Of a stretch of 64,000 nucleotides of DNA, positions 1 to 64,000 are shown in pieces. Source of the stretch: Longimicrobiales bacterium (GTDB lineage: Bacteria; Gemmatimonadota; Gemmatimonadetes; Longimicrobiales; Gaopeijiaceae); the NCBI GenBank assembly GCA_963422615.1, contig OY730414.1, positions 1,782,302-1,846,301 of the forward strand. Direction: 5' to 3'. Position numbers and translations under genes: made by a program. Below the pieces are notes generated by a model. That model worked only from the letters and a program-made list of their open reading frames with translations, was not told where the DNA came from and did not search any database. The first letter of the stretch is position 1; every line of letters begins with the position of its first letter.

Positions 1-734
1 TGGCGACCCGGATCGCGGTGATCCTCCCGTTCGAGGCGAAGCTTTACGAAGCGCGAGGAGGGCACGCGGAGTTCGTCGGCCACCCGCTGCTGGACGAGGT
101 GGACCGAGCCGACCCCGGAGAGCTGGCCCGGGAACTCGGCGTGGATCCGGACACCCCGGTCTTGGCCCTCTTTCCAGGATCTCGGTGGCAGGAACTGGAA
201 CGCCACACACGTCCCTTCACGGCGACCGCTCTGGAACTCCAGCGGCGTATCCCTGCGCTCAACGTGGTGGTGGGCAAGTCCTCCTCTCTTCCCGAGTCGG
301 CGTACCAGCCCTTTCCGTTTCCGGTGACGGAAGACGGCGCCTCCCTGCGAGCCCTGGCCACTGCCGGCTTGGTCAAGTCGGGAACAAGTACCCTTGAGGC
401 GGCCCTTTCGAATCTGCCGTTCGTGGTTGCGTACGTGACCCACCCCGTGACCTACTTCTTGGCGCGTCGGTTGGTACGGGTCCCGCATGTCGCGTTGGCA
501 AACCTGGTTGTCGGCAGGCGGGTCGTGCCGGAGTTCCTGCAAGAAGAAGCAAACCCCGGGTCCCTTGCCGACGCCCTGGAACCTCTCCTCGACAAGTCCA
601 CGTCCGAACGCCGAGCCATGCTTGCCGGCCTGGGATCCATGCGAGCGGCCTTGGGCAGACCCGGCGCGGCGGCAAGGGTGGCAGATCTGGTGGAAGAGGT
701 CCTTCAGGAAAGTGGCAACCGAGCAGGGGCATGA
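1..734 (+). CDS. lpxB: Lipid-A-disaccharide synthase (5'-truncated by window edge)
   Basis: ILPFE, FVGHPLLD, LFPGSR, VKSGTSTLE, VALANLV and VPEFLQ motifs; frame open from position 3; upstream of lpxK. Confidence 0.95.
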   Translation, partial: ATRIAVILPFEAKLYEARGGHAEFVGHPLLDEVDRADPGELARELGVDPDTPVLALFPGSRWQELERHTRPFTATALELQRRIPALNVVVGKSSSLPESAYQPFPFPVTEDGASLRALATAGLVKSGTSTLEAALSNLPFVVAYVTHPVTYFLARRLVRVPHVALANLVVGRRVVPEFLQEEANPGSLADALEPLLDKSTSERRAMLAGLGSMRAALGRPGAAARVADLVEEVLQESGNRAGA

Positions 735-1756
735 CCGTTGTCGGGGTCCGCAAGGCAGTGCAGGACCTGTGGTTCTGCGGCCCGAAGGGCTGGGGGACGA
801 GGCTACTCCTCGCTTTCTTGGCGCCCGTCCAGTATCCGTTTCGCCTGGCCGTCGGGGTCCGGAACGCCTGGTACGACCGGAAGGCGCAGCCTCCTCTTGT
901 CCTGCCTGTGATTTCGGTCGGCAACCTGACCGTCGGAGGAACAGGGAAGACCCCCGTGATCCGCTGGCTCCGGGATTGGTTGTCCGGCACCGGTGTCAAG
1001 GTGGCCGTCGTGACCCGGGGCTATGGCGGAGACGAAGACGCCCTGTACCGGCGCTGGTTCGACCCGGACACCGTCTTCGCGGGGGCCGACCGGAAGAAGC
1101 AGGTGCATGACGTCCATGAAAGGGGCTACGAACTGGCGCTCCTGGACGACGGCTTCCAGCACAGATCCCTTGGCCGATCGCTGGACATCCTTCTGGTGGC
1201 CGCCGAAGATTCGCCTCGGGTTCGCCTCCTCCCTGGAGGCCCCTACCGGGAACCCCTCTCGGCGGCCAGGCGGGCGACCCATGTCTTGGTGGTCCGTCGT
1301 ACCGCTCCCCCCGGCGCAGCAGCGGTTTGGCGGAAGACCCTGGCCCGGGTCGTGCCGGGGGTGCCCGTACTGGATGTGGAAATGGAAATGGGAGGGTGGA
1401 GCGACTTGGCGGGCACCCCAGCGCGCCCGCCAAGGGGGGGAGTGTTGGCGACATGCGCGATCGCTCGGCCCAAGGCCTTTGCGATCGGCCTGGAGCGAAT
1501 GTTGCCCGACGCGAAGGTAGAGTTGTTGTCCTTCGCCGATCATCACGCCTATACGGCGCGCGACGTATCCACTTTGCTCTCCCGTCGGGGCGACAGGACC
1601 ATCGTTTGCACGGCAAAGGATGCCGTCAAACTCGCCTCCTTCGGGGAACTCCGACCCCACTGCACGGTGGTGGGGTTCCAGGTAACCGGTGAGCCGGAGG
1701 AGCCCCTTCGGGGCGCCCTCGCGGAGGTGGTGCGGAACCCGTGCTCATTTCCATAG
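731..1756 (+). CDS. lpxK: Tetraacyldisaccharide 4'-kinase
   Basis: VISVGNLTVGGTGKTP, VTRGYGG, LDDGFQH, FADHH and CTAKDAVK motifs; ATGA overlap with lpxB. Confidence 0.95.
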   Translation: MTVVGVRKAVQDLWFCGPKGWGTRLLLAFLAPVQYPFRLAVGVRNAWYDRKAQPPLVLPVISVGNLTVGGTGKTPVIRWLRDWLSGTGVKVAVVTRGYGGDEDALYRRWFDPDTVFAGADRKKQVHDVHERGYELALLDDGFQHRSLGRSLDILLVAAEDSPRVRLLPGGPYREPLSAARRATHVLVVRRTAPPGAAAVWRKTLARVVPGVPVLDVEMEMGGWSDLAGTPARPPRGGVLATCAIARPKAFAIGLERMLPDAKVELLSFADHHAYTARDVSTLLSRRGDRTIVCTAKDAVKLASFGELRPHCTVVGFQVTGEPEEPLRGALAEVVRNPCSFP

Positions 1757-2202
1757 TCTCCGTAGGGAGGGCCGGGAACTTGGCTCCCTTGATCCGGGAA
1801 TACGAACAGCGGGCGGCCAGGTATTGGCGGTTCGAGTCGGTGGAGGTTCGCCAAGGGCGGGGAAGGTCCGCTGCGGAAATCCTTTGCCGGGAAGGAGACG
1901 CTATTCTGGCTCGATTGCGTCCCGGCTTCGTCAAGGTTGCCACTACCCGGGTCGGGGACGGTCTTTCTTCCACCGAAATGGCCCGGTGGCTGGGCCGACT
2001 GAGCCGGGGACCGGAACGGGGCGTTCACTTCCTCATCGGGGGTGCCTTCGGTCTCGACCCCACCCTTCGGAAGGCGTGCGGTCTCGCCTTGTCCCTTTCC
2101 GCCCTGACCCTTCCCCACGACCTTGCCCGCCTCGTGCTGGCGGAGCAGCTCTATCGGGCGGGAACCATCCTCCGGAACGAACCCTATCACAAGGGGCCGT
2201 AA
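1741..2202 (+). CDS. rlmH: 23S rRNA pseudouridine-1915 N3-methyltransferase (SPOUT)
   Basis: FLIGGAFGL and LSLSALTLPHDLARLVLAEQLYRA...EPYHK C-terminal signature; 153 aa. Confidence 0.92.
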   Translation: MLISIVSVGRAGNLAPLIREYEQRAARYWRFESVEVRQGRGRSAAEILCREGDAILARLRPGFVKVATTRVGDGLSSTEMARWLGRLSRGPERGVHFLIGGAFGLDPTLRKACGLALSLSALTLPHDLARLVLAEQLYRAGTILRNEPYHKGP

Positions 2203-2952
2203 GTGAAGCGAACTCCGTGGTTCCGGGACTGGTTCGCCGGTGAGTACTACATGGCTCTGTATCCCCACCGGGATGGGGCGGAGGCCCGCCGGGCCGTTCA
2301 GCTGCTCCGGGACACAACGGGCGGCAAACCCGGTACCCGAGTTCTGGATCTGGCCTGCGGAGCGGGTCGGCACTTGCTCGAACTTCGTCGCATCGGATAT
2401 CGGGCTACGGGGCTGGACCTTTCTTTCCGGATGCTCAAGACCGCCCGAGGCACGGTTCCGGCCGCCGCCCTGGTGCAGAGCGACATGCGGTTCCTTCCGT
2501 TCCGTTCCGGATCTTTCGAAATGGTCACGTCATACTTTACGTCCTTCGGATATTTCGACGATGAGGGTGACGATCTTCGGGTTCTGCACGAGGTGCGAAG
2601 GGTCCTCAGTCCCGGCGGCGCCCTGCTCCTTGACTTCATGAACGCCGAAGAAGTGGTCGCGAATCTGAAGAGAAAGGACCGGCGGACGGTCTCGGGGATG
2701 GATGTGGTCCAGGAACGGCGGTTGATCGAAGACGGACGGGTCGTGGAAAAGCGGATCATCATCGGTCCGCGCGACGGTGCACCGGAGCAGCGTTTCGTTG
2801 AGCGGGTCCGGATGTACCGGCCTGGAGAGCTGGCCTCCATGATGACGGAGGCCCGCCTGGACCCCGGTCCGGTCTTCGGCGGGTACGACCGCTCCCCGTT
2901 TTCTTCGGCGACGTCTCCTCGCTACATCGTGGTGGCCAACGCCTCTCGATAA
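2203..2952 (+). CDS. Class I SAM-dependent methyltransferase, probable bacillithiol N-methyltransferase (NmbA-like)
   Basis: VLDLACGAGRH motif I, DMR and FTSFGYF; N-terminal WFxxWF..YYxxLYxHRD; TAATG overlap with bshC. The methyltransferase call is firm; the substrate is inferred. Confidence 0.8.
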   Translation: MKRTPWFRDWFAGEYYMALYPHRDGAEARRAVQLLRDTTGGKPGTRVLDLACGAGRHLLELRRIGYRATGLDLSFRMLKTARGTVPAAALVQSDMRFLPFRSGSFEMVTSYFTSFGYFDDEGDDLRVLHEVRRVLSPGGALLLDFMNAEEVVANLKRKDRRTVSGMDVVQERRLIEDGRVVEKRIIIGPRDGAPEQRFVERVRMYRPGELASMMTEARLDPGPVFGGYDRSPFSSATSPRYIVVANASR

Positions 2953-4547
2953 TGCGCATTCTGACCCGTCCCCTCGGGGGATCACGGCTCGTCCGAGCGT
3001 ACCTGGACGAGCGAAAGGAGGCCGCCCCCTTCTACCGCGGTTCCCCCTTCGATCCTGAAACCTACCGGAACAAGGCGGAAGCGCTGGACCGAGTCGCCCA
3101 AGTCGGATGGCGAGAGCGCTCGGGGCACAAGATTCGGCCTGTAGGGCCCCGAGCCCGGGTGGCGCTCCGGGAGGTAATCCGGGCGAACGGCTACTTCGTA
3201 ACCACAGGGCAACAGCCAGGGCTCTTCGGCGGGCCCCTCTATAGCCTCTACAAGGCCCTGACCGCGGTTCGTCTGGCGGAAGCCCTGGAACCCGTGACCG
3301 GCAAGCCCGTGATGCCTCTCTTCTGGGTCGCTTCCGAGGACCATGATTGGGAGGAGGCGAACCACGTCCACGTGATTGATGGTGGCAACGAGCTCCACCG
3401 CTTGACCTTGGGGCCGGAAGGCGGAAGCGGGATGCGTCCTCTCGGGGAGGTGCGACTGGGAGAGAAAGTGGGGGAGGTTGTCGGCAAAATGGCTCGCCTG
3501 TTTCCTCGCAACGACTTCCACGCCCGAAACGTCGCGTTGTTACGGGAGGCGTTCCACCCGGGAGCCACCCTGGCCTCCGGCTTTTCGGATCTCATGGCGG
3601 AGCTGTTGAGGGATACGCCCATCGGTCTGGTCAATGCCGGAGACCCGGCGCTGAAAGAGGCTTCCATACCCCTCCTTCGAGCCGAAGCCGAGGATTCGGT
3701 TGCCGGGGAAACGGTGCTGAACGAGACCGCGCGGGCTCTCGAGGATGCGGGATACGCGCTTCAGGTCCCTCTGATTCCGGGCGCCGTCAACCTGTTCGTC
3801 CACGGGGAAGAAGGGCGGGACCGGCTCCAGCGAACCGACGACGGTTTCAGGCTCCGGCGCTCTGGACGGAGACTTTCCCGGCGTCAGGTTTTTGAGCTGA
3901 TCAACGACCACCCCGGCGCCGTGTCTCCCAATGTCCTTCTCCGCCCGGTGGTCGAAGGCTTCCTGTTCCCCACGCTGGCCTACGTGGGAGGTCCGGGGGA
4001 GCTGGCCTATTTCGGACAGCTGGCGGGGTTCTTCGAGCGTCACGGTGTGGGGTCTCCCGTCGTCTTCCCCCGGGCCTCCCTCCTGGTGGTGGAAGGCAAG
4101 GTGGAGAAAGTCCTGGAGAAGTTCGCCTTGGCCCCGGACGATCTTCGGGACGGGGATGGACTTGTGAATCGCTTCGCCAGAGAAGAAGTGCCGAAAGAGG
4201 TGCGAAGAGCCGTGGGTCGCTGGAAAGGGGCCGTCGGCTCCCATGCGGGTGACATGGCCATGCGGGTAACGGAGGTTGATCCGACCCTGAAGGGTGCCGT
4301 GGCGGGAGCCCGAAACTCCGGCTTGGCCGCTCTGGAAGCGCTGGAAAGAAAGATCGTTCGAGCCGTCAAGCGCCAAAACGAGATATCGTGGAGCCAGATC
4401 GGTAAGGCCCAGGTCAACCTGTGGCCCGGCGGCAAGCCCCAGGACCGGATGTTGAGCCCCCTGCAGTACTTCATGCGCTACGGAGACGGCTTCTTGGACT
4501 TGGCATTCCGGGGCGTCCATTTGGCTCCGTCCATTCAAAGAGGGTAG
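2952..4547 (+). CDS. bshC: Bacillithiol biosynthesis cysteine-adding enzyme
   Basis: VTTGQQPGLFGGPLYSLYKA, FWVASEDHDWEE, SPNVLLRPV, YVGGPGELAYF and PQDR motifs; 531 aa. Confidence 0.95.
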   Translation: MRILTRPLGGSRLVRAYLDERKEAAPFYRGSPFDPETYRNKAEALDRVAQVGWRERSGHKIRPVGPRARVALREVIRANGYFVTTGQQPGLFGGPLYSLYKALTAVRLAEALEPVTGKPVMPLFWVASEDHDWEEANHVHVIDGGNELHRLTLGPEGGSGMRPLGEVRLGEKVGEVVGKMARLFPRNDFHARNVALLREAFHPGATLASGFSDLMAELLRDTPIGLVNAGDPALKEASIPLLRAEAEDSVAGETVLNETARALEDAGYALQVPLIPGAVNLFVHGEEGRDRLQRTDDGFRLRRSGRRLSRRQVFELINDHPGAVSPNVLLRPVVEGFLFPTLAYVGGPGELAYFGQLAGFFERHGVGSPVVFPRASLLVVEGKVEKVLEKFALAPDDLRDGDGLVNRFAREEVPKEVRRAVGRWKGAVGSHAGDMAMRVTEVDPTLKGAVAGARNSGLAALEALERKIVRAVKRQNEISWSQIGKAQVNLWPGGKPQDRMLSPLQYFMRYGDGFLDLAFRGVHLAPSIQRG

Positions 4548-4556
4548 CTTCCACCC

Positions 4557-4835
4557 ATGTGGCCGATCCTGTTCGTTCTCGTCCTCTTGATCCCCATTCT
4601 CGCCATCGTCCTGGACTCCCAGGTGGGGAAGGCGTTTGCCAGGCGGCTGGAACGCCGGAGCCTAGGGGAGGGGGAACGAGCTATGCACGACAGGCTGATC
4701 TATCTGGAAGGAGAAGTCCATCGTCTCGGGCGGGAGGTGGACCGGCTTGAGGAAGAAGGCCGGTTTCTCCAGAAGCTCATGGTTGACCGCCCGAGTTCCG
4801 AAGCGCTTCCATCCGGGAAAAAAAGCGAATCCTGA
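4557..4835 (+). CDS. Small single-pass membrane protein with coiled coil
   Basis: Hydrophobic N-terminus, DSQVGKAFARRLE and a heptad-like C-terminus; fills the gap in the operon. Confidence 0.7.
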   Translation: MWPILFVLVLLIPILAIVLDSQVGKAFARRLERRSLGEGERAMHDRLIYLEGEVHRLGREVDRLEEEGRFLQKLMVDRPSSEALPSGKKSES

Positions 4836-4859
4836 CCCCCCCGAACTCGGTCTTCTGAG

Positions 4860-6422
4860 TTGGCGGCGCTTCACGTAGCTTCCGGGATCTTCGTAAGCCG
4901 GGTCCTCGGACTCGCTCGGGAGTGGTTCCTGGCCCGCTGCTTCGGGAACGGGCCCTTGGCAGACGCTTGGAGCGCGGCGCTCAAGATCCCCAATGTGGTT
5001 CAGAACCTTTTGGGGGAGGGAAGCCTGAGCGCTTCCTTCATCCCGGTCTATGCCCGGTTGCTCGAGGAAGGCCGGGAAGAAGAAGCCGGTCGAGTGGCCG
5101 GCGCCGTTCTCGGGATTGTGGTGACCCTGGCGGGCGGGCTGGCCGTCGTAGGCGCATGGGCCGCGCCTTTGCTCACCCGGGTGATCGTGTTCGGCTTCGC
5201 CGGTGACGATCGGGCCGATGTGGTCACCGGTCTCCTTGGAATTCTGTTTCCCATGACGGCGGTGCTTGTGCTCTCCGCATGGGCTGTGGGCATCCTCAAC
5301 AGCCACCGCAGATTTTTCGCTTCCTATGTGGCCCCGTCGCTGTGGAACCTGTCGATGATCGGGTTTCTGGTCGTCGCGGGAAGCCGAGGCATCATGGGCG
5401 TGGATCTGGTTGTCGCCCTCGGTTGGGGAGCCCTGACAGGGGGGGTTCTTCAAGTCCTGTTCCAGCTCTCGTTCATGCGCCGGTACTTGAAGGGTGTCGT
5501 GCCCTCTCTGGGGAGGGGAGTCAGGGAGGTCCGAACGGTAATCTCCAATTTTCTTCCCGCCGTCGCCGCCCGGGGGGCCGTCAATCTGAGCGGCCTGCTT
5601 GACACGTTTCTGGCGTCTTTGCTGACACAGGGAGCCAATGCCCTCATTCGATATGCCACCACGCTGTACGTTCTGCCCATATCTCTCTTCGGAATGTCCA
5701 TTGCCGCTGCCGAGCTCCCGGAACTTTCCCGGAAGGGGATAACCCGACTAGACGAGGTCCGCAGCCGAACGGAACAGGCGATCAGTAGGGTGCTGTTCTG
5801 GCTGGTGCCGTCTTCCGTCGGCTACGTGATCTTCCGGGAGGAAGTCATGGCGGTGTACCGAAGCGGCTCCTTCGGGGCCGCCGACGCCACGGCGGTGGGA
5901 TGGGTTCTTGCCGTCTACACGCTTGGCCTTCCCGCTTCGGGTGCTTCTCGGGTTCTCTCTTCCGCCTTCTTCAGTCTGGGAGACACCCGCACTCCAGCCC
6001 GCATCAGCGTGGCCCGAATCGGGGTGTCCGCCCTGGTCGGCGTCTCTCTCATGTTCCCCCTGGACGGGATCCGCATCGGCGGCTTGGGCCTGGGAGCGGC
6101 GGGCCTTGCCGCCGGGGCCTCCCTAGGTGGTTGGATGGAGCTTTCCCTGCTGCGCAGGAAACTTTGCAAGCGTCTTTCCGGGCTGTCCCTTCAGGGAAGA
6201 ACGGGACTGCGCTACCTCTTCGCAGCCGGAGTTGCCGCCGGGGTGGGCCTCGTGGGGAAGGCGCTGCTCCCGACCGTGCACCCGGTCCTTCAGGCCCTGG
6301 GGACACTCCTTCCGTTCGGAGTCGCGTATCTGCTCTTGACCCGGGCGCTGGGCGTGCTACCCGTGACCGTCCGCGCGCGGATTCGGAGAATCTTCTCCCG
6401 AAACAGGGATCGGACGCCCTGA
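4860..6422 (+). CDS. murJ: Lipid II flippase MurJ (MviN)
   Basis: SRVLGLARE, IPN...GEGSLSASFIPVY and FFSLGDTRTP motifs; many TM helices. Confidence 0.95.
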   Translation: MAALHVASGIFVSRVLGLAREWFLARCFGNGPLADAWSAALKIPNVVQNLLGEGSLSASFIPVYARLLEEGREEEAGRVAGAVLGIVVTLAGGLAVVGAWAAPLLTRVIVFGFAGDDRADVVTGLLGILFPMTAVLVLSAWAVGILNSHRRFFASYVAPSLWNLSMIGFLVVAGSRGIMGVDLVVALGWGALTGGVLQVLFQLSFMRRYLKGVVPSLGRGVREVRTVISNFLPAVAARGAVNLSGLLDTFLASLLTQGANALIRYATTLYVLPISLFGMSIAAAELPELSRKGITRLDEVRSRTEQAISRVLFWLVPSSVGYVIFREEVMAVYRSGSFGAADATAVGWVLAVYTLGLPASGASRVLSSAFFSLGDTRTPARISVARIGVSALVGVSLMFPLDGIRIGGLGLGAAGLAAGASLGGWMELSLLRRKLCKRLSGLSLQGRTGLRYLFAAGVAAGVGLVGKALLPTVHPVLQALGTLLPFGVAYLLLTRALGVLPVTVRARIRRIFSRNRDRTP

Positions 6423-6423
6423 A

Positions 6424-8361
6424 ATGGGGACTCCGGATGACAGCGCCATCAACTTGCGACCGAGCGGCTTTGCTCCGGAAGTCGGCCTCCCTCAAAGGGG
6501 GGACAGGACCGTTGGGTCGGCGGGGATTCCCTTTGACCCGACCCGGGTGAATCGACTGCCGGAAAAGCCCGGCGTGTACCTCTTCAGAAGCGCTCGGGAG
6601 GAAATCCTGTACGTGGGGAAGGCCAAGGTACTTCGCGCCCGGGTCCGGTCCTACCTGACAAAAGGGGGGCGCTCGGAAATCAAGACCCGGGAGCTGGTTC
6701 GCCTGGCCGAAACGGTGGAAACCTTCGTCGTGGGTTCGGAAGCGGAAGCCCTGATCCTCGAAGCGAACCTCATCAAGGAGCACCGGCCTCGATTCAACAT
6801 TCAACTCCGGGACGACAAGACCTACCCGTACGTCAAAGTCACGGTGAACGAACCCTTTCCTCGGGCCTACGTAACCCGGCGGCTGCGCAGGGATGGCGCC
6901 CGCTACTTTGGCCCGTTCGTGTCCGTCGCCCGGATGCGGCAGGCCCTCGAAGCCGTCAAGCGGATCTACGCCGTCCGCTCATGCAGGTACGATCTTCCCG
7001 GGGAGGTTCCTGCTCGGCCCTGCCTCGACCACCACATCGGACGGTGCATGGCTCCCTGCGCCGAGTTGCAGTCCCAGCGGGACTACCGGAGCATGATTGG
7101 CGAAGTGGTTCGGATCCTGTCCGGAGACGTGGCGGAGATTCAAGTTCAGATTGAAGAAGAGATGCGTAAGGCGTCTCGGGACATGGAGTTCGAGAGGGCC
7201 ACCCACCTGAGGGATGTCCTTTTCGGCTTGGACGCCATTGCCCGCCTGCAACGGGTCCAGGTTGTTGGTGGAGGGGACCAGGACGTCGTGGGTTTGGCCC
7301 GAGACGGCGCCCGAGCCGCCGTCGTGACCCTTCAGGTCCGAGGTGGGGTTCTCGTGGGACGGTACATTCGCTTTCTGATCGGTGTGGACGGCGAACCGGA
7401 TCCGGTCCTGCTTTCGCGCTTCGCGTCACACGCGTACCTGTCAAGCGGGTCGGCGGCGTTTGAGCAGTTGCCCCGGGAAGTGCTCTTTCCGGTCGACTTC
7501 GATGACCTGAAGCTCCTGGAGCGCGTACTGACCACCCGAGCCTCCCGAAGGGTCTTCGTTCGGGTTCCGAAGCGGGGTGCCAAGGTTCGCCTTCTCGACT
7601 TGGCGGCGGCCAACGCCCGCCACGCGCTGAGTGACCGGACGAGAAGGGGAGAAGTCCGCTGGATTCGGACGGACGACGTCCTCTACGAACTTCAGGAACG
7701 CTTGGACCTCAAGGGGGTGCCTCGCCTGATCGTTTGTTTCGATGTTTCCCACACTCAGGGCTCCGAGACCGTCGCGAGTGCGGTTCTATTCGAGAACGGA
7801 GAGCCCAAGAAATCGGCCTACCGGCACATGAGGATCCGGGGAAAACCCGGCAATGACGACTATCGCTCCATGGCCGAAGCCGTCCGAAGGTACTTCGCCC
7901 GGAAGCTGACGGAAGAAGGTCCCCTCCCGGACCTTGTGGTGATTGACGGGGGCAGGGGACAGCTTCGGGCGGCCCAGAAGGCCCTGCACGACCTGAGTTG
8001 TGCGGGCGTCCCCCTGGCTGCTTTGGCGAAGAGGCACGATCTCGTCTACAGGCCGGAGAAGGAAGAAGCACTCCGTATCCCCGCGACTTCGCCTTCCCTT
8101 CACCTGATGCAGCGCGTGCGAGACGAGGCGCATCGGTTCGCCGTCGGCTACAACCGCAAGCTGCGTTCGCGGCGAACGCTACGCTCGGAGTTGGGGGACA
8201 TTCCCGGCGTGGGGCCGAAGCGGCAGCAAGCGCTCCTGTCACGCTTCGGCTCCGTGCGAGGGGTCCGAGACGCCACCCCGGCCGAGATCGGCCGGGTCCC
8301 CGGTTTCAGCGAAGCCATGGGGGTGCGCATTCTGACGTGGCTGAAGGGCGGGGGCCGATAG
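6424..8361 (+). CDS. uvrC: Excinuclease ABC subunit C
   Basis: GIY-YIG (PGVYLF..YVGKAK), EALILEANLIK, UVR domain, CFDVSH, PDLVVIDGGRGQL, RDEAHRFA and HhH (IPGVGPKR); true start may be slightly downstream. Confidence 0.97.
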   Translation: MGTPDDSAINLRPSGFAPEVGLPQRGDRTVGSAGIPFDPTRVNRLPEKPGVYLFRSAREEILYVGKAKVLRARVRSYLTKGGRSEIKTRELVRLAETVETFVVGSEAEALILEANLIKEHRPRFNIQLRDDKTYPYVKVTVNEPFPRAYVTRRLRRDGARYFGPFVSVARMRQALEAVKRIYAVRSCRYDLPGEVPARPCLDHHIGRCMAPCAELQSQRDYRSMIGEVVRILSGDVAEIQVQIEEEMRKASRDMEFERATHLRDVLFGLDAIARLQRVQVVGGGDQDVVGLARDGARAAVVTLQVRGGVLVGRYIRFLIGVDGEPDPVLLSRFASHAYLSSGSAAFEQLPREVLFPVDFDDLKLLERVLTTRASRRVFVRVPKRGAKVRLLDLAAANARHALSDRTRRGEVRWIRTDDVLYELQERLDLKGVPRLIVCFDVSHTQGSETVASAVLFENGEPKKSAYRHMRIRGKPGNDDYRSMAEAVRRYFARKLTEEGPLPDLVVIDGGRGQLRAAQKALHDLSCAGVPLAALAKRHDLVYRPEKEEALRIPATSPSLHLMQRVRDEAHRFAVGYNRKLRSRRTLRSELGDIPGVGPKRQQALLSRFGSVRGVRDATPAEIGRVPGFSEAMGVRILTWLKGGGR

Positions 8362-8639
8362 CCCAGTCCATGCGGGGGGAAATTGCCGGCGTGCTCACGC
8401 TGGGCCGCTCTCATCTCGAAATCGTCCGAACCGATCGCCTCAAGGGGTGCGGGGGCGCAGGCACGGTCTTCAGGCGTTCGGTCATTCCCCGTAATCGGCT
8501 CCTGTACGGCTCCGCCCCAGGGGTCGTTCCTGATGCAGGCTTCGGCTTCAAATGTTATGTTGGATGCTCCGGGCGCCGGGGGTGCGTCCAAGGAGAACGT
8601 CCAGAGGAACTCACGGTGAATGATCTCAGGAGGGTTGGC

Positions 8640-10109
8640 GTGACGAAGGTTCGCATGGGACTCCCGATCGTGGTTGCAAGTGCACTGGTGCTGGTCGGTT
8701 GCGCGTCCGGTTCCGGCGGTAGCAGCGTGGAGGAGGGGAATCCTCCTCGGGACAATGGCCACACGAGGAGTGCCGAGTTGTTTTTGACCCAAGCCCGGAC
8801 CCTGGGTGACGTCTCTCGGTTCGGTCAAGCCCTGGCCGCTGCCAACAACTCCATTCTTGAAGAACCCCAGAACCCGATGGGCTATTTCCAGGCGGGCAGA
8901 GCCCAAATCGGCTTGGAGGACTATGTCGCCGCCGATACCCTCTTTGCCATTGCGATGGAACTCTACCCCGCCTACGAAGAGGAAGTAAGGGTGGAGCGGG
9001 AGGCCGCCTGGATCGACCTTTTCAACCGGGCGATTGAGCCCCTTGACGCCGGCGATGCCGATGAAGGCGTGCGTCTTCTGGAGGCCGCCGAGGCCATTTT
9101 CCATCGGCGGCGCCCCGAGGCTCTGATCAATTTGGGGGTCAGCTATAGCAACACGGGGCGGACGGCCGACGCCATTGATGCGTACGGGGCCGCGCTTGAC
9201 ATCATCCGGGGTCCCCATAGGACGGTCGTGGACAGCGCGACGGCCGCCGGCTGGGTCGCGAGGGAGCAGAGCGTGACCTTCAACCGGGCGCAGCTGCTGA
9301 GTCAAGCCGAACGGTATGCCGAAGCCGCCCAAGAATACGAAATCTATCTGGAGTCGAATCCGGGAGACGTAGGGACGCTCTCCAGCTTGGCCTCCGTTAT
9401 GTCCCAGTCCGGCATGACCGATTCGGCCCAGGCCATCTACGACGGTCTCCTCTCCGATCCCGATCTGGGGATTCGGGAGTACTTCAACATCGGGGTGGGG
9501 CTGTACACGGCCCAAGTCTTCGAGAGGGCGGCAGAAGCGTTCCGCAGGGTGGCGGAAGTGGCTCCGGAAAACCGGGACGCCGTCTACAATCTTTCCCAGT
9601 CGTTGTATGAAGCCGAGGATTGGGAGGCCCTGTTGCCGGTCGCCAGAAGCTTGGTTGAGCTGGACGGCTACAACGCGGACAGCTATACGACCCTCGCTCA
9701 GGCCCTGATCAACACCGACGCCGAGCAGGAAGCCGTGGACGTCCTGACGGTCCGGGAAGACCTGCCCTTCCGCCTTGAAGGAAGTCAGCTTCAACCCCGA
9801 AGTTCAGGAGGGGCTTCGGTTTCCGGGCAGCTGGTCAACAACTCTTTGGAGCCGGGTACAACGGTTGTAATCCGGGTTCACTTCAATGGTGACGACGGCG
9901 CCGAAATCGGTTCGGCCGAGGTCCGCGTGACGGCCCCCGAGCAGGATTGTGCGGCCGGCGACGAGTTGCCCGAACTTGATGATTCCGAAGAGGTAAAGGC
10001 GGAACTGGCTTGTGCCGACCGAAGGGAGCCATTCCGGGCCGACTTGACCAGCGACGAAAGCGTCCTGGGATTCTACTTTGAGTACGTGGAGATCGTCTCC
10101 CCCAGATAA
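8640..10109 (+). CDS. TPR-repeat lipoprotein with C-terminal beta-sandwich-like domain
   Basis: GTG at 8640 after AGGAGG; lipobox LVGC; multiple TPR-like helices (ALINLGVSYSNTG, YFNIGVGLY, AVYNLSQSLY). Confidence 0.8.
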   Translation: MTKVRMGLPIVVASALVLVGCASGSGGSSVEEGNPPRDNGHTRSAELFLTQARTLGDVSRFGQALAAANNSILEEPQNPMGYFQAGRAQIGLEDYVAADTLFAIAMELYPAYEEEVRVEREAAWIDLFNRAIEPLDAGDADEGVRLLEAAEAIFHRRRPEALINLGVSYSNTGRTADAIDAYGAALDIIRGPHRTVVDSATAAGWVAREQSVTFNRAQLLSQAERYAEAAQEYEIYLESNPGDVGTLSSLASVMSQSGMTDSAQAIYDGLLSDPDLGIREYFNIGVGLYTAQVFERAAEAFRRVAEVAPENRDAVYNLSQSLYEAEDWEALLPVARSLVELDGYNADSYTTLAQALINTDAEQEAVDVLTVREDLPFRLEGSQLQPRSSGGASVSGQLVNNSLEPGTTVVIRVHFNGDDGAEIGSAEVRVTAPEQDCAAGDELPELDDSEEVKAELACADRREPFRADLTSDESVLGFYFEYVEIVSPR

Positions 10110-10126
10110 CGTTTCGCAGCAGTCCC

Positions 10127-10199
10127 GCGGGAGTAGCTCAGGCGGTAGAGCATCAGCTTCCCAAGCTGAGGGTCGCGGGTTCGAGTCCCGTCTCCCGCT
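10127..10199 (+). tRNA. tRNA-Gly(CCC)
   Basis: Acceptor stem GCGGGAG/CTCCCGC, D-arm AGCTCAGGCGGTAGAGC, anticodon arm TCAGC-TTCCCAA-GCTGA, T-loop GGTTCGAGTCCC; CCA not encoded in register. Confidence 0.97.
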
Positions 10200-10359
10200 T
10201 TCCACCCTTGATCCTGGTGGCTTACTTGAGGCGGGCCGGGAACGCCGATTCCTCTGACCGTCGGTCCGTTGGCGCGCGCTGGGTCTCCCTTCTACCTTGA
10301 TGGGAACCCTCCGCGCGGATGCGGATCCAGCTTCTCCTTCCAACCGGGACGTTGTTTCG

Positions 10360-11229
10360 ATGCGCAAATCAATCTTTTCCTTGCTCCTGGCGTTCCTTCC
10401 GACTGCCCTGCCGACCGCCGGGCAGATTCCCACCTTGGAATTGGAGAGCCGCGTGGAAGCGGCTCGAAACGCGACCGATCTGAACGTCCTTCTCCGGGGT
10501 GCATCGGCAGCCCGGCTGCTGAGTGAGTTCACCCTAGCGGAGAGTCTCCTGGAGAGGGCCACGCAGAGTTTACGGCAGGCAGATGACGCTTGGGTGAACG
10601 AAATGATCTTCTTCGCCTTGGCGTCGGGGCAGGGGGTCAATGGCATGCAAAGGGCTTTCCGGTCGGCCCGCAGCCGGGTTCGCATGACGCCTCAGCAGAT
10701 TGCATCGGTGACCAACACCTTTCCGGTGCTTCTCATCGGAGGGGAGTTCGACGAGATGATCCTGCAGTTCTCCCCGGATCATCCCGATCCCCAGTATCGG
10801 TGTGCCTGCTTGGCGGAAAAGGCCTGGGTACACAGGGTCGCGGGCCGGTTGCACCAATCACGGATTCTATGGGGGGAATTGGTTTCCGCCTGGGATCGCA
10901 ATCCCCTGGAGTTCGACAGTCCCGACGCCCAGGCCAACTGGCAGGGTCAGTATGCTCGTAACTTGGCCCGGGCAGGAAGAAACGACGACGCCCGGAAGGC
11001 CCTGGATGAGGCGATGTCCATGCCCGTCAGTGACGAATGGCGCCCGACCGTCCAGCGTCGCTGGGCCCAGACCTACGCGGAACTGGGCGAAGTGGAGGAA
11101 GCGGTCGCCCTCCTTGAGCCCCTTGTTGGTTCCACTCTGGTAACGACCCACAGCCTGGCAACCCGTTACACTTGGGAGCCGGTCCGGGACAACCTCACGT
11201 TTCAGGAGATGATCGCCCGGCACCACTGA
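10360..11229 (+). CDS. Secreted helical/TPR-like hypothetical protein
   Basis: Signal-peptide-like MRKSIFSLLLAFLPTALPTAGQ; TPR-like C-terminal half ending WEPVRDNLTFQEMI. Confidence 0.65.
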   Translation: MRKSIFSLLLAFLPTALPTAGQIPTLELESRVEAARNATDLNVLLRGASAARLLSEFTLAESLLERATQSLRQADDAWVNEMIFFALASGQGVNGMQRAFRSARSRVRMTPQQIASVTNTFPVLLIGGEFDEMILQFSPDHPDPQYRCACLAEKAWVHRVAGRLHQSRILWGELVSAWDRNPLEFDSPDAQANWQGQYARNLARAGRNDDARKALDEAMSMPVSDEWRPTVQRRWAQTYAELGEVEEAVALLEPLVGSTLVTTHSLATRYTWEPVRDNLTFQEMIARHH

Positions 11230-11288
11230 AGCCGGGAGGGAGCGGTCTGTTCCTCCGCGCTCTCCCCATTTCCCGAAAGATCTCATCC

Positions 11289-12563
11289 ATGGTTCGAATC
11301 GGGGAAATCGGCTCCGGATCCATCGCGGAAGCCCTTGAGCTTCGCATCGGAACCCGGATCCTGACCGTCAACGGAGAGCGGGTTCGCGATTCCCTGGACT
11401 TCTGGTTCCTGGCCGCGGAAGACGAGCTGGAGCTGGGGGCCGTTGACCCGGATGGCAACCCCGTTGTCTACACCCTCTCCCGGGATCCTTCAGAGAGCCT
11501 GGGAATCGTCCCGGCTCGGGACAAAATTCGGGAGTGCGCGAACGAGTGTGTCTTCTGCTTCATCGACGGAAACCCTCCGGAAGCCCGGGCACCCCTTTGG
11601 GTTCGGGACGATGACTTTCGCCTCTCCTTCACCTATGGCAGCTACGTCACGCTGACCAACCTGGGGCCCCAGGGACTCTGTCGCCTTGTGGATCAGCGGA
11701 TATCCCCGCTGTACGTGAGCGTCCACGCCACGAACCCCGACGTGCGGATCCGCCTCCTGAAGAACGATCGGGCCGGTCTGATCCTGGAGCAACTGGACAC
11801 CCTGCTTCAGGGCGGGTTGCAGCTTCACACCCAAATCGTCCTTTGTCCGGGATGGAACGACAAAGAGGAACTGGACCGCACGATTCGGGAGCTCTACGAC
11901 CTGGGTTCCGGTGTGCTTTCCTTGTCCGTTGTTCCCGTCGGCCTCACCCGCTACAATGTGAACCGTCCCGTGCGATTGCTTCGGGTGCAGGAAGCAGAGG
12001 GGGCTTTGCGCCAGACCGAAGCCGTCCGAACCAGGGCGCTTCGTGAGCGCGGGCATTCCTGGTGTTACGCCGCCGATGAGCTCTTCCTGATTGCCGAGCG
12101 GAACGTGCCTCCCGCGAGCTACTACGACGAGTGGCCCCTTCTGGAAAACGGGGTAGGGGCCTTGCGAACCCTCATTGACGGGTTTGAGACCGGGAAGGCC
12201 CGTTTGGCGCCTGTCCCCGGGGTGGACCGGGTGCGCATCGTGACGGGCGATTCCATGGGTTCCGTCTTCGCGAACTTCATCCCGTTCATTTCCCGGAAGA
12301 TGGAATGTCCGGTGGAGGTGGTCCACGTGGAGAACCGCTACTTCGGACCGACCGTAACCGTAGCCGGCCTTCTTGCCGGGGAGGACATTCTGAAACGAGC
12401 GGGGGATTCGGCGAAGGGCGACTTGGTGCTGTTGCCGGGGGAGGCACTCAACGACGATCTCGTCTTCATTGACGGTCTTCCCCTCTCCCAGGTGGTGAAA
12501 CGGCTGGCTCCCGCTGCGGTGAGGTCAGGTTACGAACTCACCGAAACCCTGCTCCGGTCATGA
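11289..12563 (+). CDS. PDZ + radical-SAM-like DUF512 protein
   Basis: N-terminal PDZ-like GSIAEALEL..INGE-type motif, CANECVFCFID, DDDFRLSF..GSYVTLTN, SVVPVGLTR, ENGVG and VTVAGLLAGED. Confidence 0.9.
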   Translation: MVRIGEIGSGSIAEALELRIGTRILTVNGERVRDSLDFWFLAAEDELELGAVDPDGNPVVYTLSRDPSESLGIVPARDKIRECANECVFCFIDGNPPEARAPLWVRDDDFRLSFTYGSYVTLTNLGPQGLCRLVDQRISPLYVSVHATNPDVRIRLLKNDRAGLILEQLDTLLQGGLQLHTQIVLCPGWNDKEELDRTIRELYDLGSGVLSLSVVPVGLTRYNVNRPVRLLRVQEAEGALRQTEAVRTRALRERGHSWCYAADELFLIAERNVPPASYYDEWPLLENGVGALRTLIDGFETGKARLAPVPGVDRVRIVTGDSMGSVFANFIPFISRKMECPVEVVHVENRYFGPTVTVAGLLAGEDILKRAGDSAKGDLVLLPGEALNDDLVFIDGLPLSQVVKRLAPAAVRSGYELTETLLRS

Positions 12564-13873
12564 GTCTTCCGGTGGTCGCCGTCGTGGGGCGGCCCAACGT
12601 GGGCAAGTCCACCTTCTTCAACCGGGCGGTCGGAAAGCGAACGGCCATCGTGGACGACACGCCCGGGGTAACCCGCGACCGGAACTTCGGACGCGCGGAG
12701 TGGAACGGCCATCCGTTCTTTCTGGTGGACACCGGGGGTGTGGTCGAAGGTTCGAACCGGATCATGGACCGCCGGGTCCGGGAGCAAGCCCTGGCCGCCG
12801 TCCAGGAAGCGGATGTCGTCTTGTTCCTCGTGGATTCCAAGACCGGCGTCCACCCCCTGGATCAGAAACTCTCGGAGGTGTTGCGCAAGACCGCCAAACC
12901 CGTGCTGCTGACCGTCAACAAGGTGGACAACCTTCCGCTGGAACGATCTCATTTGGACTTCTGGGCGTTGGGCATGGGGGAGCCCCTTCCCGTGAGCGCA
13001 ACCGCCGGAAGGGGATTCGGGGACCTGTTTGACCTTCTGATCCCCTTGCTTCCCCAGGACACCTGGGAACCCGAACCCAACGATATCCGGGTCGCGGTCA
13101 TCGGAAAGCCGAACGCCGGAAAGTCGTCCTTCGTGAACCGACTCTTCGGGGAGGAGCGGGTCTTGGTGAGCGAATCCGCGGGCACGACCCGGGATCCCAT
13201 TGACCTTGCCCTCACCTACCACGGTCAGAGTCTCGCCTTCGTGGACACGGCCGGACTGAAGCGCCATGCCCGCATCAAGGATTCCCTGGAGTACTACGCC
13301 AGCCTCCGTACCGTCCGGGTCGTACAGGATGCCGATGTCTGTCTGGTCCTGGTTGACAGCGCAGAAGGGCTGCACGTCCAGGACATCAAAGTCGCGGAGA
13401 CCGCCTGGTCGGCCGGTTGCGGACTCATCATGGTGTGCAACAAGTGGGACCTGGTGGACAAGGACACCCGTTCGGCCGCGAATTTCGAGCGGGAGGCCGG
13501 GCGTCGGGCGCCCTTTCTGAAGGATGTTCCCTTCTTGTTCGTTTCCGCCTTGACGGGTTTTCGGATCCGGAAGGCGCTTGACTTGGTGCTCCAGGTGGCC
13601 GAGACGCGGCGCAAGCGCATCTCCACCGGGGAGGTGAACGAGGCCGTCCAGACCTTGGTCCGGCTCAAGCCCCCTCCCCAGTCCAGAGGACGTCCGGTCA
13701 AGCTCAAGTACGCTACCCAGGCTCGCGTCGCCCCTCCTACGTTCATTCTGTTCTCGAACCGCCCCAACGACATTCCCGTCCACTATCGGCGTTACATTGC
13801 GAATTCGTTGCGAACTCGTTGGAACTTCGCGGGCACGCCGGTCCGGGTCAGGTTTCGCAGGAGTGGGGAGTAA
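12560..13873 (+). CDS. der: Ribosome biogenesis GTPase Der (EngA)
   Basis: Two G domains (GRPNVGKS/DTGG/NKVD and GKPNAGKS/DTAG/NKWD) plus KH-like C-terminus. Confidence 0.98.
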   Translation: MSLPVVAVVGRPNVGKSTFFNRAVGKRTAIVDDTPGVTRDRNFGRAEWNGHPFFLVDTGGVVEGSNRIMDRRVREQALAAVQEADVVLFLVDSKTGVHPLDQKLSEVLRKTAKPVLLTVNKVDNLPLERSHLDFWALGMGEPLPVSATAGRGFGDLFDLLIPLLPQDTWEPEPNDIRVAVIGKPNAGKSSFVNRLFGEERVLVSESAGTTRDPIDLALTYHGQSLAFVDTAGLKRHARIKDSLEYYASLRTVRVVQDADVCLVLVDSAEGLHVQDIKVAETAWSAGCGLIMVCNKWDLVDKDTRSAANFEREAGRRAPFLKDVPFLFVSALTGFRIRKALDLVLQVAETRRKRISTGEVNEAVQTLVRLKPPPQSRGRPVKLKYATQARVAPPTFILFSNRPNDIPVHYRRYIANSLRTRWNFAGTPVRVRFRRSGE

Positions 13874-13903
13874 TTCGTCGGCGGGAGGCGTCAAGACACA
13901 ACC

Positions 13904-14617
13904 GTGACGAGCGTACCGTTTCTGCTGGCGCCGGTTGCGTATGCCGTCGGGGCGATCCCCGCATCGTACTGGATCGGTCGCGTATTCTACAAGAAGGACC
14001 TCTCGAAGCTGGGTAGCGGAAACCTTGGCGCGACGAACGCCTTCCGGGTGCTGGGCTGGCGGGCCGCTCTGCCTGTGGTCGTCGTCGATGTGTTCAAGGG
14101 CTTTGGGCCCGCGTGGTGGTTTCCCCAACTGGACGGGCGGGATGCAGTCTCCTGGGCTGTCCTCTACGGCGGGATCGCAATTGTTGGCCACGTCTTGTCC
14201 TTTTGGGTCGGTTTTCGGGGGGGAAAAGGCGTTGCGACCAGTGCCGGCGTGCTGGCCGCTCTGGCCCCCGCCGCCCTGGCTGCGGGGTTCGGCGTATGGG
14301 TGTTGACCGCCCTGGGCACCCGTATCGTCTCGTTGGCCTCCATCGCTGCGGTGCTGGCGGTTCCCATCGCCGCTTGGCTGCTTCCGGGAACGGAGCCGGT
14401 CCTGCAAGGGTTTCTCTTGTCCTTGGCCTTGTTCGTTGTGTGGGCCCACCGCTCGAACATCCGGCGCCTGCTGGAAGGAAGGGAACCCCGGATGGGAGGT
14501 TGGGGGCGCCGGGCGGGGAAGCGCCGGGTGGGTCAGGAAACTCGAGAAGTCGACCTCGGAGATCGGAGGGCGTTCCGAGCTTCCGATCGGGAAGCGGAAC
14601 GGGGACGGCGTGAATGA
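13904..14617 (+). CDS. plsY: Glycerol-3-phosphate acyltransferase PlsY
   Basis: GSGNLGATNAFRVLG, DVFKG, GH...FRGGKGVATSAG and HRSNIRRLLEGRE motifs. Confidence 0.96.
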   Translation: MTSVPFLLAPVAYAVGAIPASYWIGRVFYKKDLSKLGSGNLGATNAFRVLGWRAALPVVVVDVFKGFGPAWWFPQLDGRDAVSWAVLYGGIAIVGHVLSFWVGFRGGKGVATSAGVLAALAPAALAAGFGVWVLTALGTRIVSLASIAAVLAVPIAAWLLPGTEPVLQGFLLSLALFVVWAHRSNIRRLLEGREPRMGGWGRRAGKRRVGQETREVDLGDRRAFRASDREAERGRRE

Positions 14618-15638
14618 CAGACGCGTGGCCGTGATCGGCGCGGGCTCGTGGGGCACGACCCTGGCCAACCTCCTCGCCGCGTCTGGTGCCCACGTGCGTC
14701 TATGGGCCCGGGAAACGGAGGTAGCAGATTCCTTCCACGCCATCGGGGAGAACTCCCTCTACTTGGACGGGGTTCCACTGAGTCGTTGCCGCCTCTCCGT
14801 GACCAATTCCCTGTATGAGGCCCTTCGAGGATCGGAAGCCGTGGTCTGGGCCTGTCCGGTCCAGTTCTCGGCTGCGGTGCTCGCAGAAGCAGCCCCTTTC
14901 CTGCCGGCAGACGCCATGGTGGTGACGTGTTCCAAGGGAATTGAGGTGAAGACGCTGCGGCGGATGGACGAACTCTTTTCGGAAGTTCTCCCCCGGGCGC
15001 AGGCGCGGCGGCTCTGCGTCCTTTCGGGTCCCAGCTTCGCCCGGGAGGTCTCCTCCGGTGCCCCGACCGCCGTCGTCGTGGCCAGCCGCGACCGGGCCTC
15101 CCGCCTTCGGGCCCAAGCCCTCTTCCAGGGAGAGCGCTTCCGCGTCTACACGAATTCCGATGTCGTGGGTGTGGAGCTGGGCGGGGCTCTGAAGAACGTC
15201 ATTGCTCTCGCCGCCGGGGTGGCTGCAGGACTTGGACTGGGGCACAATGCGGTCGCTGCGCTGATGACTCGGGGGCTGGCCGAAATGAGCCGCCTCGGCG
15301 TGGCCATGGGGGCCCGGCCCGCGACCTTTGCGGGGCTGGCGGGGATGGGGGACTTGGTCCTTACTTGTACCGGAGGTCTGAGCAGGAACCGAGCCGTCGG
15401 ACTTCGCTTGGGGCAGGGCGATTCAATCGGCATGATTCTGGAGGACACGCACTCGGTGGCAGAGGGCGTCGCCACGGTGCGCGCGGTCCACCGTCTCGCC
15501 CGGGAGCTTTCGGTAGAGATGCCGGTGTCAGCCGAGGTCTTCCGGATCGTGGCCCGAAACGCCGACCCCATGGATGCCCTGAACCGTTTGATGACCCGGC
15601 AACCCCGATCCGAGGGTCCAGACCCGGAATCCCCCTAG
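14610..15638 (+). CDS. gpsA: NAD(P)H-dependent glycerol-3-phosphate dehydrogenase
   Basis: GAGSWGT, SKGIE, LSGPSFA, GGALKNVIA, GLAGMGDLVLTC..SRNR and VAEGV motifs; GTG start overlapping plsY. Confidence 0.96.
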   Translation: MNDRRVAVIGAGSWGTTLANLLAASGAHVRLWARETEVADSFHAIGENSLYLDGVPLSRCRLSVTNSLYEALRGSEAVVWACPVQFSAAVLAEAAPFLPADAMVVTCSKGIEVKTLRRMDELFSEVLPRAQARRLCVLSGPSFAREVSSGAPTAVVVASRDRASRLRAQALFQGERFRVYTNSDVVGVELGGALKNVIALAAGVAAGLGLGHNAVAALMTRGLAEMSRLGVAMGARPATFAGLAGMGDLVLTCTGGLSRNRAVGLRLGQGDSIGMILEDTHSVAEGVATVRAVHRLARELSVEMPVSAEVFRIVARNADPMDALNRLMTRQPRSEGPDPESP

Positions 15639-15661
15639 ACCGACTATGGAAACTTGATCCC

Positions 15662-16018
15662 ATGGAGCCGATCGCCAAGAAGACCTACTACTCGATCGGG
15701 GAAGTGAGCGAACTGACGGGCCTCAAAGCCCAGGTTCTCCGATATTGGGAGACCCAGTTTGACACGATTTCGCCGCCCAAGAACCGGGGAGGACGCCGCG
15801 TTTACCGTACGGGCGAAATCGAGATGATCCTCTTGGTGAAGCACCTTCTGTACGAGAAGCGCTTCACGATCGAGGGAGCGAAGCAGAGGCTCAAGGAAAT
15901 GCAGCAGGACGGAAAATTTGCCGATGCGCAGAAACTGAACGCCGAGCCCGCAGTCTTGGCCTCCATCAAGGAAGGGCTCATGGCGGTCCGCGAAGTGTTG
16001 ACCCTTCCCGAAAGCTGA
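15662..16018 (+). CDS. MerR-family HTH transcriptional regulator
   Basis: YYSIGEVSELTGL..VLRYWETQF...KNRGGRRVY..LLYEKRFTIEGAK. Confidence 0.9.
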   Translation: MEPIAKKTYYSIGEVSELTGLKAQVLRYWETQFDTISPPKNRGGRRVYRTGEIEMILLVKHLLYEKRFTIEGAKQRLKEMQQDGKFADAQKLNAEPAVLASIKEGLMAVREVLTLPES

Positions 16019-16032
16019 ACCCAGGCGCTTCC

Positions 16033-16794
16033 GTGCGCATTCTCTGCACCAACGACGACGGCTATTTGTCCCCGGGAATTCGGGTTCTGGCCGAGGCGTC
16101 CCATGCCATCGGATCCGTGGATGTCGTGGCCCCAGACCGGGAGCAGAGCGCGTCCAGCAACGCGCTGACCCTCCATCGACCCCTTCGCAAGCGGAAGACA
16201 CCCGACGGGGCCACCATCGTAGACGGCACCCCCACAGACTGCGTGATTCTCGCCGTCAGCGACTTTCTTGATCACCGTCCGGATCTATGCGTTTCCGGGA
16301 TCAACTCCGGCCCCAACATGGGAGAGGATGTACTCTATTCGGGTACCGTGGCCGCGGCGATGGAGGCTACGATCATGGGGATTCCCGCCGTCGCCTTCTC
16401 CTATGTGGGACGGGTGGAGGAACTGGAGGGGTGGCAGGCGGTGGTCGCCCGCCTCCTGGCCCAGATCGTGGCAAAAGGGATTCCCGTTCACGAATTGCTG
16501 AACATCAACCTTCCCGCCCTGCCGCCCGAAAGAGTCAAGGGGGTGCGCGTGACGACTCTGGGGAGGCGCCGATACACGGAGGCGATCACCCGGGCGCCCG
16601 ACCCCTCCGGGCGGGAGTACTACTGGATCGGCGGGGGGACCACGAGCTGGGACGGTGAACCCGACGCCGACTTCCGTGCGGTGAGGGAAGGGTACATCTC
16701 CGTAACCCCCCTTCACTTGGACCTTACCAGCTATCCCCGGCTGGGCGAAATTCGGGGGTGGGACCTCCACATCCATGAAGCACTGGATCGGTAA
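16033..16794 (+). CDS. surE: 5'/3'-nucleotidase SurE
   Basis: ILCTNDDG, VAPDREQSAS, DGTPTDCV, SGINSGPNMG..YSGTVAAAME and ISVTPL motifs. Confidence 0.97.
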   Translation: MRILCTNDDGYLSPGIRVLAEASHAIGSVDVVAPDREQSASSNALTLHRPLRKRKTPDGATIVDGTPTDCVILAVSDFLDHRPDLCVSGINSGPNMGEDVLYSGTVAAAMEATIMGIPAVAFSYVGRVEELEGWQAVVARLLAQIVAKGIPVHELLNINLPALPPERVKGVRVTTLGRRRYTEAITRAPDPSGREYYWIGGGTTSWDGEPDADFRAVREGYISVTPLHLDLTSYPRLGEIRGWDLHIHEALDR

Positions 16795-18025
16795 CACCCT
16801 CCGGGGCATGTGTATGGGGTTGGCCGACGCAATCCCCGGCGTCTCCGGCGCCACGGTGGCTCTCGTCTTCGGCATCTATCCCCGCCTCATCAACGCCGTT
16901 GCGGGCATGCGAATCGGCCTCCTCAAGCGGTTACGGACGCGGGCGTTTCGGCGCCGCCTGGCGCAAGCGCTGATAGACCCGGAACGACTCGGGAAGGATC
17001 AGGACGGGGCCGACGCAAGCCGCCTGTTGTTGCTTGCGTCCCTGGGGCTTGGGATCCTTCCGGCGCTTGCGACCGGGGCTTCCTTCCTTCCGGGGCTCCT
17101 GGACCTGTACCCGGCCCAAATGCGGGGGCTCTTTCTTGGCCTCGTTTTGGCCTCGGTGACGATTCCGGTCCGGACAATCAAGCACAAGAAACCCCTGTGG
17201 GGGTTCGTGGCGGTGGGCACCGCCTTGGTCACGGCGTGGTTCGTGGGGCTGCCGGAGCGCACCGCCGGACACGCTCGGGGAAGGGTCACCCTGGAGTTTG
17301 CCGCTCCGCTTGAGAGCGATATCGTGCTCACGCCTCGGAACCTGAGCCTAGTGGCGCCGGACCCGGATGGTCACACGGGAGTCGTCTACGGGGTTGCAAC
17401 GTCCGTGGTCGTCCCCGCGGGATCCGTCTTCGTACAAGCGGAAATCATGTCCCGGCGGGCGGGCGTGGACGGAAACCTGGCCGCGGGCGCCATTCGAGAG
17501 GCAAGGGGCTCGGTGCCGGTGTCGTCCGTGTCCCAGCCAGAGCCACTTCGCGGCGGGAGGGATCCCAGCTTGGCCTTCGTGTTTGTCGCGGGCGTCCTGG
17601 CGATTTCGGCCATGAGCCTACCGGGTCTTTCTGGGGCCTTCGTGCTTCTGCTCCTGGGATTGTACCACTTCGTGACCCACTCCCTCAGGCTCGCCATCTT
17701 CAGCGGAGATCCGGGGGCTGCTTGGGTCGTCGCGACCATGGGCGTGGCCATGACCTTGGGGTTGCTCACCTTCGCCCGGGTTGTGAAGCGGATGTTCTGC
17801 CGTTGGCGTGACGCTACCCTGGCTGCCCTGGTGGGGCTGATCCTCGGTTCTCTCAGGAAACTCTGGCCCTTTGTGGAATACGATCAGGAAGGGCGGGAGG
17901 TGATGACCCTTCCCGGAGCGGCGGACCCAGATACGGGGATGGTGCTGGTCCTGTTCCTGGCGGGCGTTGGAACGGTAGCGGCACTGGGGGCAACGGCGGG
18001 GCGGGGGAAGCAAAAAACCCTTTAG
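16775..18025 (+). CDS. DUF368 family membrane protein (putative undecaprenyl-phosphate translocase) with an inserted soluble domain
   Basis: GMCMGLADAIPGVSGATVALVFGIY and AISAMSLPGLSGAFVLLLLGLY repeats, GLILGSLRKLWPF; ~100-aa extra segment between the two halves. Confidence 0.9.
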   Translation: MKHWIGNTLRGMCMGLADAIPGVSGATVALVFGIYPRLINAVAGMRIGLLKRLRTRAFRRRLAQALIDPERLGKDQDGADASRLLLLASLGLGILPALATGASFLPGLLDLYPAQMRGLFLGLVLASVTIPVRTIKHKKPLWGFVAVGTALVTAWFVGLPERTAGHARGRVTLEFAAPLESDIVLTPRNLSLVAPDPDGHTGVVYGVATSVVVPAGSVFVQAEIMSRRAGVDGNLAAGAIREARGSVPVSSVSQPEPLRGGRDPSLAFVFVAGVLAISAMSLPGLSGAFVLLLLGLYHFVTHSLRLAIFSGDPGAAWVVATMGVAMTLGLLTFARVVKRMFCRWRDATLAALVGLILGSLRKLWPFVEYDQEGREVMTLPGAADPDTGMVLVLFLAGVGTVAALGATAGRGKQKTL

Positions 18026-18098
18026 GGGCCGGGCATGACCCTCAGGGCATCCGGACCACCCGCCGATTCGCCGATTGATCTCCGCGTTCGGACGCCGC

Positions 18099-18731
18099 TC
18101 AGTCGGCGGGCTCCCGCTCGATCCACGAGGAGATGATCCCGGCAAGGGAACCGATCAAACCCAGGGAGAGCACAACCAGCCACAACGAGACCAGCTTGCC
18201 CGCGGTGGTCACCGGGTGGTGATCTCCAAAGCCGGCCGATTCCGCTCCGAACAGGGTGGAAACCGACCAGGACAGGGCGTCTTCGGCGGTATGGATGTTC
18301 GCGCTGGCGACCCCGCTCTCAACGCCCAACACGACAAAGCTGCTCGTCAGCATGGAGATGACGATTAGCGAGAAAACCGTGGCCACCAGGGATCGGGTAC
18401 GGTCCACATTGAAGTACGTGGCGATTCCGTGAACACCCCGAGTCGTTGAGCGGATGATCCGGATCATCATGAACAGCCGAAGCGCTCGGAGGGGTCTTAA
18501 GAAACCCACACTGGGAATGGATGCAACCAAGTCTGCCCACCCCCACCGCAACCAGCCGGTTTTCGAGGGCGCGCGGTAAAGATCCCAAGCTGCCTTGCCC
18601 CAGAACATGGCGCAAACCGCCAAGTCCACCCATTCCGCAAGTTCGTGAAATTCCTCACCGGGGGACGACATCTCCCGGAGCCCGAAGACGACCAAAGAAC
18701 CCATGGCCAGCAAGGCGAACAGACTCTCCAT
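18099..18731 (-). CDS. Voltage-sensor-containing 6TM ion channel (KvAP-like) with atypical filter
   Basis: S3 DLVASIP, S4 LRPLRALRLFMMIRIIR, pore helix DALSWSVSTL and GFGDHHPVTTAGK; alternative start at 18809. Confidence 0.8.
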   Translation of the reverse strand: MESLFALLAMGSLVVFGLREMSSPGEEFHELAEWVDLAVCAMFWGKAAWDLYRAPSKTGWLRWGWADLVASIPSVGFLRPLRALRLFMMIRIIRSTTRGVHGIATYFNVDRTRSLVATVFSLIVISMLTSSFVVLGVESGVASANIHTAEDALSWSVSTLFGAESAGFGDHHPVTTAGKLVSLWLVVLSLGLIGSLAGIISSWIEREPAD

Positions 18732-18784
18732 GATGATCTGGGGACCGGAAAGTGTGCCAGGCTGGGTGGATCCGCTCCCCGGCG

Positions 18785-19966
18785 TCACCGGGCTCCTCGG
18801 GTCCGGCATCGGACCAGGAAGTCGTCGATGGACACGATCGGCTTTCCGTACTTCCGGGCCGTTCGGGCTTTGACCGACGCGCTGGACACGTCCGAGGCCA
18901 CAAGAACGTCGCAATTCCCCTTGGTTACACTCGGGACGGGCCTCCATCCGTTTTCGCCAGCGAGATCCTGCAGTTGGCTTCGACGCCATAACCGGCCTTG
19001 AACCATGGCCTGCCCCGTAAAGCAGATTCGCATCCCCGGAGACCAGTCCGGCCCGCCCGCACAAGGTGTCGGCTCGGGAACGCTCGACGCGTCGACCCGA
19101 AGCTGGACCGCGATCCGCTGGAGAATTCTGTGTTCGGCGTCGCTGACGAATCCGTCGCGCTCGGCGGCATCGACCATGCTCCGGAAGTAGGCGCGGTGAA
19201 CCTCCTGCTGTCTGGATCGAGTCAGACCCCAAGCCCTCGCAAGCTTGTCCATCTCGGACCGCTCCGCCCGATCGATGACGCCGTCGTCCAGCACCCAATC
19301 CAGCGCGTCAAGGTAACAGATCGTCGCCTCGTCTCCGAACGCGTAGGTGGACCTGCCGACAACCCGGTGCATGAGACTGGCCTCCGCATCCGCAAGTCCC
19401 CGGCGGTGCGTTCGCGGGGTGGCAAACGGGACAGTCCCCTCCACCAACGTGGGATGGGCGGGCAGGTTGCGATCCTTGAACCCCAATCGCTTGGCGAGTT
19501 CGGCGGTACAGCGAGCGTCGGCCAGGGCCCGGTGGGCGCGGGTCAGATGTATTCCCGCCTCCTGGCAGGCCTCGTTCAGTTTGGCACGGGTCGCGCTCAG
19601 CGTGCACCAGCCTTGGCCAAATTCGATCGGTACGCCCTGCCGCTCGAACTCATAGCGAATCATGCGCGTGTCGAAGGGCAGGTTGTGGGCGATCAGAACC
19701 GCCCCGCGCAATCGCCGGGCCACGGCAGGAAGCACGTCTGCAAAAACCGGGGCCAGCTCCACCATCCCGGCTGTGATTCCGTGTACGCCGGTCGGACCCA
19801 CATCCCGTTCCGGGTTAACCAGGGTGTCGTACTCGTCCACTGTCTCCCAGGTCTCCCGGTCAAGGGCGACGATCGCAATCTCGACGACCCGATCCCGCCT
19901 GCCGAATCCGGTGGTCTCCACATCGACCGCCGCGAGCTTCGGGCGCTGCTCAAGTACGCTTCGCAT
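18785..19966 (-). CDS. DnaQ-like DEDDh 3'-5' exonuclease with TerB-like and BRCT domains
   Basis: VDVETTG, HGIT, IAHNLPFD and HRALADA; central LDDGVIDRAE/ERDGFVSDAE; C-terminal ICFTG..SVTK..DVLVASD..KARTARKYGKPIV. Confidence 0.88.
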   Translation of the reverse strand: MRSVLEQRPKLAAVDVETTGFGRRDRVVEIAIVALDRETWETVDEYDTLVNPERDVGPTGVHGITAGMVELAPVFADVLPAVARRLRGAVLIAHNLPFDTRMIRYEFERQGVPIEFGQGWCTLSATRAKLNEACQEAGIHLTRAHRALADARCTAELAKRLGFKDRNLPAHPTLVEGTVPFATPRTHRRGLADAEASLMHRVVGRSTYAFGDEATICYLDALDWVLDDGVIDRAERSEMDKLARAWGLTRSRQQEVHRAYFRSMVDAAERDGFVSDAEHRILQRIAVQLRVDASSVPEPTPCAGGPDWSPGMRICFTGQAMVQGRLWRRSQLQDLAGENGWRPVPSVTKGNCDVLVASDVSSASVKARTARKYGKPIVSIDDFLVRCRTRGAR

Positions 19967-19999
19967 GTTCGAATGATGGCAATAGGGATGTCTGCCTAG

Positions 20000-20073
<74 letters not shown>

Positions 20074-20289
20074 TGATCGTAGGTAAAGAACCAGGGCAAT
20101 TTGACGGGGTGGCCATCGAATCTCAAGCAGGTGGGTGATGGCTGGGTGGCACCGATCCCGGTGACGGAGCAGGCCGAACCGTCCAGCTTGCCGCGAATCC
20201 CCACTCGGCGCTAGATTTCCTCTGGTGGTTTCTCCCGGGGAGCCGTCGCCCGGAAATCAAAGTTGGCCGTGACGGTGAGAGGGGTAGCT

Positions 20290-20916
20290 GTGAGGGATCA
20301 GCGGGACGAACGGGAGCGAGACGCACGGGAAGTGTCGGTCAACCTGAACCTTACTCTTCCCGGCGCGGCGGACGGGAGCGGGGAAGCGAACGCCCCTCCG
20401 GCGAAGGTGAGCCATGAGCCTCGCTATTCCGCGGGGCTGGGCTACGGGTTGTGGTGCGCGGGCTTGGTGGGGGCGTGTGGCATCCACCGCTTTTACGTGG
20501 GCAAGGTTGGCACTGGCTTGCTATGGCTATTGACGTTCGGGTTGCTGGGAATCGGACAGATTTTTGATCTCTTTACGATGAGGTCGCTCGTACGCGACGC
20601 CAACCTTCGGGAGGGCTTTACTCTCCATCCCCGACAGTTGACGGGAGCCCAAAGGCATGCCCAGCTCAACCAAGGCACGTCCCAGCGCATTCCGCCGCAG
20701 AGTCTCCGCCAGCAGTTGCTGCACGCGGCAGTGAGAAACGGGGGGGAGCTCACGGTGACCCAGGGCGTTATGGAGACCGGCAGGGACTTTGATGAGATTG
20801 AGAAGGCTCTGGCGGAGATGGCGGATAGAGGGTACGTGGATGTGGACAACGCGCCCGGCAGCGGGGTGGTCGTCTACCGCTTTGCGGAGATGCGCGGAGG
20901 TCGTAGTTCCGGCTGA
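20290..20916 (+). CDS. TM2/NINE-domain membrane protein with C-terminal winged-helix-like domain
   Basis: GIHRFYVGKVGTGLLWLLTFGLLGIGQIFDL TM2 motif; C-terminal GGELTVTQGVMETG...GYVDVDN..SGVVVYRF; start uncertain. Confidence 0.8.
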   Translation: MRDQRDERERDAREVSVNLNLTLPGAADGSGEANAPPAKVSHEPRYSAGLGYGLWCAGLVGACGIHRFYVGKVGTGLLWLLTFGLLGIGQIFDLFTMRSLVRDANLREGFTLHPRQLTGAQRHAQLNQGTSQRIPPQSLRQQLLHAAVRNGGELTVTQGVMETGRDFDEIEKALAEMADRGYVDVDNAPGSGVVVYRFAEMRGGRSSG

Positions 20917-20976
20917 ACCTTTGACCCCACGACCCCCCGAAGTCCCTTATTTGCACGGTGGAAGAGAGATATTCCG

Positions 20977-22872
20977 ATGGTGATGAAGACGCTGTTTTTC
21001 CTAGCGGTCGGGGTCCAGGCCGCCCCGGAGCGAATCGACGTGACGCCGGCCCGCGTGGCCCTGGAAGTGGGGGAGACTGTCGCCCTCACGGCCCGGGCTG
21101 TTGCCGTAGACGGCACCCCGCTGGCCGACGCGGCGGTGGTTTGGTTTGCCACCCCTCCCGAAGTTGTGGACATAGACCAAGCCGGGCAGGTGAGGGCCGT
21201 CTCCCCGGGCGAAGCCCGGGTGGCCGCCCGGATCGGCAACGTCATGGGTTTTACGACCGTGGTCGTTCACCCGGCGCCAGCCGCTGAAATTGTTGCGTCC
21301 CTCCCGGCGGAGGTTCTTGCTCCCGGAACGAGCGCCCCCCTCCGAGTGACGGCGCTTGACCAAGACGGGGAAGCCGTCCCTTCCGCCGTGATCTTCTCGT
21401 CCAGTAACGAAGGCGTCGCGGCGGTGGATGCGACGGGGCGGGTCTTCGCCCTTGCCGTGGGCGTGGCGGAGATCGGGGCCGCGTCGGGCAATGCTTCAGC
21501 CTCTGTGCGACTGGAGGTCGGCGGCACCCCCCCGGATCGAATCACGTTGAGCCCCCGGGACGCCCAGGTCCGCACCGGAGATGTGGTGCGCTTTCGGGCC
21601 CAGGCCAGCGGGGGCGCGACCGAAACGACGCTTTATCCGGCGTGGAGCGTGGACGGAAGCGGTGCCCAGATTGAGGCCGAAGGCGCGGAGGGAGTCTTTG
21701 TCGCGGAAGACCCGGGAACGTACCGGGTCACGGCCTTTGTGGGGGAGGATCGGGCCGTCACCGCCTTGATCAACGTTTCGGCCCGGATTGAGGAGGCCGA
21801 ATTGGTGAAGGTGGGAAGGGGTGCTGCCGCAGACCATCACTCGGGCGACACATGGGTGTTCGAAGGGGTCGACGGTAGGGATTATGCCTATGTCGGAACC
21901 TTCATGTACGATTGGATGAAGGCGTGGGACGTGACCGACCCCGGTTCGCCCGTCCTCACCGACTCGGTTCAGCTGGACGCCCGCCGGATCAACGACGTGA
22001 AGATTCATGCAAGCAATCGGATCGGCATCCTTACCCGGGAAGGGGCCTCGGACCGCCAAAACGGAGTCGTGGTCCTGGATCTTTCGAATCCGGCTCACCC
22101 GTCGGTCCTTTCCGAGTACAAGCGCACCGTGCCCGGGGGCGTTCACAACGTGTGGATCGAAGGCGATCTCGTCTACGCGGTTCACAACGGAACGAGCGAC
22201 ATCCACATCATCGACGTCTCCGACCCGGCGGCCCCGGACGAGGTCGGGCGCTGGGGTCTTCCGGATTCCCCGTCCAAGTCCCTCCACGACGTGATCGTTC
22301 AGGACGGATACGCGTACCTTTCCTATTGGGACGACGGCGCGGTCATGCTGGATGTGGGCGCCGGTACGCATGGCGGAACGCCGACGGAGCCCCGTTTCGT
22401 TTCCCGTTTCAGGTACCCGACCGGGAACACCCACACCGCATGGCGGGCGGGACGTTACCTCTTTGTCGGCGACGAGATCTTTCCGTCCGACTGGAACGCC
22501 GATGCCCCCATTGAGGCTCGGGGGTACGTTCATGTTCTGGATATGCAGAACCCGGAGCGGCCGGTCGAAGTTGCGAGGTACGAGGTGCCAGAGGCCGGAG
22601 CCCACAACATCTGGGTCGAGGGAGACCGGCTATACGTCGGTTACTACCAGGCGGGTCTCCGGGTTCTGGACATCTCCGGGGAGCTTCGGGGCGACCTGTA
22701 TCGCCAGGGGCGAGAGATCGCGGTTCTCAAAACCACGGACGGGGAGTCCACCGTGCCCAACTGGGGCATGACCTGGGGTGCCCAGATTCACAAGGGCAAC
22801 ATCTTCACTTCGGATCTGAACTCGGGGTTGTGGATCGTCAAGCTGGTGGAAGGACCAAGGATAATTTCCTGA
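20977..22872 (+). CDS. Secreted Ig-like (Big_2) + LVIVD-repeat beta-propeller protein
   Basis: IDVTP...G.V.AVSPGEA and FSSSNEGVAAVDATGRV Ig repeats; LVIVD-type blades (IHIIDVSDPAAP, LRVLDIS) with His-rich HNVW/HDV/HT/HNIW motifs. Confidence 0.8.
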   Translation: MVMKTLFFLAVGVQAAPERIDVTPARVALEVGETVALTARAVAVDGTPLADAAVVWFATPPEVVDIDQAGQVRAVSPGEARVAARIGNVMGFTTVVVHPAPAAEIVASLPAEVLAPGTSAPLRVTALDQDGEAVPSAVIFSSSNEGVAAVDATGRVFALAVGVAEIGAASGNASASVRLEVGGTPPDRITLSPRDAQVRTGDVVRFRAQASGGATETTLYPAWSVDGSGAQIEAEGAEGVFVAEDPGTYRVTAFVGEDRAVTALINVSARIEEAELVKVGRGAAADHHSGDTWVFEGVDGRDYAYVGTFMYDWMKAWDVTDPGSPVLTDSVQLDARRINDVKIHASNRIGILTREGASDRQNGVVVLDLSNPAHPSVLSEYKRTVPGGVHNVWIEGDLVYAVHNGTSDIHIIDVSDPAAPDEVGRWGLPDSPSKSLHDVIVQDGYAYLSYWDDGAVMLDVGAGTHGGTPTEPRFVSRFRYPTGNTHTAWRAGRYLFVGDEIFPSDWNADAPIEARGYVHVLDMQNPERPVEVARYEVPEAGAHNIWVEGDRLYVGYYQAGLRVLDISGELRGDLYRQGREIAVLKTTDGESTVPNWGMTWGAQIHKGNIFTSDLNSGLWIVKLVEGPRIIS

Positions 22873-23873
22873 AGGTCCGGATCCCGGAATTCGACTTCTC
22901 GGGCGCGCGAAGCCGGGTCGCTGTTCTCGCTTGGCAGACGCCGGTGGTTCCCTTGGGAACCCGAGGCGTCCAGCTTGATCGGGACGTCCGCGCCTACGAA
23001 GGCCAGCGCCGAGACGGTGCCGGCGCTGTCGTCCTGAAGCTCGAATCCCTTCAGAACACGGGTTCCTTCAAGGTACGGGGCGCCGCAAACCGCCTTGCGA
23101 AGCTGTCGGCGGCGGAGCGGGGTCGGGGTGTTGTGGCCGTTTCCTCTGGAAACCACGGCAAGGCGGTGGCGGAAGTGAGTCGCCAGATGGGCGTTTCCGC
23201 TACGGTTTGTGTTCCGGAGTGGACAGACCCTTCCAAGCTTCAGGCGATCCGGGCGTCGGGCGCGCGCGTCGTGTGTGCGGGGCCGGCCTACGACGACGCC
23301 GAAGAAGAAGCGGCAAGCCTTGCCGCCGCCGGAGAGCGGACTCTGGTCCACCCCTTTGACGACCCGGATATCATTGAGGGGCAGGGAACCATCGGCTTGG
23401 AAGTCATGGAGCAGTTTCCCTGCGTGGAAGAAGTGATCGTACCCTTGTCCGGCGGCGGTCTGGTGGCCGGCGTGGGTCTGGCAGTCAGGGAACACGGGAT
23501 TCGTGTGGTCGCCGTATCTGCCGAACGGGCCTCCGTCATGCATCACAGCATTGCGGAAGGTCACCCGGTCGAAGTTCCGGACCGAGCCACGGTCGCGTCG
23601 GCCCTTTCCGGGGGCATTGGATTGCAGAATCGGTACACGTTCGAAATCGTCGAAGATGTGGTGGCCGAGCATGTGGTCGTGTGTGAAGAGGACATCCGCA
23701 GCGCCGTGGTCCGGGCCTTCCGGGAGCACCACTTGGTCGTGGAAGGTGGGGGCGCTGTGGGGCTGGCGGCCCTGTGGTCCGGCTATCAGCCCCAAGGTCC
23801 TGCGGCCGTCATCGTTTCCGGAGGCAATATAGATCCGGCTGCACTGACCGGGCTCCTTGAAGCGGCCCCTTGA
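22869..23873 (+). CDS. PLP-dependent threonine/serine dehydratase family protein, EutB-like
   Basis: LKLESLQNTGSFKVRGA (PLP Lys), SSGNHG, HPFDD..GQGTIGLE, PLSGGGL, LSGGIGLQNRYTF and VSGGNID; start codon uncertain. Confidence 0.85.
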   Translation: MKVRIPEFDFSGARSRVAVLAWQTPVVPLGTRGVQLDRDVRAYEGQRRDGAGAVVLKLESLQNTGSFKVRGAANRLAKLSAAERGRGVVAVSSGNHGKAVAEVSRQMGVSATVCVPEWTDPSKLQAIRASGARVVCAGPAYDDAEEEAASLAAAGERTLVHPFDDPDIIEGQGTIGLEVMEQFPCVEEVIVPLSGGGLVAGVGLAVREHGIRVVAVSAERASVMHHSIAEGHPVEVPDRATVASALSGGIGLQNRYTFEIVEDVVAEHVVVCEEDIRSAVVRAFREHHLVVEGGGAVGLAALWSGYQPQGPAAVIVSGGNIDPAALTGLLEAAP

Positions 23874-23941
23874 GTTTTCCGACCCCGCAGAGATCCATCG
23901 TGCCCCGATGGAGCCGAGCCGTCGGCCAGGGCCGCAATCCC

Positions 23942-26572
23942 CTAGCGGACCCGAACGATCACAATCCGGGCCGCGCCTCCGGTTACGGAAACTTCCACTT
24001 CCATCCCATCTCCTTGACCGTCGGACTCGAAGTCGTGGAAGCGGATTCCCGCCGGCGCCAGATCCCCGGTGTACGTCGCGCTTTCGAAGCCCACCGGGGC
24101 GACTCCCGTGTGGAACCAGGGGTATTCGCCTTCCGGTTGGTGCTGCGGACGAAACAGGTCGGTGGTTGCCGACGGAAAGTCGTAGGTGCGGAAGGAGCGT
24201 TCCGGTCCGGGAGCGCCGGTGCCGACTAGCATCATGGCAGCAGCATACTGCTCAAGAAGAACCGACAGGGCATGTCCGGTCACTTCCTGGATTCCCTGTA
24301 TGCCCGCCGATGCCATCGCCGGGTCGTTCAGCGCGGAGAAGAACGAGCCGTCGGCCTTGTTGCCGGCATCCCCGTAGGCGTCGCCCAAGAACCTGTGGAA
24401 GTGCCAGGAGGTTCCGTAGAACGTGTGTTCGTCCGAAGGGTTTGTGGACAGGGAATTGATCGGTGAAGCATACGAGAGGATCGTTCTCGCCAGCCGGAGG
24501 AGCATTCCGTAGTTCTCGGGCGTAATGATCAAACCCGACCGAGGCGGGTACGCGTCTCGGTTCAGAAGCGCCCCCTGGGCCACGCCCCCCACGGCTTCCA
24601 TCGCCATTCGCGAGGAAATCTCCGCCGCGATCTCCGCCGAACCTTCCTCGATCCAACTCGGTTGGAACCCTTGCGATTTCAACCGCTTGTACAGGGAGCT
24701 CACGTGCTTGACTTCGTGCACCATCGTTGGCAGCGCCTGGTAATGGCCGTCTTGGGGCGCGCCTCCGACGGCGTCAAACATGCTCTCGTTGAAGTAGATC
24801 AGCTCCATTTCGTTGGACCAGAAACACCGGCTGACGTTGAAGAAATCCCCCGCCCAAACAAACGCGGCAATACCTTCCGAGACCACGGGAGATACGAACA
24901 CGGTTATCCTTCCATCCCCGTTCATATCCGACACGCCGCCGAAGTACTCCTCAATGGTTCGGGCCCCGTAGGCGTCATAGTAGTCGAGAACCTGGGTGGT
25001 ATCGTCGGTATCGATGGGGTCGATGGCCTGTTGCACCGAGTCCTGGTAGATGGCCAAGTCATCACTATAGGCCACGAGGAGGGCGGGCACGGCGTCGGGT
25101 GCGGGCGCTTGGCATGCCTCTCCCGACCGGCTGCTGTCATAGGGGCGAACGAGAATCCGGTCCGGGGGCGGATGCTGATCGGCAGCGATTCGGGCATCGC
25201 CCGCAGCATTTCCTAAATCGGGTAGGATCGCCTCGGGGCCCAACTCCCGAAGGAGACGACGGGCCTGGGACTGCAGCTCTTCGTGGAAGCGGGCGGTCCG
25301 ATCCGCCCGGCGGAGGCCTTCCTCAAGCTCGAGAATCGGCCCCATCTGGGCACCCAAGGATGCCGAAGTCGCCCTGGGGACTCCGAGCCCCGGTGACGAA
25401 CGGAGATCTCGGACTGTCCGGATCCCGAGCGAGGTTGCCCTCATTGCGGAGGCCCGGCCCTTCTCCGTGATCTTGACCACCGCCGCCGCCGGAAAGAAGC
25501 TCGTGGACACCTCGGTGCGGACGACGCCGATCCGGTACCGGTCTCCCGCGTTCCCCGCCGGAATAAACGGGGGGCAGGTGAATCCCTGGACGGGACTCAT
25601 CGCCTTGACCCCGCCGGACTCCAGTTGAATGGGCGCCTCGCACACTTGAAGGCTGAGCTCCTCGGTTGCCTCAAGGCCTGCGGCGTCCCGTACCCGGACA
25701 ATGAAGGTGCTGGTGCCCGAATCGGCGGCCGTTCCCAGGATGGCGCCTTCGGGATGCAGCTCAAGTCCGGAGGGCAGGGAACCGGAAGCCAGGGACCAGG
25801 TCCAAGGAGCGGTCCCCCCGATCACTTCCAGCGCCTCCCGGTACGGAACGGAGATGCGGGCCCGATCCAGAGTGGATGTTCGCACCGCCAACAGCGGGTC
25901 GGTGGCGGTGACCGTGAAGTCAACCTGCAAGGTGCCGCCGACGGCAGCTCGAAGAACCTGGATACCGACGTCCTCGCCCAAGGTCCAGCGCGTCCGAGCT
26001 TGCCCGGATGCGTCGGTGGTCCCGGTGCGGGGTGCGATCTGGCCCCCGCCGGAGATGACTTCGAAAGCGACCTGGACCCCCTGGATCGGCGTGCCTCCGG
26101 CGTCCTCCACCTGGACGATGGGGTCCTGCAGGAGGACAGACAGCGCAGGCGCGGTCTGGGAATCGCCAGCCACCGTTTTCAACCCCGCTGGCTCCAGCTC
26201 GACGTTCAGAGAAGCGCTGCCGGAAACCGTCTCGTGCGAGGCCCGGATTGCGGTCCGGCCGGGGCCCGTCACGGTGGCCAACCCTGAAGCGGAAATCTCG
26301 GCCACCGCTTCGGCGCCCGACGTCCACAGGACCTTGGCACCTGGAATCGCCGTCCCCGTGTTGTCCAAGACCTGGGCATCGTACTGAATCGTCTCCCCCA
26401 CGGTCTGGCCAACCATATTGGAAGGGGAGACCACGACGGTGGCGGGGGTTGGAGGAGCCGTGCCGTCCCCACAGGATGTGACCGTGAGAAGCGTCGCAAA
26501 CAGGGCCGCATGGCCGCTTCGGAAATGGATCGTTTTGGGGGCAACCCGAACGGCCATTTCAGCAATCTTCAT
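23942..26572 (-). CDS. Lipoprotein with Ig-like domains and a C-terminal HEXXH zinc metallopeptidase (M30-like)
   Basis: Lipobox TVTSC; Big_2/Big_1-like repeats; He_PIG-like GGTAPWTWSLASGSLPSGL; DMNGDGRIT; HEVKH...WIEEGSAE. Confidence 0.78.
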   Translation of the reverse strand: MKIAEMAVRVAPKTIHFRSGHAALFATLLTVTSCGDGTAPPTPATVVVSPSNMVGQTVGETIQYDAQVLDNTGTAIPGAKVLWTSGAEAVAEISASGLATVTGPGRTAIRASHETVSGSASLNVELEPAGLKTVAGDSQTAPALSVLLQDPIVQVEDAGGTPIQGVQVAFEVISGGGQIAPRTGTTDASGQARTRWTLGEDVGIQVLRAAVGGTLQVDFTVTATDPLLAVRTSTLDRARISVPYREALEVIGGTAPWTWSLASGSLPSGLELHPEGAILGTAADSGTSTFIVRVRDAAGLEATEELSLQVCEAPIQLESGGVKAMSPVQGFTCPPFIPAGNAGDRYRIGVVRTEVSTSFFPAAAVVKITEKGRASAMRATSLGIRTVRDLRSSPGLGVPRATSASLGAQMGPILELEEGLRRADRTARFHEELQSQARRLLRELGPEAILPDLGNAAGDARIAADQHPPPDRILVRPYDSSRSGEACQAPAPDAVPALLVAYSDDLAIYQDSVQQAIDPIDTDDTTQVLDYYDAYGARTIEEYFGGVSDMNGDGRITVFVSPVVSEGIAAFVWAGDFFNVSRCFWSNEMELIYFNESMFDAVGGAPQDGHYQALPTMVHEVKHVSSLYKRLKSQGFQPSWIEEGSAEIAAEISSRMAMEAVGGVAQGALLNRDAYPPRSGLIITPENYGMLLRLARTILSYASPINSLSTNPSDEHTFYGTSWHFHRFLGDAYGDAGNKADGSFFSALNDPAMASAGIQGIQEVTGHALSVLLEQYAAAMMLVGTGAPGPERSFRTYDFPSATTDLFRPQHQPEGEYPWFHTGVAPVGFESATYTGDLAPAGIRFHDFESDGQGDGMEVEVSVTGGAARIVIVRVR

Positions 26573-26707
26573 TGTCTTTCAACCTTTGGGTCGGAAAGTC
26601 GCGGGGCTTACTGTTTGTTACAGTACAACCTACATTTCGGAAGTTTCAAGAAACCGAACGGGATCCTCAGATCCCCAGATCAGGCGAGTAAACCTCCGGG
26701 TACCCCC

Positions 26708-27409
26708 ATGGCGACCAGTTACCGCAAGCCCGGGTCTCGTCCCAAGAGGCCCACAAACCCCGTTGACCAGGAAGATGCATTCGTTGCGACCACGCTTGAA
26801 GTCAGCAACTGGGCCCAACGAAATCGTCCCATCCTGACCCTGGGTGCAGTTGTGCTGGCCCTGGGTGTGGCCGCATTCGTCTACTATGGACGGTACAAGG
26901 AAACCCTCAACGCCACGGCCGCGGCTCAGCTGGAGCAGCTTCAGCAGCGTCTGGATACGGGAGACCAGATCGGTGTACAGGCAGACCTCCAACTCTTTTT
27001 GGAGCGGTTCGCCGGTACACCTTTCGCAGACGAGGCCCGGATTACCCTCGCGCAAGTCACCACCGAACTGGGAGACCCGGAGGCTGCCGAGGAGATTCTG
27101 GCCCCCGCGGCCCGGGATGTGAGAAGCCCGCTGGGTGCCCAAGCCGCCGGCCTGCTCGCCGCGATCTCCGAGGATACCGGGAACCTTCGGGCGGCGGAGG
27201 GACTCTACCTTCGCCTTGCAGACCGGGCCACGCTTGGCTTCCAGGTGCACGATGCTCTGGCCGACGCGGCGCGGATCCGCCGGACAACGGGGGACGTTGC
27301 GGGTGCGCTGGTCCTGTACGACCGCCTACTGGAGGAAATGGACCCGTCGGATCTGGCCCGAGGTGTGGCGGAGATGCGCCGGGCCGAGATCGCGGTCCAA
27401 CTGCGGTGA
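26708..27409 (+). CDS. YfgM-like single-pass TPR protein
   Basis: EDAFV..WAQRNR followed by one TM helix and TPR-like helices. Confidence 0.75.
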   Translation: MATSYRKPGSRPKRPTNPVDQEDAFVATTLEVSNWAQRNRPILTLGAVVLALGVAAFVYYGRYKETLNATAAAQLEQLQQRLDTGDQIGVQADLQLFLERFAGTPFADEARITLAQVTTELGDPEAAEEILAPAARDVRSPLGAQAAGLLAAISEDTGNLRAAEGLYLRLADRATLGFQVHDALADAARIRRTTGDVAGALVLYDRLLEEMDPSDLARGVAEMRRAEIAVQLR

Positions 27410-27433
27410 AGGGAAGGGGACCGGAGGAGTTCC

Positions 27434-28186
27434 TCAGGGTCCCCTTTGGTTCAGCACCTTCAGTTGGACTCCCCGGAGGCAGCGCTGCCACCAAGGGGTC
27501 GGCCAATCCCGAGACTGGACGGCTAGGCCTCGGTTGATGTAGTAGACATAAACGGCCGCTACTCTCCCCGATGCCCTGATGCGGCGACACTCCGCCATGG
27601 CCGCCTGAGCGTCACCCTCTCCCGAGTAGTGACTCCAGAGCGGGGAGTTCTGGAGCATGTCGGAAACAATCACCATCGAGTCCAGGCTGTCCCTGGCTTG
27701 GGCCAAGCGGGCCATGACCTCAACGAGGGGAGACTGGGGCGCTTCGCCGCGGTTGACGAGCCCCTCGAACGTTTCCTCGAGTTTGTTCAGCCACCGCTCG
27801 AAATCGATCTGGACCCACCGCGGATTGGCATAGATCCTGTTGGCCATGGCGCCCTGAAGCGGAACGCACCGCCGGTCATCCGCTGCCGAAGCAACGGTCC
27901 CGTCTTCGGCCAATCCGTGCATGGTGACCAACTGAAGGCGCGGCACCTCGGTGGTGTCCCGGAACAGCGCCTCGATTCGAGAGAATGCGCGCGCGCCGTC
28001 CTCCGGCGAGATCTCGTTGGACGTATCCACCAGAAGGGCGGTGTGACCTGGAATCTTCCAACCCTCGTGAAGCCAGAAGTCGGGCTTCGGGCAGTAGTCG
28101 GGCGGACGGACTTTCCTGCTGTCAAAGAACCAGACCGCGAAGCCGACGATCACGAGACCGGAAAGCGCAAACAGGAGCTTTTTCAC
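27434..28186 (-). CDS. Membrane-anchored hypothetical protein with vWA/MIDAS-like motifs
   Basis: N-terminal TM; LLVDTS, SPLVE and IVSDMLQNS motifs; four Cys; 6 bp from the upstream gene. Confidence 0.7.
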   Translation of the reverse strand: MKKLLFALSGLVIVGFAVWFFDSRKVRPPDYCPKPDFWLHEGWKIPGHTALLVDTSNEISPEDGARAFSRIEALFRDTTEVPRLQLVTMHGLAEDGTVASAADDRRCVPLQGAMANRIYANPRWVQIDFERWLNKLEETFEGLVNRGEAPQSPLVEVMARLAQARDSLDSMVIVSDMLQNSPLWSHYSGEGDAQAAMAECRRIRASGRVAAVYVYYINRGLAVQSRDWPTPWWQRCLRGVQLKVLNQRGP

Positions 28187-28192
28187 CGATCA

Positions 28193-29743
28193 TCAGGCGC
28201 AAACAGGATGTTCGTAGCGCTTCCACGCTTCGTTCAGTTCGCGGAGGGCGTTGACGAGGGCGTCTCCCAGCTCCTTCTTCCCCGACTTTTCCCATCGATC
28301 CATGAGTTCATTGGCCTTCTTGAGCTCTTTCGGCTCCTGTGGCTGCTGGGGTTCGGAAAATCGCTCTCGGCGGTGTTGGGTGACGGTCTCTCCATCGATT
28401 TTGTCCGCATGTTGACGGTTGTATGCGTCAACGAAACAGTGCTCCAGATGATGCATACAGCGATTCCGATGGTCCCCCTGCATCTTCTCCAAGAATTCGT
28501 TTACGCGGCGCAGGTCATGACCAAGTTCCTCGAACCAGCGGACGATCTTCTCGCGGCGGTCTTCCATCCGATTCTGGTATTCAATCAGAAGGCCCTCAAA
28601 CGCTTGCTGATAGAGTAAGCTACCGGTTGAGCTCCGTTCCTTGTCTTCGTTCCGTCCAGCCTCCTGGTCGAACTTGAACCCCTTCCAGAAGCCGACGGCA
28701 CAGAGGCAGAGGCCGAGAATGGCAAACAGGAGGGGCTGGAGCTCCCAGGTGAGAGGGTTGGCCCCGACCCCGGCAAACACTTCCCGAAACGGGGGCGGGG
28801 GCGCAGGGCCCCCGGCGGCTACCTGCAGCTCGTTGGCCTCGATCATCCGGGTAAAAGTCTCCCGGTGCCGTCCAAGCAAGTGGTTGAACCAAAGGGCAGC
28901 CGTCCCGGCGATCCCTGCGAAAATCCCGAACGGAACGGCCGTTCTCGTATGGCGCCGGATCAATGCTGTCAGGCGGCCGGAGCCCGCACCCAAAAACCCC
29001 ACGTTGATCACGGACACGAGGACCGCCAAGAGAAACGCGCTCAACGCACCCCCGGGGAGGGCGTCCATGAGCAGACCGATATTCACGACCGCCTCCCCCA
29101 GTATGCAGGCGGCCAGCCAGCCCACCAAGTCCAGGGTTCCACCCCTCTCGCTCGAGCCGCCGACGGCTCCCCGGTTCCGATTCTGCTTCTGCTTCAGCGG
29201 GATTCCTCGCTGCCGCTTGAAGCGAAGTCTTTCGCAGGCCACCTCGAATTCCTGGATCTGCACCGTCGGATTCCACTCCGGTCGTCTATCCAGTCGTTGC
29301 CCGAGCCGATCCCGGAGCGGAAGGAGAAAATTTTGAGAATCGTGCTCCAGTCCGGAGAGCAAGCGTCGATGCGCCGTCTTCCAATCGCCGTTGGCATTTC
29401 TGCCCGCCTCGGCACCCCGGTCGTCAAGGGCGGGTCGGTCAAGGGGCGAACTTCCCCCCGGGAGTCGGTGACCATTCGCTCCCTGCGCGGCCTGGACAGC
29501 CGCCGAATCGGAACCCGCCAAACGATCCCAATCGCCGTCCGGGGAAAGCGCTCCAGCTCCGTTATCGGGTGATCGCGCATCGGGCGATCGGACTGACGCA
29601 TCAAGAAGGGATTCTCCGGTTTCCCGCTCGGCCGCCGAGCTGAAGTCTCCATCCGGAGGCGGGGAGCGATCGGAGTTCAACTGACCCCTTGTGGACCGAA
29701 ACCTGGACGGCTTCACGGGGTGACGCGGTGGGTTCATTCCCAT
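28193..29743 (-). CDS. Multi-pass membrane hypothetical protein with C-terminal coiled coil
   Basis: 516-aa ORF; disordered N-terminus, about 4 hydrophobic segments (E..VN, S.INV motifs) and a charged helical C-terminus. Confidence 0.7.
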   Translation of the reverse strand: MGMNPPRHPVKPSRFRSTRGQLNSDRSPPPDGDFSSAAERETGESLLDASVRSPDARSPDNGAGALSPDGDWDRLAGSDSAAVQAAQGANGHRLPGGSSPLDRPALDDRGAEAGRNANGDWKTAHRRLLSGLEHDSQNFLLPLRDRLGQRLDRRPEWNPTVQIQEFEVACERLRFKRQRGIPLKQKQNRNRGAVGGSSERGGTLDLVGWLAACILGEAVVNIGLLMDALPGGALSAFLLAVLVSVINVGFLGAGSGRLTALIRRHTRTAVPFGIFAGIAGTAALWFNHLLGRHRETFTRMIEANELQVAAGGPAPPPPFREVFAGVGANPLTWELQPLLFAILGLCLCAVGFWKGFKFDQEAGRNEDKERSSTGSLLYQQAFEGLLIEYQNRMEDRREKIVRWFEELGHDLRRVNEFLEKMQGDHRNRCMHHLEHCFVDAYNRQHADKIDGETVTQHRRERFSEPQQPQEPKELKKANELMDRWEKSGKKELGDALVNALRELNEAWKRYEHPVCA

Positions 29744-29852
29744 TGTTGGTTCACTTCGATTCGAAGGGTCGCGAGGAAGTCCCTCAAAATAGGGTATGTC
29801 AACCTGGGGATGGCGCCAAGGCTTGCCGAACCCGGCAGAATCTTCAAGTTGA

Positions 29853-29880
29853 AGTTCGTATAATATATATTATGTAAAGT
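29853..29880 (+). other. dif: dif site (XerC/XerD chromosome dimer resolution site)
   Basis: AGTTCGTATAA-TATATA-TTATGTAAAGT has the 11-6-11 architecture of dif (E. coli GGTGCGCATAA-TGTATA-TTATGTTAAAT); intergenic, conspicuously AT-rich, close to the gene-strand switch. Confidence 0.9.
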
Positions 29881-30041
29881 TTATACGTGGCGTTTCGATT
29901 GCCGCCGGGAAGTTACCTTTTGCCTGGGTGGAAAGAGGGAGCCGCCCAAAAAGGGAGCAAGGCCGAAATGAAAGATTGCTGGGATCGCCGCCCTTCCCTC
30001 GCCCGCGAGCCGCGGGAAGTGCTGATGGAGGAGGACCCACA

Positions 30042-30211
30042 ATGAGAGAAGGCCGCCCGACCTTTGGGATCGCGCCGCCGCCATAAGCATTGGGATCGCC
30101 GCCATTGGGATCGCCACCTGGGCCCCGGAGACCCCGGACCCCCCCGCCCAGGAGTGGGAGGAGTGGGAGGCCGCGGAAGCTGCGAGGGAAGCGGAAGCCG
30201 CAAAGAAGTAA
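30042..30211 (+). pseudogene. Possible small membrane protein gene interrupted by a 1-nt frameshift
   Basis: GGAGG SD then ATG 30042 (MREGRPTFGI); shifting frame at ~30073 continues AAAISIGIAAIGIATWAPETPDPPAQEWEEWEAAEAAREAEAAKK* to TAA 30209-30211. Confidence 0.35.
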
Positions 30212-30255
30212 CCCACCCCCGGGTCGGAGCCGGAAAGGGTCCTTCTCCGTGCGCT

Positions 30256-31395
30256 TTACCGAAACAGCGCCTCGATCCGATCCGCGAGAGCGGTGCTCAT
30301 GGGCGCGCTCGACAAGTTGGCCACGATGGCCACGATGAGTCCCGTTTCCCGGTTGAGGGTGAGAACGGTTCTCCCGCCGACCGAGCCCCCCGTGTGGGAA
30401 ACGACGATCTCGTTCCGGTCGTTTACGGCGGTTCGCCAGCCGATTCCGTAGCCGGTCTCGTCCCCATTGGAAAGGGTCTGGGACGTAAAGAGCATTTCCA
30501 GCGTTTCGGCCTCAAGATACCCAGCGCTCCGGTGGGCGCTGGCGAAAGTCAGGAGGTCTTCCGGGGTCGACAGAAAGCCCCCGCCCGCCCACTTGTAGCT
30601 GTTGTCCACGTACGGAGCGTTGAGGATCCGACCGTCGGCACCCCGGTGATAGAAACGGGTTCTGTGGGCGATGATGCTGTCGGGGTGGTCGGCAACGGTG
30701 TGTCGCATGCCCAGGGACTTGAAGACGGCCCGGTCTATGTACGCCAAAAAGGGTTCTCCGCTCGCTCCCTCCACGACCGCACTGATCAAGTTCCAGCCGT
30801 AGCTGGAATAGGAGTACGCCGTCCCGGGCTCGTGAATAAGGGAATCTCGACGAAAGATCGCCAAGCCGGCAAGAACCGAAGGATATGGCACGGACGAGAG
30901 GTTCTCGGCACCCCGGTAGTGACGGATTCCACCCAGGTGCCCGGCCAGCAGCCTCGTTGTGACCGGCCACCGCTTCTCCGGGAAGGACGGCACGTACGCC
31001 TGGACCGGTGCATCCAGGTCCAAATGACCGGCCTCAACAAGGACGGCCACGGCCGCCGCCGTAAAGGGCTTGGAGACGCTTCCCACGCGGAACTTCGTCA
31101 AGGGGGTCACGAGAACGCCATGGGACAGGTCGGAGAAGCCGAAACCTTCCGACCAGAGGACCCGGGCGTTCTCCCCCACCGCTACAGACAACCCGGGAAT
31201 GGCTTCGGCGTCCATGAGGGAGTCCAGGAGGGCGCGAGCGGTGACAACCGCCTCTCGGTGCGTGGTGGGGACAGCGCTTTCGAGGCGCGCTTGACCTGCC
31301 CCTGGCGCGGAAAGTGCGAAGAGCAACAGCAGGGACCCGGTCCACGGCGACCCGGAACGCCACTGGGCAAACAGGGGGAAGATCATGCGCTCCAT
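30256..31395 (-). CDS. Serine hydrolase, beta-lactamase/class C family
   Basis: FRVGSVSK (SxxK), LLAGHLGG, YSYSSYGW, YGIGW and HTGG motifs; signal-peptide-like N-terminus. Confidence 0.9.
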   Translation of the reverse strand: MERMIFPLFAQWRSGSPWTGSLLLLFALSAPGAGQARLESAVPTTHREAVVTARALLDSLMDAEAIPGLSVAVGENARVLWSEGFGFSDLSHGVLVTPLTKFRVGSVSKPFTAAAVAVLVEAGHLDLDAPVQAYVPSFPEKRWPVTTRLLAGHLGGIRHYRGAENLSSVPYPSVLAGLAIFRRDSLIHEPGTAYSYSSYGWNLISAVVEGASGEPFLAYIDRAVFKSLGMRHTVADHPDSIIAHRTRFYHRGADGRILNAPYVDNSYKWAGGGFLSTPEDLLTFASAHRSAGYLEAETLEMLFTSQTLSNGDETGYGIGWRTAVNDRNEIVVSHTGGSVGGRTVLTLNRETGLIVAIVANLSSAPMSTALADRIEALFR

Positions 31396-31411
31396 CTCTC
31401 CATCGTATGGG

Positions 31412-32359
31412 TTATCCCGGAAGAAGGCTGCGAAGGACGAACCCGATGTTTGCGGGCCGCTCCGCCAGTCGGCGGACATACCAGGGAAACCAGTGTTCAC
31501 CGTAGCTGATCAACACCCGGATCCCCCGGTTCTCCCGAGCGAGGCGGTTCTGCTCCTCCCGAGCGATTCCGTAGAGCATCTGGTATTCGTAGGCGTCCGG
31601 GGTCAGCCCTGCGCCCGCAGCCCAGTCGTCAATGCGATGGATCAGGGCTCGGTCGTGGGTGGCGAAGCCGGCCCGCAACCCGGCTTGACGGGCGTCGGGA
31701 GCCAGCACGCGGACCGCCAAGTCGAAGAAGGCTTGGTCTACGTCCCGCTTCTGGGGCAAGGCAACGTTGGTCGGCTCGGCGTAAGCGCCCTTGACCAAGC
31801 GGATGGAAGGACCCATGGGAACCAGGGACTCCAGGTCCTGGGCCGTACGGTACAAATACGCTTGCAGGCAGACCCCGAAGTTGTTGTGATCCCTGCGTAT
31901 GGCCCGATACACTTCAAGCGTTGGGTCAACGTACCGGCTGTACTCCATGTCTAGCCAAACCCGGTTCCCCAGGGATTCGGCGGTTTCGACAATCCGCCGC
32001 ACGTTCTTTTCGGCCAGGTCCAGCCCCAGATCCAGTCCAAGGTGGGTGGGCTTGAGGGAGAGTTCGGCATCCAGACCTCGGGCGGAGACCTCACGCGCCG
32101 CGTCTACATAGTGATTCGCGACGGCCTCGGCCTCGGCCTCATTGGCGACATTTTCTCCCAGGAAGGTGACGAGAGCGGGGATCCTTCGGGCCCTCGCCAA
32201 GTCCTCCGCCGCCTTGAGAGCGTCTCCCAGCGCCTCCCCTGGCATGAAACGACGAACCGCCCGGCGTACGAAGCCGTAGCGGGGCAACGTCCTCCGGCAC
32301 CACTCATTCTCCGAGATCCACAACAGGGTTGAGCGCATTGGGGATAACGGTGACACCAT
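31412..32359 (-). CDS. Monofunctional proline dehydrogenase
   Basis: RRFMPGE, LSLKPTHLGL, LDMEY, LQAYLYRT, IRLVKGAY, ATHD, YQMLYGI and YVRRLAERPAN motifs. Confidence 0.95.
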   Translation of the reverse strand: MVSPLSPMRSTLLWISENEWCRRTLPRYGFVRRAVRRFMPGEALGDALKAAEDLARARRIPALVTFLGENVANEAEAEAVANHYVDAAREVSARGLDAELSLKPTHLGLDLGLDLAEKNVRRIVETAESLGNRVWLDMEYSRYVDPTLEVYRAIRRDHNNFGVCLQAYLYRTAQDLESLVPMGPSIRLVKGAYAEPTNVALPQKRDVDQAFFDLAVRVLAPDARQAGLRAGFATHDRALIHRIDDWAAGAGLTPDAYEYQMLYGIAREEQNRLARENRGIRVLISYGEHWFPWYVRRLAERPANIGFVLRSLLPG

Positions 32360-32366
32360 CTTACCC

Positions 32367-33008
32367 TCAGGCGCCAGTCCTATCGGCTGGGCGAGACTCC
32401 TGGCTCAGTGCCACCAAGACCCTGGCAATCCGCGCGGTCGTCGCTTCCAGGGCTTCTTCCCTCTCGTGGCGGCGATCGTGAACCCCGAAGTGAATCGGTT
32501 CCCCGAAGCGCACCGACACCCGGGCCCGGGTGGGCCGGCGACTCCAACGGGGCCAAGCCCGGAATGAACCCGCAATGCCGCACGGTACTACCGGTACCCC
32601 GGCTTTCAAGATCAGTCGGACCGTTCCCCTGCGGAAAGGCTGGAGGGTCCCGTCCCAACTCCGTTCTCCTTCCGGGTAGATGCCCACAGCTTCTCCCCGT
32701 TTCAGGAGCCGGAGGGCGATTCGTACGACCTGGGGATCAACCCGGTACCTTCGCGCCGGGATCGCGTTGATTCTGGGTAACAGCCAGCGGAAGACCGGGC
32801 CGGAGGAAAACTGGGTGCTCTTGGTGAAGGTATGGACGGTCCGGTGACAGCTCCCTTGGACGAGGAGCGGATCCAGAGTGCCCTGATGGTTCGCAATCAA
32901 CAGGAAGGGACCCCGTTCGGGGATGTTCTCCCTTCCGGTCACTTCCAGGCGAACGAGAATCCCCACCACGCCCCTGACCACCCACCTGAAAACAGAATAC
33001 CAGTTCAT
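32367..33008 (-). CDS. 1-acyl-sn-glycerol-3-phosphate acyltransferase (PlsC family)
   Basis: ANHQGTLD (HxxxxD), IYPEGERSWDG, VPVVPCGI and VRFGEPI motifs; ATG at 33008. Confidence 0.9.
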   Translation of the reverse strand: MNWYSVFRWVVRGVVGILVRLEVTGRENIPERGPFLLIANHQGTLDPLLVQGSCHRTVHTFTKSTQFSSGPVFRWLLPRINAIPARRYRVDPQVVRIALRLLKRGEAVGIYPEGERSWDGTLQPFRRGTVRLILKAGVPVVPCGIAGSFRAWPRWSRRPTRARVSVRFGEPIHFGVHDRRHEREEALEATTARIARVLVALSQESRPADRTGA

Positions 33009-33094
33009 GCCCGTGGCCCCCCTCCCCGGGATTGGGGCGCGAATCCCCTTCGGTTTCCCGGAAGACCGACTTATCTCAGGCGGCCGCCCCGGAT

Positions 33095-33727
33095 TCAGGC
33101 TCTGGAGCCGCACGACCGCGTCACGATGGCCGGCTGAAACTCCACGACGTCCCCACGGCCTGCCCGATGGTACGTTTCCCGAACAAGGCTTCGCAGCAGA
33201 TCCTCCCATCGTTTCGGGGAATCTGTGGTGAAACGGAACTGCACAAGCCGGTTCCCGGGCAAGGAAATCTGCAGCGCGGACGAGGAGCTCTGCAGGGCCC
33301 GAAGCTCCAGATAGCCCCACCGACCCCCGCGGCGTCGCCCGTCCTGGACGGTAAGGGCTTCCCGGTTCGCCGTCACCCTCCCGGGAACCTCCGGGCTCAT
33401 GGTCTCGGAAAATCCCCGCAGGACCCCTCGGTGCCATACGGGCTCCTCGGAAATCCGCCAGGAAACCATTGTCCGGGCGGAGTATTCCAGGGTCCCGTCC
33501 GCCCGGAAGGTCTGCGGGGAGATGGGTCCGCCGCGCCGCTCTATCTCCCGGGACAACGCCGAAGCGGTTACCCGGCGCCGCCGACCGCCCGCGGACGTAG
33601 AGAACAGTTGGTCGCCCCTTCGCCGGATTCGGGTTCCGCAGGAACGGCACCACGCCCGGTCCCCTTCCCCGTTCATCGGGTCGTGGCCGCAGCCGGGGCA
33701 TCGGTAGCAAAGGTCCTTGAGCGCCAC
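33095..33727 (-). CDS. Zn-ribbon hypothetical protein
   Basis: LCYRCPGCG...WCRSCG followed by a PH-like beta region; GTG start 10 bp after the upstream gene. Confidence 0.7.
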   Translation of the reverse strand: MALKDLCYRCPGCGHDPMNGEGDRAWCRSCGTRIRRRGDQLFSTSAGGRRRRVTASALSREIERRGGPISPQTFRADGTLEYSARTMVSWRISEEPVWHRGVLRGFSETMSPEVPGRVTANREALTVQDGRRRGGRWGYLELRALQSSSSALQISLPGNRLVQFRFTTDSPKRWEDLLRSLVRETYHRAGRGDVVEFQPAIVTRSCGSRA

Positions 33728-33737
33728 GGTGCCCCGC

Positions 33738-34466
33738 TCAAAGCCTTCCCAGAAGGTCCAGGACCCGGAACTTCCAAACCCGCCACACGGCTTCCAGAAG
33801 GATCGACTTCGACATCTTCGATTCCCCGCTCTCCCGCTCGGTGAAGACGAAGGGGACCTCTCGGAGCGTGAAGCCCTTTCGCCAAGCCCGCAGTTTGAGT
33901 TCGATCTGGAAGCTGTACCCGTTGGATTCGATCCTGTCGAGTTCGACGGACTCGATCACCTCTCGCCGAAAGGCGTTGAAGCCCCCCGTGGCGTCCCGGA
34001 CCGGCAGTCTCGTGACGACCCGGGCGTACCACGATCCGAAGAGGCTGATCAGAAGTCGGCTGACGGGCCAGTTCACCACCGTGATTCTACCCTCCACATA
34101 GCGGGAACCCACCACCACATCGGCATTCTCGCTCCCGGCCAGCAGGACGGGCAACGTTTCGGGAGGATGGGACAGGTCCGCGTCCATTTCGATGAAGATA
34201 TCGAAACCCCGATTCAGGCCCCACTTGAACCCGGCGACGTACGCGGCGCCCAGGCCGAGTTTTCCGGGTCGGTGGAGAACGGCCACGCGTTCGTTTCCGG
34301 CGGCAAGGGCGTCGGCCGTGTTCCCGGTCCCGTCCGGGGAGTTGTCATCGACCACGAGGATGTGGAACCCGTCGCCCTGTTCCAGGACACGGGGCACGAT
34401 ACGAGGGAGGCTTTCGCGCTCGTTGTAGGTGGGGATAACCACCAGAACTCTGGAAGGGCTACTCAT
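33738..34466 (-). CDS. Polyprenol monophosphomannose synthase-like GT2
   Basis: VIPTYNE, VDDNSPDGT, GLGAAY, EMDADLSH, GSRYV, DATGGF, GYSFQIE and GESKM motifs. Confidence 0.92.
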   Translation of the reverse strand: MSSPSRVLVVIPTYNERESLPRIVPRVLEQGDGFHILVVDDNSPDGTGNTADALAAGNERVAVLHRPGKLGLGAAYVAGFKWGLNRGFDIFIEMDADLSHPPETLPVLLAGSENADVVVGSRYVEGRITVVNWPVSRLLISLFGSWYARVVTRLPVRDATGGFNAFRREVIESVELDRIESNGYSFQIELKLRAWRKGFTLREVPFVFTERESGESKMSKSILLEAVWRVWKFRVLDLLGRL

Positions 34467-34472
34467 CCTTTG

Positions 34473-35447
34473 TCATGCTTGGTGGGACGGCGTTTCCCCG
34501 GCGGTCTCCCGATCGGGAAGTCGAGGCTTCCGAAGAAGAATCACGCCCGCTGCGGCTCCCGCCAACTCGACGGCGGTGATCCAGATGCGTTGAGCAACGG
34601 CCAAAACCACGCTCCCTTCCATGCCCAGAGTCGGCACCAGGAAAGCCGCCAGGGAAGCCTCGCGGACCCCTGCACCGGCGGGTGCGAAGATGGAAATGTA
34701 GCCCAGGAAGTACGCGCCCGCGAAAGCGGTGACAGCGGTTGAGAACGGGACCTCCATCCCCAGTCCCCGACCCAGAAAAAAGAAGGCAAGTCCATAGACG
34801 AACCAGTTCGATGTGTACGCGGAAAGCCATCGGAGAAGCCGTTTCCCCTCCGGGGAGGTCGGCTCCCCTGGCTCGCCACGTCGGCGAAGCGTCCATGCCA
34901 GGATGGACTGGAGACCTCCGAATCGAACGAAGGCGGCCAGCCCCAGGAAGAGGGCTACCCCTGCCGCGATGCTCCACCCCGGGGGGACCCGGGCGAGCCG
35001 GGAGGCGGTCCATCCACCCACGAATGCGGCGCCCAGGAGGTGCAGAATCTGGCCGGCCACCGCCGACCCCACGGCCAGCGTTCCGGAAATCCCCCGGCGC
35101 CGGACAAGGAGCACCAAGCCCGCCAAATGCAAGATCTTGCCGGGCACGTAGCGGCCCATGTTCGAGACAAAGACCATGGAAGCGACCGTCGGCAAGGGAA
35201 TGGCGGGGCCTCCGAAGTCGACGAGGAGCCGGGACCAGAACCAAGCCCCGAGGGAGAACGCAACCAGGAGTAGCGCGACGGAGAGGGCCAGAAGCGGAAT
35301 GTCGGTGTCAACCACCCCTCTCCATTCCACGGCGCCCACATCGGCGAGGGAGACGCCGACGATCCCCCGAAGGATGAGCCAAGTGATGGCACCCGTGCCG
35401 ACCAGCTTGAGAAGAAGCGTCCCTGCCGGCCTGAACCGGGAAGTCAT
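34473..35447 (-). CDS. Lysylphosphatidylglycerol-synthase-TM/UPF0104 flippase-like protein
   Basis: SNMGRYVPGK and APAGAGVREA motifs; polytopic. Confidence 0.85.
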   Translation of the reverse strand: MTSRFRPAGTLLLKLVGTGAITWLILRGIVGVSLADVGAVEWRGVVDTDIPLLALSVALLLVAFSLGAWFWSRLLVDFGGPAIPLPTVASMVFVSNMGRYVPGKILHLAGLVLLVRRRGISGTLAVGSAVAGQILHLLGAAFVGGWTASRLARVPPGWSIAAGVALFLGLAAFVRFGGLQSILAWTLRRRGEPGEPTSPEGKRLLRWLSAYTSNWFVYGLAFFFLGRGLGMEVPFSTAVTAFAGAYFLGYISIFAPAGAGVREASLAAFLVPTLGMEGSVVLAVAQRIWITAVELAGAAAGVILLRKPRLPDRETAGETPSHQA

Positions 35448-38002
35448 CTGGCGGACGAGGGGCGATCCGGAGGCGGGGTCGCGCCATCTTCGGGACCGGG
35501 GTCGTTACGGGCTCGCTGTTGGCGCGAGGACAGGAAGGAAGCCAACAGCATGAAAACGACCGCCACGGCCGACGCGCCGGTGATTCGCAAGGCGCTCCGA
35601 ACCGAAGGGGCCGTAAATCGTAGCGTTACCCGGTGTTCTCCAGCTTCGGGAATCTCCACCGCCTGCAAGGTGAGGTTCACCCGATGTACCGGCACCGATT
35701 CTCCGTTCACTTCCGCGATCCAACCCGGGAACCAGTTCTCGGAAACAACCAAGAGTCCTGGTCCGTCGCTCCGAACTCGCAGCCGTCGGTAGTCCGGTTC
35801 ATTGGCTTCCCACACCACGAGGCCGCCTACCCCGCTCCGCAACGCCTTGGCTTGGGCTGTCGGCGCCAGAATGGCCTCCCGGCCGGGGTTGAAGTCAGGA
35901 GAGAGAATTCGCGCCAGGGCGGAATCGTCGTCCATTGGCACCGCCGTCCCCACGACCCAGGCCCGGTCCAGGCCGGGGTATGCATAGACGGTCTCGGCCC
36001 CGGACGGGGTCCCAGCCGTGCTCAGAACCCGGGCACCGGGGAACGGAGGACCCCCCGCGGTTTCCTCGGGCCACACCAGGTACTTGACGTTCAGCATTCG
36101 AAGGATGTTGGGGTGGCGAGTGTTCGCGCCCAGGCGTCGGCTCCCTTCCAGCCCCAACAACTTGCGGTACCGGGCCAAGTCGTTCGGGTGATGACCCGCA
36201 ACCAAGTCCAGGCCGAACATCGCGAATTCCACGTTCTGGTCGTTTCCCCGCAGGTCGGAGACCCGGAAAGGCGGTTCATTCTCGCGTTGTTCCCCGAGGA
36301 AGCGGGTGTTGGCGGTCGGGGCCGCCCACATGTGAAAATCGAAAGTGCGGATGAATGTCCGGTCGACCCGCCCCAAGTCCACCGCGACCAGCCCGGCCAG
36401 AACGGCCAGGGCGGCAATCACGGGAACCCTGCCCTCAACTACGGCCCAAATCAGGCCCACGGACAGCGCCCCCAAGAGGAGGGCGATCCCGAAGCCCCGG
36501 GTGATCGCGGGGGAAAGGGCGGCAAGGACCGCTGCGCTTCGCGGGCTGGCGTCAGGATATACCAGCGTCATCCATATCCGCTCCAGGAATCCCGAGGATT
36601 GGCAAAGGAATCCCAAGAAGAAGAGCCCGAAGAGTACCAGGAGAGCCCGGCCACGGGCGTCGCGGAAAAACGAGCCGGCGGATCGGCTTCCCCGGACGAG
36701 GTCGTCCACCCCGAAGGCAAAGAGGGTGGTCACGCCGAAGCTGACCAGAAAAGCCGCAACGGCGGGAACCCGGAAGAGGCGAATTCCCGGAACGACCTCG
36801 TAGAAAACCCGCCACACCGGGGTGTGAGCCCCCAGGGCAAAGAGAAGCCAGAGGCCGCCCAGACAGAACATGAACCCCCGAATCCCCCGTTTCCTCCGTC
36901 CGAAAAGGGCGAAAACCGCGAAGACGAGGACGGTGACACCCAGGTACTCATGGTTCAGTTTCAGGGCGTTACGCCCCCAGTAGGTTCCCTGGACTCCGTT
37001 GACCTCTGCCGCACTACTGCCCACGAACTCGGGCACGACCATCCCGAAGACTTCCTCGGGGTGGAGGGACCAGGAGCGGGAGTAGGCGAGGGCTTCCTCG
37101 GGGGAAGCTTCTACGGTGGTTGTCGTTCGTCGGGACGATTCCGCGACGTATCGGGCGGCCGGCAGGAGCTGAAACGCTGCCAGCCCCGCGCCCACGAGCG
37201 CACTTCCCAAAAACAGAGCAAGGGGAAAAACCGCCCGTGCCCCTCCCCGAGCAAACCGCTTGCCCTCGGTTCCGAGGGTCGTGGAACGCCCCCTGAGAAT
37301 CCAGGTCGTTCGGAATACCGCGTAGGCACCCACCGACAAGAAGAGGAAGTACGCCGTCTGAAACTGTGTGGTTAGACACGTCAGGGCCACGGCGCCAGCC
37401 AGGGCCGCCCCGGCGCGGCCGGAAGGCTTGCGAAAGAGGGACTCGACGGCCCAGAAAACCAAGGGAGCCAGGGCAGCCACCATGAGCTTCCCGTCGTTGC
37501 CTGGCAGAACGAGGGTCACGACCACCGGCGCCATCAGCCAAGCCAGGCCGCTCAGCGTAGCCGCGGACCGGCCCAGCCCCAGGCTTCGGGTCCATCCGTA
37601 CATGAAGAAGCCCCCGGCAAGCACGTGCAACACCAGTTTCCATCCGAGAGCCCGATAGGGTTCGCTGATGAAGTAGAGGAGGCTGGTGGGGTAAACGGAG
37701 TCGCCGGCCGCAAGGGCTTCAATGAAGGGAATCCCCCCAAGCAGACGAGGGTTCCAGAGGGGGAAGTCACCCCTCTGCAGCTGTTCGGCGAAGTACGCCC
37801 GGGCCATGTACCCGAGGGCGAAGGAGTCTTCTCCGTAGAGCATTCGGTCGGAGAAGATGAACTCCCCGAAGAGAACCGCGATCGTCAGAAGAAAGATCCC
37901 GGGGGGCAACCACCCCGGCACCCGAAGCGTCCGGGGGGGCGGGGAAGGTCTTGCCCGTCGGTCCGTGATCTTTCTTGCCCTCGGTTTCTTGCGGCTAGCC
38001 AT
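35444..38002 (-). CDS. YfhO-family GT-C glycosyltransferase-like membrane protein
   Basis: PLWNPRLLGGIPF, AFQLLP, EYLG, FRVP and C-terminal LVVSENWFPGW.A.VNG; many TMs. Confidence 0.88.
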   Translation of the reverse strand: MASRKKPRARKITDRRARPSPPPRTLRVPGWLPPGIFLLTIAVLFGEFIFSDRMLYGEDSFALGYMARAYFAEQLQRGDFPLWNPRLLGGIPFIEALAAGDSVYPTSLLYFISEPYRALGWKLVLHVLAGGFFMYGWTRSLGLGRSAATLSGLAWLMAPVVVTLVLPGNDGKLMVAALAPLVFWAVESLFRKPSGRAGAALAGAVALTCLTTQFQTAYFLFLSVGAYAVFRTTWILRGRSTTLGTEGKRFARGGARAVFPLALFLGSALVGAGLAAFQLLPAARYVAESSRRTTTTVEASPEEALAYSRSWSLHPEEVFGMVVPEFVGSSAAEVNGVQGTYWGRNALKLNHEYLGVTVLVFAVFALFGRRKRGIRGFMFCLGGLWLLFALGAHTPVWRVFYEVVPGIRLFRVPAVAAFLVSFGVTTLFAFGVDDLVRGSRSAGSFFRDARGRALLVLFGLFFLGFLCQSSGFLERIWMTLVYPDASPRSAAVLAALSPAITRGFGIALLLGALSVGLIWAVVEGRVPVIAALAVLAGLVAVDLGRVDRTFIRTFDFHMWAAPTANTRFLGEQRENEPPFRVSDLRGNDQNVEFAMFGLDLVAGHHPNDLARYRKLLGLEGSRRLGANTRHPNILRMLNVKYLVWPEETAGGPPFPGARVLSTAGTPSGAETVYAYPGLDRAWVVGTAVPMDDDSALARILSPDFNPGREAILAPTAQAKALRSGVGGLVVWEANEPDYRRLRVRSDGPGLLVVSENWFPGWIAEVNGESVPVHRVNLTLQAVEIPEAGEHRVTLRFTAPSVRSALRITGASAVAVVFMLLASFLSSRQQRARNDPGPEDGATPPPDRPSSAR

Positions 38003-39110
38003 GATTCCTTTCGATAAGTTCCGCGTAGACTTCCAGATGGCGTTCCACCAGCCGGGCGTTGCTCCATCGGCTCACGACCCGCTGCCGAGCGGTGATCCCG
38101 CGCTCTGGAAGGCGCGGGTCGGAAAGAAGACGGAGAACGGTCGCCGCCAGAGCTTCCGGATCCCTCGGCGAAAAGAGTCCCCCGACCGCGTCGTTGACGA
38201 TTTCCGGCAATCCTCCCACCCGGGAAGCGGCGACGGGCAGGCCGCAAGCCATGGACTCCAGCGCCGCCACCGACGTGGCTTCCATGAGAGAGGGAAAGAT
38301 GGCCAAGTCACACGAAGACAGAAGGCCGGGCATCTCTTCGTGAGGCCGGGCTCCGAGAAATGTGATTCGATCCCCCACGCCCAAGTCGCGAGCGAGTCCT
38401 TTGAGTTTTTCTCTCTCGGGCCCATCCCCGATAATCAGCGCATCCACATCAACGGCAGCGGCGAGGGTCGGAAAGGCCCGGACGAAAAACTCAACCCCGT
38501 TCTTGGCGAAGAGCCGTCTGGGAACCACCAAGCGGCGCCGGCCCGATCGGGGCCGGGGGAAGGAGCTGGTTGACGGCTTGAAGATGCCGGTTTCGACACC
38601 GTTGACCAGAACTTCGACTGCAATATCTCTCCCAAGGCCTTCGGCAACGTCGGCTATCTCTTTGCTGGCAGAAAATTTGTGATCACTCTTCTCGATCAGT
38701 TTGGCAAGTCCGGCGCCCATGACCCGTCGAGCGGACAGTCGGAGGAAATGGGACGTGTGGAGGGTCGAGACCAGGGGGGTGCTCGTTCCGGCCAGCGCGA
38801 GAGCGCAAGGGAGGATCGACGGGAATGCCTGGGCGTGCACGATGTCGGCGTCGTCGGTCACGGATCGGGTGCGGCCCGTTGAACCAACCGCATGCGCGAA
38901 CCATCCCCAGGGGGTCCGGGCCGGCAGCCGGGTGCGAAGGATCCGGATTCCCTGGGCAAACTCCTCTGGCGGCAGGCCAGGCCGGGAAAGGGACGTCACC
39001 ACGGTGACCGAATGCCCGCGGTCGGCCAAGCCCTTGCAGAGGTAGTGGACGTGACTCTCCAGGCCTCCCACTTCAGGCGGATAGTACACGCAGTGGATCA
39101 CCACCTTCAT
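37995..39110 (-). CDS. Glycosyltransferase family 4
   Basis: YPPEVGGLE, NGVE, IGDGPER and PSLMEATSVAALESMACGLPVAASRVGGLPEIV motifs. Confidence 0.92.
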   Translation of the reverse strand: MKVVIHCVYYPPEVGGLESHVHYLCKGLADRGHSVTVVTSLSRPGLPPEEFAQGIRILRTRLPARTPWGWFAHAVGSTGRTRSVTDDADIVHAQAFPSILPCALALAGTSTPLVSTLHTSHFLRLSARRVMGAGLAKLIEKSDHKFSASKEIADVAEGLGRDIAVEVLVNGVETGIFKPSTSSFPRPRSGRRRLVVPRRLFAKNGVEFFVRAFPTLAAAVDVDALIIGDGPEREKLKGLARDLGVGDRITFLGARPHEEMPGLLSSCDLAIFPSLMEATSVAALESMACGLPVAASRVGGLPEIVNDAVGGLFSPRDPEALAATVLRLLSDPRLPERGITARQRVVSRWSNARLVERHLEVYAELIERNHG

Positions 39111-40297
39111 GGACCGGTCCAATCTTCCAACTCTCTGGGCGCGCCAGTCAGACCGGCAAGGAGGATGTCGGCGATGCGATCCCCGGCCCGACCGTCCCCG
39201 TACGGATTTTCGGTTGGGATTTGAGGAACGTCTCCGGACAGGTGTCTCGAGGCTTCTGCCAGAATTCGGGCCGGTTGGGTGCCCACCAACGTGGCGGCGC
39301 CGGCTCGCACGGCCTCCGGACGCTCGGTCACGTCCCGCAAGACCAGCGTGTGGACCCCGAAAGCCGGGGCCTCTTCCTGGATGCCGCCGGAGTCCGTCAG
39401 GACGAGGGACCCGTGGCGGAGCGCCGCCAGGAGGTCCCCGTAGCCGAGCGGCTCCACAAGGTGAATCCTGGCCCGAGACCCCAGAATCCGATCTGCCGGA
39501 AATCGCACTTGGGGGTTGGGGTGGACGGGGCAGAGAACCTCGACGTCCGGGAACCGCTCCACCAACCGAGCAACGGCCCCGAACACCCCTTCCAGCGGGG
39601 GACCGAAGGACTCGCGTCGATGAGCCGTGAGGAGAACCAGGCGCCGGCCGGAGCCGATCAAGCGGGCAAGGCGTGGGTTCTTCACCGGAAATGGCCGGGC
39701 GCTCATTTCGTGCAGTGCATCCACCACCGTATTGCCGGTAACAAAGATCCGGGTATCGGAGACCCCTTCCCGCTTCAGGTTGTCCGCTGCCGACCGGGTC
39801 GGCGCAAAACAGAAGTCGGAGACGGTGTCGGTCATGCGGCGGAGCATCTCTTCCGGGAAGGGAGACCACTTCTCGTGGCTTCGCAGACCGGCTTCCACGT
39901 GGGCGAGCCGACCGCGCTGGAAAAACGTGACGACGGCGGCGAAGAACACCGTCGCCGTATCCCCCTGAACGATCGTCACATGGGGCGCGAAATCGGCGGC
40001 GATCTCCCGCAGGCCGTCCAGGCAGGCGTGGCCGATGTCGTAGAGGCTCTGCCCCTGGGTCATCAGCTCCAGATCGTAGTCCGGCTCGAGGTCGAAATCG
40101 GCCAGCACCTGGTCGGTCATTTCGGTGTGCTGCCCGGTGACCACGAGGCGTTGGTCGCTCCCTCCCCTGGCTTCCAGCGCGCGGATTACCGGCGCCATCT
40201 TGATCGCCTCCGGCCTGGTGCCGATGACGGAGAGAATTCTGGGAGAAGAAAGAACCGGAGTCGGTTCCTCACGCTCCCGCAGGCCGGGCATATGCAA
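39107..40297 (-). CDS. wecB: UDP-N-acetylglucosamine 2-epimerase (non-hydrolysing)
   Basis: GTRPEAIKMAP, TGQH, VQGDT, HVEAGLRS, PFPEE, TGNTVVDA, HRRE, TDSGGIQEE and TERPE motifs. Confidence 0.96.
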   Translation of the reverse strand: MHMPGLREREEPTPVLSSPRILSVIGTRPEAIKMAPVIRALEARGGSDQRLVVTGQHTEMTDQVLADFDLEPDYDLELMTQGQSLYDIGHACLDGLREIAADFAPHVTIVQGDTATVFFAAVVTFFQRGRLAHVEAGLRSHEKWSPFPEEMLRRMTDTVSDFCFAPTRSAADNLKREGVSDTRIFVTGNTVVDALHEMSARPFPVKNPRLARLIGSGRRLVLLTAHRRESFGPPLEGVFGAVARLVERFPDVEVLCPVHPNPQVRFPADRILGSRARIHLVEPLGYGDLLAALRHGSLVLTDSGGIQEEAPAFGVHTLVLRDVTERPEAVRAGAATLVGTQPARILAEASRHLSGDVPQIPTENPYGDGRAGDRIADILLAGLTGAPRELEDWTGP

Positions 40298-41254
40298 TCA
40301 CTCCGTTGGACCCGAGCCGTGCTTGCGAAGCGCATCCAGCTCGTCGCGAACCCCGGCAATCATCTCCGCCAGGAATCCGGCCAGGAAACAGAGAGCACCG
40401 ACGGTGATCAGCAGTATGACCAGATAGAGGAGCGGACGAAAGCCTTGGCCCAGCCCGTAACGGGCGTAGAGGGCGGCGACCCCCAGCAGCACTCCGGAAC
40501 CGACGAGGAGCAGGCCCGGAACCCCGAAGGCCAACATGGGCTTGCGCGAGAACCGGATCTGAAACCAAACGGAGGCCAAGTCCAGGAACCCGCCCAGGAC
40601 TCGGCTTGCGCGAGAGTACTTGGGGTCTCCAGACCTTCTAGGGTACAGGGCAATGTTGATCTCCGTGACGCTGAAGCCCTTCATGTGGGCCATGACCACA
40701 AAGAACCGGTGCCAGTCGTGGCGGAGGTGTAGAGTGCCAAGAATGTCCGCCCGGAACGCCTTCATGGAGTTCAGGTCGTTGACCGGAACATCAAAGATGC
40801 GACGGCTCAGGGCGTTGTAGATCGAAGAGACGACTCGTTTGTCGTAGGCCCCGATTTTCCGGCCCGTGACGACGTCCCATCCCTCGTTCAGTTTATCCAG
40901 GAAGCGCGGGATTTCCTCGGGCAAATGCTGAAGGTCGGCGTCAAAGAGAACGAGGTACTTCCGGTCGGTGGCTCGGGCCGCCGTGAGCAGGGCTTCTGTC
41001 TTGCCCCTGTTGGCTCTGTGACGGAGGACCCTCAAGGGCTCCCAGTCCGCTCCCTCGGATTCGGCCAATGCCCCCGTGCCATCCGTTGAGCCGTCGTCAA
41101 CGATGATGACTTCTCCGGAAAGGCCGTGGACATCGAACGCGGTCCGGAGCTCCCCGACCAGATCCGGGATGTTGGAGGCTTCGTCGTAGGCGGGAACCAC
41201 CACGGCGAAGTCGTCGTAGGCGGTTCGTTCAAGCAGATTGGCCAATGGAAACAT
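40298..41254 (-). CDS. ArnC/GtrB-like undecaprenyl-phosphate glycosyltransferase (GT2, two C-terminal TMs)
   Basis: VVPAYDE, VDDGSTDGT, FDADLQH, HRF and two C-terminal hydrophobic helices. Confidence 0.88.
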   Translation of the reverse strand: MFPLANLLERTAYDDFAVVVPAYDEASNIPDLVGELRTAFDVHGLSGEVIIVDDGSTDGTGALAESEGADWEPLRVLRHRANRGKTEALLTAARATDRKYLVLFDADLQHLPEEIPRFLDKLNEGWDVVTGRKIGAYDKRVVSSIYNALSRRIFDVPVNDLNSMKAFRADILGTLHLRHDWHRFFVVMAHMKGFSVTEINIALYPRRSGDPKYSRASRVLGGFLDLASVWFQIRFSRKPMLAFGVPGLLLVGSGVLLGVAALYARYGLGQGFRPLLYLVILLITVGALCFLAGFLAEMIAGVRDELDALRKHGSGPTE

Positions 41255-41297
41255 CCCCGGGAGCGTGTCCGTTCGACCCGCGCACGGATTGCGCGAG

Positions 41298-42809
41298 CTA
41301 GAAGCGTTTTCGCATCCTCGCCGGAACAATCCCCAGGTGGTCCCGGTACTTTGCCACCGTGCGGCGAGCAATCTTTACGCCATCGCTCTTTAGAAGGTTC
41401 ACGATCGCTCGGTCCGTCAAGGGGTTCCGAGAATCCTCGTCATCTACCAAGTTCTTGATTCTGGCGCGTACGCCCCGAGAGGAGACATCCCTTCCCATGA
41501 CCGTGGGGAGACCACTGGAGAAGAAGTACTTGAGAGGAAACATCCCGGTGGGCGTCTGCACGTACTTCCCGGCGGTGACGCGGGAAACCGTGGATTCGGC
41601 TGTACCGATGTGTTCCGCGACCTCTCGAAGGGTCAAGGGCTTGAGATGCTGAACCCCCTTGTCGAAGAAGTTCGCCTGGCGGTCCACGATGAACCGCATG
41701 ACCGATAGCATGGTCTGGCGGCGCTGCTCCATGACTTGGATCAACCAGCTCGCTGCGTTCAGTTTTTGGGAAATGAACTCCTTGTTCCGCCCGGTAAAGC
41801 TTCCCCTGTCGGCGGCCACCTCCCGGTAGGAGCGAGAGAGCCGCAATCTCGGCACACTGGTGTCATTGACGAAGACCATGTATTCCCCGCCGACTCGTTC
41901 CAGGATCAGATCCGGGACGACGTAAGGGTCGGGGTCTGCGGCGTACTTGCGCCCCGGCCTGAGGTCCAGCTTGGCAATTTCGTCGGCAATCTTCTGAATC
42001 TCCCGAAGCGTGACCTCCAGAATTCGAGAGAGCTCCGTCCAGCGACGGTTGAGGAAGGCGTCGAAGTGAGCGCTGGCAATCCGATAGGCCAGCGTATCTT
42101 CCCTACCCTCTTGCTTCAGCTGAATCCGGAGGCACTCCCCAAGCGTCCGGGCCCCGACCCCGGTCGGGTCCAGCCCTTGGACCACCTGGAGCACGGCCTC
42201 CACCTCCTCGACACTGTAGGGGGCAAAGAGCCACGCCAGCTCCTTGAGCTCGGCTTCCCGCGCATCGTCGTCTTCGATCTCCCGGGCCTGCTCCAACCAG
42301 ATCTTGCGGATTTCTTCGGTAAGTCCGTCAAGACTCCGGGTGATCTCCTTGACGGAACAGCCAAGGAACCCGTCGTCGTCGATATTTCCGATGATCTCGT
42401 CCGCAACTCGAAGCTGGCGCTGATCCAGGCGGAGGAGGCGGATCTGCTCTTCCAGATGATCATGGAGCCCGAGGGACTCAACGGCCGTGGGCTGAAACGG
42501 TTCCGTGGGGTCGTAGCGTTGCCGGGATCCGCCTACATCGAAACCGTCCAGCAGGATTTCTTCCCAGTCAACCTCGTCTTCCGCGTCCTCCGAATCGTCC
42601 CGGCCCTCTTCGTCAAGCGGGAGATCATCTTCGTTGTCGGCCTCGGACAACTCGAGGAAGGGGTTTTCGGAGAGCTCCTGTTCCAGGTGGACCTGAAGAT
42701 CCAGCAGAGGCATGTGGAGCAACTCCATCGCCCGATACAGGCGTGGATTGGTCCTGACTTCCGGCCGTTGCTCGGGGCCTTGGTACAGGCCGCGTTCGGT
42801 TCTGCTCAA
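41298..42809 (-). CDS. rpoN: RNA polymerase sigma-54 factor
   Basis: MELL..P..L..ELSENPFLE, IIGNIDDDG, LDPTGVGAR, LKPLTLREVA, ESTVSRV and RpoN box IARRTVAKYR. Confidence 0.98.
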   Translation of the reverse strand: MSRTERGLYQGPEQRPEVRTNPRLYRAMELLHMPLLDLQVHLEQELSENPFLELSEADNEDDLPLDEEGRDDSEDAEDEVDWEEILLDGFDVGGSRQRYDPTEPFQPTAVESLGLHDHLEEQIRLLRLDQRQLRVADEIIGNIDDDGFLGCSVKEITRSLDGLTEEIRKIWLEQAREIEDDDAREAELKELAWLFAPYSVEEVEAVLQVVQGLDPTGVGARTLGECLRIQLKQEGREDTLAYRIASAHFDAFLNRRWTELSRILEVTLREIQKIADEIAKLDLRPGRKYAADPDPYVVPDLILERVGGEYMVFVNDTSVPRLRLSRSYREVAADRGSFTGRNKEFISQKLNAASWLIQVMEQRRQTMLSVMRFIVDRQANFFDKGVQHLKPLTLREVAEHIGTAESTVSRVTAGKYVQTPTGMFPLKYFFSSGLPTVMGRDVSSRGVRARIKNLVDDEDSRNPLTDRAIVNLLKSDGVKIARRTVAKYRDHLGIVPARMRKRF

Positions 42810-42816
42810 GGGAGAG

Positions 42817-43584
42817 TCAGGTTTCCGGGTGGGGGAACCTTGCTCTCATTCGAGACGTCAGAGATGGCCCCAGGTAGAGTGCGGCCACCTCATCGTCCCA
42901 CACGAGTTCCGGAACCGTCCCGCCGATCCGTATTCGGCCCTCGTACATGATGTAGGCCCGGTCCACGATCTCCAGGGTCTGTTCCACGTTGTGATCGGAG
43001 ATGATCACCCCGATGTCCCGGGTTCTGAGCTGGGAGACGATCTCCTGAATGTCGTGCAAGGCGATGGGATCAATGCCGGCGAACGGCTCGTCCAGCAACA
43101 TGAACTTGGGCCGCTGCACCAGAGCCCGCGTGATTTCCAGACGTCGGCGTTCGCCTCCCGAAAGCGAATACGCCTTGGCGTTGCGCAGGTGACCGATGGA
43201 AAGCTCGGCCAGAAGCGCTTCAAGTCGTTGGGCTCGCTCCTTCCGGGTAAGGTCCAGGGTCTCCAGAATGGCCATGACGTTCTGGGCAACCGTAAGCCTG
43301 CGGAACACGGAAGGTTCTTGAGCCAGGTAGCCGACGCCCATCCGGGCCCGCTTGTACATGGGAACCGGCGTCAACTCGGCGTCATCCAGGAATACCCTGC
43401 CCTCGTCGGGCGAAATCAACCCGACCAACATGTAGAACGTGGTGGTCTTCCCCGCTCCGTTGGGTCCCAGGAGCCCCACGATTTGTCGTTGTCCGACCAC
43501 GATATCAACGTCCGAAACGACCCGCCGCTTCTTGTAGATCTTGGTCAGGCCCTCCCCCCGCAGGACCGAAGACGGAGCGATCAT
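42817..43584 (-). CDS. lptB: LPS export ABC transporter ATP-binding protein
   Basis: [38 protein letters not shown] and SDHNV motifs; upstream of rpoN. Confidence 0.97.
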
Positions 43585-45350
43585 TTCGATTCGCCCTTCC
43601 CCGGAAGGGACGGCCGACGGGAGCTCCGCGGCGGAGAGGAAGTATCGGTGGGCGTCGCCGTCGAATCTGCATCGGCCACCGTGGAGTCCGCAGGAATCGC
43701 CGGCGGCAGCGGCTCGAAGTGGTACCCCATCGTCTGGCCCTCAACCTCCATCAGGGTCACCTCGCCCGCGTCCAGATATACCGTAATCTCCTCCCCTGCG
43801 ACGAGGTGCAGGGCAAGCGGCCCGACCGGTTCCCCGGGGGTCGTATCCGACGGCGGAAGCCTATAAAGGCTACGGGCGTTCCCCGTCGACGTGAGGGATT
43901 CCAAGCGAGAGCCATTCACTGATGCGGCGACTTCACCGCTCTCCGGATTCGGAGGCAGGAAGCGGGCAACGATGGTCTCGCCCTCCATCCAGTCCTTTCT
44001 GGCGATTTCCGGAATGATTTCGGCGTCCAAAGAATCCTCCGGCGTCTCGCCGGCAGGCGTCCGAACGGCTTCCGCGCGGGCGGAACCCACCGCGGCAACC
44101 AACTCGAGAACTTGGCCGGGCGACAGAACATCGATGGAATCGGCCATGAGACCAAAGTTGTCCGCCAGGACCGAGGGCTGCCGAGACAGAGAATACGCCG
44201 CTGGCTCCAGGGCACCAGTTTCCCGGGATTGCGACTGCAATCTCCGAACGCGATCCAGGTCGGCGGGGGTGAGCCCCAGCCCGAGGGAATCCCCGGACGG
44301 ATCTCGATTCACGCCGGGCAGCTCCGGAATTTCGCGAACGCCGACCAAACGAGCCGCCTGGCCGTCCTTCAGAAACACGCGGATGGCGGGGGCCCGCATC
44401 ACGATCGTGCTGCCAACAAGATCCGCATCCCCCCGAGCCAGGATTTCCTCGTCGCGGCCCGTGGAGGGCAAGACGGCGATGTGTCGAGCGGTCAGGACAA
44501 AGCGGCGATCTTCGACCCGGGGGTTACCAACCAGGGACATGTTGCCTGTCTCTTGGTCGAACTCCAGAGAATCTCCTACGGCGCGGAGGGAATCCCGGGT
44601 GATCACCACGCCTCCGCGAGCTCGAAAATACTTGCGACCGTCGACAATGAACCGCTCGGCGTCGATCTCGTATGGCGCCGGGGGGACGGAGTCCGGGGAG
44701 GCCGGTTCGCCCTCAATACTGCCCGGGACACCGGCTTCCGCCCCCGAGTCCGACGGCGACGCGTCTTCCCCCTCCCCCTGGGATTCCGGTGTCTCCCCTC
44801 GGTAAACCGGGTAGACCGTTGCCCGAGGGTCGCCTTGATAGACGATCATCCGGTCCAGGAGCCGGAATTCCGAAGCTCGGTTGAAGACCAGCTGTTCCCC
44901 CCGGATCACGGTGCCGTTTCTTCGGTCCGTTACCTTCACATTCCCCGACGCGCGCAGTTCCCGGTCGTCGCTCAGGTAATCGGCCCGATCGGCTTCGAGT
45001 TCGGTACCCAGGTCCCAGAAGTGGACATCTCCGAACAGCTGAAGCAGGTTGCTGGATTCGAAGACGACGGCTGAATCAGCCAGGAAACTCGCGCCGTCGC
45101 CGCACCGATAATCGACGCCCCCCGAAGCGTGGTGCCGGTAATACAGAGAATCGACGCGCATGCTGTAGGAGTAGCCACCCACTTGTTGGAGTCCGCAGCC
45201 GGCGGACTGCCTGGCCAGGGCCACCTCCGGGAAGAGTAGGACGGCCAGGGCCAAGATCGGGAGCCTTCCCAACCGGGAAAGAGATTTCCTCCCCGGACAC
45301 GTCCCCCGGGGCGTCTTCCGGCCCCAACCCTCCCTTCCCGGAAACCTCAT
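43581..45350 (-). CDS. Extended OstA/LptA-like beta-jellyroll protein
   Basis: Repeated ADS/GNV-type jellyroll strands; located between lptC and lptB. Confidence 0.75.
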
Positions 45351-45922
45351 CTAGAAGCGCATCCACTTCCCTGGGATCCCGTCTCCCGCGTGCCCCAGAT
45401 CGTCACGTTCTCGAAAGACATATCGGCTTGGAATCGATCTCCTTCGACGGTGCACCCACCTTCCTTTACGACCACGGCCGAGTCCGTCCAGATCCGGTCC
45501 GCGCTGGGCGCGAAAATCAACTCCTTGCTCCGGATCTCCCGGTCTTGCTCCGGAATGACGAGGATCGCGTTCCCCGACGCCCACAGTTCATCGGTAGGTT
45601 GGCTCAACCTTCCCGAATCCGCCGTGATTTCGGCCCTCCTCATGCCCCGTTCATCGAAAATCAGGAGTGTGAGTCCGGCAATCTTTGCGTGAGTCGAGTC
45701 GTTCCACATGAACATGCTGTCGGCCCGCAACAAGGCTTCCCGGATCCCCTCTCGCGAAATGTTCCGCCTGACTTCGTAGGTGATGTGGTCGGCGTCAACG
45801 GCCGCCAGTTCCGTCGGGGCCGCTTCGTCGGAAGCGTTCGTACACGCCGAGAACGCCCCCGTCAGCGCCGGGAGCATCCGAAGGGCAAGGGTCGACCCAA
45901 AGGGTCGGCGCGAGGGTGGCAT
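45347..45922 (-). CDS. lptC: LPS export periplasmic protein LptC
   Basis: LRADS, ITADSG, ASGNA and IWTDSAV motifs; lipobox-like FSAC; synteny. Confidence 0.8.
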   Translation of the reverse strand: MPPSRRPFGSTLALRMLPALTGAFSACTNASDEAAPTELAAVDADHITYEVRRNISREGIREALLRADSMFMWNDSTHAKIAGLTLLIFDERGMRRAEITADSGRLSQPTDELWASGNAILVIPEQDREIRSKELIFAPSADRIWTDSAVVVKEGGCTVEGDRFQADMSFENVTIWGTRETGSQGSGCASR

Positions 45923-46938
45923 CAGCCCGCTCCAGCCCGGAGTAGATCGTGAAGGTGAACGATTCCCAATAGGCCGGTCTCGTCTGCGACGGGCAGCGCC
46001 ATGATGCCGAACTCCTCCATGCGCCGCAGCGCCACGGCGCCCAGCTCATCGGGCGACGCGGTCTTGGGCGATCGGGTCATGAACCGGGAGACGGGGATCT
46101 CGAGGAAGTCCCCGGTTCGTTCCATAAGCCGGGTGAGGTCTCCAGCGGTGACCACCCCGACCACCGCGCGATCCTCGTCAATTACGGGCACGGTACCCCT
46201 CATTCGGGCAAGAGGGACGATGACCTCCCGCGCCGGCACATGGGGGGACACGGCCGGATAGTCGTCCGACTCCATGACGTCCTCCACTTGAAGAGTGAGG
46301 CGTCGGCCCAGAGAACCTCCTGGGTGAATCCGAGCAAAGTCTTCCGGGCAGAAGCCCCGCCTTCCCAGCGATGCGACCGCCAAGGCATCGCCCATCGCCA
46401 GGGCGGCGGTGGTAGAGGAAGTGGGTGCCAAGTCCATGGGACACGCCTCGGCCTTGACGCTACAGTCCAGGAGGACGGAAGCTCGCCGTGCCAAGGGGGA
46501 AGCAGGATTCCCGACAAGGGCGACGATGGGAATCTCTTGAATCTCGGCAAAATCCAGCAACCCGTCCAGCTCGGCAGTGGAGCCGCTCTTCGACAGGAGA
46601 ATCATGATGTCGTCGGGACCGACGATTCCCAGGTCGCCGTGAATTCCTTCGACGGGATGGAGGAAGACGGCGGGGGTGCCCGTGGACGTGAGCGTGGCGG
46701 CTACCTTCCGGGCGATGAGCCCCGACTTGCCGACCCCCGACAAGACGGCCCTACCCCTGGAGGCGGAGATCAGGTCCACGGCGCGGAGAAATCCTTCGCC
46801 AAGGCGATCGGCGAGCGCGGCCACGGCTTGGGATTCCAGGCACAGAACCCGTTTGCCCTCCTCGAGGGCCACGTTCCCCGCCAGATCAGGTGATGCGCGC
46901 GCGACAATACGCTTCGACCAGTCCATTCCATTCCCCAC
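45922..46938 (-). CDS. kdsD: Arabinose-5-phosphate isomerase (KpsF/GutQ)
   Basis: SGVGKSG, HPVEGIHGDLG, EACPMDLAPTSST, HPGGSLG and a CBS pair; start may be downstream (e.g. 46872). Confidence 0.95.
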   Translation of the reverse strand: MGNGMDWSKRIVARASPDLAGNVALEEGKRVLCLESQAVAALADRLGEGFLRAVDLISASRGRAVLSGVGKSGLIARKVAATLTSTGTPAVFLHPVEGIHGDLGIVGPDDIMILLSKSGSTAELDGLLDFAEIQEIPIVALVGNPASPLARRASVLLDCSVKAEACPMDLAPTSSTTAALAMGDALAVASLGRRGFCPEDFARIHPGGSLGRRLTLQVEDVMESDDYPAVSPHVPAREVIVPLARMRGTVPVIDEDRAVVGVVTAGDLTRLMERTGDFLEIPVSRFMTRSPKTASPDELGAVALRRMEEFGIMALPVADETGLLGIVHLHDLLRAGAG

Positions 46939-47452
46939 GGGCCTTCAAGAGGGCTTCGGCGAATTCCCGAACGGCACCCCGTCCCCCCTCTCTCCGGCTC
47001 TGCCAAGTCGCCGTCCGGCACACCTCCGGCACCCCGTTGGAAACCGTCGCCGGCAAGCCCGCCTTCCGCAACACAGGCAGATCCGCCAGGTCGTCGCCTA
47101 GGAGGGCCACCTCGGGCCAATTGATCTGTTTCGAGGCAAGGATCTCTTCCAGAATCGGCAACTTTCGGGCATCGGGGTCCTGGAAGACATCGGTAATTCC
47201 GAGCTCGGCTGCCCGCAGCCCCGTTGCCTGAGAGAATCGTCCCGAGACGATGGCGATGTGGAGTCCTGCTTTCGCCATCAGCTTAATGCCGATCCCGTCC
47301 TGCACGTCGAACCGTTTGAGTTCGACGGCTTCGCCTTTCCGGGTGGCACCCACATACAGTCCGCCGTCCGTCAAAACGCCGTCCACATCCAACACAACGA
47401 GGCGGATCCGCCGGGCCGTCGCCGTGGGAATTGTCATGGGGCCGGACGTCAC
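46886..47452 (-). CDS. kdsC: KDO-8-phosphate phosphatase
   Basis: LDVDGVLTDG, FDVQDG, GDDLADL and GGRGAVRE motifs. Confidence 0.95.
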   Translation of the reverse strand: MTSGPMTIPTATARRIRLVVLDVDGVLTDGGLYVGATRKGEAVELKRFDVQDGIGIKLMAKAGLHIAIVSGRFSQATGLRAAELGITDVFQDPDARKLPILEEILASKQINWPEVALLGDDLADLPVLRKAGLPATVSNGVPEVCRTATWQSRREGGRGAVREFAEALLKARGEWNGLVEAYCRARIT

Positions 47453-48255
47453 AGTACGCGGCCCGGGAAGAGGACGCCACGGATGGCCGTCGCCGCCTGA
47501 AGCAGTGGAAACAACCTGTCCAAGGGGAGCATGTTCGCGCCGTCGGAGGGGGCCGAAGCCGGGTTCGGATGGACCTCCAGAAAAAGACCGTCGCAGCCCG
47601 CCGCGACGGCTCCCCGAACCAGCGGGTCGGTGTGTTCGGGGGCTCCGCCGGTGGATCCGCCCCTGCCCAGTCCCGGCTGCTGCACCGAGTGGGTTCCGTC
47701 AAAGATCACCGGAACCCCGGTCGCCTTCCGAATGCGCGAAAAGGTCCGCATGTCCACCACCAGGTCCCCGTAGCCGAAGGCCGTCCCCCGCTCGGTGACC
47801 GTAACCCGGGACGCACCTGCCGAACGGACCTTTTCGACCGCCCCGGCCATTGCTTCCGGGGAAACCCACTGCCCCTTCTTGATGTTCACCGCCCTGCCGG
47901 TTCGCCCGGCCGCCAGGAGCAGGTCCGTTTGTCTGCAAAGGAAGGCGGGAATCTGGATCACGTCGGCCACCCGGGCGACGGCATCGGCCTGGGCCGGATC
48001 GTGAATGTCCGTCAGGATCGGGAGTCCCGTTTCCTCCTGAACGATCTTGAGGAGGTCCAGGCCCGCCGCCAACCCCGGCCCCCGGGGAGACCCCAGCCGG
48101 GAACGATTCGCCTTGTCGAAAGAAGCCTTGAACACGACGGGTGTACCGCAACCTCGCCCGGCGGTCCGGACGGCCCTGGCGACGGCTACGTTCAGGGCAT
48201 CGTCTTCCAGAACACAGGGACCCGCAAAGAGGGTGAAGGCATCCAGGTCCGACAC
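47449..48255 (-). CDS. kdsA: KDO-8-phosphate synthase
   Basis: AGPCVLE, FKASFDKANRS, QIPAFLCRQTDL, NIKKGQ, TERG, DGTHSVQ, LFLEVHP and SDG motifs. Confidence 0.97.
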   Translation of the reverse strand: MSDLDAFTLFAGPCVLEDDALNVAVARAVRTAGRGCGTPVVFKASFDKANRSRLGSPRGPGLAAGLDLLKIVQEETGLPILTDIHDPAQADAVARVADVIQIPAFLCRQTDLLLAAGRTGRAVNIKKGQWVSPEAMAGAVEKVRSAGASRVTVTERGTAFGYGDLVVDMRTFSRIRKATGVPVIFDGTHSVQQPGLGRGGSTGGAPEHTDPLVRGAVAAGCDGLFLEVHPNPASAPSDGANMLPLDRLFPLLQAATAIRGVLFPGRVL

Positions 48256-48259
48256 CGCG

Positions 48260-50748
<2,489 letters not shown>

Positions 50749-50849
50749 GGTATGCGGGACGGCCTGCCGCCGTCCGTTTCGGCCTTGAAGTTCACGGTGA
50801 GAAGCTATCCGGAATGCGCACTCCGGTGCAAACGGCCAGGTCTCCCTAT

Positions 50850-51172
50850 CGCCCGCGACAGAAAAGCCCATATTGGACGACGGACGACTCGGGGTCGGCC
50901 CTCCTACGCCTCACCCGATGGCTTGGTGTCCTAAGACACACACCCAGAGTGGGCACCGTGGGGCCCAGTTCCCGGATTGCCGCGATGCTGATCCCCGCTT
51001 CCCGAGGGCGTGCAGGGACCCGGCGACACAATGAGGCGCGTGACCCCGGCCCGCCGCAGTCGCCGGGCGTCACCCCGTCGTTTCGGAAGACGCGGGGGTT
51101 TCTCCCAGACTTTCGAAGATCTGAACCAAGTTGCAGGTATAAGGAATCGTAATTGTTGATGACTGCAAACAT
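50850..51172 (-). pseudogene. Degraded anthranilate/aminodeoxychorismate synthase glutamine amidotransferase subunit (trpG/pabA)
   Basis: Frame-hopping reconstruction MFAVINNYDS/TCNLVQIFESLGE/RVFRND/RLIVSPGPCTP/EAGIS..LGPTVPTLGVCL/GHQAIG; at least 5 single-base indels; C-terminal half missing. Confidence 0.85.
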
Positions 51173-51245
51173 GGGGTGCTCCGAAGGACCGGAAACGCGA
51201 ACCCCAGTCGGGATCCTCATCACAATCTAGGCGGAAACCACGAGC

Positions 51246-52328
51246 ATGTACGACAGATGCCTTGTATGCGGCCGCGGTTTTGCCCCCAACGACGTCCTGG
51301 AATCCCTGGGTCGGGGCCGACGGGTTGCCTATGACCTCGGTGAAAGCCGTCTATGGGTGATCTGCACCTCGTGTCGGCGGTGGTCCCTGTGCCCTTTGGA
51401 GTCGCGGTGGGAAGCCTTGGAGGAGCTGGAGAAGCTGGTGAGCGACGTGGGGCGTCCCTTGGCTCGAACCGACAATGTGGCCCTCTTTCGGGTCGGGTCC
51501 CTGGAAGTCGTTCGCGTCGGCCAAGCGGGACTTCGGGAGGAGGCGTGGTGGCGCTTTGGCAAAGAGCTCCAGGGTCGGAGGGAGCGCTACAGGAAACTCT
51601 CCGCTGCGGGAACCATTGGCGCCACGGCCGCCATAGCGGGATCCTGGGCTACGGGAGGCATGAGTTTCCTCGTCGCGTGGCTGCTCTGGGATCAAGCCCC
51701 GACAGCGGTGACGCGGGGCGCCCGGTGGTTCCGCTTCGGGACCACGGCCTGGCAGGGGGTCGGCAAGTGCCGGCGCTGTGGTAGGGCCATCGGCGGGGTA
51801 CGGTTTGCCCAGCGGGGACAACTGGTCTTGGGTATCGGGGAGGCGTCCCCTGTGGTTCTCGTCGGCTGTCCTGCCTGCCGGAAACGACCGGACAGCGGAC
51901 TCCTTCTCCAAGGGCAGGAGGGCAACCGGGTGCTCCGGAGGGTATTGGCGTATCACCACTTTTCCGGTGCATCGGAACGGCGCGTCCAAGGAGCGACTCG
52001 CCTCATCCAGGTCCTTGGGGGACCGGAGAGACTGTCCTCCCGTTTGCTCAAGGACGGAAGGACGTTGAGTGGTGTCGGCGCTACCGGGGCGATCGCTCTG
52101 GAAATCTCCATCCACAAGGAACGGGAGCGACGCCTGCTGCAGATGGAGCTCGCGGAACTTGAGGCCCACTGGCGAAGGGAGGAGGAGCTGGCTAGGATCA
52201 TTGACGAAGAACTCTCGTTCGCCTCCTTTGGGGGAGCGATCCGGCGAAAAATCCCACCTTCGATTTCGTCTTCGGACTTGGCTTCGGAGGCATCCGGTCC
52301 GCTGGCGCATCCGCAAAGAGAACAGTGA
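51246..52328 (+). CDS. Hypothetical protein with four CxxC pairs and a central hydrophobic segment
   Basis: CLVC, CTSC, CRRC and CPAC; C-terminal LEAHWRREEELARIIDEEL coiled coil. Confidence 0.75.
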   Translation: MYDRCLVCGRGFAPNDVLESLGRGRRVAYDLGESRLWVICTSCRRWSLCPLESRWEALEELEKLVSDVGRPLARTDNVALFRVGSLEVVRVGQAGLREEAWWRFGKELQGRRERYRKLSAAGTIGATAAIAGSWATGGMSFLVAWLLWDQAPTAVTRGARWFRFGTTAWQGVGKCRRCGRAIGGVRFAQRGQLVLGIGEASPVVLVGCPACRKRPDSGLLLQGQEGNRVLRRVLAYHHFSGASERRVQGATRLIQVLGGPERLSSRLLKDGRTLSGVGATGAIALEISIHKERERRLLQMELAELEAHWRREEELARIIDEELSFASFGGAIRRKIPPSISSSDLASEASGPLAHPQREQ

Positions 52329-53926
52329 TCGCCTGGGCAATCTCCCGGTCGGCTGCCCTTTCGTTCCTCTTCGGCCTCTCCTTCCTTTCCGGGGCACCGC
52401 TTTTCGGGGCGCCGTCCGCAACCCGACCCCAGGAAACGGTCTCCCCCTACGGGGATTTGGCGGCCTTCCTCCGCTACTTTGAGCCGGAGCGGGCCGCGAA
52501 CCTAGGGTTGGGCGGCTTCGCGGAACGGGTGGACGATCTCAGCGAGGAGGGGCTGGCCGGCCGGGCCCTAGGGTACCGGGACTTCCGGGCCCGCCTCTCG
52601 TTTTCCGGTGCAGATTTGTTTCCGAACGCACCCGGGGACCTGGCTCCGATCCTCGACGCCGACCGGTTCCTTGCCCGCCGGATCGCCAACTTCTCGAGCG
52701 TACGTTCCCAGGCCCGTTCCCCGCTGTACTACATTCGCGCCGTTTCCCGGGCCTTGGTGCACGTGGAATTGAACCCGGCCTTGGGGGAGAGCGAAAGGAG
52801 GCGGGCCCTGACGGTACGCGCCCGACAGCTTCCCCACGCCTTGGAGTCGGCTAGAAGCGCCGTGGTGAACCCTCCTGCGATTTTGACCCGGCAAGCAATC
52901 CAAGAAGGAAGGGAGACGGAAAACTGGATCGGGACCCTCCTGGTCCGCTACGCAGCACTTCCGGAATCCGGGGAGAAGTGGGCCCTCGATCAGGCCCTCT
53001 CCGACTTGAGGGCTGCGCTGAACGGGTACGTGAACGAGCTGGACACCGATATCCTCCCCCTTTCAAGGGGAAGGGAAGGCCTGGGAGAAGAATCCGTCTC
53101 CGCGATCGCCCGTACCTTCGGGTTCGACGGCGTGTATCACGCCCTGGAGACCCTGGGTCGGGCGGTCCAGGAAACCACGGCCGATCTGGACCAGAGACTC
53201 GCGGCGATGGGGATGGACAGGCGGGCCGTCCAGGCGCCCGGTCAACCCCTCCGCCCCGTCGACATTCCCTTGTTCACATGGGAGCTGTCCCGCCAGTGGC
53301 CCGAAGAGGTGGACCCCCGGATCGGGGTCGACTTCGGGCCCCCGCTTTCAGGCTTCCCGGGAGCATTGGCCACCGTTTGGCCCGGGGTCGGACGGTCTTC
53401 TGCCCATAGCGTGCGGCTGTACGCGGTCCGGAATGGCTCCATCTCCCGCGAAGGGATTCTAGAGCTGGCGGTCGCCCAGGCCTGGGGGTACCACGGGTTG
53501 GCGAGGGGCCTTTCGCCGGTTCGTGAAGGTGACGACGTCGGGAACATCCGGCTCCTCATGGCTTGGGACGGACTCTCCGGCCCGGTTGGGTGGTTTACCT
53601 TGGCGACCAGGCACCGGTACAGTTCCGACGGGCCACCCGCCTTTGGAGCTGGAAATCACGCGGCCAACCAAGCTGTCCTCGAAGCCGAAGCCGCCCGTTC
53701 GGCCGCTGGTGTGCACCTCGGGGAGACCACCGCCGATGAGGCGGTCGCGCGCTTGGCGACCATCGCTGGGATCCCCCGGGAGGGGGCCCGCCGACTCCTC
53801 ACGGGTCACCTTTCGGATCCCGCCGACATCTTCGCCCCAGCAGTTGGTTTCGTCCTTTACGAGATTTGGCGGCGACGGGGCGAACCGGATCCCATGGGGT
53901 TCTTTGCAGAGCTGTTGAAGCGTTGA
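52325..53926 (+). CDS. Secreted DUF885-like protein (divergent)
   Basis: Signal peptide; PERAANLG...DDLS, RSPLYY, L.SA...V.NPP and GVHLGE.T.DEAV motifs. Confidence 0.6.
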   Translation: MIAWAISRSAALSFLFGLSFLSGAPLFGAPSATRPQETVSPYGDLAAFLRYFEPERAANLGLGGFAERVDDLSEEGLAGRALGYRDFRARLSFSGADLFPNAPGDLAPILDADRFLARRIANFSSVRSQARSPLYYIRAVSRALVHVELNPALGESERRRALTVRARQLPHALESARSAVVNPPAILTRQAIQEGRETENWIGTLLVRYAALPESGEKWALDQALSDLRAALNGYVNELDTDILPLSRGREGLGEESVSAIARTFGFDGVYHALETLGRAVQETTADLDQRLAAMGMDRRAVQAPGQPLRPVDIPLFTWELSRQWPEEVDPRIGVDFGPPLSGFPGALATVWPGVGRSSAHSVRLYAVRNGSISREGILELAVAQAWGYHGLARGLSPVREGDDVGNIRLLMAWDGLSGPVGWFTLATRHRYSSDGPPAFGAGNHAANQAVLEAEAARSAAGVHLGETTADEAVARLATIAGIPREGARRLLTGHLSDPADIFAPAVGFVLYEIWRRRGEPDPMGFFAELLKR

Positions 53927-54087
53927 GGCACCCTGGGAGCGCACGTCATGGGACAACTTTCGGGAAGCGGGCCTCACCGTGACGATGTTACCTTCCACAT
54001 TCCGTCCACATTCCATTTACTGGCTCCATCTTGGGAAACCCGACCCCCAAGGGCAGCTCCCGATGGCGGCCCCGACCGACGTGACGT

Positions 54088-55752
54088 GTGGTGCCGACAC
54101 TGACAAAGAAAACCTGCATTTTCCGAGCCTCGTTTCTTGCCGTTGCCCTCCTGGCGACCCTCACCTTGCCGCCGCACCTCCAGGGCCAGGACCCGACCCC
54201 TCCCGGGGAAGATCCGGCAGTCCGGTCCCTGCTGGCGTCTATGGACACCAGCGAGATCCGGTCCCTGCTGGCGTTTCTGGAAACCGAAGAAGCCCGGGTC
54301 TTCCTCAACGCCTTTCGAACCATTTCCCGGTACCACCCGTCCTCACCCGAGGAGCCAAGTCTATGGGAGGGTGCCACCAACGGGCTGATTGAGGCGCTTG
54401 ACGACCCCTACACGAATGTCTTCACTCCGGACCAGTACGGCCGGTTCAGGGAAACCAACACCGGGGATTACGCCGGGATCGGCGTTCAGATCACCCGTCT
54501 GGGGGGGCGAGTAACCGTGACCGCGGTGTTCAGGGAGACGCCTGCCGAGCGCGCGGGGATGGTGGTTGGAGATCAGATCGTATGGGTGGAGGGCGACGAT
54601 GCCTCCGACTGGTCTCTGGATCAGGCCCGGGATGCCATTCGGGGGGAGCCGGGATCCGTCGTCGAACTCCGGTTGGCCCGGGATGGCTTCGACGCACTCA
54701 TCCCCATGTCCATAGAGCGCGATAACGTACACGTGTCCGCGGTGGCGGCGGCCTTCATTGAGGAAGGCGTGGCCCACGTTGCCGTCGACCGGTTCGCCCG
54801 GGGTGTAGTCGGCGAACTCGAGGACGCGCTTACGGAGTTCGGCAGTGCACGGGCCTTTATTTTGGACATGCGCGGGAATCCCGGGGGATACCTGGACGAA
54901 GCCCTCCAGGTGGCGGATCTCTTTCTGGCCCCGGGCCAGACCTTGGCGAGCGCCGAGATGAAGAATCACCGGGGTGACGTCGAGAAGCCTGCTTGGTCGG
55001 CCCAGAGCCCGGCGCGGATTCCGGACAAGCCCCTTATCGTGTTGGTGGACCGGTTTACCGCTTCGGCAGCGGAGATCGTCACCGGAGCCTTGCAGGACCA
55101 TGACCGGGCCCTGGTCCTGGGGGAGAGAACGCTCGGCAAGGGCGCCATTCAGTCCGTCTACCCTCTGTACGCGGGCCGCCAAATCAGCATCACCACCGGA
55201 TCATGGTACACATCTCTCGGCCGGTCGCTCCACCGGCCCCGACACCGAGACGGCACCCTCAAGCCGGAGGGGGATGAGAACCGGGAGCGGGTGGCGACGG
55301 CGGCTGGAAGGCAGCTGGAGAGCGGGGGGGGAATTTTTCCCGACCTCGAGATAGCGGACGACACCCTCGCGGCGGAGGAGCGGGCGTTGCTGAACAACGC
55401 CAACCGGGCCCAGGCCCCCTTCTCTCTTCGGATTCAGGAATACGCGTTCGAACTTGCCAAGGAAGCCCTGGAATCGAGGCGGGTCGATCGGCTCCCCTCC
55501 TCCGCCTTTGACGGTTTGGCCGAGAGCTTGGTGGAGGCTGGAATGGACCCGGAGGTCGTCGGCGACCCGGTGGCTCGGGCCTACCTCGACTGGAGGGTGC
55601 AGGTCGTATACCTGAGCCGAGCGAACGCCCGCGGACTCGCCCTCAAGGTTCAATCCGAACGGGACCGGGTCCTCGCAGAGGCGTTGCGCTTGGCGCGCTC
55701 GGTCACCACATCGGCGGAGTTGTTCGCTCCCGCCACCCGAACCGAAGGCTGA
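54088..55752 (+). CDS. S41 family C-terminal processing peptidase with PDZ domain
   Basis: LDDPYT, YAGIGVQI, TPAERAG, ILDMRGNPGG, TASAAEIVTGALQDHDRA, TLGKG and GGGIFPD motifs. Confidence 0.95.
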   Translation: MVPTLTKKTCIFRASFLAVALLATLTLPPHLQGQDPTPPGEDPAVRSLLASMDTSEIRSLLAFLETEEARVFLNAFRTISRYHPSSPEEPSLWEGATNGLIEALDDPYTNVFTPDQYGRFRETNTGDYAGIGVQITRLGGRVTVTAVFRETPAERAGMVVGDQIVWVEGDDASDWSLDQARDAIRGEPGSVVELRLARDGFDALIPMSIERDNVHVSAVAAAFIEEGVAHVAVDRFARGVVGELEDALTEFGSARAFILDMRGNPGGYLDEALQVADLFLAPGQTLASAEMKNHRGDVEKPAWSAQSPARIPDKPLIVLVDRFTASAAEIVTGALQDHDRALVLGERTLGKGAIQSVYPLYAGRQISITTGSWYTSLGRSLHRPRHRDGTLKPEGDENRERVATAAGRQLESGGGIFPDLEIADDTLAAEERALLNNANRAQAPFSLRIQEYAFELAKEALESRRVDRLPSSAFDGLAESLVEAGMDPEVVGDPVARAYLDWRVQVVYLSRANARGLALKVQSERDRVLAEALRLARSVTTSAELFAPATRTEG

Positions 55753-55866
55753 TCCTCGTTTCCCACCGGTGGCGGCCGGCAGCCCCCCATCTCTCGCCGC
55801 TGGTGGTGGCTCGGCAGCGGGGTCGGGTCGGGCGTAGGAACCCGGGTTCCCCAATCCACCGGTCTT

Positions 55867-56793
55867 TCATCCCTCGCTGCGGGGGTGGAACCGGCGGTGG
55901 GTTTTGCGTAGGTGCTCCAGGTCCAGGTGAGTGTAGATCTGGGTGGTGGTGATGTTCGCGTGCCCCAGGAGCTCCTGAACGGCTGCCAGATCTGCCCCTC
56001 CTTCCAACATGTGGGTCGCAAAGGAGTGCCGGAGGGTGTGGGGAGATATCTTGCGTTTGATGCCGGCGCGATGGGCCGCCCGGGAAACAATCGTCCACAC
56101 GGACATGCGACTGAGGGGACTCCCTTGCTGGTTCAGAAAGACCATACCCCGGCCCCGGCCTCTATCCAACCGGGAGCGAACGGCCTCCAAGTACCGGCCG
56201 ACCACGGTGAGTGCCATCGTTCCTATGGGGACCAAGCGTTCTTTTCCGCCCTTTCCGAGCACCAAGCAGCACTCATGGGCAAGGTCCAAGTGCTGAAGGG
56301 CCAATCCGGTCAGCTCGCTGACGCGCACGCCCGTCGCGTAGAGGAGCTCCAATACGGCTCGGTCTCTCCAGTAGACCCGTGAATCCAGATCGACGGACTC
56401 GACGATGCGGGCTGCCTCGGTCTTGCTGAGAAACTCCGGAAGCTTCTTTGCCGCGGCAGGGCGGTCCATGCGTTCGGTTGGGTCTTCCTCAACGATCCCC
56501 TCGGCCACCAGGAAGGCGAAGAAGGCGCGAAGCGCCGATTGGGCTCTCCGGACCGAAGAAGGAGCCAAGCCGTTCTCCTGCAAATGCGCTACGTAGGCGT
56601 GGAGGTGCCGGTGGTTGACCGTAGTCAGCCGAGATCGGCCTGCGTCGTCCAGGTAGGCCACGAACCGATTGATGTCGCTTCGGTAGGACTCGCAGGTACG
56701 GTGTCGCAGGCCTCGCTCCAGGGCGAGAAAGTCCAGGAAGTGTTCGACGTGAAATCGCCGCTGGCGGGCCTCGGCCTTCGATTCCCGCCTCAC
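55867..56793 (-). CDS. xerD: Tyrosine recombinase XerD
   Basis: LERGL..T..SY..D, LPEFLS, RDRAVLELLYATGVRVSEL, GKGGKERLVP and SPHTLRHSFATHMLEGGADL..VQELLGH..ITTTQIYTH; GTGA overlap with dedA. Confidence 0.9.
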   Translation of the reverse strand: MRRESKAEARQRRFHVEHFLDFLALERGLRHRTCESYRSDINRFVAYLDDAGRSRLTTVNHRHLHAYVAHLQENGLAPSSVRRAQSALRAFFAFLVAEGIVEEDPTERMDRPAAAKKLPEFLSKTEAARIVESVDLDSRVYWRDRAVLELLYATGVRVSELTGLALQHLDLAHECCLVLGKGGKERLVPIGTMALTVVGRYLEAVRSRLDRGRGRGMVFLNQQGSPLSRMSVWTIVSRAAHRAGIKRKISPHTLRHSFATHMLEGGADLAAVQELLGHANITTTQIYTHLDLEHLRKTHRRFHPRSEG

Positions 56794-57422
56794 GACGATC
56801 CAGATGCTTCCTCTGTCGATCCCTTGTGACGCGTCTTCCACCAGAGGACGACAACCAGGGCGGCGAGGAGCACCGACGCCGCGGCCAAGCCCCGGTTCAT
56901 CCGTTTGACTGCCGCGACCACGGCCTCCAGGTTATCGCCGGCCGGATAGCCGACAAGAACCAGCGCCCCGTACCAGATGGCCGAAGCCAGCAAGATCGGT
57001 GGCACGACCCGAAGTGGCCGCTGGCGGGTCACACCGGCAAAGACGGGAACCAGGGCTCGGAAGCCCGGGAGAAAGCGGGCGACGAAAATGGCCATCACGC
57101 CCCAACGTTCGTAAAAGGACTCCAGCCGTTTCATTTGCTTGGTCGGCATGAGGCGGCGCCCTCGGCCCTTGAAAAAGAAGTCAGGTCCGTATCGCCGTCC
57201 CGCAGCGTAAACCGCGGTCGCGCCTGCGGTGTTGAACGCCCACACGGAAAGGAACATTCCCACCGGGTGAACCGCGCCCAACCCCGCGACAAAACCCCCG
57301 ACCAAGACGAAAGTATCCGCCGGTACCACGGGGAAGACGTTCTCTAGCGCCGCCCCGGCAGACAAGAGGACGCAGACCAGGAAGGGCGAGAGGCCGTTCA
57401 GAAAGGCGAGGGCCTCTTCCAT
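56790..57422 (-). CDS. DedA family membrane protein
   Basis: LENVFPVVPAD, YAAGRRYG and FVARFLPGFRALVPVFAG motifs. Confidence 0.92.
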   Translation of the reverse strand: MEEALAFLNGLSPFLVCVLLSAGAALENVFPVVPADTFVLVGGFVAGLGAVHPVGMFLSVWAFNTAGATAVYAAGRRYGPDFFFKGRGRRLMPTKQMKRLESFYERWGVMAIFVARFLPGFRALVPVFAGVTRQRPLRVVPPILLASAIWYGALVLVGYPAGDNLEAVVAAVKRMNRGLAAASVLLAALVVVLWWKTRHKGSTEEASGSS

Positions 57423-57428
57423 GAAGGG

Positions 57429-57931
57429 CTACCCGGGGTGCCCCGGTTCTCGGGCCAACGCCGCGATGGCCTGAACGGCGATCCCTTCCCCGCGCCCGAT
57501 CCATCCCATCCCCTCGTTGGTCTTCCCCTTGACCGACACCCGACCGGGGGCGACCTCCATCCGATGTGCCAGCGCGGTCCTCATTTCCACTGCCCGAGCC
57601 CGGATCTTCGGACGTTCGCAAATCACCGTGACGTCGACGTTTCCCACCCGCCACGCCGCACGGTGAACCAGATCTACGGTTCGGGACAACAGCTCCATGG
57701 AATCAGCGTCCGCCACGCCGCCACGCCCGGGGGGAAGTGGCTCCCAATGTCTCCCAGGGAGGCGGCCCCGAGGAGGGCATCCATGACCGCATGGGCAACC
57801 GCGTCGCCGTCCGAGAAACCCCTCAGGCCGGGAATGCCCGGAAAACGAACCCCGCCCAATACCAGCGTCCGATCCGGATCGAACCGGTGCGAATCGTACC
57901 CGGTCCCGACCCGTACGACGGGATGGATCAC
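57429..57931 (-). pseudogene. ispF: 2-C-methyl-D-erythritol 2,4-cyclodiphosphate synthase, split by a 1-nt frameshift near 57711
   Basis: [28 protein letters not shown] and DIGSHFP in one frame; [16 protein letters not shown] and VSVKGKTNEGMGWIGRGEGIA in another; may be a sequencing error. Confidence 0.85.
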
Positions 57932-57932
57932 G

Positions 57933-59198
57933 CTACGCCCCGTATCTCCGAATGGCGAGGCATACGTTGTGTCCCCCGAAACCGAAAGAATTGGTCAAAG
58001 CGACGGATACGGGGCGTTCAATCATGCCGCCGTGGGCGTACTCCAGGTCGCAGGCCTCGTCCTTCTCGGAGAAGTTGATCGTCGGAGGAATCTTCCCCGT
58101 CCGGCACGCGAGTACGCAAACCGCCGCCTCCAGAGCCCCCGCAGCCCCCAGGAGGTGTCCCGTCATGGACTTGGTTGACCCCACGACCACCTCGTAGGCC
58201 CGCGGGCCCAGCACAGCCTTGATCGCCTTCGTCTCGGCCGCGTCGTTCCGGGGAGTCGACGTGCCGTGGGCGTTGATATAGTCCACATCGTCCGGGCCGA
58301 TTCCCGCGTCCCGGAGGGCCATTCGCATCGCAAGCTGAGCCCCTCGAGCCTCAGGGGGGGGGGCGGTGACGTGGTGGGCGTCTCCGGAAAGGCCGAAGCC
58401 GATCACCTCTCCCAGAATCGTTGCGCCCCGAGCCCGGGCATGCTTCATCTCTTCCAGAAGAAGACACGCCGCGCCTTCGCCGATCACGAAGCCGTCTCGG
58501 CCGGCGTCAAACGGCCGACTGGCCCCGGCCGGATCGTCGTTCCGGGTGGACATCGCCTTCATGGAGGCGAAGCCGGCAATCGTCAGGGGAGTTACGCTCG
58601 CTTCGGCGCCCCCCGCAAGCATCAGGTCGGCGTCTCCCCGCTCAATATATCTGGCCGCGTTCCCGATCGCGTGGGCGCTGGACGCACACGCTGAAACGGT
58701 GGCGTAGTTGGGTCCTTGCAGTCCGTATCGAATCGAGACCAACCCCGCCGCGATGTCGGGAATGAACATGGGTACAAAGAACGGGCTGACCCGTTCCGGT
58801 CCCCGGGTCAGCAAGGTCCGGCAGTTGGACTCGAAGGTGTCGATTCCGCCAATCCCGCTCCCGATGATCACGCCAAAGGCAAACGGGGATACGCTCGGCG
58901 GCGGTCCCGAAAGTCCGCCCGACGCCATGGCCTGATCGGCGGCCGCAATCGCCAGCTGGGCAAACCTGTCGTATCGGCGGACTTCCTTTCGGCCCAGGTA
59001 TGCGGCCGCATCAAAGTCCTTGATCTCGCAAGCGATCCGGGTGGAAAAGCGCTCGTCGGGATCAAAGTGGGTGATAGGGCCTCCCCCCGGCGTACCCGCC
59101 AGGAGGGCGTCCCACGTGGACGCAACCTCCAGTCCAACCGGGCTCACCATACCCAACCCGGTGATGGCCACCCGCCTCCGACGCCCTGCGTTATTCAT
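57933..59198 (-). CDS. fabF: Beta-ketoacyl-ACP synthase II
   Basis: [57 protein letters not shown] and NSFGFGGHN motifs. Confidence 0.97.
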
Positions 59199-59279
59199 GG
59201 CCCCAGCAAACGGAATGGACGGCAAGGCGAATGCCCCGTCGCCCGAAGGCTCGGCACTTCCCCTCCCCGCCACCTCCGC

Positions 59280-59519
59280 CTACGAGCGGACGTGCTCCTT
59301 GATGTAGGAAACGGCGTCCTTGACGGTGCGCATCTGTTCGGCGTCTTCGTCGGGAATGTCGATTGAAAACTCTTCCTCGAACGCCATGACAAGCTCGACC
59401 GTGTCCAGGGAGTCGGCGCCCAAGTCTTCAACGAACGAAGCCTCCGGAGTGATCTTGTCGGCTTCAACGCCGAGCTCATTGATGATGATTTCCCTGACCT
59501 TGGCTTCCGCGTCGGACAT
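59280..59519 (-). CDS. acpP: Acyl carrier protein
   Basis: [26 protein letters not shown] before ATG 59519. Confidence 0.98.
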
Positions 59520-59619
59520 GGTTTCGTTCTCCATCGTCGGATGTGTGCTTGAAGTGTATATCGGCCCGTCGGCCGCCCTGTCGGCAAGAGCAATGCGTCG
59601 CGGCTCCAGCGACGGGTCG

Positions 59620-60366
59620 CTACATCGCCATGCCCCCGTCAACCACGATGATCTGGCCCGTAATGTAACGCGCCCCCGGACCCGCCAGGAACCGAACCAC
59701 ACCGGCCACGTCCGCGGGCTCCCCCAGAGAGGCAAGAGGGATTCGGCTTCGTAAGTCCCGTACCCGTGCCTCGTCCAGCCCGGCGGTCATGTCGGTACGG
59801 ATGAAACCCGGCGCCACTGCGTTGCAACGGACGTTGCGGGAGGCCAGCTCCTTGGCGACCGATTTCGTCAGCCCGTGGAGTCCCGCCTTTGAGGCCGCGT
59901 AGTTGGCCTGTCCGGCATTTCCCGTAAGGCCGACGACGGAGCTGACGTTGATGATGGATCCCGTACGCCGCTTCATCATTCCCCGAGCGACGGACCGGAC
60001 CATGTGGAAAGCTCCGCCCAGATTGGTGGCGAGGACCCGGGACCAGTCTTCATCCCGCAGCCGGAGGAGGATATTGTCCCTAGTGATTCCTGCGTTGTTG
60101 ACCAGGGTGGAAACCGGGCCCTGCTCCCTTTCCACCCCCGCTACGGTTTCCTTGCATTGAGCGGAGTCGGCCACGTCACAGGCATATCCGAAATGGCCTT
60201 GCCCGGGCAGCCCCGCCGCCGCTTCCGCGGCCTGCGCGCCGTCTCTTGACACCACGGCAACTCGAGCACCTGCCCCGGAAAGAGCCTGGGCAACGGCCAA
60301 TCCGATCCCCCGCGATCCCCCCGTTACGATGGCGACGGATCCTGTCAGTTCGGCACCTCCCGTCAT
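59620..60366 (-). CDS. fabG: 3-oxoacyl-ACP reductase
   Basis: [39 protein letters not shown] and YITGQ motifs. Confidence 0.97.
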
Positions 60367-61292
60367 CGGAAAGCCTCCAAGGATTCAAGTGACTTTCGGG
60401 TTCCCAGGGGATACGTGGGTACGCCCCTTGCATTTCGCCGGTTGAGACCCGTCAGCACCGACCCCGGACCCAGCTCGGCGAACCGCGCCACCCCGAGAGA
60501 CCGGAGGCGGGCAACGCACTCGATCCAACGGACTGGGGAAGTGAGTTGGCGAACCAAGAGCTCCCGGATCCGACCGGGATCCCGGACGGCTTCGGCCGTG
60601 ACGTTGGAAACCACCGGGAAGGTCGGCGGATCAAACGACATGCGGTTCAGCTCCTCCCTGAACGCCTGGGCGGCGGGCGCCATGAGTGGAGAGTGGAAGG
60701 CTGCGGAGACCTTGAGGGGGAGGACCCGCTTCGCCCCCTTCCGCTTCGCGGCGGCGGCAACGGTCACGACCCCCTCACGTTCCCCGCTCACGACAACTTG
60801 ACCCCTTGCGTTCAAATTCGCCGGAACGACCACCATCCCCGCCTCTGCCGCTTCCCTGCACAGCTCCGATACGGCCTCCCCGTCCAGACCGATCACCGCC
60901 GCCATGATCCCCGGTGCGGTGCTCCCGGCCCGGGCCATGAGCTCTCCTCGGCACCGAACGGCCCGAAGGCCCTCCGCGAAGGAGTAGGTCCCCGCTGCGG
61001 CGTGAGCCGACAGCTCCCCCAGGGAGTGGCCTGCCGCCGCCGTTACCGGCCCCAGCGCCTCCCCGAGAACCCGGTACACGGCCAGTGAATGAACGTAGAG
61101 GGCAGGCTGGGCGTTCTCCGTGGCCGTGAGGGCGTCGCCGGGACCGTCCCACATGAGCTGGGAAAGACCGAAGCCCAAGATGTCGTCGGCTTCTTCGAAG
61201 GTCCGCCCGGCTGCAGAAAAACCGGCCGCAAGGTCTCGACCCATCCCCACTTTCTGAGATCCCTGGCCGGGAAACAGCAAACCCGTGCTCAC
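60363..61292 (-). CDS. fabD: Malonyl-CoA:ACP transacylase
   Basis: FPGQGSQ, TENAQPA, GHSLGE, VSAAFHSPLM, QLTSPVRW and ELGPG motifs. Confidence 0.97.
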   Translation of the reverse strand: MSTGLLFPGQGSQKVGMGRDLAAGFSAAGRTFEEADDILGFGLSQLMWDGPGDALTATENAQPALYVHSLAVYRVLGEALGPVTAAAGHSLGELSAHAAAGTYSFAEGLRAVRCRGELMARAGSTAPGIMAAVIGLDGEAVSELCREAAEAGMVVVPANLNARGQVVVSGEREGVVTVAAAAKRKGAKRVLPLKVSAAFHSPLMAPAAQAFREELNRMSFDPPTFPVVSNVTAEAVRDPGRIRELLVRQLTSPVRWIECVARLRSLGVARFAELGPGSVLTGLNRRNARGVPTYPLGTRKSLESLEAFR

Positions 61293-61347
61293 CTGCGGAC
61301 TCCCCCTCTCCCGTTCTTGCACGCCCCTGGCCGTTTCGTCTTCCGCA

Positions 61348-62343
61348 CTACCAACGCATGGCCATGGCGCCCCAGGTAAGGCCGGCTCCGAATGCGGTCA
61401 TCAGGATCAGGGAACCCGGCCCGACGCGTCCTTGCTCCTGGGCTTCGTCCAGGGCGACAGGTATGGTGGCCGAGGAGATGTTGCCATATCGATGAAGATT
61501 GACGAAAACCTTGTCCATGGGGATTCCGGCGTGCTTCGCCGTCGACTTGATGATCCTGGAGTTGGCCTGGTGGGGAACCATGAGGTCGACGTCGGCGGAG
61601 TCCAGCCCGGCGTCGGCCAGTACTCGGAAACCCGCGTCGGCCATGGACCGAACCGCCGACTTGAACACTTCTCGGCCGGACATACGCAACAGGTGCTCCT
61701 TGTTCCGGAGCGCCGCTTCGTCCAACGGCTTGGCACTCCCGCCGGCTGGCCGCTCCAGCAGGGACGCCAAGTCCCCGTTCGACCGATGGAAGCTGGACAG
61801 GATGCCCGAGCCGTTCTCAGTCCCTCCCACCACGGCGGCCCCAGCCCCATCCCCGAAGAGGATACAGGTGGCCCGGTCCTCCCAGTCGATGATGGAGGAC
61901 ATCTTCTCTGTCGAAACCACCAAAATCGCCTCTCCCCTGCCCGCGGCCAGGTATCCCTCCGCGACCGAAAGCGCGTAGAGAAAGCCCGAACACGCTGCGT
62001 GCAGATCGAAGGCAGGGCAGGTCCGGGAAGCTCCGATGCGGGACTGGATCTCGCACGCTGTGGAAGGCAGCCACTTGTCAGGGGTCGCCGTCGTAACGAT
62101 GAGCAGATCGATGTCGGCCGGTTCCAGCCCGGCCTTGACAAGGGCGACCCGGGCCGCGCGTTCCCCCATGTCCACGGCGGTCATGTCCGCGGGCGCGATT
62201 CGCCGTTCCAGGATTCCCGTGCGTTCCCGGATCCACGCGTCGTCGGTATCCACCATGCGCTCCAGGTCGGCGTTCGAGAGGACGGGATCGGGGAGGAAAC
62301 GGGCTGTGGCCGAAATCCGTGCCAGCGGGGCGCGCGGGGTCAT
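61348..62343 (-). CDS. fabH: Beta-ketoacyl-ACP synthase III
   Basis: WIRERTGI, AACSGF, TCILFGDGAGA, VPHQAN, YGNISSA and FGAGLTWG motifs. Confidence 0.97.
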   Translation of the reverse strand: MTPRAPLARISATARFLPDPVLSNADLERMVDTDDAWIRERTGILERRIAPADMTAVDMGERAARVALVKAGLEPADIDLLIVTTATPDKWLPSTACEIQSRIGASRTCPAFDLHAACSGFLYALSVAEGYLAAGRGEAILVVSTEKMSSIIDWEDRATCILFGDGAGAAVVGGTENGSGILSSFHRSNGDLASLLERPAGGSAKPLDEAALRNKEHLLRMSGREVFKSAVRSMADAGFRVLADAGLDSADVDLMVPHQANSRIIKSTAKHAGIPMDKVFVNLHRYGNISSATIPVALDEAQEQGRVGPGSLILMTAFGAGLTWGAMAMRW

Positions 62344-63335
62344 GAGCGGGGCTGCATTCTCGACGCGAGGTCCCGGGCGATGTGGGCAACCATGCCGCTG
62401 CGAACGGCCCGAGCCGCCACCCCGATGGCGGCGCTGATCGCCCGTGGAGGGGATTTTCCGTGGCAGATGATGCTCACCCCGTTCACTCCCAGAAGGGGCG
62501 CCCCGCCGTACTCTGCATAGTCGAAGACGCGGAACACATCTTCAAGGTCCGGGTCCAGGCGATCGGGGTCCATGCGGGAACGGAGGTTGTGCACCAGAAA
62601 ACCGGCGACGGACTCGTAGAATTTCAGCAGGATGTTTCCACAGAAGCCGTCGCAGACGAGAACATCACACGCATGGTGGATGATGTCCCGGCCCTCGATG
62701 TTGCCGACGAAATCCAAATCGCTCTCCGCGAGAAGTCGATGGGCTTCCTGAACGACTTCGGATCCCTTCACCGCCTCCGCCCCCACATTCAACAGTCCCA
62801 CTCGAGGACTCCGGACTCCCTGGAGGTCGTGCATGTAGACCGCGCCCAAGCGAGAAAATTGAAGCAGGTGATGCGGCTTGCAATCGACGTTGGCCCCGGC
62901 GTCGACCAATAGCGTGGGCCCCCTGGAGGTGGGCAGCAGGGCCCCGACGGTAGGGCGATCGACCCCGGCGAGGGCACGGAGGACCAGTAGGGAACCGGCC
63001 ATGACGGCCCCCGTCGAGCCTGCGGACACGAAAGCGTCGGCCTCTCCGCGCTTCTGCAAACCCAGACCCACGCTGATGGAGGAACGGGGCCGACGGCGAA
63101 AGGCCGACGCCGGAGCGTCGTTGGAGGTGATCTGGTCCGGGGCGTGGACCACGGTGATCCGGTCCCGGTCAAGGTCCCTCCCGTCGGAACATCTCCCCAG
63201 AGACTTCGCGACAACCGCCTCGTCTCCGACGAGCAGTACCCTCAGGCCGGGATCGGCCTTGACGGCTTCGACGGCTCCAACGACCTCACTGGACGGAGCA
63301 CTGTCCGTTCCCATCGCGTCCAGAGCGATCCGCAT
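62340..63335 (-). CDS. plsX: Phosphate acyltransferase PlsX
   Basis: IALDAMG, VSAGSTGA, DAGANVD, GLLNVG.E..KG, VCDGFCGN, YGGAPLLGV and HGKS motifs. Confidence 0.97.
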   Translation of the reverse strand: MRIALDAMGTDSAPSSEVVGAVEAVKADPGLRVLLVGDEAVVAKSLGRCSDGRDLDRDRITVVHAPDQITSNDAPASAFRRRPRSSISVGLGLQKRGEADAFVSAGSTGAVMAGSLLVLRALAGVDRPTVGALLPTSRGPTLLVDAGANVDCKPHHLLQFSRLGAVYMHDLQGVRSPRVGLLNVGAEAVKGSEVVQEAHRLLAESDLDFVGNIEGRDIIHHACDVLVCDGFCGNILLKFYESVAGFLVHNLRSRMDPDRLDPDLEDVFRVFDYAEYGGAPLLGVNGVSIICHGKSPPRAISAAIGVAARAVRSGMVAHIARDLASRMQPRS

Positions 63336-63359
63336 CGGGATGACTTCAGGAACGGTAGG

Positions 63360-63542
63360 TTACGCTTGTTCCACGTCGTAGATCCGTCTGCCGCGGTATA
63401 TGCCCGATGTAGGGCAGACGCGGTGACGCCGCTTTGGATCGCCGGTCTTTGAGCACGTCCCCAGGGTCACTTTCTTTGCCTTGTAGTGGGTGCGACGCTT
63501 GCGCTTCCGCTGCTTGGATACCCGTTTCTTCGGGACGGCCAT
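63360..63542 (-). CDS. rpmF: 50S ribosomal protein L32
   Basis: MAVPKKRVSK..KRKRRTH...HRVC..G.YRGR. Confidence 0.97.
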   Translation of the reverse strand: MAVPKKRVSKQRKRKRRTHYKAKKVTLGTCSKTGDPKRRHRVCPTSGIYRGRRIYDVEQA

Positions 63543-63555
63543 TGTACGTGTTTTC

Positions 63556-64000
63556 CTAGTCGGTTTGAATGGCTCTCAGCGCCGACCACCTGGGGTCGAC
63601 ATCGCTTCCCGGCCCGCTTCCTACATGCTCAAAACGATCCGCCGGGAGACCGCAATGCGTGCAGCAACCTTCTTCTTGGTCGGGAAGGAAGTATCGCGGT
63701 ACCTCCAGTACGACTTCTTCCCGCACTGCCTCTTCCACGTCCACCGTGGTCGACCATTGACCGAAGACCCGCACGTCCGGATCCCCCTTATCCTCGCCCC
63801 CGTCCAGAACGTAGACCAGGGAGAAGGACCTCCGAATAGGGAGACGGACTTCTTCCAGGCAGCGGTCGCAATCACGCAAAACCGGGGCGTGCCAAGAACC
63901 CCGAACCACGAAGCCTCCTTCTGCGGTCATGGCCGCCGAACCCACGACCTCCACCGCACTCGAAAACTTCAGATCGCAGCCTGCCCAGAGATCCGCGTCG
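63556..64000 (-). CDS. YceD/DUF177 family protein (5'-truncated by window edge)
   Basis: CDRCL, VREEVVL, CCTHCG and DPRWSAL motifs; upstream of rpmF. Confidence 0.9.
   Translation of the reverse strand, partial: DADLWAGCDLKFSSAVEVVGSAAMTAEGGFVVRGSWHAPVLRDCDRCLEEVRLPIRRSFSLVYVLDGGEDKGDPDVRVFGQWSTTVDVEEAVREEVVLEVPRYFLPDQEEGCCTHCGLPADRFEHVGSGPGSDVDPRWSALRAIQTD

Follow-up and report, generated by a model that had tools for sequence, protein, structure and literature searches.

Proteins of the DUF368 family, known also as PopT or VCA0040, are C55-P translocases (PMC9876793; bioRxiv 10.1101/2022.02.03.479048). In the available parts of these two reports, the family is described as having two-fold inverted symmetry and, on either side, re-entrant loops (Roney and Rudner, bioRxiv 10.1101/2022.02.03.479048), as well as a large predicted cleft and conditional roles linked to pH and sodium (Sit et al., PMC9876793); the DUF368 fusions described so far, going by the accessible part of the latter, are with PAP2 or BacA. 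Baseplate wedge proteins of the J/gp47/gp6 type (PF04865, phrog_6; PDB 9euf, 8kea, 9g8s, 9ki1, and 5iv5) are found in a tail or injection-system context and have, besides their barrel, N-terminal helices and trifurcation and dimerisation domains. In the wedge protein of phage 812, the “wing” domain is a protein-binding surface for hub, spike, and sheath initiator, according to excerpts of PMC13433997; those of PMC10966104 add nothing on the wedge barrel. We describe here a gene in which the two families appear to meet, found in a stretch of 64,000 nucleotides of a Longimicrobiales genome, hereafter called the window.

The DUF368 gene and its central loop

The gene (16775..18025, + strand) codes for a protein of 416 aa, and its start overlaps by 20 nt the stop of surE, located directly upstream (16033..16794, +). 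A conserved housekeeping run on the same strand (11172..16018), made of DUF512, engA, plsY, gpsA, and a merR-type gene, leads into the surE-DUF368 pair; the names engA, plsY, and gpsA are derived from Pfam families. An earlier note, made from the sequence alone, had taken the host protein for a DUF368 member, and it does belong to this family, as PF04018 matches it in two stretches with an E-value of 4.6e-51 and a score of 174 bits vs. a curated cut-off of 26. Its N-terminal half-repeat (aa 1-160; 16775..17254, +) comprises the re-entrant motif PGVSG (aa 21-25; 16835-16849, +), a K/R-rich loop (aa 44-84) whose side of the membrane is predicted, and three membrane helices, while the C-terminal half-repeat (aa 265-416; 17567..18025, +) comprises the re-entrant motif PGLSG (aa 283-287; 17621-17635, +), three membrane helices, and a basic tail. 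In the AF2 model of the whole chain (pLDDT 88.7, pTM 0.83), PGVSG and PGLSG each interrupt a helix pair, one in either half-repeat, and the predicted layout would be the inverted one of described DUF368/PopT translocases; all 118 aligned rows share the P, G, S, and G of both motifs. The fold searches turned up no solved structure of a family member.

What differs from the described translocases is the central loop. Between the two motifs, where the loop is 5-10 aa long in 65 of 71 outgroup DUF368 genes surveyed from loci L011-L080 (31-41 aa in three others and 103-115 aa in the last three), sits an insert of 102 aa (aa 163-264; 17261..17566, +), exactly where the earlier note had placed it. 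When 28 barrel-bearing rows of known phylum were compared with 66 short-loop rows, G15, P21-G22, S24-G25, A29, P283-G284, S286-G287, Y297, and G358 were 100% conserved in both loop types. Since the core motifs are equally conserved in fusions and short forms, the transporter core of the fusions looks intact. As the genome also has one DedA-family gene (a single match), the DUF368 flippase may have a conditional role in this organism, as in the cases described in the available part of PMC9876793. That DedA-family match lies about 39 kb away, at 56946-57326 (-) of the window. On the downstream side, a related strain's contig skips 96 bases (18001-18096), including the final DUF368 codons, and an ion-channel-like gene (about 18099-18728, -) stands beside a DnaQ-type exonuclease whose middle part is weakly TerB-like (18785-19966, -).

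The positive-inside rule states that positive charge is found on cytoplasmic loops. In the Gemmatimonadota rows, net charges of +1.9, +4.2, +2.6, +3.2, and +1.6 for the inside loops and of -0.5, -0.8, and -1.4 for the outside ones alternate as predicted for a protein with its N-terminus in, insert out, and C-terminus in, and the inverted symmetry of the family agrees. Judged by these loop charges, the insert is thus probably periplasmic, the side that the earlier note had proposed.

Matching the insert to known domains was not straightforward with a single sequence. Alone, it matches Pfam Baseplate_J with an E-value of 0.15, below the cut-off, and phrog_6 (“baseplate wedge subunit”) with 9.6e-5; phmmer against PDB sequences gave chance tubulin hits only, and the best ESM Atlas score (0.75, a Baseplate_J cluster) is to be read as a lead only. 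Its relatives are more telling, as phrog_6 is matched at E<=0.01 by 106 of 118 aligned ones, PF04865 is matched at E<=1 by 31/31 inserts (best 1.7e-7), and the PF04865 label was precomputed for 42/120 relatives among the matches listed. A profile built from 31 inserts retrieved 293 proteins from 1.84 billion. Among the profile matches listed, 148 proteins were new, 19 of them DUF368 fusions and 129 others; the 52 of these 129 that were scanned all passed the PF04865 cut-off (52/52). Six further repeat-rich hits, with no PF04865 match listed, were rejected as barrels, being partial matches of Ig/Calx-beta type, one of which owes its E-value of 2e-31 to 26 summed repeats. Four proteins (P0191, P0194, P0211, and P0229) each contain at least two tandem baseplate-type barrels. 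The motifs common to the insert and the baseplate wedge proteins are G-N and G-G-x-D.

The structural comparison points the same way. AF2 models an all-beta domain at residues 166-253, and the top nine Foldseek rows obtained with the model are baseplate chains. Residues 164-264 align with the phage 812 wedge at Z 12.9 and an rmsd of 2.5 Å, with 98 of 102 residues aligned; over the wedge proteins as a group, Z is 9.6-12.9 and the rmsd 2.3-2.8 Å over 90-98 residues, at 14-23% identity. In an unbiased structure search, 16 of the 17 rows with Z>=8 were phage or injection-system baseplates, the other being GlxA. These models strongly support the claim of a baseplate-J-like insert, with the barrel fold of the wedge proteins. 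As the matched range in the phage 812 protein (74-172 of 347) comes after the N-terminal helices, it is probably the wing domain. Unlike a wedge protein, the insert is barrel only (about Pfam positions 20-112 of 255): the N-terminal helices and the trifurcation and dimerisation domains are absent, the barrel is flanked by DUF368 helices, and its neighbours are housekeeping genes in place of a tail or injection-system cluster. The absence of phage genes nearby, remarked upon in the earlier note, extends to the whole genome, which is 98% complete: PF04865 has no match at E<=1, tail sheath (PF04984) none at E<=0.1, and injection-system proteins, baseplate, sheath, and tube included, gave no match.

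The GC3 of the insert, 0.75, is similar to that of the two halves (0.83 and 0.76), and its median dN/dS is 0.31 vs. 0.14 for the core, below 1 in 65/65 pairs, which are non-independent and include duplicate loci, and up to 0.66 in some. By this measure, the insert is under purifying selection, its rate of change being roughly double that of the core. In a set of 28 diverse inserts, conservation is mainly of Gly, Ala, Val, Asn, Gln, Pro, and Asp; no aromatic residue is conserved, nor any obvious catalytic one. As these conserved residues are structural, an enzyme is unlikely.

Distribution and history of the fusion

The search for this architecture called for in the earlier note showed it to be present in two phyla. 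A strong insert match was found in 27/401 genomes of the window's phylum, all in the window's family (genus g3, 24/24) and all within a DUF368 ORF; named relatives are Longimicrobiales or Gemmatimonadota assemblies. The insert is found in 120/120 relatives among the matches listed, with 115-118 residues over positions 155-270 of the query. DUF368 itself is matched in 33/151 genomes of the family and in none of the remaining 118: 19 have an unsplit form, 14 a split one, and none has both. Twelve of the 14 split forms were read, all with the barrel (12/12), and the 10 read of the 19 unsplit forms have loops of 0-7 aa. Four weak insert matches in other families (E 3-8e-4) were discarded, three of the loci having no insert-profile hit and the fourth match having no locus. 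In the phylum of the Myxococcales record L010, 59/301 genomes matched; the 51 that were read comprise 12 with the barrel, 33 with a second type of insert (three of them assigned by alignment of natural short forms), one with another insert of 53 aa, four short forms, and one undetermined. The fusion is, thus, fixed in one Longimicrobiales lineage and also present in Myxococcota. Several Myxococcota fusions share a common locus (bamA ... rhomboid, fxsA, DUF368, HU, efp), and in one Myxococcota subclade (L117-L121, L124, L160, L161, and L163) fxsA is a divergent neighbour of the barrel-DUF368 gene.

In a tree of the loop-free core (44 rows, loop removed), the barrel-bearing proteins form one clade (19 rows, 100/99), in which the eight Gemmatimonadota rows (100/98) are nested in a 14-row clade with six Myxococcota rows (100/99). 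A quick tree of 120 rows agrees in nesting Gemmatimonadota among Myxococcota barrel forms, and neither tree has a short-loop member inside the barrel-bearing clade. The insert-only tree likewise recovers a single clade (100/97), nested in the same manner though less well supported. An origin by insertion in place, in the native gene of Gemmatimonadota, would group the barrel forms with three short Gemmatimonadota forms; an AU test rejected this grouping (p 8e-51), on a quick tree with one long row left out and with the grouping chosen after seeing earlier trees. We take this as moderately strong evidence for one old barrel insertion shared by Gemmatimonadota and Myxococcota.

Given the nesting, the whole fused gene was probably transferred: the likely course is an insertion in Myxococcota, then transfer of the fused gene, then replacement at the native surE-(pcm)-DUF368 slot, the direction of transfer resting on rooting with short-loop outgroups. 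The short-loop relatives have the order surE-pcm-DUF368; their pcm has no tblastn match in the window's genome, and the fused gene stands directly after surE in all Gemmatimonadota loci read except that of genome G160, where a long-branch barrel-DUF368 with a shorter insert of 99 aa (L107/L159) lies away from the surE locus. The slot behind surE-(pcm) in Gemmatimonadota is occupied by DUF368 genes from three tree branches (L020, L030, L036, L154, L155, and positions 16033-18025 of the window), which suggests repeated replacement in place.

Other domains at the same loop and other homes of the barrel

A separate Myxococcota clade (95/97), which includes Bradymonadaceae and Lujinxingia, has a different, unannotated insert at the same DUF368 loop, seen in 33/51 genomes read (L014:6421-6750, L018:1428-1772, L059, L125-L142, and L231-L249; Myxococcota, Bradymonadia). 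It is 64-115 aa long, with a variable helical excursion, and AF2 models it as strand-helix-helix-(extra helices)-strand. The long form matches LysM over 12 columns only, with a probability of 25%, which rises to 35-79% when the extra helices are dropped; six natural short inserts match 45 columns, i.e., a whole LysM, with an HH probability of 89%, while 60 shuffles gave at most 9%. Pfam gave no LysM hit, the ESM Atlas no usable hit, and the whole LysM-type model only membrane-helix matches in fold searches. From these profiles, the second insert is probably LysM-like, a putative cell-wall-binding domain. A P2 gpX-like origin, by which both inserts would derive from baseplates, was rejected, as cellular LysM is the better match (89% vs. 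23%; a comparison with eight gpX rows agrees). In the core trees, the LysM-like clade branches apart from the barrel clade, and a sister relation was not recovered.

The barrel, for its part, is also found in a single-pass Chloroflexota protein of roughly 495 aa, where it follows a membrane helix (L111:1492-2988, L112:1462-3039, L218-L230). This protein was matched in 38/81 genomes (one of the 38, G1008, is unpublished); its gene lies before ruvX in 11/15 loci and near mltG in 9/15, and no sheath, tube, or gp25 match was found in these short loci. Like the DUF368 insert, it is an isolated barrel in a housekeeping locus; it differs by the absence of a transporter and by barrels that group apart from the DUF368 inserts. 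We found no paper on it. Another likeness is domain 2 of GlxA from Streptomyces lividans (PDB 5lxz, 4unm), an inserted beta domain of an envelope enzyme that is extracellular and anchored in the membrane; excerpts of PMC11022532 place this domain outside the cell. It aligns with the insert at Z 8.1-8.7 and an rmsd of 3.1 Å over 91 aa at 13% identity, a weaker match than the baseplates and one of fold only.

These findings bear on the origin of the barrel, which the earlier note had called a domesticated phage domain. The baseplate fold stands; local capture does not, in view of one old insertion probably transferred whole. The barrel-domain tree resolves no donor and the same barrel is found in a Chloroflexota cellular membrane protein, so a phage is no more than a candidate for the direct donor. 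The resident Myxococcota injection system was considered as donor and rejected: its barrel, scored on the insert profile, is of a split type and reaches at most 17 bits per half vs. 50-60 for the best compact wedge proteins. In two of the Myxococcota genomes (G654 and G570), such clusters lie 27-38 kb from barrel-DUF368 (L215:5086-19861 and L217:10076-16931), with tube-LysM, a baseplate J protein of about 1000 aa, a PASTA-Tail_P2_I fusion, and FHA proteins; gp25 and sheath were seen in that of G654.

Possible roles of the insert

It is about an even call, in our view, that the protein is a flippase whose added periplasmic module serves for docking or tethering and not for catalysis. It would be a working PopT-type undecaprenyl-phosphate flippase made of two inverted half-repeats, its activity being that of its family; the loop joining them would be a folded, non-catalytic, wing-type baseplate-J barrel facing the periplasm. 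The barrel would dock an envelope partner, either a wall polymer or a protein of wall synthesis or glycan transfer, thereby keeping the flippase at the site where spent carrier lipid is released. We favour this because of the LysM-like domain in the same loop of a separate clade and of the Chloroflexota barrel placed after a membrane helix. The fully conserved core motifs, loop charges that put the insert outside, an insert dN/dS below 1 in every pair, and trees in which insert and core each form one clade are consistent with such a module, as are the similar fold of the extracellular GlxA domain 2 (Z 8.7) and the protein binding of the phage 812 wing reported in the available part of PMC13433997. 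On the other side, the conserved insert residues may reflect upkeep of the fold just as readily as binding, and the insert changes at about double the pace of the core; a loop of 5-10 aa is enough for most DUF368 proteins, and 118/151 genomes of the family gave no DUF368 match. The LysM-like clade being a separate branch, and its LysM a profile match with no Pfam hit, the analogy is indirect; it nevertheless lends some substance to the link to envelope polymers suggested in the earlier note.

A wider version of the docking idea, which we put forward tentatively and rate as possible at best, is that the loop at the centre of DUF368, on the periplasmic side, serves as a plug-in site where targeting modules, LysM-like in one clade and a baseplate-type barrel in another, would place Und-P recycling where the wall is synthesised. 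The baseplate-type barrel would then be a general envelope-binding domain that bacteria reuse, in the Chloroflexota protein as well and perhaps in GlxA.

The same loop also takes inserts of other kinds (31-53 aa; LysM-like, 64-115 aa), and one may ask whether the barrel is not simply a tolerated passenger, which arrived a single time in a surface loop that tolerates inserts and was kept only as less harmful than a decaying insert. The mostly structural conserved residues and a dN/dS that exceeds the core value and reaches 0.66 in some pairs would fit this rather improbable case. Yet no short-loop member was found in the barrel clade in trees of 120 or 44 rows, although precise loss of the insert would give back an ordinary loop; moreover, the insert length is near constant in the 120/120 relatives among the matches listed, and the fused gene appears to have displaced the native short form.

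Somewhat more doubtful is a lid or regulator, in which the barrel would pack on the outer face of the membrane domain and gate or shield the outward-open cleft, perhaps from antibiotics that bind Und-P, or adjust the activity to pH or salt. In the AF2 model, the end of the insert directly precedes the second re-entrant helix, and the whole-chain pTM of 0.83 may reflect a defined orientation of the barrel; the family's large predicted cleft and its conditional roles, linked to pH and sodium in the available part of Sit et al. (PMC9876793), would also suit a lid. A LysM-like domain of a different fold at the same site elsewhere argues against it.

That the barrel imitates a wedge wing so as to bind baseplate parts of phages or injection systems, as a decoy or as an anchor for a system of the cell itself, we consider very unlikely. 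The phage 812 wings do bind hub, spike, and sheath initiator (PMC13433997, in part), and a separate large Baseplate_J protein was present in 5/5 tested Myxococcota genomes with the fusion, in two of which the clusters are 27-38 kb away. The window's genome, however, has no baseplate, sheath, or tube gene, and the barrel of the resident Myxococcota system is of the split type, neither half exceeding 17 bits against the insert profile. A decoy in the periplasm would also be poorly placed, since baseplates are assembled in the cytoplasm and remain outside during infection. Even less credible is a periplasmic sensor signalling the state of the envelope, which could call on a probably extracytoplasmic domain and on the merR-type gene earlier in the operon: Pfam finds no output domain, the merR-type gene is upstream of short-loop forms too, and the insert has no conserved ligand-pocket residues. 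For the decoy and the sensing module, both raised in the earlier note, we found no supporting evidence.

Lastly, an assembly chimera or chance similarity, for which only the single-sequence Pfam score below the cut-off could be invoked, can be set aside, as the insert is present in all 120 listed relatives, Z is 12-13 over 96-98 residues, and contigs from three studies cross both junctions gap-free and in one piece (one, X3, may be the source of the window DNA; another, X6, belongs to a strain showing 48 differences across 1601 bases).

We found no literature joining “DUF368” and “baseplate”, most subscription papers being outside the coverage of the search, and a broader search revealed no DUF368-barrel fusion, in line with the earlier note; “DUF368” and “LysM” gave only an unrelated mention in the available part of PMC12826051. 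Supplementary Table 3 of Sit et al. (PMC9876793), as far as accessible, lists “DUF368-DUF368” proteins of 412-439 aa in Gemmatimonadetes and 409-462 aa in Myxococcales/Bradymonadales, which, by length and taxon, are probably single domains split by an insert; in 12 of the 16 supplementary files, the only tables to mention “baseplate” are two on V. cholerae, with type VI genes in the places shown. NCBI names members of the barrel-bearing family only “DUF368 domain-containing protein”. The insertion of this domain in a known transporter family is, thus, real, old, and conserved, and it is apparently new to the literature; the family itself was tied to carrier-lipid recycling only recently. A folded domain of 100 aa, naturally tolerated, is a landmark for the topology of the family and could serve as a cryo-EM fiducial. 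As an independent case of a baseplate-J barrel used outside tails, it also means that a “baseplate J” annotation alone is no proof of a prophage. With two unrelated extracytoplasmic domains at one loop, the positioning of recycling at wall-building sites becomes testable; if the loop is truly a plug-in site, this would be a first handle on the spatial coupling of the carrier-lipid cycle and would give a cellular function to a phage wedge domain.
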